Of a stretch of DNA of 64,000 bases, positions 1-64,000 are shown piece after piece. The notes under the pieces were generated by a model, which was not told the origin of the DNA, searched no databases, and saw only the letters and a list, made by a program, of their open reading frames with translations. The position numbers and the translations under genes are program-made. This DNA is from Lama glama (taxonomy: Eukaryota). The first letter of the stretch is position 1, and the number at the start of each line of letters is the position of its first letter. The stretch is from assembly GCA_028534125.1 (NCBI GenBank), contig CM052816.1, positions 3,908,001 to 3,972,000 on the forward strand. The letters are read 5' to 3'.

Positions 1-264
1 AATGCTTAACACCGCACGAGGGAATGGAATCTGAGTTTCCACGACCTTGACCTGTCTCCACACAGATTACACTTCCACTTAAACAAAGAACACTCTTCTT
101 TTAAACGACATCATTTGGAGCTGTCACGCATCCAAATGCATGCAGCTCATGGGCTTTCGTGTTCCCTACTTCACAATAAGATCATTTATTACGGAGCATG
201 AACAAGAAGGAAAGGGAAGGCAAGCTCGTTCCCAAAGGTCTTTTTTTTTTCCCCTCTGTAAAAC

Positions 265-587
265 TATTTATTTGCTCACAGACACAGAAAACAAACTTAC
301 GGTTACCGGCGGGGAAGAGGGTGGGAAGAGGTAAATTGAGAGTTTGAGATTTGCAGATACCAACTAATATACATGAAATAGATAAACAACAAGTTATACT
401 GTATAGCACAGGGAACTATATTTAGTATCTTGTAGTAACTTATGGTGAAAAAGAATATGAAATGAATATATGTATGTTCCTACATGACTGAAGAATTGTG
501 CTGTACACCAGAAATGGACACACTGTAAACTGACTGTACTTCATTAAAAATATATTTTAAAAATTAATAAAATAAAAATTTAAAAAA
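265..587 (+). mobile_element. 5'-truncated lineage-specific L1 3' UTR fragment
   Basis: Matches the 3' UTR of the L1 copies at 34607, 51705 and 59768 (cacagacacagaaaacaaacttacggttacc...ctgtacaccagaaa...A-rich tail). Confidence 0.85.
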
Positions 588-1269
588 GTTTATTTGTACT
601 AATGCTTAGAAGAGAACCAAAGGTCTTCTTGATTTGAAAGTCTACACTAGATGCATCTCCAATGCTGCAAGATCCCAGAATCCGTTAGACATTCTGGAAT
701 GTTCATTCTGACAGCTCATAAGTGGCATTATTTTAAAAACATCCTTTTAACTGCTGTATACTTCCCCAAACATAACCAAAAAACCAAGAAACAAGAATGG
801 ATAAACTTACCTCAACTGGGTTCTGAAATACTTTGTTGGGAGTGCTAATGATTTCTGAAACACAAGGATGAGACTACGATGTGTCTGGGCTGATCCCAAG
901 GCAAAGACACTCAAACTTGGGACAATCGATGCTCCATGACGGGAGCACCCCATGCCTCCGTATCTAGAGCTCTCTCAAGTCAGAGATGGCAAAGGAGTCC
1001 TGGGCAGCTGAGCAGCAGCAAAAATACCCCCACGTGTGCATGGGGCTTTCTGTTGCAGAAAACATTTCCACATCCTTCACTTCCTTTATGCATGTAACAT
1101 TATCAGGGGCAATCGAAACCCCCCTCTTTACAGATGAGACATTTAATTCCCTGAATTTTACCTGACTTTAAAAATCATGCACATTTTAAAAGTTGCACTC
1201 AAACTCACATGCAAGTCTATCAAATGTGACAACACGGATGATGATTCTAAGGGTTGGCTGTGTGCGTTG

Positions 1270-1460
1270 TGTTTTCACTGTGTGCCATGTAACATCGGTA
1301 GGAGCCTTTTAAATTAACTTATCCATCCTCACCACCCTGTTGTATGGATGGAAAAATCTAGACTCAAGAGGCCAGGGGGCTTGCCCTGAGTCACACAGTC
1401 AGAAGCCAGCGGGTAACCCCCACCAGTCTGGCCGCAGAGCCCACGGTGCTGACCATGGCC
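1270..1460 (-). mobile_element. MIR SINE
   Basis: Degenerate MIR core (gatggaaaaatctagactcaagagg...cttgccctgagtcacacag). Confidence 0.6.
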
Positions 1461-1669
1461 ACCACATGGTCCCCCAGGTCAGACTGCTGCCCTGACCATC
1501 AGGTGGAGGCTGGGGCCTTCAGTGCTTCAAGAACACTCATGAATGTATCAACTAAAGAAAGCCAGATAACTATGTATCATTAACACCGGTTGGAAGAATT
1601 TGTGACCAATTTTATACCTAACAGAATAAGAAACATTTCAGGCATCACTATCTGCTAAAAAGCTTTAAG

Positions 1670-1870
1670 GATTTGGAGTTCACACTTTGACGCCAACTAG
1701 CTGTGTGCTTCTGATGGGCGTATCTCTTGTCTCCTTAAATTTCTCCATTTCCTCCTTCATACAATGGAGGTACTAATGGAAAAGCCCCGTAGGGTCATTT
1801 GGGCAGGAGAAGGAGATGATACACGTGTGCCTGGCAACGGTCAAGTGCTCAACAAATGGGAACGTCAATA
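1670..1870 (+). mobile_element. MIR SINE
   Basis: actagctgtgtg...tttcctccttcatacaatggag...gtgcctggca...tgctcaacaaatg. Confidence 0.6.
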
Positions 1871-3224
1871 ATTTTTAAAAGTATAACAGTGCATCTAAAT
1901 CTATCACTCTGAGAATATGGAGCTCTGGTTCTTTGCTCAAGGTATTTGCTCCCTCAACCTGGAAGACTCAGTCCACCTCTATCACCACCTTGTAAGCATT
2001 GGTCAAAGTCCTTTGCTGTCTGCAGACCCTGATGTGGTCTTGCCCCCTCCAGAAACAGTTTCCCGATGGCCCAAGTCGAACCCCTTTTCTCACTGGTATC
2101 CTCACACATTTCTTTCAACCACTGTTCCAAACCTGGGTCCAAATACATCGTGAAAAGGAAATGTCAGTAATAACTGTTCAATTTAAAGTGACTTTCCTTC
2201 TGTTGGTTTTAATTTTGACTTCAAACGCAGCATCCGTGTGAGGAACTGCTACCTTATAGTCTCCCCGCCCCCAGCCCTCTGTGTCCTTCTATTTATTTCC
2301 CCTGGCTCCCAGGCTCTGAACTACTCCCACTTGAGAATGGCTTGGGTCGTAAGCAGAAAAGGGATGCTTCACAGCCTCCCATGGACCAGCAAGTTACCAC
2401 CGAGTCCCACTGCCTGCTGTCTTCAGAGAAGTCAAGACTTTTAGGGGGTGGCCCCCAATTCCCTCATTTTATAGGTAGAAAGAGCAGAGCTAGAAAGGAG
2501 AGAGGGCTTGCCAAGGACTGGTAACTAGCCAAGTTGGAATCAGAAGTCAGGTCTTCAAATTACTGGGTCTTTTGTCCTTTCCATGGCAGGTCACCATCTG
2601 AGTGCAGATCTCTGATCACCCAGACTTCTGAGTGAGCTTCTGGTACTTTTAAGAGCCTCCATTTCTGGCTGGATTCCTGAGCCCTCTCACCATGCACCGG
2701 AAGGCATTCTGCCCACCCAGACGTACGACGTGCTTTCTCTCCCCGCCCCGTGAACTTGCCTTACCTGCCACGTCCCCGGCCTGGATCCATACCCTGACTC
2801 CTCTTCCCACCCCACCTGACAACTCCAGCTTCGCCTTGGGGTCCCTGGTTTTCAATACCTACAGTGCCTACTCCAGCCTGACTCACTGTCCAGGCCAGGT
2901 CCCTTCTCTAATCATCCAAGGCCTGGAATCACAAAGTTTGTACATAAACATGGCTCAGGTTGTCATTATAGTCTTATATTAGATACATTACCCTAGAATC
3001 CGGCATTCTCTTCAGACTCTCTTAGAATCTACCTTAAAGCACATCTGATGACACCTGACTATAATAGTGGAAGAAAGAAACGGGGACATTTTGTTAGGAT
3101 GTGACTTTTGAAAAACACTGTTTATTAAGGGATATTTTTTTACTGTTGTTCTGTATAGATAAGACCCTAAAGGTTTTATTGTCTCTTGGAACTTAAGTTT
3201 TAAAAACCTATTTGTACATTTACC

Positions 3225-3625
3225 CAATTACTAAACACATGTTTACTGTTCTGTCTCCACTACTCTGAATAGTGTCCAGAAAATAGAACCCCAAGAACAA
3301 GATCGATAAAAAGATCCTTCTTCTCATGGGATTTCTATCCCAGTAGCAAGGGGCAAAGTCACCAAGTAACCCCACTCAGGGTGAGAAAGGCTTTGATAGT
3401 AAACATCTATGAGGACACAGAAGCATCGGGGGGCAGGCATCCAATTTGGATTCAAGGGGTCAAGGAAGGCTTCCTGGAAGAAGGGACTCCTATGCTAAGA
3501 GCTAGTGGAAGGACAGGAGCTAGGAAGTAAAGAGAAATGTCAAGCGGACCAGTGTTCCCAGAAGAGAGACCATATACTCAAAGGCTTGGAGTTAAGGAAG
3601 AGTATGGTCCACTTGGGTACCAGAA
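3225..3625 (-). mobile_element. L2 LINE 3' fragment
   Basis: gggtcaaggaaggcttcctggaagaaggg...caaaggcttggag, typical of reverse-oriented L2. Confidence 0.6.
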
Positions 3626-5552
3626 GTATCCACTCCCTCTGGTCCCCTTCCTTGTTCTGAGTTTTACTGTGGGTGCACATATAGATTCAACAGCATTTAC
3701 CTGACCCAAACAACCCAACTTCAGCCACTAAATACATACATATCGACAGGTATACGAATGTACACACACATACACACACACACACACAACAGCACACACT
3801 CTACAGAGAGCACAAGGGAGAGGGATTTGATACTCAAGCGATCTCATTCCTACAGCTTTCTTGCATACCGAGTGTGTCTGCCAGATGTACACTACTCTGG
3901 CATTAAATTTTATACATATAAAATATATATATATATATATTTTTCATGTAATTATCCCCAAACATAAGCCAACTGCTATACCTGGCATGTGGTGCTTAAT
4001 CTAGGGAACTATGGTCTGTTCTAATACTGGAGGAACACTGGCTGTGTCAGACTCCTGGAGAAGTGACACGTACGTTTCTAATACGAAGGAATTTTCAAAG
4101 AGCCATTTTGGGCACATCTGTGTTTTGCATTATGGGCTCTGGATCAATTTCACTTTAGACTCCAAGGAAAGATGCCCCTTTAAAGACAAGAGAATCAAGA
4201 CTGCTAAGAGGAACAGTGACTTGTCCAAGCCCCACATAAGACCAGAGGCAGAATAGCTCCAGGAATCCTGTTTTTCCAGTAAACATTCCTCTAAGAGTCT
4301 TATTTTTCTTTATGATGAATTCCAGTGCCAAACACAGAATTTCTTGGCTCTAAGTTGCATGATGGAATCATAGTTAACCTTTCAGATTCCATGTCATCTT
4401 TTTTTTTTTTAACCATAGTATCAGTCTTTTGAACTATGCAGCATTCATGAATGTTAATCAACTCTACAGTAATTTGTTATAAAAATGGCTGCGGGGCTTG
4501 CCGCCTACAGCAGTGAGCCTGGGGGCTGTTAAGAATACAGTCAATTACACTAAATGTAGCTATTCACCATGACCACAGAGTATTCTACTTTTAGTTACTG
4601 AACGGCCCTTATTAACGAAATAAAAATCTAACAGTTGGTTTTCCTCCTAAAATTGTACTATAACCTTTGAAAGCCCATAAAACATCTTATGTAAATCATC
4701 AGTTCTAGCAACCTTAAATTAGATGCGAGAAATCTGCTTGTGTTTACATGTTTTAGTGAGCAGAATTTGGAAAGGTGACCGACTAAACACAAGTGTTAAT
4801 GTATCCTCAACTGGCTTTAGGAAATGTTTTGCTCCAATTATTACAAGTCAAATTGAATGTTCCTAATGTTTATTACCTTTTGTTGTAAACATCCCATCAA
4901 AGCTCTTGAAAACCACCATTTTTTGGTCTAGGTTTTGAGGAACAACCTACTAGTAAGTGAATGAGAATGAGATAGAAACATTTAGTAACATTTAGCCCTG
5001 CCTGATTTATAAATGAATCTCAAGACACAAAAGTTACCTCCCTATCAATCTATTAAAGCTGGTCTTCAGCTTTGTCTTGCTTATGTCTGTATATAACTTG
5101 ATAGACTTTTAATTTTGTTTCTGACAAAAAAAGAACACAAAGGAGCTCATGCAAGTCTTTGAAGCCTGCAAAGTAATTCTGCCATCTTTTTGTCAGCTTC
5201 TTTTGGCAGAGGAAAGTTGAGGCCAGAGAATGGCATGGAAATGTGGGAGTCGAACACCTCAGAAACCTTGCATAAACATCTGGAGAGTGACCAAATGCAA
5301 GCACAACGTTGCCTGGTAGCACGGGGTTTGGAATGGGACATACCAGGGTTCGACTCCTGTCTCACTATGATTACTTACGTAACATAATGTTCCCGACCCT
5401 TTGGTTTAATAGCTGAAAAATAAGAATAAAAACCATGCATAATTTATCAACCTATGAAGGCTGAAAGAGATAATATAAACATAATGTTTATGATAATAAA
5501 AAACGTACACTGAGCACTTATTACGTGGTAACACAGATTAGGTTGTTCAGCC

Positions 5553-6080
5553 TGTAACACAGAACAAACCTGAGTCCACATTGGATCTATTCCTTTAGCT
5601 CTAACCTTTAGGCTGTTGCCTGGGCTTAGTCATGCTGGCTCTGCACTTTTGGAAAAGAATGTTGCCTGTAGCCTGAAATATACAGGACGGTCCATTCTCA
5701 AGGCTCTGCCTCCCAGGTTTGACCTTTAAAGGTATACACTTTACCATTCATGAAGGGACAGGAAGTGGCAAAACAGGAAACAGTTGGCTTGTTGGTTTAC
5801 AGGAACATCATGACCCGACCAACATGGACAGCTGCAAGAACAAAGGATTTCAGCACCAAAACATTTGCAACAACCAGCCATAACACCCCTTCCCTTTTAG
5901 TATAAAAGAGGCCTGAATTCTAACTTGGATAAGATGGTTATCTGGAACACCGATCCATCATCTTCTTGGTCTGCTGGCTTTCCAAATGAAGTCACTTTTC
6001 CTTGTCCCAACAACTGGCCTCTCAATTTACTGGCCTGTCATGTAGTGAGCAGTACGAGTTTGGACTAGTTTGGACTAACG
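5553..6080 (+). mobile_element. ERV1 solo LTR (MER41-like artiodactyl family), inserted within a MIR
   Basis: Starts TGTAAC, has a TATAAAA box and ends gagtttggact..aac. Homologous to the copies at 11173 and 42291. MIR halves lie at about 5490-5550 and 6085-6250. Confidence 0.8.
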
Positions 6081-6723
6081 AGTACTTCTAACGACTCTAG
6101 GAGGATTACACTACTATTACTCCACTTTATGGATGAGAAAACTGAGTCTCAGAAGGTTTAAGTAACTTAGCCAAAGTCAAAGAGGCTTATGTGCTGCAGA
6201 TGGGATCCACGCCCGGGCAGACTGCCTCCAGAACCACAATCATAACCAAAAACAGCACTTCCTTAACTGTTAAGTACCAAACTCCTCACCAATCCCTCTC
6301 AGCTCCGAGATGCTCTGATTCCACAACTTCTCTAACAAAGTGTGCTTTTTAACAAAGACACTGACATCCTCACTAGTCGCGGCACAGATAGTGGTACAAA
6401 GTGTTAAAGTACTTCGTGATGACGACTAGATAAACGCATGCTTACACGAGAGCATTTATCTGAGCGAAGCACTGCTCTCACACTGGAACCTAATGCTTAG
6501 GGGTGAATTGTAATGAAACTTTGCTGCCACGCCCTGTGCTCAGCCCTCCAAAACTACCACCCCAGGGTAAAGACACATATTTGCATTGTGTGTGAAAGGT
6601 GCAGACTTATTTGATTTTCTTTGCCCAAAGGGTGAAAAATGATACTCCATGATACTCCAAGCTGATTAGGATTCTCAGAGAACACCTATTCTCTGCACTA
6701 GGAAGATTAAGTTTCCTTTTATC

Positions 6724-6777
6724 TGTGTGGTGTGTGGTGTGTGGTGGGTGTGTGGGTGTGTGGGTGCGTGGGTGGGT

Positions 6778-6811
<34 letters not shown>
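6724..6811. repeat. Compound (TGG/TG)n microsatellite
   Basis: Visible TG-rich tandem run. Confidence 0.95.
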
Positions 6812-6813
<2 letters not shown>

Positions 6814-7299
6814 CCCAGAGCCACCTACATGATGATGGGAGGAGTGTCTAAACTCACTTGGCTTTGCAGCCACACCATCTTCTCACTTCACAGCCTCATT
6901 ATTTTTATTTAGAGGCCCTCAGAACTGCTTCCAAGTTGCAGGCAATTCACAAGCCTGATTACCTTGGTCTCCACTCGGCGTCTGTGGATGTTTCCAGCTC
7001 AGTTCTTCCTGAGATTTTTATGTCTGTGATTTCTCAATTACCATTATTTTCAGCTGATGTCATGGGAGAGAAAGGCGAGAGGCTATTTGGAGAATTATAT
7101 TATTTACTCTCAATTTATTCTGTTACCTATGTTACTGAAACAGTATCACAAACTCCAGTCACACAGCTCAGGCAAGACTGGAAAAGCATCCTGCTTCTAC
7201 TTACGGGTGGCAAAAGACACTCCCGCACAGCCCTTGTCTTTGCTTTGCCCTCGTGTACTTCCTCAGAATTTCAGATTGGGACAAAACCCGCAATCTGTC

Positions 7300-7510
7300 T
7301 ATATCCAATTCCAGGCTCTGTACTGCAGACAGGCTTTACACTCACTCCGCTGCTTTCACACACGTCTTATGAGATTAGTACTACCACTGCTATTTTACAG
7401 ACGAGGAAACTGAAGTTGAAATGTTTAGAGATATATTTCACACCACGTGGCTAGGAAGTCACTGAAATGGTATTTAACTCACATCAATGCTAACTTCTAT
7501 GCCACACAGT
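7300..7510 (-). mobile_element. MIR SINE
   Basis: Core attttacagacgaggaaactgaag. Confidence 0.7.
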
Positions 7511-8289
7511 CTTAAGTATCTGCTCCTCAGGTGTTAGTGCTACTAAAAACAAACAAACAAACAAAAGCTTCTCACCTCACAATGCTTCCTAGACGTTATT
7601 TGGTAAGATTTTCTATGAATGAATGAATGAGTGTGTAAAGAGCATACTCCTCCAGCTTTTGTACACTCAGCCTGCTCGACCCCTTCTGTTTAAAGCTGGA
7701 AAAAGAAGGTTGTGCCTACATTTTTTTTAATATGAAAAATGAATACAAAATATAAACTGTGTTCTGATCAAGTTACCAGTCTCTAAAACTTGGTAAACTT
7801 GGTTAAGTAGAACAGCACTTTTTGTCTGGATTTAACTCACGTAAACTCAATGCACTGCAGTAACACTATTATTGCAGGAATTCTTTTGAGACCCAGAGGG
7901 AACCCAGATGAGCCCACAGGATCCTGGAAAGAGTCCAAAGCAAATACGTGCCATCATGATTTCCACAGAGAACATAAAATTGAAGGGCTGGGTTCAAGCT
8001 CCCACCACCAATAGCTGCAGGAGACACAAAAGCCCACAAATGTGGTGCCTGGCATGGGCCCTAGATCTGGCTGAGCCCAAACTTTGGAACTCTTTGCTTT
8101 TGTTCAGACACAGGAAGATAATGTCAAGCAATAGATGCAGTAAGCCTAAAATAAGCTCTTACCATGGACCGTTTGTTATTTGCAACCCACGTTTTGCTTT
8201 TTCTTTGTATCGAAAATCATGGTCTCAATGATTCTGAAAGAACCTTCCAAGTACAGAGACTGGTGTCATCTTGGGTTGCTCTTTTTTGT

Positions 8290-9090
8290 TTCTTCCCCCT
8301 CAAAACCAGCATCTGTCCAGCAGCAAATCCTGCCAACTCTACAAAATAATTCCTCCCTACTTTGCCATCACTCTGGTCCACACCATTATCATCTCACACC
8401 TGGATTATTGTAATAGCCTCCTACCTCATCCCTGTTTCTCCCCTGTCGTTCTGCAGTGCCTTCTCATCTCAGCAGCCACAGCCATGCTGATAAACAAAAA
8501 ATCTGGTCGTTCCTCTTCTTCTGAAGAGTGGCTTCTTTGTCACTCAGGATGAAAAGCTCAGACCTCGTTCTGATTTACAAACACTCCATGATGTGGCCCC
8601 TGCTAACTCTCTGATCTTGTCCCTAATATTTTATCTGTCATCACACTGCCTTAGCCAAACAGAACACTCCTTTATTTCTTCAACATCTATTCATTCCACC
8701 TCAGGGCCTTTGCACATGCCAGTCCCACTGACGCAATGATCTTTGCCCAGACATGTGCTTACACAGCTACCCATCTTCTTGCAGGTCTTTACTCAAAGTC
8801 ACCTAAATGAGGCTTCTCATGGACTATCTAAACTTCTAACTCTATTACTCCAATGACATTTTCTAATCTCCATCTATTTTCCCTCTTTAGAAATTATCAA
8901 TATCTAAAATACTATGCATTTCTTTTTATCTAGCTTAATGTCAGATACCACGTTAGAATGCAAGCTTTACTTAGGGCAGATTTTTGGTTTTTGTCTTTTG
9001 TTTCTTTTCCATCATCAGAACCCACAATAGTGCCTGGCAAATGATAGTTACTCTTAATAATTAAATGTTAAAAGATTAACTGAATAAAAT
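8290..9090 (+). mobile_element. L2a LINE 3' portion
   Basis: catctcacacctggattattgtaatagcctcct...cctcagggcctttgcacatgc...tagtgcctggca...; an ORF2 remnant IISHLDYCNSLL appears in the ORF track. Confidence 0.85.
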
Positions 9091-9674
9091 AATCAATGTA
9101 TAGACTTATGGGAAGATAAGTAAGTAGACAGAATGGAAGTAGATGCAAATACCTGGGACATAGTAGACACTCAGTGACTTCATGGATGAAAAATGGATGA
9201 ATGATAAAATGGTAGTGTGCGGGAGGGTGGTATTGCGGGTGATTTTATTTTATTCTTTAGGTTTATCTATATTTTATCCTATTTATATATAATAAAGTAC
9301 ACATTATTTTTCACTTGTATAGAACTTCAGTTTATGAAATTTTTCCATATATCAAATCTTGTTCTACCCACTGGGTAATACACTAAATAGATTATATTCC
9401 CTTTTTACATGTGAAGAACTGAGTCCAAGAGGAAATAAACTGATTATCAAAGAGCTCACAGCTAGCAAGTGACAAAGACTGAAAAATAAGAAGGGACTGA
9501 TTCTTCTGTTTATGTAAAGTGATGGGAAAACGACAGGCTGTCTTTTTCTAGAAAAAAAGTAGGCTTATATCAGAATTTCTACACACTAGGCGCTTGCTGA
9601 TGGCAATGAGGTTAGAGAAGTCTTGACTTGAGGCTGGCTCTATATAATGCTGGGCATAAATTTAAAAAATACAC

Positions 9675-10255
9675 ATTTACTATTTTAGATTGCAGCAAAA
9701 TACATATAACATAAAATTTCCCATCTTAATCTTTTTAAGTGTATAGTTCAGCAGTGTTAAGTACATTCACACTGTTGTGCAACCATCACTACCATCCACA
9801 CCTCCAGAGATCTTTTCATCTTGTAAAACTTAAACTCTGTACCCATTAAACAGTAACTGTATTTTTCTCTTCCCCCTAACTGCTAGCAACCACTATTCTA
9901 CTTTCCTTTGGTTATGAATCTGACTGTGCTAGCTGCCTCATATCAGGGCAAACAGATAGACGTGCCCTTTTGTGACTGGCTTATTTCACATAGCATAATA
10001 CTGTCAAGGTTCACCTCTGTTGCAGTATGTTAGAGTGCCCCTCTTTCTAAAGGCTGAATAATGTTCTACTGTATGAATATAGAACATTCTGTTTATCCAT
10101 TTATCTGTCAGTGGGCACTTGGGTTGATACTACCTTGTGGCCTTTGTATATAGTGCTACTATGAACACTGGTGTACAATCATCTGTCTGTATCCCTGCTT
10201 CACTCTTTTGGGGTCTATGCCTAGAAGTGAAATTGCAGGCTTATACAGTAATTAG
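9675..10255 (-). mobile_element. Old L1 (L1MB-like) 3' end
   Basis: acataacataaaatttcccatcttaa...tgtgactggcttatttcacatagcataa...gctactatgaacactggtgtacaa. Confidence 0.85.
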
Positions 10256-10419
10256 AAATTTTTATAGCAGAGCATAAGAGTACCTAGTAAAATATTATTG
10301 CTAGAGAGCAGGTGCCTAAACCTACACTTCATTGGGCTTGAAGACAAGAACACACTAGGACACACCGTTTCCATCCCAGAGTGCGTTGCTGTCTTTATTT
10401 TCAGGGAGAACAGACATTC

Positions 10420-10720
10420 ATATTTTCCACCATCTCCTGAATGTCTGCCATGCACTAGGCTATGGGCATTCAGTAGTGATCAAGACAGAAATAGTCCTTG
10501 ATTTCATGGAGCTTACAACCATTTAAAAAGCGGCAGATACTATTACATAAATCACAGCAAATCACTACTTTATGACTGGGATATGTGCTCTAATGAGAAA
10601 ACACCGTGTGTCATGAGAATACTGAACAGGCTAGCCTCTGGTGTGTGTGTTGGGGGGGGTGACGTGTGCAGAAGAGCCTTCTGCAAGAATCAGCGTAAGT
10701 TTTACAATGTGAATGGGAGT
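10420..10720 (-). mobile_element. L2 fragment
   Basis: tgcactaggctatggg...cagtagtgatcaagacaga...ttcatggagcttaca. Confidence 0.55.
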
Positions 10721-11172
10721 TTGGCACCCAATAAATATCAAATTTATTTGTAGTGTCAACAAGCAATGTTGAGCATCATTAGATTACTCCCTCCAAATTT
10801 TAAAACCATACTCCAAAGATTCACAATAATGTTGACAATATTCATATGCTCATCAGATGAATTAATTAAACTAATTAGCTTAAAGTTTAATTAAATAGTA
10901 GCTATTAACTTCATTATAGTTGTAACACTGACTTACTTTTTAAGGTGGTGGTTTGGGATTTTACATATAATTATTCTCCTCCGTAATGTTTTATCTTTTA
11001 TTTCAGTGGCTTAAAGATGTGTGTATCTTAGGGGAAACTGTTAGGAAAGTAAGCTTTATCTTTTTCCTTTTGGTCATTATTTTTCAATGATGATCAGTTG
11101 TGGTTCTCATCTATCACCTGGCCAATTATGTGACCAAAGTAAAACCTGGAGATTCAAAGGCCACACAGTTCC

Positions 11173-11700
11173 TGTAACAGAGAACAACAAACCTGACTCC
11201 ATATTGGATCTATTCCTTTAGTGCTAACCTTTATGCTCTGTTGTCTGTGCTTATCTGTGCTGACTCTGCACCTTTTGTAAAAGAATGTTGCCCATGGCCT
11301 GAAATAGACAGACAACTCATTCTTAAGGCTCTGACCTTTGAAGGTATAACAGTTTTCCATTCACATAAAGATAAAAAGTTGTAGAATAGAGAATAACACT
11401 TGTCTCATTGCAAGTTTATAGGAACAATGGGACCAGACCAACGTGGACAGCTGCAAGAACAAAGGGCAAAGAATTCCAGCACCAAGAAGTCTGCAAAAAC
11501 CAGCCACACTTCCTCTGCTTTTATTGTAAAAGTAGCCTGAATTCTAACTTGGGTAAGACGATTCTTTGGGACAAGAGTCCATCATCTTCTCAGTCATCTG
11601 GGTTTCTAAATAAAGTTGTTATTCTTCACCCCAACAACTCATTCCTCAATTTATTTGCTTGTCCATGCGGTGAGCAGTAGGAGCTTGGACTCTTGTTACA
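11173..11700 (+). mobile_element. ERV1 solo LTR (MER41-like), copy 2
   Basis: TGTAAC...GTTACA inverted termini and an AATAAA signal; homologous to the copies at 5553 and 42291. Confidence 0.85.
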
Positions 11701-11949
11701 TTTATGTTGTACTCTGTAAACCTCCAAGGAACAGAAGGAATGAGTGCAGGGTAAGTATTGTATAAGCTCTTCCCCAACTCTGAATTCAAAATCTTTATTT
11801 TCCATAGCATTTTCTGGAACACTTTATGAAGCACACTTGGGAGAATGCCAACACAGCATGCCTTTAGTCTCGGATATTTACAGGGGAGTGACCATCTTGC
11901 TCTCAAAGTTTCTGAGTGACTGTAAGGGGGGACTAGGGGGCCACTGATA

Positions 11950-12310
11950 ACATTACTAATACTTTTAAAACTGCATAAAATACGGAAAGGGTATTATCAG
12001 GACAATGGATAAAGTTTTAATATGGACTGTGGATTAGGTAATAGAATTGTAGCAATTTAAAGTGGCCTGAAGTTTGTTTGTTTTGCTCTGCTTATGTAAG
12101 AGAGTATCCTTTGTCTTAAGAAATACACACAGAAATATTTAAAAGCAAAGGGATATGATTCTGAATTTCTTTTTTTTAAAGCAGGTGTGTGAGTAGAGAG
12201 AAACAAAGGGAGAGGAAAAGGAAGAGAGAGAGAGGGAAAAAAGGGAGGGAAGAGAGGGGAGAGTGAGAAGAAACTTTACCTGCAGTTTAGCTATAAATCT
12301 GGTATTTTAC
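11950..12310 (+). mobile_element. Old L1 (L1MC/ME-like) 3' fragment
   Basis: tttaatatggactgtggattagg...cttatgtaagagagtatcctttgtcttaagaaatacacacagaaatatttaa. Confidence 0.6.
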
Positions 12311-12312
12311 AG

Positions 12313-12343
<31 letters not shown>

Positions 12344-15179
12344 CCCAAAAGAGTGTGAAGTGTGAAGAGTGCTGTCTCATAGTAAGTGGGTTCAATATTC
12401 ACTTTGGCTGTGTTTTATTTTCAACATGACACACATATTTATTTAAAATTGCCCTTCTCAGACCTGAATGACACCAGCAAGAGAATCTGCAAGTTTTGAC
12501 TTAAAAAGTCTCTTACACTGGCTGTAGCAGTGCTATGCTGTCACTGGTGGGTGTTATTTATTCATACTGGGGGCTCCTGTTTTAAGAAACAACTGAGACT
12601 TTTGAAAAGATATTATTTACTTTGTTTTTAGCAAAAATCAGAAAGTTTTTTTTTCTATCCATGAATGAATGGGCCAAGCACTCAAAAATAAAGGTCGCCA
12701 ACAATCTGCCCGGTTTCTGATGCTCTAGGAAGAGTGAACTCTCAATAGTGCTGATCAGGAAAAACATTCATATTTTGCCGCCAAGTCAAGGTGACTGGCA
12801 GTAATTACCCCACAGATGAGTTCTAATTTGTGCTGTAGCTCGTCATTTGTCACTTTCTCCACAGCTCTGAAGATCCCCAAAGGCCAGTTACTGTTACCAA
12901 GCCAGGCATGGGTGGGCTTGTTCCACAGGTATCTGCTGTGATGCAGTTTCTGGGTAAGACAGCCCCCCAAAGGCAAAAACAGATTGTGGGCCAGGGGGTG
13001 AAATGAATAATCTCAATGCCGAGGTCCCTCATGCACACTTTTGCCTTCTGAACACTTCCTTCGCTCGTCAGATCTTTGTTCCCTCTTCCTCCCGCATCAT
13101 TACTCTCCATAGGGTACCATGTGCATCACAGTTACGGCCTGTCTCAAATAAAAATGAAGTGTCTGTTGGTACCACACCTCCCCCTCTAGCTTTGCTTCAA
13201 TTCCTCTAGTCCCCTTCTCAGCAAAGTATCTTCAATGATGTATCAAGGGTCTTGGTTTCTACTTTCTCACCAGTACAACACCATCTGGTCTTTCCATGCT
13301 CACCTCTCCATGTTGACCACTGCAGAGCGTGCTCTTCCCGACAGCCATGAACATAACCCGAACCCAAACAAAAATATTCATGAAAGGAGGGCACCCCTTA
13401 GCTTAACAATAGCACCCCCTTTCTGCGCCTCATTTTACTGTTTAAAATGGCTAAGATATCTGAAGCAAAGATTTAGTCTGCTAATTACAACTGCTGTCCA
13501 TTCATTTTCTTTCAGTGCTGAAATTTTGTGAATCTTAAACATTATTATTATAGTTATAGTCACGGCGATTTCTGGAAATTTAAAGGAGTTTTGCTCAATG
13601 TGGCATTCTCTAAAATTAGGCCTAATTTCTTCTGGATAATAAATGCTTTCACAGAGATGGAAAAAAATTCCTGGTGAATTTCCAAAGTAAAAAGTGTAAC
13701 AGGCTCTTGTTAAATTAATTCTTAAATGGAGTGATTTTTCTAAATATAGGCTAGCCTTGGGCAGTCTTAATGCATTACTTACTTTTAAGTGATTAAAGGT
13801 AACTCCTACCAAATCAATACAAGAAGAGATACTAAAGAGGAAACATTAAAACTAAAATTAGCATTGCTAAGGATACATATAAAAATAATAGGAGATCATG
13901 TTTTTTTTCCTATAGAAGTCCAGCAGAATTATTGGAGGTTAAAGAAGAAGAAATGGGAAATTGGAAATGTAATTGGATTGGCAAGTACAGATATCTTTGA
14001 GAGGAAATTATATTCTTCCACAAATTATCTAAAAGACATGAATGCTAACACCAACATAAATGAAACCTGTTCTAATGTCTGGACAACTAAATTATGATCA
14101 ACTGTTAACTGTGCATTTAAACAGCAGATATCACTAATGATTAAGAATCGCCATTCCATCCCTCCGGGATGGCACAAAACATGCAAATCACTACATTTCT
14201 CAACATTTTATGAAATATCATCTTCATTAGGGTGTCTCAGGCTGAAAACACGGGCAAAGGTGTATACATGATTGAAATCTAGTAAGACCTGAAGGGAATA
14301 GAAGAGGAACATGCAACCCCGCCATTCAGAGCTCTTTAAGCTTGAAAGAGATGCATTAAGAGTGAACAAGATAAACTCTAATAGCCAACGAGTAGTAAAC
14401 TGAAGGCATTCACTACCCTGACAAAATGCTGAATGCTGTTTCAAAAGCTTCAACATATTTAATTCACAGGAGACAAAGTTAAGCCCCACAGTTCTGAAGG
14501 AACTAGCTAAAACAGCCCTATGTTCCCCCAAAGCATGTATGTTTCCTGTTAAATTGTGATTCCCATGTTTAAGGTTTAAATTATTAGTTGATGTATATAC
14601 ATCATTGGCAAGAAATATATAAAAAATAGCCTACATGGAAACATTACCTGTGGTGATCTAGACTACTCTCATTTCGGAGCAGACTGAAATGGGGAGGTGG
14701 AAAAAGCAGTTGAAGACAACTTCCTGGAGAAAGTCAATCAGTTGAGCCCTGACCAATAGCTTCCTGATGGACTGAGGTGGTGAGATGACAGCTAAGAACG
14801 ATAGAAAAAGCTGCCCATGCTGGGTGACTGTAGACCATCTCTCCTCACTGCATCATATATCTGTTAAAATTGTGTCAAAGTAAGTTAGGCAATTCAAATA
14901 ATGGGTAATCCCCCCCCCCATAAAAGTACTACAAAACAAAAACACTACTATGTTGATCTTGCGGACAGTCTTTGACAATACGTTTCTTAGATTTCACCAT
15001 GTTCTGTAACTTTGCTATGTACCATTATAATGTCACACAATCAGCCAGCTGAAGTTCAAAGAGGGCCCGGTTGAGAATACAAGTTCACTGTCAACACACC
15101 TACACATGCCCAACTCTGCCTCAGTGGTCTTGAGGCCTTGGCAATTAGTCACTAACACTGTTTGATTTTCTAATTATTA

Positions 15180-15335
15180 TTTTTTTTAATTTTATTTATT
15201 TTTTTGTTTATTTGGGGAAGTAGTTAGGTTTACTTATTTATCTATTTATTTTTTTGTCGGAGGTACTGGGGATTGAACCCAGGACCTCATGCATGCTAAG
15301 CATGTGCTCTACCATGTGAGCTATACCCTGCCCCC
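15180..15335 (-). mobile_element. tRNA-Ala-derived SINE (Vic-1-like, camelid)
   Basis: tRNA-like head with A/B boxes and an A-rich tail; perfect 15-bp TSD attttctaattatta at 15165-15179 and 15338-15352. Confidence 0.9.
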
Positions 15336-15677
15336 ATATTTTCTAATTATTAAGATAATTAAGGAAAAGAGTGTATTCTTGCAACAATGGCACAAAACTG
15401 ATGGGGACATGAAGTCAAAAGTCAACACAGGAAAAAGAGGTTAGTGTAGTCAACATGTCCTCCATCTTTTGTTCTGTAAAATTCAAAGATAATACTGTCA
15501 TCATCAGACCTAAAGGCATGGAGATGGGAGGAGCATGATATATCACCCTAAGGGGATGGGGGAACATTCCTCCAAGAATGTGAAAAGTGCAGTGGACAAT
15601 GGGAGGGGCAGCTTGCTTAGGGAGCCTTCCAAGTTGCGCAGGGTAATTTCATCTTCACAGAGTTGAATCAAGAACAT

Positions 15678-16113
15678 AATATCTTGCAGTAACCTATGGT
15701 GAAAAAGGATATGAAAGCAAATATATGTATGTTTCTATGTGATGGAAGTAATGTGCTGTACACCACAAAATGACACAGCATTGTAAACTGGCTATACTTC
15801 AAAAAATATATGAAAAACCTATACGTGGGAAGGGATAAATTGGGGATTTGCAAAGGTTAACCACTGCACATAAAAATAGACCTAAAAAAATCTATTCTGT
15901 ATAGCACAAGGAACTATATTCAATATCTTATAATAACCTTTAACGAAAAAGAATATGAAAACAAATATATGTATGTATATGCATGACCAGGACATTGTGC
16001 TGTACACCAGAAACTGACACAATGTAACTGACTATACTTCAATTAAAAAAAGAAAGGGCCAGACAGACCTAACCAGAAATCAGCTTTAAAAAATTAAAAT
16101 TAAAAAAAAAAAA
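15678..16113 (+). mobile_element. Lineage-specific L1 3' end with duplicated 3' UTR module
   Basis: Two successive copies of the taacct...gaaaaagaatatgaaa...tgtgctgtacacca...tatacttca module, followed by A tails. Confidence 0.85.
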
Positions 16114-17479
16114 GACCATTTTGAGGAGGGGAGTGACACATTAAAGTAGCATTTAAGAAGGATTAGGTGGGGAAGGCCAAGCCTGCAGAGGCCAATGGGA
16201 ATTAGAGGAGATTAAAGACGGCCTGAATGACAGGGGTTGAAGTAAAGAGGAAGCCAAGAGTGGCAGGAGAAACATTTAAAGGAGATACATTTCCCCAATG
16301 CAGTGAGAGACAAAACGCTGACTCAGAGTTAACCCTGCAAACCCTGGGTTCCCAGAGGCACTCTGCTAGAGACCAAGGTGGAGGCTTGCTTTCTGAATCC
16401 AGGTTCACCACCCCCCACTTCCCCAAAGGAACAATTTCAGCAGCAGGGACGTCACACACCTGCCGCTTCCATCTCTCTCTTCTCTCCTGCCTGTGGCTCT
16501 CATTCTGGATGTACATTGCTTCCAAGAGGAAACCATCACTCATGTGAAACATGTCCTAGACTTACAGCCCTCCTCGTTTTTCACTCCTTACTAAGCAACA
16601 TGAAAGGAATTCAGTGCTTCCCTACATCAATCCTAAAACGATTTACCTTAGTATACTATAAACAACTTACATTGTAATAAACAATTCCTAAAATAAATAT
16701 CTCCCAGAATGAATTTTAAAAAATCTGGTTGTACATGTTGGCAACACCAAAGCACCATCTGCTTGAATTGTTCTCAATCCTTCTTAAAATAATCTCTAGG
16801 CGTGGCAATATAGGCATGTTCTCCATATTTAGTAGAAAGCTAAGAAAACGAATTGAACATACTTGTAGTTGTAAGTTTCCTAAACAAGGGAAAAGCATGC
16901 CCCGGGACTAGGGTTGTGTAAAAATAGAAACTTAAGCTGGTAACTGCATGTCATTAAAAAAAAAAAAATCATTGTGTTTTTCCCCCAGTACATGAATCAT
17001 CCACTTGCTCCTTGCAAGTAGGAAAAAAAAATAGAATAAATCCTCTATTGGCCTCCCACTGAATCTTAGGAAATAGAGTCCAATTATTTTTAAATGCACA
17101 CTGGTTTGCTGACTCCATTAATATTCTACTTTCTCATTGCTCTTGTTAGGATGGTTCACAAAAACCCCATCCCTGCTCTTGGTTCCTATTGATGTCATAA
17201 AATGATCTCTCCTTAAAAAGTCCAAGAGAAAAAAAAAAAAACATCTTGCATCCACTTGCTCTCCCTTTTGGAGTATGTTCCAGCCTTGTATATTTCATAC
17301 TGACAATCCCATGCAGGTGACAAAAGGGTTCTCATGTCAACATTGACTGGAAACTTATTTGCAGACACCAGATCATAATAAATGAACAAAAAGCATAAAT
17401 CATGCATCAGGCACTGGCGTGCACAGAATAGTTACATGCTCTTCATGAAATATTATGCAAACTCCGAAAGCACTCTTAC

Positions 17480-17620
17480 ACAGGCAGGTTACCTCACCTC
17501 TCCAAGCCTCAGTTTCCTCATCTGTTACCTTGGGATAACAGGTTTACTTCTTAGGCTTCCAGCGAGGTTGAAAGGAGGTAAGGGACGTGAAACTCTTAAC
17601 TCTGTCTGCCACACAAGGAC
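17480..17620 (+). mobile_element. MIR SINE
   Basis: ggcaggttacctcacctctccaagcctcagtttcctcatctgt. Confidence 0.7.
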
Positions 17621-19779
17621 TGTTCCACCTTCTTCATCAGCAACTCGCATCCCTCTGTTAGAGAGCTGTTCTCAGTCCCATAGTCCCTACCCTTCCCAGC
17701 AATCCTGTTTTGCACCAGCCTTTCTGCTTTTCTTCCTGGCGTTGCCAACCAGGAGTCCCCTGCCATAGAGCAGTGCCTCGTGAGTCCTGTGTCTAATACA
17801 TAATTATTCTCCCAAGGTCACTGAGCAGAATCTGCAGTCCTAATCTTGGACGCAGGTTTCTGGAGAGTGACTGACCTTTAAGGAAGGTGCCCTCGGAGAG
17901 CACCTGACTCAAACCGTGAAATGCCAAATCATTAACAATTTAAAGCAGAAAAGAATTTAACCAAGTTAGACAACCTGTAATAGCGCTTGTGACTGGGGCC
18001 ATTAGGACCATTTTGGTGTATTTCAGGCCAAACTAATGACTGTATAGAGAAAGCACCTGAAAACAAGGAGACTGATTCAGCTTTTCTATTTCCATTTTAA
18101 AACCCATTTGGAATTTCTCTGGTGTGTCTTCCTAGATTGACATTTTTTTCCACATCAATCCATTCTAATTAGTCAAATAGTTTTTAACCCCCAAAGTCTA
18201 TTAAAAATACCTTTGCACACTGACTGTCCAGAGTTCGCAGAGCAGAAAAGCTAATGATAGAAACATAAAATTCGTTTTTTTACATCACTATCAAATATCT
18301 ATAAAGGCTAACATGGCAAACATAAATGAGTGGCGTGGACGGGGTCATGCGACAGGGAGTGGTGAGGACTGCGGGGAAACAAAGGGCACAGGCACTTCCT
18401 CTAAAGGCTTTCCGTATTAACAATGACAAAAAAATCTCAGTGTCCTGAAAGCCCAATAACACAATCCGACAGCCAGTTTGGTCAATTAACAGTCCGTGAT
18501 TCCTAATCTAACCCAAACCTTTCATTTCACAAGTGGAAATTTAACGCAGAGAAATCTAAGTGAACTGCCGCAGGCCACGTTAGATACAGATCTGCCACTA
18601 GGACCTCCTGACTCCTAATCCAAAGCCCGCAATTTCCTCTTCAGTTTCCTCCTGTAACCTTAGGAGACATGAGAAAGCACAATGTCATAAACCCAAGTCT
18701 CTGTGGAATATCAACTATGTTCTCAACTCAGTTCTAAGGCCTGGGTTGGGCAAAGAAATCATCAGTTTATACCCCTTGCTATGAAGTGGGTAATAATCTG
18801 TTATCTCTTTTGTTAAACCAAACCCTCTCTCATACACACAGCTACCCACAAACACCCACACAGCTGAGAGCTAGACGGGGCCCCAGGGGATCATCTGGTC
18901 TACCTCACTGCTGCAGGGAGATGAAGTGTTACTGCTATTTAAGAAACGATGCTCCAGAGGCCCCCAAAGAATGAGAAAATTACTTTGAGTAACAAAGAAG
19001 CCTTTCCTCCTGCTTTTTAGGACAGGGTTTTCTCTGGAAGAGACACTGCATACTGGAAGATAAAAAATAATAAATATAGTTACGTACTGTCACATACAAG
19101 ACAGACTATTCCTGAGGAAGACGCTGAAGAGAAATCCCAGTTTTTTTGTCAGTAAAAGCTAGAGCGAGTCTTAGTGCTTCCCAAGAAGTTTCTCATCTAA
19201 AGGGAAAAAAAAAAGTATTTAAAGTGCCAAAGAACTAAGAACAATGGTTTCCACATAAGATTCCATAGCATTTCTGAAGGTCAAACATAGATGAGGCACG
19301 CTGTTTATCCCTGGCACAATGCTTACGCCGCATTAACGAACCTGAAAGGCACCACCAGGAACTATCTGGTTTACAATAGCAAGCACAGCAGAGTGGAACA
19401 CACCAGACACCACTTGTGGTGGGTGGGGGGAGGCACGCGCTCTACCGTGGCCAAGCCTGCCCCTGACTTCCTGCCTGGCTGAGGTTAGGACCAGTCACTA
19501 TGGCTGCTGCGGAGCAGATCCAGGGGGGACCGTCCACACTGTACGAGGCAGCAGGAGAGAGTGTCTAAATGAACCTCCCTCATCCAAGATCCATGACTGA
19601 GTGATGTTCTGCAGAGTCAGATATGCCATGAAGCTACATGACTGTTTCTGTGTTAGAATTAGCAATTTAATTGGACTGAGTCTTTTGAATTAATCTGATA
19701 TCCTTCATGCTCGTTTGTCTGCTGAGTGCTATCTGTCTTGGCTTCTGCATCACAATTTCTTCCTCCTCTGGCCCCAGGT

Positions 19780-21150
19780 TTAGAAGAAATATACTCTTAA
19801 GCTTTTTGTTTTATTTGCTTATTTTAAAAATATTCTTAATGTCACACTTCACTTACTGTGAAAGTGAAGAGAGAAATGGTATTTTTTTCCACTGTGTTTA
19901 TGTAATACACAGAATTTTGTCCACATTTACATCTTCATGCCCTCCCCTTTCTGCATCCCCTGCCTACCCTTTTGGGGTCTTTGTGATGCAATCCGGCATT
20001 TTGGATATCATTTTCACATACTACACCCATTTTTTTTTACCTGTTTACAATTGTGTTTTATAATTTTCAGGAAACTTTCAGAAATATTTCCCCCGTAAAT
20101 GGTTTTAAAGCTTACCTATCAGTCATTTTATATCACATCCCTCTCATCTGAGGATTCATTTGTCCTTAGTTTTCTGGTGTCTGGATCAAACAGGGAAGGC
20201 AGAAGAGATATTTTGTGAGGCTTAGAATAGTAATAAAGCATATTAGTTTTTCTCTTATAAGGTAAACAACTTCATTGACTATAACATTCTTGGGGTTCAC
20301 TGGTCCCTTCAGAAGTGTCTAGCTAGTCCACTGTTTTCTGCTTTACTCTAAAGAAGAATCCTTTGAGCAGCATGACTTTTGTTCTTTTGTAAGATTTTTG
20401 TGTTTCCACACTGCAAACATATTGTGCCTGGGATGTATCTGTGTGTGGTTGTCTTTTATTTTATCCGGCTCTCAGGGAAACCTTTAAGTACGTCCAACTC
20501 CGAAAAATCTTCCTCGATTATGTCTTTGATGTGTTAGTCTTGGCTTTAGTCTGTTCCTCAGGAATTTCTACAGTTCTTGGAAACAAGTTCTATAACCCAT
20601 TCTCTATCCTCTGTGTAATTATCTTTATTTTCTTCTGCTTTGTCACTTTTTCTTTCTTATTCATCCTGGGAAAGCATTTCGTTTTTACTCTTCACTTCAG
20701 CTGATTTACTATTTCTCGATATGAATCTTTGCTGATTCCCTAGCGGGTTTTACTTCCATCATTGCCCTTTTAGTTCCCTTACAGTGGTTCCTATGTCATT
20801 TCCCTTGGTTCTAAGACCTTTTTTCTCACCTGACCTGTCCCTGTGCACTTCCATGCTTCTGTCATAGAGAAATCACAGTAACCTTTCCCCATTTCACCGC
20901 CACCTACCCCTCAGTCTTCTAAATCTTTCTTCTGGTTTGTAAAGTACATCACTTCCTATAGTGCTTTTTCTCACGTCTTCACGGTGATGGGTGATATTTC
21001 TGTTCCTTATCTTGTAGGGGTGTTTTTTCTTTCCCCCCGCCTTTCTATAGGTTCTGTATTGCCTCTATTCACACAAAAAGAAAAGACCTGCCTAGATGTG
21101 ATGCTGCCCTCAGGTGCGTCCTCTGCCCCCCACGGACACTGACTGACTGC
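19780..21150 (-). mobile_element. Highly decayed L1/HAL1-like 5'/ORF1 region
   Basis: Long T-rich strand-biased tract with motifs such as ttgactataacattcttggg, ctgttttctgctt and gaaaaatcttcctcgattatgtctttga. Confidence 0.5.
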
Positions 21151-21404
21151 CTTGCTCACAACTGTAGCTTAAAGTTTCCTGCAGATGTTGGGAAGACGCT
21201 CATGTTTCACACTGTGAACATGTGAAATTCATGAAGGACAACTTTTTTGCAGTTTGCTTGACTATACATGAATCCTTGTGCCTTTTCTTGCTTAAAGAGC
21301 TTTATATATGGGAACTGCATCTCCCAAAACACAGCATGCCTTGGCTCTTTCCCTATTTCTGGCAGGTTTTTTTTTTTCCTGAGATTATAGCCTCTCACTA
21401 GTTT

Positions 21405-21421
21405 ATATGTGTGTCTATGTG

Positions 21422-21466
<45 letters not shown>

Positions 21467-21600
21467 ATGCCTATATATGTGTGTGTGTGTACAGATGTAT
21501 GTGTATGGCCATGTATAAATATGTGTATATGTATGTCTATGTGTATGTGTGCATATATGTCTCATGCACATACATATGTGTACATATGCATGTGTGTGTT
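21405..21600. repeat. (TA)n microsatellite with degenerate TATG/TG low-complexity extension
   Basis: Visible alternating purine-pyrimidine tract. Confidence 0.95.
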
Positions 21601-22939
21601 CCCTGCAGGGGAAGAGAATTGAAGAGCAGACTGACTCAAAAACAGCACCCACGCAGAAAAGAAGAGGAAATGTTCATCTTCCCAGATGCTACTGATACTG
21701 GATTTTACATCCAGGGCACAAATATGGGTCCAAAGTTAAAGCATCACCTAAGGAACTTCTAAAGGAGAGGGAGGGGTTCTCTATTCCCGACGGCTTAACA
21801 TACAGTATCTTTAACTGGGTCCTTTAACGCAGTTTAATAAACTTTAAAGGTTCATGAAAATTCCTCCAGGAGTCTGGTGAGAGATTGATTGCCATTCCTA
21901 GTTCGATGATGGGATAATTCCTCATCCTCAGCCATATCTTAGACATTTTAGGAGAGAGTTAAGAAAGGCTAAGTAAGATGCCATTTTTAAACCACAAGTC
22001 TGTGTTTTTACATTTCCTTCTTCCAGATGTTTACAACTCTAAAGATTAAAGCTATCTGAGATATAACCTGGTTCTGGGTGCCTTTGAAACTGTCCATTTT
22101 ATCAGCAGGTACCAGGATGCCCACAGGGGACGAGTAGCGTACTCGAGGCCCCAGAGCTTGTGACAAAGCCCAGACCATAACTCAAGTGTCCTGACTTTAA
22201 TAAGGATGAGACTCCACATGGTTGTGGAAAGAAAACGGTAATGATAGCTATTTAGGAAAAGCTACCAAGTATGTGTGTACCTTTGCCTTACCGATCCTCA
22301 GGGAAAAGAAATTGTGGTTCTCATTATTCCTGAAGCACTCTCCTGTTACTAACAATGGCCAGTTCCTATTTCTTATCCTCTGAAATGAGAGGAAACCCCA
22401 CAAAGGTAGGAAGGCTGTCCTCATACACAGAGGGGAAGACGACCTTCCTAGCATTCTGCATACAAGACTAAAAAGATATAGTGAACCTCTACAGAGCCTT
22501 TGAAAGTCACACACATGCTGGATTTCTTTTTTTTTTTCCCCAAATGCTCATGGCTAACAGCAGCCTAGAGATGGAACAAAGGTTTTTCAATTCATGCAAC
22601 TGCCAGACACTTTTCCATCCAACTATAACCCAGGCACAGCCCCAAAGCCAATTCTGCGAAGTGCCACATTCTTTCTAAATATTCCGTGGATTGCACTATG
22701 CATTAAAAAAATGTAGCCCTGAAGCTAATAATAAGACAGTCACTGAAAACATGTTCCTTTTGAATTGCTTCTGGTTGTTAATGAGCCTTGGAGAAATGTA
22801 GCAAGAAAGAGCACTTTTCAGATTCCAAATTCTCATACACTGACCATCCTGAAGCAAAAGTCACTCTAAAGTCAAGAGGCTCCCCAGACTTCTGCTGTTA
22901 TAATCCCAGAAAAATGCAGTAAATTCAGCTCCATGAGAT

Positions 22940-23290
22940 GCACCTGTGATTGCTTTCCCAACATCTCCATCACTTCCCTTGGGATGAAACTCATTTTCAT
23001 TTTGCTCTCATACCTCCCTGCCCAGGCCTTGGGTACCAGGCATGGGACTCCTGACTCATGCCCAAACCAATGACTGCAATCACGCTCCCTTTGCCACAGT
23101 TACTGGTCCAGAGATGGGCGTGTGATGGCATTCAGGCCAGCAAGACAGATGGTGAGTTTGGCTGGGTGCTCCTGAGAAAAGCTTCCGGGTCTTCTGAAAG
23201 ATCACCACAAGCAACAACCACTTCCTTACAGAAGATGAACAAGGAAGAGAGAAGGGAGAGTTGCACCATCCTCAGTGCATATGCAAGACT
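22940..23290 (+). mobile_element. Old MaLR LTR fragment (MLT1-like)
   Basis: ctcatgcccaaaccaatgactgcaatc...ttactggtccagagatgggcgtgtga...caggcca. Confidence 0.45.
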
Positions 23291-25224
23291 TGTCAGGGAA
23301 ATGATGAGGGACTCCCAAGAAAGTTTAATTGCCAATCAAGTGAGAAGGCATGTTTTTAGAGAATAATTCCTTAGGATTAAATATGACTTTCTCCAGACAT
23401 CTGCAAAGGGAATAGCGTCCACAGCAAGAGACTCATCCTCGTTGTTCGGTAAAGTTATCATTCTTCTCAGGAAGAGAGGTCCTGGAAATATTGGGAGATT
23501 TGAAAATAATAACTATTCTTTTTGACATTTAGCTGATCAATGTAATTTGAACTGTCATTCAAATAGACTAAAAAAGCCTAGGTAACTTTATGAGAAGTAG
23601 TGGGCTCAGGAGAACAGATCGAAATTATTTTTCTGTATTTTTCTTTTGGGCTTCCAATGACACAAAGGCAATGCTATTCCAGGACACTTTTTTTCATCGC
23701 ATTTTCAAAACGTGAAACAAAGGTTGCCGTGGTAATCACTGACTTCCATGATAAAAGTTATAAATCAAAGCAAAGAGTAATACTTTTAGAATTATGCAAG
23801 TTGATTTAGCATTACCAGGGAAGGCTAGAAACAGATAACCTGAAATCTGACATTTAGAGGTCAGTAGAGAAAAGATTACTGTTTGCATGGGAAAGCTATT
23901 TATGCAATTAACTGAAATTAATTATGCTTGTATAAATTTTATAAACACTTTACAGATCTGGATTTTGGCTAATTAAGCTTTAATTTAGTCGAGAAAACTA
24001 CACCGTGTAAGCTTTTATGAGAAACCCCTGGCCATCCATTGAAAGGAAAGAGGTAAAAATCATAGTTTTTAGGAACCATCTGGAGAAATAAACAGTTTTG
24101 GAGAGCAGCAAAGACAGAAATTACAGTCAATTATCCAAGATGTAAAGCAATAGTTTGAGGTTATGCTGTCCTTCATTTTCTCAAGAGTACCCCTTAATTA
24201 AATGCAAATAATCAAAAATGGCAATTAATGGATTGCTAGAATTCCCTGATTAGGTAATGGAGCCCATTTACGATACTTTAAGATTGCTGTGGACTCTGCA
24301 AAAAACCCAAATGGAATGTATATTCATACATTGCTCTCCAACGCATCCTTTACTGAAAAATTTTCTACAATGTTGCCATCTCAGAGGCCAGCCAATAAGG
24401 TTAACAGCCATCACACCATCACCAATATTTCCAGGGCATCTGGACAATCAGTCTTCCTGACAGATAGGGATACTGACTTTGAATGAACCAGCTATAGGCA
24501 TGGGGCTTCCAAAAGGGCGAGGCTTTTGAACTAACTTACGTGAGCATCAAATCACACACATCAGGAACAAACCATTAAAGGTCAAATGGCTTCTCGTAAA
24601 TGACAGAGGACAGAGCTGGGTGCCAAGTGCAAGTGTGTTGTTCCCTCACTGCCTCTTAGGAGCGTTTCTTCCTCCCATGAATACCGAAGAGCAACTCCCT
24701 CTTCTCACCACCACAGGAGACTGCCTACACCCTGCCTTCTCCCCACTGGGGTCTTTGAAGTTGCTCTTCTCTAAGTCTGGAATCTTCAGCTGCCTCAATT
24801 CATTCTTCAGGCTCCTGCTAAACTTCACCTCTCCAGAGACGTGTATGCTGATCTGGGTCTGAAGCGAGCCATGCCCCGTTATATGTTGTCACATCTCTCT
24901 CTTTACTTCCATCGGAGGACATACCACAATACACAATTATTTCGTTTATTTAGTAGTTGGCTTCTTTATAGGCTTTATTGTTTCCTGTGTTTCACACAGT
25001 TCTGTTTCAAGTTGAATCAGCAATAATGTGTTGGAAAAAAATAATGGAGTGATTACAGTTCTTGTAGCAGGGGTGATTTTTCAGCCACACCCAAATGAAA
25101 TATGCTTTCAAGATTGCATTAGTCATTCATTTAAAAGTGAGCTTGTGACCCTGTGCTGAATTTTAGCAATTGAATCCTTTTCTCTTCTTTGAAAGGCAAC
25201 TCTCCAAGCATTCAAGTTGACAAC

Positions 25225-25435
25225 AATAATAGTAAGCATTCACTGGGTGTCCACCATGCTCTCCTTTCTGGTTGGCTCCAATCTTGAACACAACTCTGCA
25301 CAGCAGGTATTATGAATCCCATTACTAGAAATGAGTAAACCAAAGCTCAAAGAGTTAAGCTACTTCTCCAATAACACCTGGCTCAACAGTAGCAGAGTTG
25401 AGGTTGGAACCCAGGTCTGTCTTCCCTAAAGCCTG
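25225..25435 (-). mobile_element. MIR SINE
   Basis: gcaggtattatgaatccccattactagaaatgagtaaaccaaagctca...gaacccaggtctgtct. Confidence 0.7.
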
Positions 25436-25949
25436 TTAAATCATACCTCCCCCTTCTCTGACATCACATTTTTTCATACATCAGGATCCTTCCAAAGCAT
25501 CAATTGGCACCACGGCTTCAGAACTCTGGACAATGACAGCATGGCAGAAAATGAGCCAAGAAGCTGGGCAGTCTAGACTGAGAGGATGTGCTCCAGCGTA
25601 ATTAGGTCTGCCGGCACTGAGGTCTCCGAACCTCTTTAAATTCAGTAAATGATTTGTCCAACATGAGAGAAGAGAATCAATAAGTCCCATTAGAAAACAC
25701 AAAGAGAAAACAATTTCTTGGTATATTCTGTAGGAGGTACACTACCAGCTGGGGGTAAGAAGTATTCATCCTAATGTGCGTGCACTTAGAAGGTCTAGAA
25801 ATCATCGTAGGGAGACTGCAAACTATCAGTGTTCTCCACGTGCCCTGCTGCTGACTCTTTGAACCATCCCAGTAATGCCCCAGCATGGGGACTGGAGGCT
25901 CTGAGGAATGAAGACCTTGACCTCTCAGCCTGCAGAGTATTGTGAGAGG

Positions 25950-26190
25950 GTGTATGGCAGAGCTGTTAGAAGCTCAGGGTTCAGTTTCCCTCCATATCCC
26001 ATCTCTGCCATTTACTGCAACTATGGGAGGAGTGACTGGATCGTTCTTCTAAGCCTCAGTTTACTCATCTGGGAAAGGGGGATAATTATAGGATCCGTCT
26101 TCTAGGTTTGTTATAGTGATTAAATAATAAACTCCATGTTAGGGGCTCAGTACCATGTCCGACATAGAATAAGCTCTCAGTACAAGTCAT
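25950..26190 (+). mobile_element. MIR SINE
   Basis: ctaagcctcagtttactcatctgggaaagggggataat. Confidence 0.7.
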
Positions 26191-26829
26191 CCTACCAACG
26201 ACAATAATACATGCAAATCCTGCCTTTAGGGGACCTATGAGTAGCCAAATTCAGTAGGTGCCAATGGAAAAAGCAAAAGACTTACTGTAAACAGCCTCCC
26301 TTTTCTAATGCAGGAAGTATTTGTATTACACGTGGGAATTACAGTCTGTATTCATCCTTACAGATGAGGTCCCTAATTCAACCATGATGTAGCCAATGGT
26401 CCTCAAAGAAAGCAGCTGTCCTGAGACATCCTTATTTCTTTTCTATTTATGATTTTTCTTCTTTTTTTCTCCTTTTAGCTCATTATTATTTTTTTGAATC
26501 TCACAAGTATTACATAAGTACATTCTTCTAGCGAAAAGGCAATAGAAGATGGTCCAACAAGGAAAAGTTGACTTCCATTGGCCCCTCCCGCCTGCCTTAC
26601 CATCCCACCTCCCACCACTGCCCAACTCCCTTCGCAGAGGAAACTACCGTTATCAGATTTTCTAAAGATCCACATACATTACTAGATTGCCATCATCTCT
26701 TTTTCCTTTGTTCCGTTTCACTTTTAGTATTTGTACATCACCATGTCTTGGAAGCCCCCCCCCTTTGTACCAAATCACCCTTCACAAGTTCTTGCAGCAT
26801 CGTCTTACCATGGCGGCGTTTTCCCATGT

Positions 26830-26980
26830 ACTTGTTTGATCACGTGACTACGTCCCCTCACTAGACAGTAAGCTCTCAGAGGAGGGGCTGCAGTTACTTC
26901 TGTTCCCTGTTGTACCTCCAGCACCTCGTCCAGTGCTTGGCCCACAGGAAGAACTCAGCAAATACCTGTTGAGTGAATGC
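26830..26980 (+). mobile_element. L2 3' end
   Basis: cactagacagtaagctc...cagtgcttggcccacaggaagaactcagcaaatacctgttgagtgaatg. Confidence 0.75.
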
Positions 26981-28699
26981 CCGTTACTCATTCATTAGCT
27001 GTCCTGGATACTAACCAGAGTAGCACGGGACTTGAAGAGTTGAAGGTTTCAAATAGAAACCATTCATTCACTTAACTGGGGCCAGGAAATTATTTTTCTA
27101 AGAAAACCACAAAAATCAGAAGGCCAAGGCTCTCCACCAGTAAATGAACAAGACAAATTATCCCTGCTCTCAGGAAACCCTCCAAACCAAGAACTGCAAC
27201 ACAGGTTTCAGTTGTGAATGTCTGAAATTGCTTATGTGAATTTCCAAAACAGCAAACAACTATGTGTGGCACGAAGTTGGTTTAACCCAGTGAGTGAACA
27301 AGTGAACGGCCCAAATGATTATTCCCCTCTCTTTGTGGATCTTAGGAAGAGTGCTTCCTTTTTTTAATCTTGGAGTTAAGAGATCTGTCAGAGAGAGAAA
27401 ACATGCTACCTATAGTGGCCAATTACAGTGGGTGTACTAAAGGTCAAAACCCTCTTCGACTGGCCAACCAGAATATGATGGCCAGCTAAGGGACGAGAAT
27501 GTGCCCAGTCTTTTACCACATATCCCACAGATGTTGGCTCAGTGATTGGCTTGAATCTGCAAAAGGCATTTGCTGCGGAGCTCAATTGCTCATTGTTCTT
27601 TCTTACTTATTCTAAATTTGGGAGGTTGACTGCCCTACTTATTAGGCATGAGACCTTAAGCAGATCACTCATCCACAGCTGCCCCTTCAATCAAAAGGGT
27701 AAAATCAAATTATCCCTGCCATGTTTCACCATGGGTGTGTTTGTAGAGAATCACATAATGCAACAGACATGAACCAACTTTCGAAGGTGCCAAGAACTTT
27801 TACAAACCTGAAGGCTGGTATGAGGATGGAGTGGAATTCTGTGCTCTTTAATTGTGTCTCTTGCTATGTCAGAGCACCTAAAAATGCTCGTTGAAATAAG
27901 GTGATGACTTTGCTGACATGGTGATGATAATGATATTGGGTTTTTTTTTTTTAACTGTTAGTTTTTTGTGGAGGGAACCACACATCAGGGCTCTTATCAC
28001 GCTGTCTGTTCACACTGGATACTTACTAAATGGCTATTAAATGACTCAGTGCTCTACTGTACTGCTTTCCCCTGGAAAAGGCTTAAACTGACCCCAAGGT
28101 CCACTTACCATTCACCCTATAACAGTAAACACAGAGCACCCACCATTAGCAAATCAAATGTTAAAAGACACTAAGAAGTTTTCCATTAATAAAGCTGGCT
28201 AAAGCGCATAATTTTATCTGTACAAGCATTCTGGTTAGATTTCCCCCATTAAAAAGAAAAGCTATGTTCCTAGTGAGGATTTTTTTTTCCCCTATTATTT
28301 CACTCCTTATGTACCAAAAAAATTTGTTTTTTAGTTAGATTATTCACATGTGGCTTAGTGAAGGCAGAAAAATAATTCAAAAGGCAACCAAACTATGATT
28401 CTTATAACACAGGCACCAATTCTGTAGTTAGTGTAACTCCTTAAAATATTCATGCAGCTAAGACTGCTTGAGTCGTCAAGGACTGAACCAGCACTCAAGT
28501 AGTTTTAAAATGCCCAGTCCTCGTTACTCCTGGCTACTGAATGACCCTCAGAGCCACTGGAAATTCTGCAAGTAAATACATTACCGGTTACGACACATTT
28601 ATTTTTTGGGCAGTCACCATATCTGAAGAAAGTCAACAGCATAAACGTTCAAGTTAGACATACTTGTGTACCTGCACGTATACGTGTACAGACATCCAC

Positions 28700-28915
28700 G
28701 ATATAGACTGACCCCGTCACTTACTAGCTGAAGAAGCTGGGCAGCTTGAGCAAGCTCTCTGTGGTTCAGCCTCCTTGCAGATAAAGGGGAGGTAACAGGA
28801 CCCCCTCGCAGGGTCGCCGCACGCAGTATGCGAGAACACAGTGGGGCACTCAGCACCGGGCTCGGTACAACGTGCGGTACCTGTACGGCCAGCGGCAGTG
28901 GGTGGTGCTGTTGCT
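28700..28915 (+). mobile_element. MIR SINE, unusually GC/CpG-rich
   Basis: gtcacttactagctg...gagcaagctctctgtggttcagcctcct...cctcgcagggtcgccg follows the MIR layout. Confidence 0.65.
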
Positions 28916-28927
28916 GGGCGGACTGTA

Positions 28928-29365
28928 TAGATCTTTCTCGACTCACAATGGGGTTACAATCTGAAAACCCACCATCTCTTGAAAATACCTTAAACTGAAA
29001 ATGCATTTAACTTATCTAAGCTGCTGCACGACTTAGCCCAGCCAATCTTAAACGTGCTCAAGACACTTACACTAGCCTACAGTTGGGCAGAATCATCTAA
29101 CACAAAACCTATTTTATAATGAAGTATGGAATTATCTCATGTATTGCATTGGATACTGTACTGAAAGTGAAAACCAGAACGGCTGTATAGGTACAGGATG
29201 GTTGTAAGTGAACTGGTTGTTCACCCTGGTGGTTAACTACACCAGCTGGGAGCTACAGTCCAGCCCAGCACCATGAGACAGGATCAGACCCGGTATCTCT
29301 AGCCTACGGAAAAGAGCTGAATTTGAAATTCGAGCTGCTGAATGCATGTCACTCTTGCAACATTG
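28928..29365 (+). mobile_element. TcMar-Tigger DNA transposon (Tigger5b/MER47-like)
   Basis: ctcgactcacaatggggttac...cttaaacgtgctcaagacacttacactagcctacagttgggcagaatcatctaacacaaa. Confidence 0.8.
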
Positions 29366-29483
29366 GCTTTATTCCTTTGATAACTATGTAAGTTTAAAAA
29401 GCTAAAGCTCTAAACGTTCTTAGAAACAATGAACAGTACATATATGTAAATTAAAAAAATATATGTGCAGTAAAAAATAAAAA

Positions 29484-30003
29484 CTATCAAGCCATGAAAG
29501 ACATGGAAGAAATTTAAAAGACATATTACTAGATGAAAGAAGCCAGTCTGAAAAGGTTACAAACTATACGATTCCAACCAAATGACGTTCAGGAAAAGGC
29601 ACAGATACAGAAACAATAGAAAGATTGTGGTTTCCAAAGGTCTGGGGAGAGAGAGGGAGGGAGAGATGAATAGATGGAGCACAAGGGATTTTTAGAGCAA
29701 AGAAATTATTCTGTACGCTACTATAGTGGTGGCTACATGTCATTATGCATTTATCAAAACCCATAGAATGTACAACATCAAGAGTGAACCCTAATGTAAA
29801 CTATGGGCTTTGGATGATAATAATATATCCATGCTGGTTCACTGACTGTACCAAATATGCCACACTGATGAGGGATGCTGAGGGTAGGGGAGTATATATG
29901 TGTGGGTGGGGATGGCTATGTGCCAACTCTGTATTTTCTGCTCAATCCTGCTATGAACCTGAAACTGCTCTAAAAGAATAAAGTTTATTAAAAAAAAAAA
30001 AGA
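29484..30003 (+). mobile_element. L1MC1-like 3' end, apparently nested in an older L1 fragment extending to about 30110
   Basis: tatcaagccatgaaagacatgg...aaaacccatagaatgtacaacatcaagagtgaaccctaatgtaaactatgg...aataaagtttatt plus poly(A). Confidence 0.85.
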
Positions 30004-30139
30004 AAAGAGGATACATTTTAAGACTAAAAGATATTTAACAGATATGTCAGCCAATTACACTGCGTGGGTCTTATTTCAATCTTGATTCAAACAAATAAAC
30101 CTCCAAAAAAAAAAAAACCCCAAAATTTGAACCAGCCTA

Positions 30140-31118
30140 AACGGGGATGAATCCGTCCTTTCCAAAGATGACCAGAACCCTATCTGTGTATTAGTTCCTG
30201 TAGTGGCCATACAAATGACCACAGAATGATGGCTTAAAACAATAGAAATTCATCCTCTCCCATTTCTGGAAGCCTGAAGTCTGAAATCAAGGAGGCTGCA
30301 GGGCTCTACTCCCCCAGGGAGGTCTGGGGGGGCATCCCTTCTTTGCCTTTCCATCTTCCAGAGGCTGTGGGCATTCTTTATGCCCAAGTCACTTCAGCCT
30401 CTGCCTCTGTGGCCATACCACCTGCTCCTCCTCTTTATCAAATCTGTCTCTACCTGATGCTTATAGAGACAACTGTCTTTGCATTTAGGGTCCAACTTGA
30501 TAATCCAAGATGATATCCTCACCTCAAGATCCTTAACCTACATAAGGCCAAATAACATACCATTTACAGGTTCCAGGGATTAAGCCAAGGATGTATCTTT
30601 TGGGGGCTGCCATTCAACCCACAAAAATCTCCCATCCTACAAGCTCCTCCAGAACTGTGTAACTCCCCCAGGTAGAGGGGGTCTGTGTGCCTTTCCCCTG
30701 AATCTAGACAGATTTTGTGTCTGTCTTCAACAACTGAGTGACACAGGAGTAATGCAACCTGCCTTCTGAGTCTAGGTCATGACAGCATTAGGCACCTCTA
30801 CCTCATTTAAGTGGAACACGCATTCTGAAATCCAGACACTACGTGGACAGGTCGCCCAAATTAACCTGCATGGAAGGGCCATGTGGAGGCTGCAGAGATC
30901 CCAGCATCAACTGCTCACACATGTAAGTAAGCGTGCCTCTAAATGATTGTAGCCCCAAGTGTTGAGCCAACCCCAGCCATGGAGTCTCTCCAGCTCAGGT
31001 GATGACATCAGGGGGCAGAGGGAAGCCATTTCCACTGAGCTCTGCTCTAAATGGAGACTCCTGTTATATTAAGCCACTAAGTTCTTGGGGGGGGGGTTTG
31101 TATAGCAATGGATAGTAA
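30140..31118 (+). mobile_element. Older MaLR LTR (MLT1F/G-like) interrupted by the MLT1C-like element
   Basis: tttccaaagatgacca...atct [insert] atctcccatcc...ttaagccactaagtt...gtttgtatagcaatggata. Confidence 0.65.
30187..30625 (-). mobile_element. MaLR LTR (MLT1C-like)
   Basis: tgtattagttcct...ggcttaaaacaatagaaatt...gaagtctgaaatcaagg...gccattcaacccaca. Confidence 0.8.
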
Positions 31119-31894
31119 GGCTCATTACTCATTAAATAACTGAATGGGTTAAGATCAAACATAAAAAAATACAGCAAATGAGCTCTATTTCCTAGCTTTT
31201 AGCATCTTGGATTTTTGACTAAATAAAGAGTGTGAGCAAACACATGTATACACACATACACTGTTAGAGGGGAAAAAAAAAAGATTCAGTCTCTCTCATT
31301 CTGAGTCAAAGAGTATGGGAGGATCCTTTAATTAGACACAGAAACTAGATGAGCTGTTGAGGACCTTACAGATCATTTGGTCAAACTGCATCTTTTACAG
31401 GTTCAGAGACTGAGGCTCAGAAGTGGTCCCTGAGCTGCCCCGCTCAATACAGCTCTTCACCAATCAAAGGTCCACCTTGTCCCTCACAGGCAAGATGAAA
31501 GATGTATGACAGTCTGACTACCCACCCGAGTGGGAATACTGAGAGGAGAGGAGACGGAGGGGGGTGTGAGGAAAAGGAACAAAGCTGCTATAAACGTAGT
31601 TCTGCTGGGCCATCTGTTCATCGGATTATAAGAACCTTTCTTCTCTATCGTCCGTTACACTGAGTTGTTTTGTTTGCTTTCCTACCTTAATCCATTGGTT
31701 CCAGGTCTTAAAAACTGCCCAGGGCACAGAAAGGAAAGGCAAAAATTGTTCTGTGGAGGGAAATGAAAAACTGCCTCGCCCATGTTCACTCCGCATGCTC
31801 TCCAAGACCAAGCTAAGAGGTCAGCTAGCAGATTACAGACCTGCTTTCTGCTATGATGGCAGTGTTTTCTGTCTGCTCTGTTCATGAAGGCAGC

Positions 31895-32000
31895 TAGTAA
31901 CCCCACATAGCTATTGACTGTGATATGGCTAGTGTGACCAAGGAACTGAATTGTTAATGTTACTTAATTTTAATACTATATTGGACAATGCCATTCTAGA
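31895..32000. mobile_element. hAT-Charlie MITE fragment (MER3/MER33-like)
   Basis: atatggctagtgtgaccaaggaactgaatt...tatattggacaatgc. Confidence 0.55.
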
Positions 32001-32792
32001 CCAAATACTTACAGAGCCTCTCTGAACTTAGAACTCCCAACTGGTGACCCAGGCAATCCAAGTGACCTGCAAAAGCTCATATTTACTACTGCATCTCTTT
32101 TACAGTCTGAATAAACTCTTGTCTGCCCTGGAAGGACTGCTCCTCCAGCTTCTGGTGGTAATACGCCCCTTGGGATGTGGAACTTCACTCTTACGATTGC
32201 ATAATGCCTCAGTAAGAGTGGGGAGATGGCCAAGGTGTGAAGACAACTTCCGATTTCTCAGAGTCCTTCAGAGTTCACAGCTGCGTGACCAAAAAAACCT
32301 AAAAATCCCATGAGTGAGTGGCTATGTGTGATGTAAGAAGACAGAAATATTTCCAGGGAGATTTTCTGGCGTTCTTTATTTTTCTCAACTCTAGAATCAT
32401 AAAAAAGTGAATTCTGAGTGTATGAAAATGATAGTAAGTGGGAAATGTCATGATTAATAATAGTCTAATGTTGCCCAGTCATTTGTTTATAACTGGAACT
32501 CAAGTTTCTCAGTTCGACCTCTCAAGAGCATCTGTAATTTGCATTCTGTTGAATTTTACTAGCATCAGCTCCAACTTTTCTCCTTCTCCTCCCCACCCTT
32601 TGTCTCCAGAGGCCTGGGCTCTCAACACTGGAACCAGAGTGTCTGGGATGTCCCAACCGAGTTTAAAACCTCAGGCTTTACCATCAGGCTAATTTCTCAG
32701 CTTTAAACACCATTCAAAGGCCATATCCATCCTCTGAGACTCAACTCAAGAAGTCTTCCAGTGCCTTCCAGCTTTAGCTAATTTCTTCTTTT

Positions 32793-32927
32793 GGGGGGCG
32801 GGGTGGGATCAAGAGGTAATTATGTTCATGTATTTATTTATTTTTAATGGAGGTGCTGGGGATGGAACCCAGGACCTCATGCATGCTAAGCACGTGCTCT
32901 ACCACTGAGCTATACCCTCACCACCAA
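32793..32927 (-). mobile_element. tRNA-Ala-derived SINE (Vic-1-like)
   Basis: Same head as the copy at 15180; perfect 15-bp TSD ctaatttcttctttt at 32778-32792 and 32928-32942. Confidence 0.9.
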
Positions 32928-34428
32928 CTAATTTCTTCTTTTATACTCTCTTAAAAGACTTGTCATTTGCAGAACATATTAAAATGACTGATGTTTCTTT
33001 CTGCCTAGTAAATTATGATCTATTAAAGTACAGGACTTTCTTGACCATAATCTTGAATGACCAGACAAACCGCAAGGTACTGCACAAACAGTGTGCTGAA
33101 GAAATACGAACTGAATTGAAGCAAATGTGCCCAATAAATTGTACAAATTTGTACCAGGCATGGTTTATTCTTCAACAATTATAGTGACCAAGATCATCCT
33201 TGATGATTTGCATTTTTTGGAGACGTATAAAACGCAGTGAGCTTCAGACTGAAGAGGACATTACAGACACATATCCCAGGACTGTTTCTGTCCTTTGTTT
33301 TTCTGCATTACAATTTTCATGCTGCCTTAAATGTAGCACATTGGCAATTTTTCAGCTTGATGAATTTGCACTAATGGATGAAAAAGGGACCACAAGAGAC
33401 AGCACTGACAGCTGAAGGCACGGTGTTCTCAACAGAAAAAGCCTTTCCAAGTTTCCAAGTGAAGCTGGCCTCCAAGCTGAATCAAATGCTACAAACACAC
33501 ACACACACACACACACACAACATATTCATTAACAGTGTTAAATGAAAAGTGTAACTAAAGCCAATAATATCATTTTCTCTCATTTGCTGAGCAAATCTGT
33601 GTATTAACGAGGATGACGTCGCCTGCTTCTACTCTATTTCATACTTCCTTCTCATGTAATTAAAACGTAGCCGGTAGTTGATACACAGGAGGGAGTGTCT
33701 CTATTAAAAATACCTGTTCATAATCAAATTCAAGCACTCATCTCATTTATGATCTGTCTACCTTAATAAATCAACTAATACTTCAATTTAAAAGCCATAT
33801 AAAGCCCTATTAACCCATCTTTACACATTTTAATTTAAAGTGACGGGCTATTCATAATTTTTCCCAGTCATTTATTCAATAAACATTTTAAGTACCTACT
33901 ATATGCTAAGCGAGCTATTTAAAGCTGTGCATATGAAGATGGACAGTTGAGGGCTACTGTCTCCATAGGGGAACCAGGAAAGTATTTTAAAAAACCCAGT
34001 ACTACCTGTCCCCTCACTGCATGACACCAGGTACAGCAAACACAAAAGGGAGTTATGAGCTTAATCTGGGTGGACTTCCATAAAAAAAGAGAGAGAGAGA
34101 AATTAGAGAAAAGCTTCAGAAGGGTAATGTTTATGGCAGATCAAATGTAGAGACGAGTTGCAAGTGAATTTCTGACCTCACAGGAAGGAAGTCCCGCCCT
34201 GGATGCTCAGGGGCCAGGACTCTGACTACATGACCTCCCCATCTCCGGCCACTCCTGAACGGGCATCACACATGGTTGACGGGCATCCAAGCAAGTACGA
34301 CATGATGTGCAAACTCTGCTGAGCCAGTGCAGTTCCCTCTCTGGGATTTCTTCTGGGTATCAACAAGAGACTCCAGCAGGGAGAGGCGGGAAAGGTCATT
34401 ACGGAGAAAAGGTCAAAGGCACGTGCAT

Positions 34429-35103
34429 ACGGAGCAGTTTTCCACTGCATAAATACACAACTTCTTTATCCAGTCATCTGTTGAAGGACATTTGGATTGC
34501 TTCCATGTTTTGGCTATTGTAAACAGTGCCGCTATGAACACTGGGGTGCATGTGTCTTTTTGTACTAAAGTTCCCTCTGGATATATGCCCAGGTGTGGGA
34601 CTGCTGTAATGCCATTTGCAGCAACATGTATGGACCTGGAGACTGTCGTTCCAGGTGAAGTAAGCCAGAAAGAGAAAGAAAAATACCTTATGATATCACT
34701 TATATGTGGAATTTAAATAGAAAAAAAAAGACAAATGAATTTATTTACAAAACAAAGACAGACTCCCAGATATAGAAAACAAATTTATGGTTACCAGAGG
34801 GGAAAGGAGGTGGGAAGGGATAAATTGAGAGCTTGAGGTTTGCAGATACTAACTAGTACATACAAAATAGATGAACAACAAGTTTATACTGCACAGCACA
34901 GGGAACTACATGCAATTTCTTGTAGTAACCTATAATGAAAAAGAGTATGAAAATAAACCTTTATATGTATATGTATGAATGAACTATTATGCTGTACACC
35001 AGAAATTGATACACCAATGTAAACTGACTATACTTCAGTTAAGAAAAAAAGAATAATGCAGTTCATAGCTGCAAAGAAAAAAAAAAGAAAGAAAGAAAAA
35101 GAA
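34429..35103 (+). mobile_element. Lineage-specific L1 with 5' inversion (about 34429-34606 inverted, about 34607-35103 sense)
   Basis: The left part is the reverse complement of the ORF2 3' region seen at about 51900-52075. TSD aaaggcacgtgcat (34415-34428) / aaaggcacacgcat (35104-35117). Confidence 0.9.
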
Positions 35104-35659
35104 AAAGGCACACGCATGTTGAAGTTCCCAGGACGCAGGAGACCTGGATCAAGGCGGGGAAATACCTGGTAGCACAACACAGGGAGGGGGACCCTGGAAG
35201 GCAAACAGAAGCCGACGCTCCAGGGTGAGACCGGGGCCAAGGGGTCCAGGAAAGCCAGAGGGTGAGGCTCCCCAGAGGGTGAGGCTCCCCAGAGTGGCCC
35301 AGGGTCCTGACAGTGCTCTGGGTCCCATGACTCTGAGGCCCATCCGTGCACCCAGGAGACCCCCCTCCCACCCCTCGGCACGTGTCTCCTCACTCCCCTC
35401 CACTTGAGCGAGTTTGACTGGGTCACAGTCCTTGAGCCTTCTTCGAACGGATGATGTGTCAGTGCTCTGAGTTATGGAACACACCAGCCATTCTCTCTGG
35501 CTTTTACTGTTTTACAAGGTGTCCAATTTACAAGTATTAGAATGCCTTCCTCTGACCCTCTGTGGATCTTTATCTTACTTTAGGGTAAATAAATCATATT
35601 TTAGACATTGCACTGAACAAATGCAATTTGTCTTCATGAAAAATAGCCCTTGGAAAATG

Positions 35660-35850
35660 GGCAGGATAGTGTACTGATTAAGAGCATGGGCTCAGGTGCC
35701 AGGCTCCCTGTGACCCAATCCCGGCTCCATCGCTCACTGACGGCACAGCCTTGGGCAAGTTACTGCACTTCTTGGAGCCTCCTCGTCCTCATTTGTAAAA
35801 TAAGGGTAACAGTGGTGCCTACCTCACAGGGTCTTTATGAGGGTTATATA
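35660..35850 (+). mobile_element. MIR SINE
   Basis: gatagtgtactgattaagagcatgggctc...ccttgggcaagtta...ctcatttgtaaaataaggg...cctacctcacaggg. Confidence 0.8.
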
Positions 35851-36744
35851 GGAAAACTATCCAGTCAGTTCTGTCTAGGTTTTTTTTAAACAATTAGACA
35901 TTCATTTATTAGATCATCATAAGAAACAGTGGTTTGGATTTTGTCATTTTAATGAATGGTAAGAGAAATAGAAGTCAGGAGATCTATTAAACACAGGTAG
36001 AGAGAGCTGTAATTTATCAAGGACCTATCATGGGCCCAGTACTGATCAGGTACTTGATATCCATTGTCTCATGTATGTGGTGTGCACAAAACTGTCAAAA
36101 GCATTTGACAGTTACCAAATACATATTGAAAGCTGGCTGCACACCAGACAATGGGCCATGGCTACAAAGATGAATAAATAGAAAGTCATCCCTGCTCCAG
36201 AGAGGTTCCCAGCATGCTGGGATGCTAAGCTGGGTCAGGCAACCTTGCCGTCTACTTTGGTTCAGGCATCTGCAAAATGAGGACTTCTGCACAGGGGACT
36301 CCTAAGATTCCTCTCGTCTAGCAGCGAGGGATTTCACACTCACTGGACTAAGTAAGATCACGCCACCTATTGATAACTTCCAATCCTTTTAAGTTTTGCC
36401 ACTTAATAACCACTTGTCAATGACAGTGTAGATGATCAATACAGCAGTACTGTGGGAGGTCTCTGAGGCCAAATTACTTGGACTGGGTGGCTGGAATGCA
36501 CTGGCAGGAGTAGCAGCCCTCTACAGAGTGAGATCTCACATGGTCAAGGCAAGGCTCGAAAGACAAAATGGTAGAGTTCAAACAGGAAGATGCCTTTCAG
36601 TCCTAAAGAATACCTATTTCGGTGCATTAATTTCTATACTGAGCCCTAGAAGGAAAAGGTGACGGAGTTCATGGAGTTCATGAGTTCCCTGACACTCACG
36701 CTAGGGTTTTCTGCACTGCCTCACCATGTGTCACACTGATTAAT

Positions 36745-37190
36745 ACACAAAGTGCCAGAGTCAGCCTGCTTGGATTTTAATCTCTGCTCATGCCACTTTT
36801 TAGCTGTTTGATCCCAAATCAAGTTATTGAGTTTCCTTCCTCCCCTGTGAAACTGGTATCATAATAATACCCATCTGCATAAGGATTAAGTCAGATAATA
36901 CTTATAAATTGCAAGGGTACAAGATGAGATTTCAATAAATGATGATGATGACAATGATGTGATGACGGCAAACATTAACATAAAGCAACTATACAACGTG
37001 CTAGGCTCTGTTGTAAGCACTTTCCATGCGTCAAATCACTTCATTCACTCTGCACAACAGTCCTATGAATAGGTAGCTACTATTACTCTAGGATATTGCA
37101 GCACAAAAAGGTTGAGGAATTTGCCAAGTAAGTAGCAGAACTCAGATGAGTATCTGTGTCCAGACTCTGGGCCTTCAACCACTGCACTGT
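36745..37190. mobile_element. Two MIR SINEs in opposite orientation
   Basis: A plus-strand MIR at about 36745-36945 followed by a minus-strand MIR at about 36965-37190. Confidence 0.65.
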
Positions 37191-37554
37191 GGTGCGGAGC
37201 CCCCCATGGCTTCCTGTCGCCAACATGCATTAGCTCACTGAGTCTTCACACTAACCTCTGACAGAGAGAGTATCATTAAGTTTAAATGAAATGTTGACAT
37301 AAACATAACAAGGGGCTAGAACAAAAGGTGGAGGCAGTGAAGGGAGAGGTTCACCAGCTGTAGTGTACAGAGACCTGGATTAAAGAATGAACATTCAGAA
37401 CTACAAGGAACTACCCTAGGCAGAAAAGGTCAGTAGGTATCTTGGATGGGAGAGAAATTTGTGACTGGATGACCGAGTGGGTAACAAAGATGATCAACCA
37501 TTTTGGCAGCTTCAGAGTTTTGTTGAAAAGCCAGATCATCATAGCTGTTAGTGG

Positions 37555-37790
37555 GAAGAAGTATGGTGTGGTGGAAATAGGTGGACTTTGAAGTCAAGCA
37601 TCTGATCCTTTATTTACTAGCTGTGTGTCTTTTAACAAGTCACTCAACTTCTCTGGGCCTTAGGTTTTATTTTACCAAAATGGAAAAAAAAATAATACTT
37701 AATTTGTAGGGTTGTTCGGCAAATTAAATGGGAATTTGTTTGTTTTTTTAAACTGCCAAGCTCAGTGACTAGTGTAGAACAGACAATACT
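37555..37790 (+). mobile_element. MIR SINE
   Basis: gtatggtgtggtggaaa...ggactttgaagtca...ttactagctgtgtg...caagtcactcaacttctctgggcct. Confidence 0.75.
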
Positions 37791-38316
37791 AGTTCCCTGG
37801 CCCTGCACAGTATGTGATAAACTAAGACGGCTTAACCTACAGCTTTTGACAGCATAGGTAAACACTCCTCCATGTAGGGGAAAATAATGGAGAGAAGTGT
37901 AAGCTTGCTGTCCTGCCTACTAATGAGTGCCAGAATATTCTGCTAAAAGCAGAGAAGAGAAAAATCATTTTTCTTCTGATTTATAGCCGGGACAAAGACA
38001 ACTTGGTTGGATGTTTGTCCAGACTGTTATAATGGAAGGGCTCTTCCAGCATACACCCTTGGGGACGGCACTGAATACAAATCTGACAACAAAGCAAAAT
38101 TCTGGATATCTCATCTCGGATAAATTGCCAAGTCCTCAGGAATGCCTTCAGATGACATCATTCTCCTGGTTTGTTATGACTCAAGAGGGCTTGATTATAG
38201 CGTGAGCTTTTCCAGGTCCCAAATTATTGAACATTCCAGGTTTGCAAAAATAATCACTCTTTCCTATTCACAACAGTTTTAAATCCTCGCATAAAGGGCT
38301 TCACTATCATCTCACT

Positions 38317-38816
38317 NNNNNNNNNNNNNNNNNNNNNNNNNNNNNNNNNNNNNNNNNNNNNNNNNNNNNNNNNNNNNNNNNNNNNNNNNNNNNNNNNNNN
38401 NNNNNNNNNNNNNNNNNNNNNNNNNNNNNNNNNNNNNNNNNNNNNNNNNNNNNNNNNNNNNNNNNNNNNNNNNNNNNNNNNNNNNNNNNNNNNNNNNNNN
38501 NNNNNNNNNNNNNNNNNNNNNNNNNNNNNNNNNNNNNNNNNNNNNNNNNNNNNNNNNNNNNNNNNNNNNNNNNNNNNNNNNNNNNNNNNNNNNNNNNNNN
38601 NNNNNNNNNNNNNNNNNNNNNNNNNNNNNNNNNNNNNNNNNNNNNNNNNNNNNNNNNNNNNNNNNNNNNNNNNNNNNNNNNNNNNNNNNNNNNNNNNNNN
38701 NNNNNNNNNNNNNNNNNNNNNNNNNNNNNNNNNNNNNNNNNNNNNNNNNNNNNNNNNNNNNNNNNNNNNNNNNNNNNNNNNNNNNNNNNNNNNNNNNNNN
38801 NNNNNNNNNNNNNNNN
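38317..38816. other. Assembly gap (500 N)
   Basis: Run of exactly 500 N. Confidence 0.99.
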
Positions 38817-40011
38817 CTCCCGAGTCAAGGACCAATAGCTCCTCCCATGAGTGATGGATGAAGCCCCACAGAAAAGAGATGCCCTTGCTATTCTCAAAGT
38901 TCCCTCTGCCTGGGAAGCACACGTAGAAATTGTCTGGCATGACAAGCACAATAATCAATACAGAAACGGAGCTCCAGGAGCATAGAGAAGGGGTTTTACT
39001 GGGCAGGGAAGATGGAGTCAAGCAGCCCAAGCAGAAGAAACAGCCTGAGAAAAGGCAAGAGGATACGTCTACACACAGGGTGTCAGAAGCAGCAAATACC
39101 CACTATCCTATTTTGGATTTTCACATCTGACTGCTAATGGCATTATGGTCAAGTTTCCTTATAAACGAGAGTTGTTTTTGTTACCAGTCCAGTTACTTAC
39201 CTCTGACGTCACAAGAAGAAAGTATTTTCAGGGCAGCAGATCACTGCCCGCTATGCCTTCCCTAATAAGTGCAATTATTTACATGGCTATGATCTCTTGA
39301 AAAGCTCTAGGGAAAAACCTCAGAATAACTCCAGAAATCACTTTGCCAGGATGCTCTTTCCATATGAACTTCAACAAGTAAACGTTCAATCTGTGTAGTG
39401 GCCCAAGATACCAACAGCGAGACCTTCCTCAAAGAAGCATCAACCCAAATCCCGAAACAATGAAACACGGTGACGCGCCTCTCATTTCCATCCTACACAG
39501 GCAGTGGCACAGAGAAATACCCACCTGAAAGTCAAGGAGACTCTCAATTAACCGTGGTCATGAAACACTGCAAAGTCTTAGATAAGCTCCAAGGATGAAT
39601 TTTGCTCCAATGCTATCAACCCTCCTCCTCACAAACCTTTCTTCATCACGACTAAAATTTGGGAAAAACGTACTGCTTTGAATTTATCCCACATCTCTCT
39701 CTGCATTTATTTACTCAAAGTGCTTAAACTGCAGGATACAGAAACACGGTTATCAAAATGGAGGGAAACCATAAATAACGGGTCGTACAGGAGGTAAATG
39801 TCTCAAAGTCGGATTAGCAGCCTCAGAAGAATTGAGATCTGAAAGAAGTCAATCCCCTCAAGTAACCTGAACAGCAATGTTTTTTTCAACAAAACACCAA
39901 ATTGCAGGTTATTTGGGCTCTTGCTACCCTCATTTTCCACACTCCCTCTTCTTGCCCCCTGCTTTCCCTTCCCCCAAGGAGAGTGAAAGCAAGCCGTGTG
40001 GTTTGACTTAC

Positions 40012-40200
40012 AATTGTGAAGTTCATGACTTTGAGAATCCAGATCGTCATGGCCAGGTTCACCAGGATTAAAATCATCAGGAGAAGGACAAAGAAGTAGA
40101 GGCATCTTTTCCGCCAGCCGTAAATCCCCACTTTGTAAACCTGTGGCCCCTCGGAGCTGGGCATGGTGCTGCGGTGGTGTGTGTACTGTTCCTGAGGCAT
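40012..40200 (-). CDS. SGCD: Delta-sarcoglycan, first major coding exon (189 nt, 63 codons; cytoplasmic N-terminus and transmembrane helix)
   Basis: Translates as [63 protein letters not shown], recognised as the delta-sarcoglycan N-terminus. Flanked by acceptor tgtttcAG (40202-40201) and donor GTAAGT (40011-40006), phase 0. Confidence 0.97.
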
Positions 40201-40236
40201 CTGAAACAGACAGGGCGAGAGAGGAGCACATTAAAC

Positions 40237-40240
<4 letters not shown>

Positions 40241-40272
<32 letters not shown>
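40241..40272. repeat. (GA)n microsatellite, read as (TC)n on the SGCD strand just upstream of the coding-exon acceptor
   Basis: About 16 GA units, 40 nt from the acceptor AG. Confidence 0.95.
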
Positions 40273-40278
<6 letters not shown>

Positions 40279-42290
40279 GAATGGGGGAAAAAATCAACTG
40301 ATGAAGAAATACAGCTGACTGCTGTCAGTATGTTTCCATCCTCCTGACAATTCTGAAAATCTATTTCCACTGGACAAAAGTGTCCCCTTAGATGCTTGAT
40401 TTGCTCTCTCGTTCTATGCAGACATCCCTCATGACGCACTGAGACAGCCACATACATCCCATGGGAGGAGAGGGGCCCTTAGGGAGACATTGCCCAAGTG
40501 ATTCTTAGAATTCCAACATTTCTCTGAGGGAGGCACTCAAAGTCCTGAGGGTCACATTTAGAATTCACCTGAGAAAATAAATTAACCTCAGCAGTTCATC
40601 ATGGTATTGTACTAACACCATTTAGGCAACTGAGGTAGGGGGTAAAATGATCTCAAATACAATCATTCTGTGAGCAAAAATCGGGGCAATTTTTGCTCTT
40701 CCATCCATTCCAGAGTTCAAAGTGGTGCTGATGGTCACAAAGACTAAGCCTCACTGGATGCAGGGATCTTCATAAAGTGACAGCCTGTGCTTAAATGCCT
40801 CCCTTGACAGAGATCTCACTATCCTTTCAAGTAGCCCTTGTAAGTTCGACAATTCTAATTGTTATCAACTCACTCGTTTAATAAACATAAAAGAGCCTCA
40901 CAGGGAAGTAAGGTGTGAACATGCCGGCCAAGAGCTTGCAGGCTAACGGGAGGGATGAACTAGTTAAACAGCGATTACAGCAGAGCGAGATAAAACAGAA
41001 AAAAAAATGGCCAATATTAAGTGATATGCCGGTCCCCTTTAAAGTAAGGAAGCTTTCCCCAACCCCTGCTGTTGGCAGGAATTAGCTTTATGCTAGCACT
41101 GCCAATTAGGTGCCGACACAGATCTAAATGAATGTGTCACTTCCATGAAATTCTCCAACCAAAACAAATTTTGCAATTAAACACAAACAAAGCCACCAAT
41201 GCGTATCAATCAAAATGGGAAACAAATGACTACTGGAAAGAATGACGCTTTGCAAAACTTAACAGGATAAAGCGGTACCGAGGGCTTCTGCACAGCATCC
41301 CTAACTCTGCCGTGAACCATGAGACAGCATGGCCCCGACTGCTTTTCTCCACTCGAGTTACTGCCCAGCTTTTATTTTGGGACTTTTACTTCAGTTGGCC
41401 CTCATGTGGGCGTACTGCATTCTTTAGGAATAAGGCCTGTCTCTGTTTATTTTCATCTTTCAGTCAACAGCAGTTACATCAGTGATAATGCTGCACCAAA
41501 GGGACCACAGTGACAGACAAAAATGTAGCTCCTAAAATCATACCCGTGGTTATTAGGTCATCTTCCAGATGGTCCAGAATATAATTATCTCATGGTTTTT
41601 AGATAATCATTAAAATATACATGTAAGATCTAAGCATTCCCCAGAGAACTCATGGCCTTTAGGCATCAGTGGAATTCCTTTTGAAAAACCATGTGAGTTC
41701 TTACTTAAGGTCAACTGAAATGCTCGATTAAAACGTATCTAAAAGCTACCTTATTCTCAACACTATCTTAGCACCAAAATCAGACCTTAAGATGAGTATG
41801 GGTTTTAACATGTGAGCGTGGAATGATTAAGCGAAAAAGTGACTGCGCGAATGATGAACGAATGATTTCCCGTCTACGATGAAATCTACTACCATCTGGG
41901 GGTTTAGAAAAGTCCAAGCCAAACCCCAGGGGGAAGTTCTTGTTTGTATCCTTGCAAATTTCCACAGCAGGCTCAGAGCATCAGGTTCCCAACCAAGCAG
42001 TGGGCTCCACACTATGAACGGGTCTCAGTCGTCTGACGCAGCTCCTTCCAACTCTGTGGATCAGGGCTGTGTTGTTACAACACGGGAACACACAATGTCA
42101 TCTCTCACTGGCTTCTCATACAGCAAGATCAATGAGAAGAGGACAAAAAGAGTCTCACAAGTCTGAAGGAGAGTAGGCCTTTATTTTCCATGAAATCATA
42201 TTCTGTAAATCAAAGAAACCATTACAAAGTCTTAGAATCCTATTTGCAAGGTCCTCTGATTCTAATCAACTAATTTTATGAGTCTGCTGA

Positions 42291-42800
42291 TTTAACATAA
42301 TCTGAGTCCATACTGGATCTGTTCCTTTGTCTTTAAGCCTGTGCTCTGTTTCCTGGGCTTAGTCGTGCTAGTTCTGCACCTTTCGTAAAAGAATGTTGCT
42401 TATAAACTGAACTCTACAGGACAGCCCGTTCTCAAGGCTCTGACCTTTAAGAGTATAACACTTGCCTGCTGATATAAACACAAAAAAAAGTTGCAGAAGA
42501 GAAAACAACATTTGTCTTGTTGGAGGTTTGCAGGGACACCATGACCTGACCTATGTGGACAGCTGCAAGACAAAGGATTCTGACACCAAGAAGTTTGCAA
42601 CAAGCAACCACACCCCATCCCCTTATTAGTATAAAAGGAGCCTGAATTCTGACTTGGGGAAGATGGTTCTCCAGGACATTAGTCGGCCACCTTCTTGGTC
42701 TGCCGGCTTTCTGAATAAAGTCATTATTCTTTGCCCCAACCCCTCATCTCCTGATTTACTGGCCTGTTGTGTGGTGAGCAGGAGTTTGGACTCAGTAACA
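42291..42800 (+). mobile_element. ERV1 solo LTR (MER41-like), copy 3, inserted within a MIR
   Basis: Homologous to the copies at 5553 and 11173; has TATAAAA and AATAAA and ends ctcagtaaca. MIR-like sequence resumes at about 42801-42885. Confidence 0.85.
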
Positions 42801-43129
42801 TTAAGACCAGAGAAGGTGACCTACTTGGGCATGACAGCGGGGCTTGTGGCAGAGCAAGGGCAAGACTGGTGGTCTCTGACCCCTGTGGTGTGAGAAACAG
42901 CGAGAAATTCTTGACACACAAGTGTTCAGAAGCTAGAGTTGCTGCCACCACCCCAGGTGCATTTTCTCTGACATCTGCCCCAACCAAGGGGGGGCCTGAC
43001 ATAACTCAGCTATAAAATGGAAATGACACGTTCAATAAATATTTATGAAGCTGTGGATATGAATATCACACATGATTTTTTTTCCCCACACACAGATTGT
43101 TAGAACTTGACCGAACACAGTGATTATCT

Positions 43130-43312
43130 CCACAAGGGGTTCACCATTCTGATGCACAACAGAGCTACCTGGAGAGCTTTTAAAAGCATCTATACTCAGA
43201 GCAACTAAATCATCATCTCAAGGTAGGACCCAGGCATCAGAATTTTTAAAAGCTTCCCCAGGTAATCCTAAAGCATAGATCTAAATCCTAAGGCGTTGCA
43301 AACCACTGATCT
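43130..43312. mobile_element. MER5A-like hAT MITE
   Basis: acctggagagcttttaaaa...ggacccaggcatcagaatttttaaaagcttccccaggtaatcctaa...aaccactg. Confidence 0.7.
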
Positions 43313-43366
43313 AGAACAATGTCTCTCAACACTGACTATGCAGCAGAATCCAAAAGAAAAATTCTT

Positions 43367-43496
43367 TGGGGCAGCACATAGCTCAGTGGTAGAGTGCGTG
43401 CTTAGCATGCACAGCATGCAGGAGGCCCTGGGTTCAATCCCAGTACCTCCTCTAAAAATAAATAAGCCTAATTACCACCCTCCCCCCAAAAAAACA
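43367..43496 (+). mobile_element. tRNA-Ala-derived SINE (Vic-1-like)
   Basis: atagctcagtggtagagtgcgtgcttagcatgc...gggttcaatcccagtacctcc; TSD caaaagaaaaatt(c/a)tt at 43351-43366 and 43497-43512. Confidence 0.9.
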
Positions 43497-43519
43497 CAAA
43501 AGAAAAATTATTTTCCTTA

Positions 43520-43635
43520 AATTTGGGGGGGGGGGGAATTAGGTTTGTTTATTTTAATGAAGGTACTGGGGATTGAACCCAGGATCTCACACATGTTAGG
43601 CATGCACTCTACCACTGAGCTATACCCTCTCCCCA
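43520..43635 (-). mobile_element. tRNA-Ala-derived SINE (Vic-1-like), inverted relative to its neighbour
   Basis: aggtactggggattgaacccagg...catgcactctaccactgagctataccctctcccc. Confidence 0.9.
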
Positions 43636-44713
43636 CCCAAAAAGAACTCTTAACAAATATAAAATACAATTCTGAGCTCTCCAATGGAACTGGAATCATC
43701 ACAAAGCTCCCCAGGTCACTCCAAGCATTTGGGACAACTTACCTAAAAAGAATGGCCTTCATGTTTCTCCCCCATAATACAATCGTTTTGAGATAAAAAT
43801 CTTGAAATGAATTCCAGCATATATAAAACAGCAAAAAAGCAGAGCTCCTCTGCTTAAAGAGGGCTTGGCCACCCTTGAGGCACCTCTGCAGAACCTCTGG
43901 ACTCCTGGAAACCACTGACTTTGCCTCCCCCAGCCCACATTTACTGATCAGCCGAGGAGCCGAAAGCCAGGAAGGGGAAGTAGGGACCCTCCAAGTCACA
44001 CAGGGAATCGGAACCTGAGCAGGGATCAGAATGCAGGTCCTCTGATACACGGTGTCGTGGCCTATTCTGTATGTCATGAAGGCTCTTGTAATCCCCCTGT
44101 CCCCTCTGCCTACTTTAGAAGTCACATAAAACAAAACATTCCAGTCTGCAATTCAAGGAAGGAGGGAAGGAAGGAAGGGGGAAGGGAGTGAGCTATTTTA
44201 TACAAATGATTATACTAAAAAGTGTTGCCAGATCAACAATAACGTAATGGGGACATCTGTTATCAATAATTCTGCTTGGAAAAAGAAAATGTAGATATTC
44301 TAGATACATGAATTATTCTAACCAGAAACTGAAACATGCTGAAATAATAACAACAATAAGAGGAAAGACAATCTGCAACCTGTGTTTCTTTTTGGCCCTT
44401 CCCAGGTGAAGTTTGCTGTACAGGGTAAAACTGAACTTTCCTGGTCCTGGACGTGGCCCTGGTAGTACGTTAACAGCGTCATACATTTTTGTAAAATCAA
44501 CTCAAGTAAGATGTTTTAATTGCAATTAGCTAAGACCCTGTGTTTTTCAACCTCCCTTTAGGCTGGGTAGCTCTGGAGGATTTACAAACATTTTGGAGGT
44601 CCAACCAAGAGGAAGCTGAATTGGGGTTCACATAGTTTGGGTACAATGGTATATGTTTATACGGCTTGCAGACACTTCCCTGTAGAGTTACATTATCACC
44701 AGCTCTCCTGGTG

Positions 44714-45452
44714 CAGGGCTGTCTTCCAGGAAGTCGTTCACCCTAGGCACCAACTCATCAAGCATGATGTCATGAAGGTACAGGACCCAAGGACACAATG
44801 CAATGTTTACATGTCCTATGATGGCCAGCACCAGACATACATGATTACTGGGGCAGTTTGAAATTTTTTTAAGTTACCAGTTACATAAGATTCCAAGTGT
44901 AGAATTCAATTCTCGCTGATAATGAGTCAAAACAGAGATTCTCTCCAGTCAGGAATACACTCAATGCAGCATATAAAATAAATGTTCCACAGTTTTTCTT
45001 TTACTGGGGGAATCATGGAAAATAGGATTAATTAGAATTCTTGTGTTCTCAGGTCATGTGCACCGTGTGTCTACAATCTGCACGTAAAGTTGCATGCTTT
45101 TTTTGCTTCACGACCATCAGTAATTTTTAAAAAACTAAGTATTATTGAAATTGTCATAGGAGACAATTATCCTTCTATTGTTTATACAGAAAATGACATT
45201 GTCAAGTAGTTGTCATATGAAGAGGCCATCAAAGGATATACAAACAAAACTGTAGGAAAAATATGTCAGTTAATGATTAACATTATATTTCTGGATTTTA
45301 TGGTATGCCAGCTTTTAAAACTTTCTCATTCTTAATACATAGTTGTGTCTTTAATTTGAGTATATATTTCTTATTTTTTAGTTTTTTTTCCCTTAAAACA
45401 GCCCCACAAATTATTTAAGCTTCAGACCTCACAAAACCTAGAGACTCCTCTG
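44714..45452. mobile_element. hAT-Tip100 DNA transposon (Zaphod/MER115-like)
   Basis: gaaaatgacatt...gttgtcatatgaagaggccatcaaag...aagcttcagacctcacaaaaccta; left boundary uncertain. Confidence 0.6.
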
Positions 45453-45549
45453 GTCCCTCCCCTAAGGGATGTTAAGTGTACACCCAAACCTCAGTGGAAC
45501 ATCACCCCAAGACATCACGGCTTAGCTGAGTTCAATGCAAGGTCCAATC

Positions 45550-45740
45550 AGTTACATTGCACTGGGAATGACTTTCAGACTTTTGAAGGTACAAGAACCA
45601 TCCTGGGAAATAATAGATACACATTCCGAGTCTTCACACCAAGGAATAATTCTGTAAGTCTGGGGTACATCCCAGAAATCTGTATTTTTGACAAGCCCCC
45701 AAATTGATTCTGAACATAAAAGGTCTTGAGACCATGTTTC
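45550..45740. mobile_element. MER5-like hAT MITE
   Basis: taagtctgggg...cccagaaatctgtatttttgacaagcccccaaattgattctga...cttgagacca. Confidence 0.6.
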
Positions 45741-46599
45741 AGGAACACAAATTTACGTCCAATACAGCAAAGCACCCCCAGCCCACCTTCGCCTCTATGT
45801 CTGTTATTTCTCCCCAGATTACTCATTTCCCCCATGTCCTAAATATACACCTGATCATCTCTCACAGTTCACTGCATCCCTACCCTGGACCTTTTGTTTC
45901 CATCATCCTCTTCCAGCACTATCCTGACTACTATGCTCTTTGCAGCCTTTGGTGTCTCGGTTTTTAAATGTGCTCAAGTCTTTTTGGCATTAAACAAAAT
46001 CTTAGCTTACATTTATAATCCCCTCTGTATGCTGCCTAATTTTACTCTCACTGATGATCAAGGTTCCTGGTCATCAATGTCCAAGGTCCTTGGCAAACGT
46101 TAGGAATCTCATATTCTCATCTGCCTGCTGAAATGGCCCATTCAAAAAACCACTAGCGACGTCCCTGATCAAACTTCAGTGCACTTTTCTCAAGGCCCAT
46201 TTTCCTTGGATCTTCTGAAGCTTTGGGTGTTGCCAGCTTCTCCCCATCCCCTGGACAGTTTGTCCCCCTTTGGCCTCCGTGCCACGGCATGCCCAGGGCT
46301 TCTTTCCTGGGCATGCCTTTGATCACTGTCTTGTCTTTCCAAACTCTCCTCTCGGTGTCTTCCAAGTTCACGTTATGAGTTAGTGTTCTCTCTCTTCCAT
46401 CGCAGAGACAGTATCTAGTGTCACACTTTCATTTTGAACTTTGACGAGAATTAAACTCAACTTACCACTTTCACTCCAGTTTCCATCTCAAATGGGATCT
46501 ATCTAAATGTCTTTCATGCACCTACTCCCTGATCAAATAATTACTGATCTTCAGTCAAATTCCATACATGGCGTGAAGAGTCTCAAGATACCACAAGCA

Positions 46600-47090
46600 A
46601 GGAGAATTACCCCTTGCCTTTATGAAGCTCACAGCCTGGGTGGTGGGGGACGATGGAGAGTAAATGCGGAACATGACAAAATGGACTATGTGAGATGCCC
46701 ACACTGAAACAGACCTGGTGATGTTAAAGGAAGCATTGCCAGGCAGAACGGATTTTATGTAGACTCATCAACAGACAAGTCTCTGACAACGCAACATTTA
46801 CACTGAGACTTGAAGGACAAGAAAAAGACAGCGAAGTTGAGGGCTGGGGCAAAACTGTGTCTCAGGCAGAGGAAGGACAGCAAAGGGAAGGTCCTCAACA
46901 CAGATAAGGTCTGTGTTACTGGCTGAGATGAGGGAAGCAGAGATGGGCATGAGGTGGGGCTGAAAAGTAGCTTGGAGTCAGATGGTGCTGGGCCTTGGAG
47001 ATCATAAAAAGAAGTTCATGGTACTTAAAAGTCAGTGAAAACCCATGGCAGAATTTGAAACAAGGTAGTCATAATCTGATTTATAATACT
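46600..47090 (-). mobile_element. L2 fragment
   Basis: acatttacactgagacttgaagga...caggcagagg..cagcaaa...tttgaaacaagg...ataatctgattta. Confidence 0.6.
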
Positions 47091-47974
47091 ATAGCAGTGC
47101 CTTGACCACAATAGGTGCAGAATAAATATTTGGTGTTGGATGTGATTAACAATCTTATTTTCCCTTCCCTCTACCAATTATGCATAAAAATACTCCCACA
47201 AATAGAATAATTTAGCAAAAATGAATCTCAACCAGCAAACTATATCCCTAAGAGGCAGCCTTGTGTCTATAAGGGTGTACCAGGCAGCTGAATTTGAAAA
47301 AAATATCTTTCTATCCAAATACACCTTCTCCTTGAGAATCACTAGATAGTAGTATCTTCCATCAGTCTTTGGGGACTTCTTTACATTGTCATACAACATA
47401 TTTTACAGTGATATATGTCATCTCTCTGAACAGATGCCAAAGTCTTCTAAGTATTTGAAACATCTTTGAATTCTAGTATCACCTAAACGATGAGGGCATG
47501 TGCATGCATCTATGTAATTACATGTAATTATATATCTGTATGTATAATTATATATATACAATAGGATACACTGGTTCAATAAATGAATAAAAATCAAACC
47601 AATGCTAAATAACAAAGCATATTCTCCGGTAATAAGTAAAGAGCTGTAAACACAGAAGCAAAGGCGTGGAAGAGTACAGAAGCTGCCTCCCTGCCCAAAG
47701 GCACACACAACTATACTGATGTTAAGTAGGCTTGACTCCAAAGCATTTCTCTGCTCCTTTCTGAAGCGATTTTCAGTGTTCACCTATTTACAGACAAACC
47801 CAAGTGACTTAAAGATGATCTGTTTTTTCACACAAAACACAATAGGATTATATTTCCCAGGGAACAAATGTAGTGAAACTTTCTGCTGCTTTGTCATTAG
47901 ATAGGGAGGAACTACCGATGGTCAAGGCAATGCCATAATGTAAAAATCACCCATAATCATGGCTAATTCAGTAG

Positions 47975-48436
47975 TTGCCAAATATAATAGATCTAGAGTT
48001 TACAAAGAAGGACATTCTGGCTGGGCCTTTTGGAAGCATGGTTTTGGCTGTAACCTCGTGGTCTCACACATTCAGATGTTCACACCTGAGATCACGTAGT
48101 GAAGGGCCAAACCCACAAAGGGACCAGAAAGACCTCCCAGGCAGGGCCACTGCCTTCCCGCTTTTGCACTTCTGTAAAACGGCTTGCTTCTAGGAAAATG
48201 AAACTTACCATTGGTTCCCAAAAGCTCACTCATGATTGGTCAATTTCTAACACCTCATTTGCATATGGCACGAACTTAATCAAAAACTATAACCGTATAA
48301 AAGCCTGTGTAAACCTACAGACGGAGTCCAGAGCTTGGACTGTTAACTCCTCTGGGCCTTTTGGCGTAATAAACCTGAGTCCTCCAACCCTCCGAGTGTC
48401 TCTTGGTCTCTCGATGGGATTCAGGTTGCTGTAACA
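47975..48436 (+). mobile_element. Solo ERV LTR of a second family
   Basis: Two ATTGG boxes, octamer ATTTGCAT (48257-48264), TATAAAA (about 48296), AATAAA (about 48368) and a tgtaaca end; gtag on both flanks may be a 4-bp TSD. Confidence 0.7.
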
Positions 48437-49589
48437 GTAGCATTACAGAATCAAGGCCTTGATTCTATTTTAACGTGACAATCTCGAGGACAAGGTCCAT
48501 CTTTATGACTTGGACTTGTCAAGAACTTCCTCTTAGGTTGTGTGGCCCTGAGTCACTTTCTCCAGTGCACACACCACCAAGACCTCAGAGTCTGCTCCCC
48601 ATGAAAGTTTTACCAATGGCCTCACAAGTGCCCAACATCAGTCATGGAAGCTGTAAGATCTGCACAAATCCTATGCCCACTGTAAAGTCTTCACAAAGAT
48701 CCTTGAGCCAAGCCCAGCAAAAAGTGGTACCTGGGCCCTGTAGCTGTGGCTCCTCTAATTAAGGAAGTCAGAGTATATGTCCAGCCTAAAGCTCAACTAC
48801 ACTGAGTTTCAAAGTGTTGAATCTCACTACTTGACAAGCCTTGGACATTTTTCCACAGAAACTGGCCATCATACTCAAGGGGTCACACTCACGTTCATTT
48901 CCTTTCCTCAATCTGTTAGGTACCAAAGAGTTACTAGAAAATCTTGTGTTTCCCTCCTTCCTACTTTTTACCAGTTGACATAGGATGATGGAAGGTCTTG
49001 GGGCAGAAACACACATAGCTGGCCTGCATCCCAAGGCTGAACACATATTCTAGAACAGCACTGTCCAAAGCCATCACTTTCTGTCTGCAGTCAGTGTTTT
49101 TGTTTCGGTTGGGTTCTCCTCCAGAAGGACAAATGTTTCATTTCTACTCCCAAAGTAAAAGAGTTATTGAGACAACAGTTACAGTATTTTCATTATCAGT
49201 CTGCGGCGCAAGAATGCATTATGTTTTGAGGGATGATTAAAACACAAATCAGTCAACTTTCTCAAGACACATCGATGCTATCTAGTCTCCTGATGATTTT
49301 TCTTTGGGGCCTATAAAATTTTATGGGCTGTGATCCACTTTACTAGGAGGGTAGAGCCGAGGACAAGGAGGCACTGGCAGGCACTCTGTCAATGTTTGCT
49401 AGACTCTTTCCAACCATCAGGCATCACAGTATCTTGTTTCATGGGGGGATTTATGGGAGTGCTAATGAGTGCAATTATCCACAGAGTTAAATACCGTTGG
49501 GGAAAGAAACATGGACAAGCACAGACCTGGTGAAGAAGAAAATCTCCACCCCAAACTATTTTTTCAACAGAAAAAAAGCAAAAACAGAA

Positions 49590-50030
49590 AAACAACTTTT
49601 GACCATCTACATGTGGCAGGTAGCACAGCAGGTCCTAGAGATATACAGGTCTTCAAAAGCATGAGTAGGGAATTTCATCAAGCTGATATTTTAATGGAAG
49701 AGATGGACAATAAACAAGTAAATGGATGAAATCATGAGAACTAAAGTTAGGTGGGAGGAAGAAAACAAAGAGGGTTCCACAATAGACAGCAGAGGGTGAC
49801 GCACACAGGTCATGGAAGACCATTCTGAACAAGCGACAACTAGGTGAGACCTTGAGGCGGAACAAGTTTCCCATCAGAGACATAGCAAGCATGTGGGCCT
49901 TAACAGCATACTCCAGTTAAGCAGGATGGGCCAGCAGAGTGAGCACTGAATGAGCTCAGAGGAAAAGGGGAAGTGAAGGGTCTGGAGAGAGAGGCTGTGG
50001 ACTAACTATATTCCACCTTACAAGTGACAG
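49590..50030 (-). mobile_element. L2 fragment
   Basis: accatctacatgtggcagg...atggacaataaacaagtaaat...ggaagaccattctga. Confidence 0.5.
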
Positions 50031-50639
50031 CAAGAGTAAAGGATCAATATGGCTAGATTAATAATGAAATTAACTTATTCAGAGATAAGACAAGTGATAC
50101 ACATCAAATGAGCTGGTGTTTGTTGACGATGCCACGGCTGCATGTTACAATTTCCAGAACATTTATAAGTCAACATGAACTACATCACTGTTTACAACTG
50201 TGACCAGTTTATATAAATAACAGGGAAAACGTTCTTACACAGGTTCATTACAGTTTCTAGAGTTTGTTGTGAATCGGAGTCATTTTGGACTCTCTTGGCA
50301 TGTAAATGGTTTTCCATTAGCCATGTTAATTGTGAGGTCTCAGATTTAAAGCCATCTGCTTTCCAGGATTGTTTTCATTCAGCCACCCATACAAGGCATT
50401 AGTCTTGGACTGCTAATGTTTGGCACAATTTTGACAATCATAACAGACTCCTCACTTTTAGCTTTGACATCATGATCAACAGTTATTTTCCCTTGTAAAA
50501 TGCATCCAGGGAAGTAAATGCTGATGTATGTGAAATGGGCCAGGAATGCCATGTTCTACTTAAACAAATATTTGGATAAATTTAAAATTAGATATTACAT
50601 CTTTTAGTCTTCTAAGAATTGGAATATATAAGTTCTGAA

Positions 50640-51070
50640 CAATCCTTACTGAAAAAATTAGACAACTGCATGTTTTTAAAAGAGCCATAGAACATACAGT
50701 TAAGGAAGTCTCTTTTTCATTCACAAGCCCAGCCTTTCCATAGAGGCAATTATTCCAGCTTTTTTCTTATCCTTATAGAAATAGTCAATATATTTACAGG
50801 CTTAACTGGATACATACATTCAAGTCATACATACACGCGTATTTAAGTTTTTCTTTCTTACACAAAGAAGGGCATATTTTCCACTCTTAACTGTTGCCAA
50901 TCTAAGTTGGTCCACTTAGCATAGCTTAGTGACAGTCCCACGAAAACATATAGAATTCTGTCTTTTTAAGCTAGTCTTAAATTATATGTATATATGACAT
51001 TTAACTTAACCAACTCCTTCATAGTGAACATTGAGGCCGTTTCCGATAATTTTCTGATACCAATGCTTAT
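50640..51070 (-). mobile_element. Old L1ME-like fragment
   Basis: tttttcttatccttatagaaata...ttacacaaa...atttaacttaaccaactcc...gaacattgagg..gtttcc. Confidence 0.55.
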
Positions 51071-51074
51071 TTAA

Positions 51075-53030
51075 ACAATAAACATTTATTGGGTATTACA
51101 ATGTGCTGGCACTAGACATTCAGCCATACGAGACAGAGTTCCCACCTCTTGGACCTTCCATTTTAGTGGAGGAAATGATAAAGCAGATAAACAAACATCT
51201 AACTTGTCATACATATTATTGGGAGAAGTCTTATGATTATAAAAGAAAAGTGGGAGAAGGGGACAGGCAGTGACTGGGGAGGCTCCTGTCGGTAAGACAG
51301 TCAAGGGAAGTCTCTCTGTAGTGGAGAGATTTGAGGAAAAAACATGAACAAGCAAGAGAGTAAAGCAAAAGGACATCTCGGGGAGCATTCCAGTGAGAGG
51401 AACCAGTACCAGCAAATGCAAAGGCCCTGAGGTGGGGGCTCCCCTGGTATGTTTGAGGGACAGTGGAGTTAGATCAGATCAAACAAGAGGGAGAGTATTT
51501 GGAAATAAGCCTTGAAGTGCAGGCAGAAGGGGTGCACATGGGGTCTGACAAGCCACAGTGAAACCATAGGTATGACACTGATTGTGGCAGTAACTCTCAG
51601 AATCTCAGAGGACTGAGGCACAGGAGTGATCGGATTTCCACTGTGGAATCACTCTCACTGTTCTCAGGGATCAAACAGCTGCAGGGGCTGAGAATGCCAG
51701 TAGATACAGTGAGGTGTCACCTCACACCAGTCAGAATGTTCATCATTCAAAAGTCCTCAAACAGTAAATGCTGGAGAGACTGTGGAGAAAAGGGAACCCT
51801 CCTACACTGCTGGTGGGAATGCAGTTTGGTGGAGCCACTGTGGAAAACAGTATGGAGATTCCTCAAAAGACTAGGAATAGACTTACCATAGGACCCAGGA
51901 ATCCTGCTCCTGGGCATATATCCAGAGGGAACTCTAATTCAAAAAGATACATGCACCCCAATGTTCATAGCAGCACTATATACAATAGCCAAGACATGGA
52001 AACAACCTAAATGTCCACTGACAGATGAGTGGATAAAGAAGATGTGGTACATTTATACAATGGAATAGCACTCAGCCATAAAAAATGATAAAATAATGCT
52101 ATTTGCAGCAACATGGATGGACCTGGAGATTGTCATTCTAAGTGAAGTAAGCCAGAAAGAGAAAGAAAAATACAGTATGGTATTACCTATATGTGGCATG
52201 TAAAAAAAGGACACAAATTAACTTATTTCCAAACATAAACAGACTCACAGATGTAGAGAACAAACTTATATTTGCCACAGGTGGAAAAGTGGGTATGGTG
52301 GAGGGATAGATTAGGAGTGCAGGATTTTCAGACACTAACTACTGTATATAAAATAGATAAATAGCAAGATCCTTCTGTGTAGCACAGAGAACTATATTCA
52401 ATATCTTGTAATAGCCTATAATGGAAAAGAATAAGAAAAGGATTATATGTGTGTGTGTGTGTGTGTGTGTTTGTGTGTGTATGTAACTGAATCACTATGC
52501 TGTACACCAACTTAAATTTTAAATTCAATTTAAAAAAAAGAGAATGCTAGTAGAGAAACCAGGGGTCTGTGACTCCTGCAGTCGCCCAGAGAGACGTGAC
52601 GGTAGCCCAGATTAGGGTAGAGGTTGAGTGAGAAGATGGCCACTTGCTGTACTTGGAAACTATCTGGAAAGGAGAGCTAAAAGGATCGGATGCTTCCCGA
52701 GACACAGGGTGTGTGCGAGTCAAGGGCAGGACTCAAGGAGAATGCCAAGGTTCCGGCAGGAGCAGCTGGGTGAACGGTGGGACCACTTATCAGGATGGGG
52801 AGCGCAGGGAGAACAGTAGGCTCGCGGGACAGGAGGCAAATGGATCCACATGCAGAGAGGGTGTGAGAGGGCTCTGTTCAGCCACGCTGACGTTGAAATG
52901 CAGAGAAGAATCCACGGGGGTGGCGTCACAAAGGCACTTAGAAATGAATCTGGAATTCAGGGGGAAGACTGGCCTTAGAAATTAAATGTTTAAGTCTTCT
53001 GCATCTGAGTATTTTTTAAAGCCCCAGGAA
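51075..53030 (-). mobile_element. L2 element split by a younger L1 insertion
   Basis: aacatttattggg...cagcaaatgcaaaggccctgaggtgggg... continues after 52554 (gcagtcgcccagagag...gagaagatgg...gatgcttccc). Confidence 0.7.
51705..52539 (+). mobile_element. 5'-truncated L1 (ORF2 C-terminal CCHC remnant, 3' UTR and poly(A))
   Basis: Encodes HLTPVRM...[34 protein letters not shown] followed by a premature stop; TSD gagaatgc(c/t)agtaga at 51690-51704 and 52540-52554. Confidence 0.95.
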
Positions 53031-54549
53031 TGAAGCATGTCCAAATACTCCTGTTAGAGAAGCCCTGAGAAACTGGATTCCTTGGTCAAGGGTGTGTGTG
53101 TGTGTGTGTGTGTGATTATAGATACTATTACTAACGTTCTCCTCCAAAGTGCAATGTGCCTTATCTTTAAATTCAAAATACTTATCTCTGATGAATTAGA
53201 AGATATTTTATTACAATTATGAACATTCACTCCCACAGTCCCAGAGATTTAGATGTGTGAGGTGTCAGCTGAGGTAGTTTCAGACAAACATATTTGTGAG
53301 ACACACAGACATGCTGCTACAAGACATCATCAGCTACATTAGCTCATATGTTCCTGACAACATTCTGGGAGATCAGTATTATTAAAACTGTTTCATAGAT
53401 TAAGATACTGAGGTCCTAAGAAATGAAGGGAATTATTTAAGGGCTCCTAACTAGTAAGTTTAGGGTCTGGGCTCAGACTCAGGCCCAATTTTCTTTCCAT
53501 TACACACAGAATGGGGCAAGGAGTTAGCTTTCCCCGAATAAGACGCAAGGTATCCCAAATGACCATTTAGGTGAAACCACAGATCCCTGATTCCATGGCA
53601 GTGGCAGGAGGCACTGATGGGAGAGACAGACAACACACATGAAAACTATCTTTGAAACTTACAAGAGAATGGGTGCTATGGGTAAAAAACAAACAAACAA
53701 AGACAGGAAAAGGGGCAGCAACAGTGCTAAGGGGTGGAGAGCACGGAGGGTTCACATTTTAAAAGCATTCGAAAGGCTGACTTCATGGAGGAAGTAACAT
53801 CTGAGCAGACTTGAAGGAACCTTCAGAGTCACAGAAGACTTGGATCTCAGAAAACTCAGACATCATTCTAAATGTGGTCTTGACATCGCAAGTTGAGAAC
53901 CAGGAAAGAATGTAAACTGAACATCTTGAACAGGAAAAATAATTTCAAATACGGACAGCAAAGTTAATAGTGTCAATATAACATGCAAAGGACACCATGT
54001 GTAGCCATTGTGGCCTCATTTGTGACCAGCTTTCTAAATAGAAATGACAGATCCTTTTCAGCAAACCAGCTACCCTGTGTTGTAGAAACCCAGTGCTTCT
54101 TAAATCCCCACAAATAATTCTGACCAGAATCAGATGGTGACAACTGTAGTCGAGCCACCACAGCTCTTCTGTGACTTGGGGACCAAGCTGTGCAGTAACA
54201 TAATAATGAACATGACTCAAACACTTAAGATCAGACAATGTGACCCAAAGGTTGAAGGGAACGTGGATAATACATAACTCAAGTCATTATTTAACAGATG
54301 TGAAAACCAGGTTCATGGAGGTGAAGTGACTTCATTAAGGTCAGAAGGTGACTTAGTCTTAAGACCGAAGTCCTCTAACCTGGAAACCAGTATGTTTCCC
54401 ACAAATTCCAGACTTTGGTCTTCTCAACTTAAACTCCTGTTTGACATCACTTTCATCAACCACCATACATATGCCTTTTGAACAATACCCAAAGGCGAAT
54501 CACAACAAAGCCATGTTTCCTAACACAAAGAATGTAAAACTCATGAGAA

Positions 54550-54770
54550 ATATTTGCATAATGGTTACCATGAGCCAGACACTGTTCTAAAAGCTATACT
54601 GAGCTTACTGAATCCTCACAGACATATAATTATGAAGCAGGTGCTGTAACTATCCCAATTTTACAGTTGAGGCAATTGAGAAACAGAGAGGTTAAGTAAC
54701 CTAGCCAAGGTCACTCAGCTTGTTAAAGACACAGCAGGAATTTGAACCGAGTGTGCCTGGCTGAAAAACA
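54550..54770 (-). mobile_element. MIR SINE
   Basis: cccaattttacagttgaggcaattgagaaacagagaggttaagtaacctagccaaggtcactcagct. Confidence 0.85.
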
Positions 54771-55419
54771 TATTCTAATTCTTGTGTTAAATGCTTCCAG
54801 ATGTGTGTGCATACTTGCTCAGAACAGTGTGATGACTAATTAAAAACGTTTTGGTAACTAGTTTAGCTAGAATTTCTCAACATGGATATTACTTTAAGGA
54901 AATTCTTCATATCCTTTTTGAGCAACTACTGTATTTCAGTCATGGTGGTGCATGTTACTCTAAGTGCAGGCATTTTTTCCCCCCAGGCAATAAGCCATCC
55001 TGGACATGTCTCTGAAACCCATAAATTTTTACAGCATCATGAAAAACAGCTACAACAAATTAGGCACATCTTTCTGTAGTGATTCAACAGTTCCATAAAA
55101 TTAGCATTGATCCAGTAGATTCTCCCTTGACAACTGGCTTTGGCAAAGAGCTTTAGCTATTACCTGTGTTCTCAAATGCCTGCTGTGAAATCTGTGGTCG
55201 GAAAGGACAATCTCTTCATCTCATTTTTAGTCATGTCATTTCTTTTTTTTTTTTTAAACCAAAGTGTCCAGAAACAAGCAGGATAAAAACAATAGCTACA
55301 AGTTATCATGCACTCTGCTAAGCACCTGGCACATCTTCACATATGTCTGTATGTGCACATGCACTCATGCATATATGTGTTCTGAGGTGTAACTTACTCC
55401 CAGTGAAAGACACTGATAT

Positions 55420-55685
55420 TAACTGTGTAGCTCGAGTTACACAAAGCTGTACATCTGTATAAAGCATATTCAATCAAGATAGGGAACACGGTACACCAGA
55501 AATTAACACAACAGTGTAAATCCATGACACTAGAATAAAAAAATATGAAAAAAAAAGGGAATGTTTCCATCACCCTAGAAAGTTCCCTCATGCCCCTTCC
55601 TACTCAATTCCCAGCCCCAGGGCAGTGACTGTTCTGGTTTCTATCACATTTAAAACTTTTAATCCCATGTACAATTCTACGAGGT
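55420..55685 (-). mobile_element. Old L1 3' fragment carrying a tiny (about 65 bp) younger plus-strand L1 tail at about 55490-55557
   Basis: atcaagatagggaac [gtacaccagaaattaacacaacagtgtaaa...A tail] gggaatgtttccatcaccctagaaagttccctcatgcccctt. Confidence 0.65.
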
Positions 55686-57369
55686 GGTGATTCCAAGGAA
55701 TGTGTAACTCTGAGACCTGTGCTCTTGGTCACCACACCGCTGCACTGCATTTCTTCATAGAAGATACTTACTTCGCCCGTCACAACAGTGCCCTGCGAGG
55801 GAACTAAGTTACAATGTCCTAACGTCTCTCTTAATGGTATATATGGACCACACTGAGAAGAATCAAAAACACGGTCACTCAAGTCAGTCACTTTCTATAT
55901 TCTGCGGTTCAGATGAGAAACCCTACTGAGAACTTACTGATGTCAGATCAGGTAGGTGAGGTCAGTAAATGAAGTGGATACATGCCCTTTCCGAGGACCA
56001 GGCACTGGCCAGAACCCCCACCCCGACCCCAGCGAACAGCTACATGGTGAGAAATCAGGCCAGGGATGCCCTTCTTCAGCTTTTTCTAGATAACCTAGAT
56101 AATCTGAATTTGTACCTATCATCTCACTATACATAAGTGCTTTGTAAGTAACTCAGTTTTTAAAAAACACTTCACGAGTCAAAATGTGTCCACAGGTCAG
56201 CCCTTGGGGTTGCCAGTTTGTGACCTACTGTTTGCTTCCTCGGCCTCGGAAACACCTTCGTCAGCAACAGAAGGGAGGCCAAGAAGCTCTGAAGGTCACA
56301 GCCAGCCTAGGAGGTGATGTTTGTCATTACACGGTAACAATTCTGCTGTCCAGACTCTGGTCTGTCTGACACTCCTGCCCATTGAGGGAAGCAGATGACT
56401 TTGGTAAACATCCCAATCAAACAGGAGAGAAAAGAGAAACTGGCAACAGAGTAAAAACATAGAGGGAAAGAGCCAGGAAGAGGACAGAGCACGAGAGAGG
56501 GGAGAGGACGATGACACGTGAGAGCAGGAAAGAAAGGGCAGTGAGGCCCTGCTCCTCGCCACCTCTAGGCTTTAAGCATCTTCTTTTGCTGACGACGCTG
56601 GCGCAGGACCACACACTGTTCAGAGTTGGGACAACAGTGAAGGAGTTGCCTGGAGAAGGGAGCTCCCGGGATGCTTATGTACTTTTGAGTTCCATGAACA
56701 GTTTCAGTGCTTAAATGTTTTGATTCTGGGAAATAGCTGCAGGGTTTCCGGGAATTCCGAAATGTATTATCTGGAAGTCAGGGAGCTCACAAGGGAGTCC
56801 GGTCCCAGCACCCCGGTGAGGAAATGTGGTCCCAGCATGGAGGGAGTTTCCAATCCCCGACAATGGAGGTCCTATCAGAAAACTGTGCTTGCTTTACTAG
56901 GGACCACAGTGTTATCGGTTAAAAAGAAGAATAAAGCCACGGCTTCCATATCCACCTACACACCTGGGGTTCCACTAGGACAACCATCAGCAAAGATTTC
57001 GTACAACCTTATGGGATGTACACACTCAGTGAACTGCGGTGACACAGTCCTCCCCCACTGCAGACCTGTCCGGCGTGCACATCAGGCCACAGTTTCCTTT
57101 ATATAAATAAAGGTGATTCCCATTTGGCAAAAGGAATTTGAAACAATAAGAAAGACAACTGCCTTTCTGTGCGGCAGCAAAGGTGAAAGAAAAAGGATCA
57201 TGGAATCTGCAGAGAAATGAAGGCAACATAGAAAAAGGAACCTGGATCACTCAGGGTGAAACATTCTCTTCTCCGCTGACTGTCTCAATGCTTCATTTTT
57301 TTCCTTTTGATCCGCCCAGTTCATTCCTTGTCAGTTTGCCTCATGCTGTCTGAGTTAATATTAAGTATA

Positions 57370-57580
57370 CACAGCAAGATACTTCAGTCCTTACGGTGTG
57401 CAAGGCTCCACGCTGAGTGTCTCCTAGCACAGTCTCACAGCACACTACGAGGCAGATGCCCCCACATCCAATGTAAAGATGGTAAAACTGTGGCTGATGC
57501 AGAGGATGTAACTTGTCCAAGGTCACACAGCCAGGGTCATGGTCCAGGTCTGTGTGCCTCGGCGCCTGGGCTCACTTCAC
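57370..57580 (-). mobile_element. MIR SINE
   Basis: aaagatggtaaaactgtggct...taacttgtccaaggtcacacagc. Confidence 0.7.
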
Positions 57581-58849
57581 TATATAATCATTTTCCTTCT
57601 GCCCCAAGACCCTTCCACCTCCCTCTCTGGTTTCTTCTTGTGCTGCTCCGCCCTGACAACATCCTCCTCCCCTTCAGGTAACAGACACATGGTGTCCTGT
57701 GCATGGAACATCCACTTGTCAGATGACATAACTGAGTTCAGGGACCAATATTTTCGTCAGGAGGAGGTGACCTGGGATGTTTTCAGAGCAGCATAAAGAA
57801 AAGAGTGTAGGAAAAGATGAGGGATAGATGAAATAATTCAAGACATTCATAAAGAAATAGGAGAGCTTTAGAATGACAAAAACCATAGAATGGGAGAAAG
57901 AGGCAACAGCTTATAGCCGTCTGATCCCATTTCACAGATGGGAAGACTGGCATTCAGCTCTTAGTGGACTCAGGTCCTATCCCATGATTTCTGACCACCT
58001 CTAACTTTACCCCCTTTCTTCACCAAGTACCCCTACCACCTTCATATGTGACTAAAGAGAGTGCGACCATGGCCAAGGGTTACAAAGAGATGCAAATCTG
58101 GCCCAGGCTAAGGAGGCTTGAGATAAAAACACCCCAAGCTGCCTCACATTGCAGTGAGGTTCTCCACTGCCGTCACATCTGCTGACATCTGTCAGCGATG
58201 CTATAAATGGCATTCTTATGGTGGATGCTAATTTAGCCACAAGTGTTAAACAAACTCAGTTCTCTGGATCAGTGTCTGGCTGGCTTCCAGAGAAGCACTT
58301 GGGGAGCTTTTAAAAGTAGAAGGATTCCCCAACTCTAATCTCAGAAATTCTGATTCAGAATGCTTTGAGAAACCATGGAACCAGGTGATTTCTGAGGGAC
58401 CTTCTAACTATAAGACTCTATTTTGTCCCTTTCTCTAGCATGGCTTCTGAAGTATCACTCAGCTGTCATTACTAAGCCAACACAGGTCACAAGTAGTCCA
58501 CACCAGACTCAGAGTCAAGGAGAAAGAAACACTGCCATTGTCTCCAAATGCCTGCATTCTTCAGGTGGGTAATGTGTCTTTTATGGTCTCAGTGTTCACT
58601 CCTTGAAAACAGAAGAAATGGACTGTTAGAACTTATTCCACACACAGAGGGTGACACGTGACTGGTCTCCACCCATCGTGGTAAAGTAACTGCACGGGGC
58701 CAGTAGGCATATGACCCAGCGCTGGGTGTGTACTCAGACATGAGGGGAAGTCTGTGTGGGAGGGGATCCCTTCCTGATAAAAGGAGCAAAGGCTCACGAG
58801 GAGGAGTATTCTCCTCCTTCATGTCCACCCAACTCTGTCCTCGCTTGAA

Positions 58850-59075
58850 CACAACACATGGAGATGAGCATGGAAAGTTGAGCTCAAGAGCTAAGGACAG
58901 TGGAGCAGAAAGGGATCTTTTGTGTCTGGGGACACTGCTCAGCTGCGACATCAGTCCTGGACAGTCCAGGTGTGGTCCACATGTGTGTGCATGAAAGTAA
59001 GGCCTTACACAGTCACACTTCTATGAGCAGGGTTTTTGTTACTTGCAGCCAAATGCAATCTTCACTGATGCAGCA
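58850..59075 (+). mobile_element. Old MaLR LTR fragment (MLT1J/K-like)
   Basis: Ends gggtttttgttacttgcagccaaatgcaatcttcactgatgca. Confidence 0.5.
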
Positions 59076-59767
59076 CTGGAACTCTCTTTTCAAATGAAAT
59101 ATCCTGAAAAAATCCCAATATATGAAACAGATGAAAGTGGCTGGCGATGTAGAAAAGTGGACAAAGTGTTTCCAGGGCCATTCCTCCCTAGATCCCTGCA
59201 GGGGTTCTTCCATGGAACCAGAACTGGCCAAAATCAGTACGTCTTAAGGGAGAGTCTCCAAAACACCAGGGACCCTCAGATCTTCTCAGGGCCTCTCAGC
59301 GTTCTCTGCCAAGTTTTTTCTTGTATTTCTCCTTTTTTCCCTTCTGAAGTCCTTATTTTATTTACACAAATTTTGTCCTAGGATTCATATATCCAACTCA
59401 TGACCAATGGCTACCACCCCACAGTGCTGGGGTCTGCATTTGTCTTCAGCGTCCAATCATGTTGGCAACAACTGATTTGATTCAAATTGTTAACAACAGA
59501 GGAAGGAGCAGAGTGTGATATAACATAAAATGGCACCTTCCTTGAAGAAGCAGATCAAAGACATCATGGCATGCAAATTAAGGGAGATTAGAAGAGAAAA
59601 AAGTCACGGAATAATCAGTGTGTGTTCAGGATATCAGAGTATGAGTGTCTAAGATCAAAATAATCTCCAGATAACTGTAGCCCCATGTTCATGGTGTAAG
59701 CCGTATTAAATTCCAGGAAAGCATCCTCTACATAAGAAACCAGTGTTGAAAATCTAAATATTATTAG

Positions 59768-60208
59768 TGCCATTCGCAGCAACATGAATGGACCTGGAGA
59801 ATGTCATTCTAAATGAAGTAAGCCAGAAAGAGAAAGAAAAATACCATATCGTATCGCTCATATGTGGAATCAAAAAAAAAAAAAGGTCAAACTTATTTAC
59901 AAAACAGAAACAGACTCACAGACATAGAAAACAAACTTACGGTTATGGAGGTGGGGGGAAGAGTGTGGGAAGGGATAAACTGGGAGTTCGAGATTTGCAT
60001 ATACTAACTAATATATATGAAATAGATAAACAACAAGTGTATACTGTACAACACAGGGAACTATGTTCAATACCTTGTAGTAACTTACAGTGAAAAAGAA
60101 TATGAAATGAATATATGTATGTTCCTATATGACTAAAGCACTGTGCTGTACACCAGAAACTGACACATTGTAAACTGACTATATGCCAATAAAAATATAT
60201 CAAAAATT
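59768..60208 (+). mobile_element. 5'-truncated lineage-specific L1 3' end
   Basis: gccattcgcagcaacatgaatggacctggagaatgtcattctaaatgaagtaagccagaaagag...tgtgctgtacaccagaaactgacacattgtaaactgact plus A-rich tail. Confidence 0.9.
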
Positions 60209-60709
60209 AAATACTTTTCTCTGTATTTAATTCATAAATTTGCTTTAGTGTGACAGCTGGTTAAGAACGATTAAAATTGAGAGGTAATAGCTAGGTGGGT
60301 ATTTTTGGTTTGTACATATGTGAACGGTCGTATAATAAAAATTGTTAAATCAACAACATGGAGATGGATCTCTTCCCCCAACCTTGTTAAAAGGGGTTTA
60401 AGGGGTCTTTATGTTACTCAAACTCAAGAAATTCTGTATTACTGGATGGCCCTAATCCGTTCCAGATGGTCAAATGCAGGATTCCATGAACCTTCTTACC
60501 TTATGAAACTAATACTAAACACTTTCACCAACAATGTGGTACATGCCCTTGGAGATGTTTTTAAAATTAAAAAAAATAATAATCAAGTAAATAAATCCAT
60601 TCATTAAAATAAAGCATACATATCATTTCATACCCTTCTCAAAAGTGACTTAATGATGAGGTGTCCACAGGCAGGGCCCAGGCAAACTCTGCAGACTTCT
60701 AGCCCTCAC

Positions 60710-60756
60710 CCATCTCCACCTGGTCCCTTCACTCAACACTCCCAGCAGGACTATCT
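60710..60756 (-). other. SGCD: SGCD small 5' exon (homolog of human exon 2 carrying the upstream ATG)
   Basis: Minus strand reads ttgttccgtccAG|AGATAGTCCTGCTGGGAGTGTTGAGTGAAGGGACCAGGTGGAGATGG|GTGAGG. It closely matches my recollection of the 46-nt human exon 2 ending in GGTGGAGATG and lies about 2.2 kb from the putative exon 1. Confidence 0.8.
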
Positions 60757-62932
60757 CTGGACGGAACAACTATGGGTTAAAAATAAGGCCTTAGGAGCCT
60801 GCTCCCTCCTGGCTTAGGAAACCTGAAGCCGTGGGCAATGACCTTCTTACAAAATGTGTTTTCTGATTACTTCCAGAAGGCACAGCAGGGCAGTCTGACC
60901 ATGGGCTTTTCTATTAGGAAGAGAGTAAAACAATTCTCTCCACTGAGGCCATGGTTTCGCCTTCAACTGGAACAAATCGGTGCCTGCCGGGCTTCACTAT
61001 TCGAGTATGTGTGTTTCACTCCTGTGCACAGGTCTCTCCCCGCTGCCCCGTGTGTGGTGTGGCCACCCCTCCCTCCTTGTAGCCTGTACCTCCGCCCTGG
61101 ATTTCTTCTCCTCCACTTTCCCACCTCCTTTTCGTTTTTTGTTTTTTCTTTCTTTGCAAATGTCAAGGGAGCTTGATTTTCTCCTCTTACGTGTCTAAAA
61201 GAGGCAACTGTAGAGCTCCTTCCAAGTTCAGGCAATGCTGTTCGTACCCCTGCCACCTGAAGCTGCTGTTTCACGGCTGCTCTGCTCAAAGCCTGGCGAG
61301 CGCTAAATTTAGAGGAGTGTGACATTAGCGCTCACAGAGTCTCCTTTTTCACTGTTGGTGTGCTGGGCTGCAGTTCACATTGGCTCCTAATCTGTCTTGG
61401 CATCTTGCTCACTCAGTAGGCAACACGAGCGCTGTCAAAGTGCCTCCTTTCTTGCCCCACGTCCAGCAGTTCCCAAACTCTCCCCATTCCAACCCAACCC
61501 AAAGAGGAGGTTCATGACGAGGATATTTGTGTGTATGTCTTAGGAGACGAATCCCTGCCGCCAGTCATTCCCCAATTCCTTCCTTTAAGTGCAAAACTAT
61601 GGAGAAAGTGAAACTGCTGGCCGAGAGGGCTGACCTCCTACCAACAAAACACAATGCCTGCCCAGTTATCCTGGGTCTTACACCAACAAAGGTAGGACGA
61701 AGTCCAGCCCCTCGACCCTTTATTCACCCATTAATCAGCTACTTGTTGAGAGATCTTAAAACTGAAGTAAACACACACCTGTTTTTACAGAGGTCCACCC
61801 TATAGGTGGACCACTCTTCTGCTCTTCAAGAAGTAGCCAAGAGTCCATTCATCCATCTGTTTCCCGAGCCAGACTCTGGGCCAAGCCCCTCTGGAAAACA
61901 CCACTGCTGTCACTGATTGCTCCTCCAGCAATCACAAAGCTGTCGTGAGATTTAGTCCAGCTGTTTCTGAGCTGAACCAGTTTCTTAAACGCAATTATAT
62001 TATATTGTGCATTTGCTAAATGCTAAGCTTTGAATAAGGGGAAGCTTTCATGGCGGGGGTGGGTAAAAATCTACGCTGCCTTATAACTGATAGATATGAA
62101 AAATAATTGTTTAAAATTTGATTTTTTAAAAAAACACTCTTTTCAGGAAGGGGTAAAATGCAATCAATCGATGAAATAAAATTTCCACTATTAAGTCTCT
62201 ATCTTTTAACAGTGATTTTAAGTAAATTACTGTTTTGTGTTACTCCTAAGTTGTCTATATTTCATACAATATAAGAGTATTTTTTGACAGATGAACTGCT
62301 GGTTACTTGTTCAACTCAGAAAAGTTGAAAATGATGATAGAAACAGAATGACAAATGTAGATCCAGCATATTTCTAGGCAAATATATCACTGGGCTCCTT
62401 AATGACAGTCAAAATCCCACATAATAATAAAAGGTACCAGGAACTTGTACGCACTTATCTGTTCCGACATTCTGAAAGTGTAATCCAAAATAGAAACTTC
62501 AAACTCCGATTCCCTCCTAAAATAAGAGCCAATTTCTGCTAAAAATGCCCGTCTCCAAACTCTCAGGAAGCAAAGAACACAGCTTCATCTACAATGATCT
62601 TCCCTGCCCACGACTGTCCTTTCATGTAGAAAAGTCACAGAAAGTTGGAGCAGGCTCAGAGCACAAGAGTTCACATACTTTTCTCTTTCACAAGCATATT
62701 GCCAGCCAAATCCTAACTTTCCAAAGTGACTCTGCCCTGCTGAAAATCAGATCTGGGAGGGGGCTGGGGACAGAAAGCTCACAAGCCCACACCAAATGTT
62801 TAAGTGACGGAGTTCTAACTTGTTCGCACACCCCCCCAACCCCATCCCCGAAACGCAGAGTACTTGCCAACAAACAGCAGGCTTAGAAAGCGAAGGGAAA
62901 GCGTGCACATGCAAGAATGAGCAGTCCCCTAC

Positions 62933-63100
62933 CTCTCTGGTCTGCTGCACAAAGAGGCTGGCTGGTGAAAATCACCCACGGTTCGGGCGAGCGCGGAGAG
63001 GCTGGAAGGGGGCGGCCCTCGGCCAGCTGGGGGTGAGCAGGCCCAGCCCGTGCTCAGAAGCTGCCCCAGTCAGATTTTCCAGCTGGAGACTTGCAGCCAA
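62933..63100 (-). other. SGCD: SGCD first non-coding exon (5' boundary/TSS uncertain)
   Basis: Donor GAGAG|GTAGGG at 62933/62932. The GC/CpG-enriched segment (ctgactggggcagcttctgagc...cagctggccgag) resembles the recalled human SGCD 5' UTR. Confidence 0.7.
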
Positions 63101-63720
63101 GTCCCTGCCCATGCCTGAAGAATTTCCTGGACAGCATTCCCGTTCTTTTTCTGACTGCTTTGAAACCATACTCTGTGCTTCAATACGGCTTTGTCAGGCC
63201 AACTCCCAGCTACTGGGCTGCCTCCAGCTCTCAATGGGAAACACATGTGTCGAGCACAGACTCGCTACCCTGCATCCATGCCCGTGGCGTCTGCTGGGCT
63301 CACACTCACGACCACAAAGCCAACGGCTTCTAGAACCAGTTCTGCTTTCTCGGCCCTTTTCCACCCAGCTGGCCCCTGCTCCGTGGTGCTAGATCCTGGA
63401 GTTCAATCCTCTCTTCCTTAAGCTCATCCCTGCCCCCATTTAACTGGCTCCATCTGCTCACAGTCCCCAGCTGACCCCTGTAACTCCCCTGGAGCTCTCG
63501 CCAGCCCTGATAAGGAGCCTATTACAGCTGAGAGATGGGCATTCTAATTGGATCTCCCCTACCTGCCTGATGCCTCTGTCTTTGCTCAAAATTTCAATTG
63601 CTAGAGGGGAAGCCATATTTTTAGCATTTCCAGACTGGTTCAGGACTTCAGAGTTGTCCCCCCATCCTGATATGTGCATCTCTTGCTGCTGCACCTAAAA
63701 ATAATGCAGTTATTTCACAG
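63000..63720 (-). promoter_or_regulatory. Putative striated-muscle promoter of SGCD
   Basis: CAGCTG E-boxes at 63024, 63080, 63366, 63468 and 63525; GC box 63008-63015; CATTCC 63135-63140; GATA TGATAA 63508-63513; MEF2 consensus CTAAAAATAA 63695-63704; near-MEF2 site 63615-63624. Confidence 0.65.
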
Positions 63721-64000
63721 GCACTTTTGTGGCTCTTTGCTCTATAACTGTGCTAGTGCCAAAAAAAATAAAGTAATGTTTTGCAGGCTGTTGTAATGTG
63801 TGTTGTGGTTATAGGAAACAGCAAGGAGAAAAGACTGCACCTTTAATCAAAATGGGTCCTAACTGTATATACCTGTGATTTTTTTCTGGCTGCCGCTTCA
63901 CCAAGATATCCCATGTACTTTCTGCTGGATTTTGTGGTCTACCATGGGGATTTCCTCCTTCTATATAACAGAGAAGACATTTCTAAAGATATGAAGAAGA

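Follow-up and report, generated by a model that had tools for sequence, protein, structure and literature searches.

Loss of SGCD, the gene for delta-sarcoglycan, leads to limb-girdle muscular dystrophy and cardiomyopathy, and this disease role makes the 5' leader of the gene matter for the reading of non-coding variants. The stretch of llama (Lama glama) DNA that we analysed, 64,000 nucleotides long and referred to here as the window, carries two leader exons and the first coding exon of SGCD on the minus strand. It raises a specific question: what becomes of the mRNA when the short leader exon ahead of the coding exon ends not in ATG, as the human exon presumably does, but in ATG followed by one further G, placing the first of two closely spaced start codons out of frame with the second?

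The SGCD exon 2 homolog is a non-coding cassette of 47 nt at 60710-60756 (-) with AG and GT borders, and it falls within the range 60706..60760 that an earlier note on this DNA had assigned to it. It is positioned between an exon 1 homolog and the first coding exon, with all three on the minus strand, and lies 20.5 kb from the coding exon. The acceptor (gttccgtccag/AGATAG; acceptor region cccatagttgttccgtccag at 60757..60776 (-)) is pyrimidine-rich and ends in cag, the donor reads GAGATGG/gtgagg with its GT at 60708..60709 (-) (TGG/GTGAGG), and both signals are canonical and intact, which confirms the ATG-G ending before GTGAGG that the earlier note had read here. The additional G is part of a GGG run at 60709..60711 (-), made up of the final base of the ATG, the added exon base (60710) and the G of the donor GT; judged from the gene models of other mammals that start with MM, this run is the likely site of a one-nucleotide expansion. 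Comparison of the main-frame translation of exon 2 with residues 60-76 of a seal SGCD model (P0244) by local tblastn in the window gave 11 identical residues of 17, flanks included (E=0.001), a short match that lends modest support to the homology.

The exon 1 homolog, a non-coding leader, occupies 62933..63286 (-). Its 3' end is the donor GAG/gtaggg at 62933/62932, and its other limit, 63286, is the point where similarity to the exon-1 translations of other species begins, not a transcription start. Searches by tblastn with exon-1-derived N-terminal extensions, taken from the SGCD models of other mammals, matched this exon with E values of 9e-26 (P0055), 5e-25 (P0047) and 2e-20 (P0043). Six upstream ATGs are located in it at 63112..63279 (-), with first bases at 63279, 63275, 63246, 63169, 63137 and 63112; three of the six are in strong context, and all are closed within exon 1, with the last stop starting at 62974. 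They are transcribed only if transcription starts upstream of them.

The first SGCD coding exon (exon 3) spans 40012-40200 (-), a length of 189 nt or 63 codons in phase 0 at both ends, with borders tgtttcag/ATGCCT and ACAATT/gtaagt. Its 63 amino acids are 100% identical to those of SGCD from pig, manatee, narwhal and others. In a sequencing-run search restricted to the coding-exon region, the DNA runs of four organisms contained all sampled words, and RNA runs contained 0.52-0.56 of them, approximately the exon-only share, a result that bears on the coding exon and not on exon 2.

Joining exon 2 to the coding exon by coordinates produces the sequence AUG-G-AUG, in which the upstream ATG (60711..60713 (-)) stands 4 nt ahead of the main ATG (40198..40200 (-)) and in another frame. 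The upstream ATG has a strong Kozak context (gtggagATGg, with G at -3 and G at +4), and the context of the main ATG is weak after exon 2 (agatggATGc, with T at -3 and C at +4) and adequate after exon 1 (agagagATGc). On an exon 1-2-3 join modelled from the splice sites, the frame of the upstream ATG comprises 64 sense codons, with no stop before the main AUG or within the coding exon. Both the contexts and the 64-codon frame open across the 189-nt exon had been described in the earlier note, and both were borne out. Its expectation that the next exon begins with GAT proved true in the same genome as well: exon 4, which lies outside the window on an unplaced contig (G000:C273603, locus L007), is 102 nt long and starts with GATGGA after a good acceptor, and more SGCD exons follow it (contig C1). 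Since exon 4 begins with GAT, the shifted frame ends at a T/GA stop across the exon 3/4 junction, formed by the T at 40012 (-) and the first two bases of exon 4, and the overlapping ORF ends inside the main coding sequence. The stop is located 102 nt before the next exon junction. Nonsense-mediated decay (NMD) acts by rule on stops that are followed by an exon junction at a distance of more than about 50-55 nt, so the stop of the overlapping ORF is NMD-competent by this rule. In its layout, exon 2 joined to the coding exon forms an out-of-frame overlapping upstream ORF whose strong AUG precedes a weak main AUG.

Comparison with other mammals was based on 309 proteins collected from protein searches and cluster look-ups, none of them named for the window's own lineage, with 40 of the 285 members of the largest cluster read; it compares gene models, not aligned DNA, and human was checked through proteins only. 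An MM start was observed in 24 of the 309 proteins, 22 of them mammalian and 2 from fish. The mammals include 13 primate genera (Homo, Pongo, Symphalangus, Macaca, Papio, Colobus, Trachypithecus, Pygathrix, Piliocolobus, Cebus, Saimiri, Callithrix and Aotus), together with two Rhinolophus, Hipposideros armiger, Monodon (narwhal) and Muntiacus (muntjac). A single-M start, found in 134 of the 309, is uninformative on exon 2. Human isoform 2 (NP_758447.1, P0258) and the human X3 model (P0259) both begin with MM, which agrees at the protein level with the earlier claim that the human exon 2 ATG is in frame; the human exon itself we take to be 46 nt long and to end in ATG/gt. According to the accessible part of a paper on SGCD-deficient pigs (PMC7280178), human SGCD isoform 1 has 290 aa and mouse SGCD 289 aa, a difference that fits the MM start.

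Read-through of exon 2 in the frame of the window was found in one of the 309 proteins, the Mirounga leonina isoform X1 model (XP_034868853.1, P0244). In this model an extension of 75 residues precedes the M, and its final 15 residues, the part that matches exon 2, close with TRWRW. Relative to the coding exon, this seal model and the window share the frame of exon 2, and since the seal reads exon 2 in the window's main frame, the seal exon must also end in ATGG. The two differ in that an exon-1 ATG is in frame in the seal, giving the predicted extension of a gene model and not a measured protein, whereas stops close this frame in the window. Four of the 309 proteins (three models of two Saccopteryx species and one of Meriones) have exon 1 joined directly to the coding exon, with TRE before the M, indicating that exon 2 is skipped in the transcripts of some mammals; the exon 1-to-3 join raised in the earlier note thus has precedents in sac-winged bat and gerbil models. 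MM starts occur in primates and bats as well as in a whale and a deer, which makes the in-frame state most simply the ancestral one. On these models the extra G looks derived and recurrent, with two gains, in each of which one G would have been added to a short G run.

The explanation that we favour, and consider somewhat probable, is that the llama gene carries a tolerated overlapping upstream ORF which dampens transcripts containing exon 2, a near-neutral change of the lineage and not an evolved switch. A real one-base expansion of the G run at the 3' end of exon 2 would have shifted the terminal ATG of the exon, and the ancestral first of two adjacent in-frame starts would have become an out-of-frame AUG 4 nt upstream. 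If exon 2 is included in llama mRNA, as we infer, scanning ribosomes would meet a strong upstream AUG and a weak main AUG, and both would compete. Initiation at the upstream AUG would produce a non-conserved peptide of 64 residues that stops at the exon 3/4 TGA, and this stop, with the next junction 102 nt further on, should make the mRNA a target of NMD. The net outcome would be less delta-sarcoglycan per exon-2 mRNA, and mRNA with exon 1 spliced to the coding exon would escape.

The size of such an effect would depend on how two adjacent start codons share initiation. Kozak reportedly found in 1995 that the first AUG wins even with a second AUG close behind it. In the available part of a study with large yeast reporter sets (PMC9743702), two AUGs compete when they are no more than about 17 nt apart, and a HeLa assay for downstream AUGs backs the yeast reporters. 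The same portion of that study indicates that in yeast an upstream AUG represses less the nearer it lies to the main AUG, that a strong context of its own combined with a weak main context increases its inhibition, and that out-of-frame starts reduce mRNA via NMD. By analogy, the minimal AUG spacing in the window would soften the effect, and the strong-over-weak contexts would sharpen it; with only 4 nt between the AUGs, use of the main AUG may exceed what its context leads one to expect, and the effect could be small. The six ATGs of exon 1 may also make the added cost of the exon 2 ATG minor. New upstream AUGs are under negative selection in humans, as stated in the accessible text of PMC7253449. 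Despite such selection, the shifted state is apparently fixed here and in the seal, suggesting that its cost is probably small.

Among the closest known counterparts of this arrangement is the human tandem start (isoform 1, 290 aa, MM), which belongs to the same gene and the same short exon ending in ATG before the coding ATG. The human ATGs are adjacent and in frame, and either gives a working protein, whereas in the window the extra G separates the two and takes the first out of frame. The out-of-frame overlapping upstream ORFs to which 5'UTR variants give rise, as described in the available part of Whiffin et al. 2020 (PMC7253449), likewise have an AUG without a stop before the main AUG and end in the coding sequence. 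The window differs from them in that an old AUG had its frame changed by a one-nucleotide indel at a splice junction, and in that the state is apparently fixed and not a rare variant. Close AUG pairs in the yeast and HeLa reporters (PMC9743702) and in the viruses TYMV (cited in the same study) and PEMV2 (PMC6294492), as far as the accessible parts of these reports describe them, are likewise a few nucleotides apart, in different frames and competing; the viral pairs make two needed proteins, whereas the upstream product of the window is without sign of conservation. Our literature search found no report of an SGCD upstream ORF or of the frame of the terminal ATG of exon 2. The out-of-frame overlapping upstream ORF is a well-known class, and what is unusual is its origin, in which a tandem start of long standing lost its common frame at a splice junction. 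The case shows that a single base can put a human-type tandem start out of frame in a healthy lineage.

Tolerated dampening presupposes that the upstream ATG reaches the mRNA. A first alternative, which we regard as unlikely, is that the ATG has no effect, either through exon 2 being rarely or never spliced in or through the use of a second GT inside the exon. This inner GT (CAG/GTGGAG, 60718..60719 (-)) lies 10 nt upstream of the outer exon 2 donor and could, if used as a donor, leave the upstream ATG out of the mRNA. The textbook donor consensus is MAG/GTRAGT, and by-eye comparison with it, made with no scoring tool, revealed that the outer donor has the important A at +4 and G at +5 and that the inner GT has neither, making the inner GT the weaker candidate by eye. 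The gene models of other mammals that lack exon 2 are in keeping with the absence of an effect, and so is the finding that none of the 309 proteins is an exon 2 read-through protein from the window's own lineage, although this absence is a weak one with 40 of 285 members of the largest cluster read. Against these points, exon 2 has intact canonical signals for splicing at both ends, and models from human, seal and other species make use of the homologous exon. How often exon 2 is included decides what the locus means. If it is commonly included, an out-of-frame AUG at 4 nt before the main start is compatible with survival, the llama gene offers a natural test of competition between closely spaced start codons in mammalian muscle, and caution is due against calling every such SGCD 5'UTR variant damaging. 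If it is rarely included, the change is simple neutral drift in the leader.

A second alternative grants that exon 2 is spliced in and makes its inclusion a regulated switch that has evolved, in which inclusion represses translation and triggers NMD and skipping gives productive mRNA. The two splice forms that it needs are both present among other mammals' models, with exon 2 in seal P0244 and without it in the models with TRE before the M; moreover, the main AUG has the better context in the form without exon 2, and the stop of the overlapping ORF is in an NMD-competent position. Inclusion and regulation in llama are nonetheless presumptive, and the shifted state is absent from the 22 mammalian MM models, which points to a recent by-product and not to a conserved device. 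The weakening of repression by close AUG spacing, as given in the available part of PMC9743702, also argues against a switch, and we consider it improbable. A more elaborate version, that the same shift arose independently in the llama lineage and in the seal and was kept as a rheostat set by splicing that controls the dosage of delta-sarcoglycan, a muscle membrane protein, with inclusion leading to shifted reading and NMD, has in our judgement a slimmer chance still.

The third G could also be an assembly or sequencing error in a homopolymer, with the in-frame MM as the true state. The base lies in a G run, the assembly is very fragmented (1,072,352 contigs), and the locus is present in it as a single copy, with no second copy found in the assembly when the flank beside exon 2 was used as the query. 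A run of three is, however, short for a homopolymer error, and the same frame in seal model P0244, a curated model from an independent species, indicates that the state is biologically possible. We therefore give an artefact only an outside chance and keep to a real expansion with tolerated dampening.

The earlier note had also proposed that the shifted frame might yield an alternative micropeptide, which amounts to dual coding with a functional 64-residue product. The frame is open across the coding exon both in the window and in a horse model (P0290, Ensembl-derived) that translates the exon in the same shifted frame. Such openness is within chance: the shifted frame was open in 2264 of 20000 uniform synonymous recodings of the same 63 residues and in 7324 of 20000 recodings matched to the exon's own third-position use, that is, in 11-37% of synonymous recodings. 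Comparison of the shifted-frame peptide of the window with that of horse P0290, the single comparison species, revealed differences at 11 of 63 residues, whereas identity in the main frame reaches 95-100% among placental mammals (86% in a shrew, and 94% in a marsupial). Changes that are silent in SGCD thus appear to alter the shifted-frame peptide freely, and nothing in these sequences supports a function of the peptide. In addition, the start codon for the shifted peptide is absent in the 22 MM mammals. The micropeptide proposal gained no support, and we regard dual coding as very improbable. The horse model contains a cassette exon that restores the frame; its candidate counterpart in the window is a weak look-alike at 36023-36082 (E=0.12), which was rejected as it has no AG at the matching acceptor place.

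The exon 1 leader bears on whether the shifted exon 2 could lengthen the protein. In automated models of meerkat, two sac-winged bats, panda and seal, exon 1 is read as coding and supplies a long N-terminal extension; in the window a shift and a stop interrupt the frame of this extension. With exons 1, 2 and 3 joined, the main frame stays open across exon 2 and for 56 codons upstream, up to a stop at 63056, and this stretch is free of ATGs; in the exon 1-3 form there is an in-frame stop at 62974. A longer protein, started at an exon-1 ATG and continued through the shifted exon 2 into SGCD, is scarcely credible, even though the open stretch and the 75-residue extension of the seal X1 model might speak for it. 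No seal-type AUG-started extension fits a stretch of this kind, and the in-frame exon-1 ATGs at 63275 and 63137 run into stops within exon 1, so that a longer protein would need a non-AUG start.

The long N-terminal extensions in some automated SGCD models come from leader exons without conserved frames. The cardiomyopathic hamster described in the accessible part of PMC2660610 is without the SGCD promoter and first exon, which suggests that an upstream first exon drives muscle expression of SGCD in the hamster, with no correspondence to exon 1 of the window implied.

Analysis of the horse SGCD model P0290 (UniProt A0A9L0R0W5) revealed that the first coding exon is translated in the shifted frame, which is the frame read from the out-of-frame upstream ATG of exon 2, and that the SGCD frame is regained via an additional 53-nt exon. 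A weak look-alike of this exon is located at 36023-36082 on the minus strand of the window (E=0.12), where no AG is present at the matching acceptor place. Exon 4 of SGCD in this genome is separate from the window's contig, being located on a small unplaced contig (C273603, locus L007, about 1507-1608), and the window has a 500-N gap at 38317-38816, which lies 1.2 kb beyond the 3' end of the coding exon. The SGCD intron that follows this exon is thus incompletely represented in the scaffold.

In the automated models of the meerkat, sac-winged bats, panda, and seal, the long open frame of SGCD exon 1 is translated as an N-terminal extension. Exon 1 is located inside the window (62933-63286, minus strand), where a frame shift near 63170 disrupts the extension frame, as does a stop at 62974. 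Since the frame is broken here, the extensions in those models look like leader sequence rather than conserved coding sequence. Short in-frame N-terminal additions of other kinds are found in many tetrapod SGCD models (P0025, P0124, P0273/P0278/P0281/P0287, P0064/P0071, P0067, P0069, and P0072), with the additions including MQ, MC, MKMAPEIVSE in the buffalo, and MLQ, MLGK, and MDWILK in birds. From these sequences, upstream exons with an in-frame ATG, either terminal or internal, seem to be common in SGCD.

In the transcript-derived protein P0309 (Logan, 373 aa), exon 3 is spliced to exon 4 but the intron preceding the coding exon is read through, which points to either retention of this intron or an internal start in the RNA of some mammal. 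Immediately 5' of the first coding exon's pyrimidine tract and acceptor, the window carries a CT dinucleotide repeat (40221-40266, minus strand) that is about 46 nt long. The search of the llama's own genome also matched sarcoglycan paralogues, probably zeta and gamma, on contigs C30 and C13 (loci L003, L006, L008, and L009), with exon matches of 50-66% identity.
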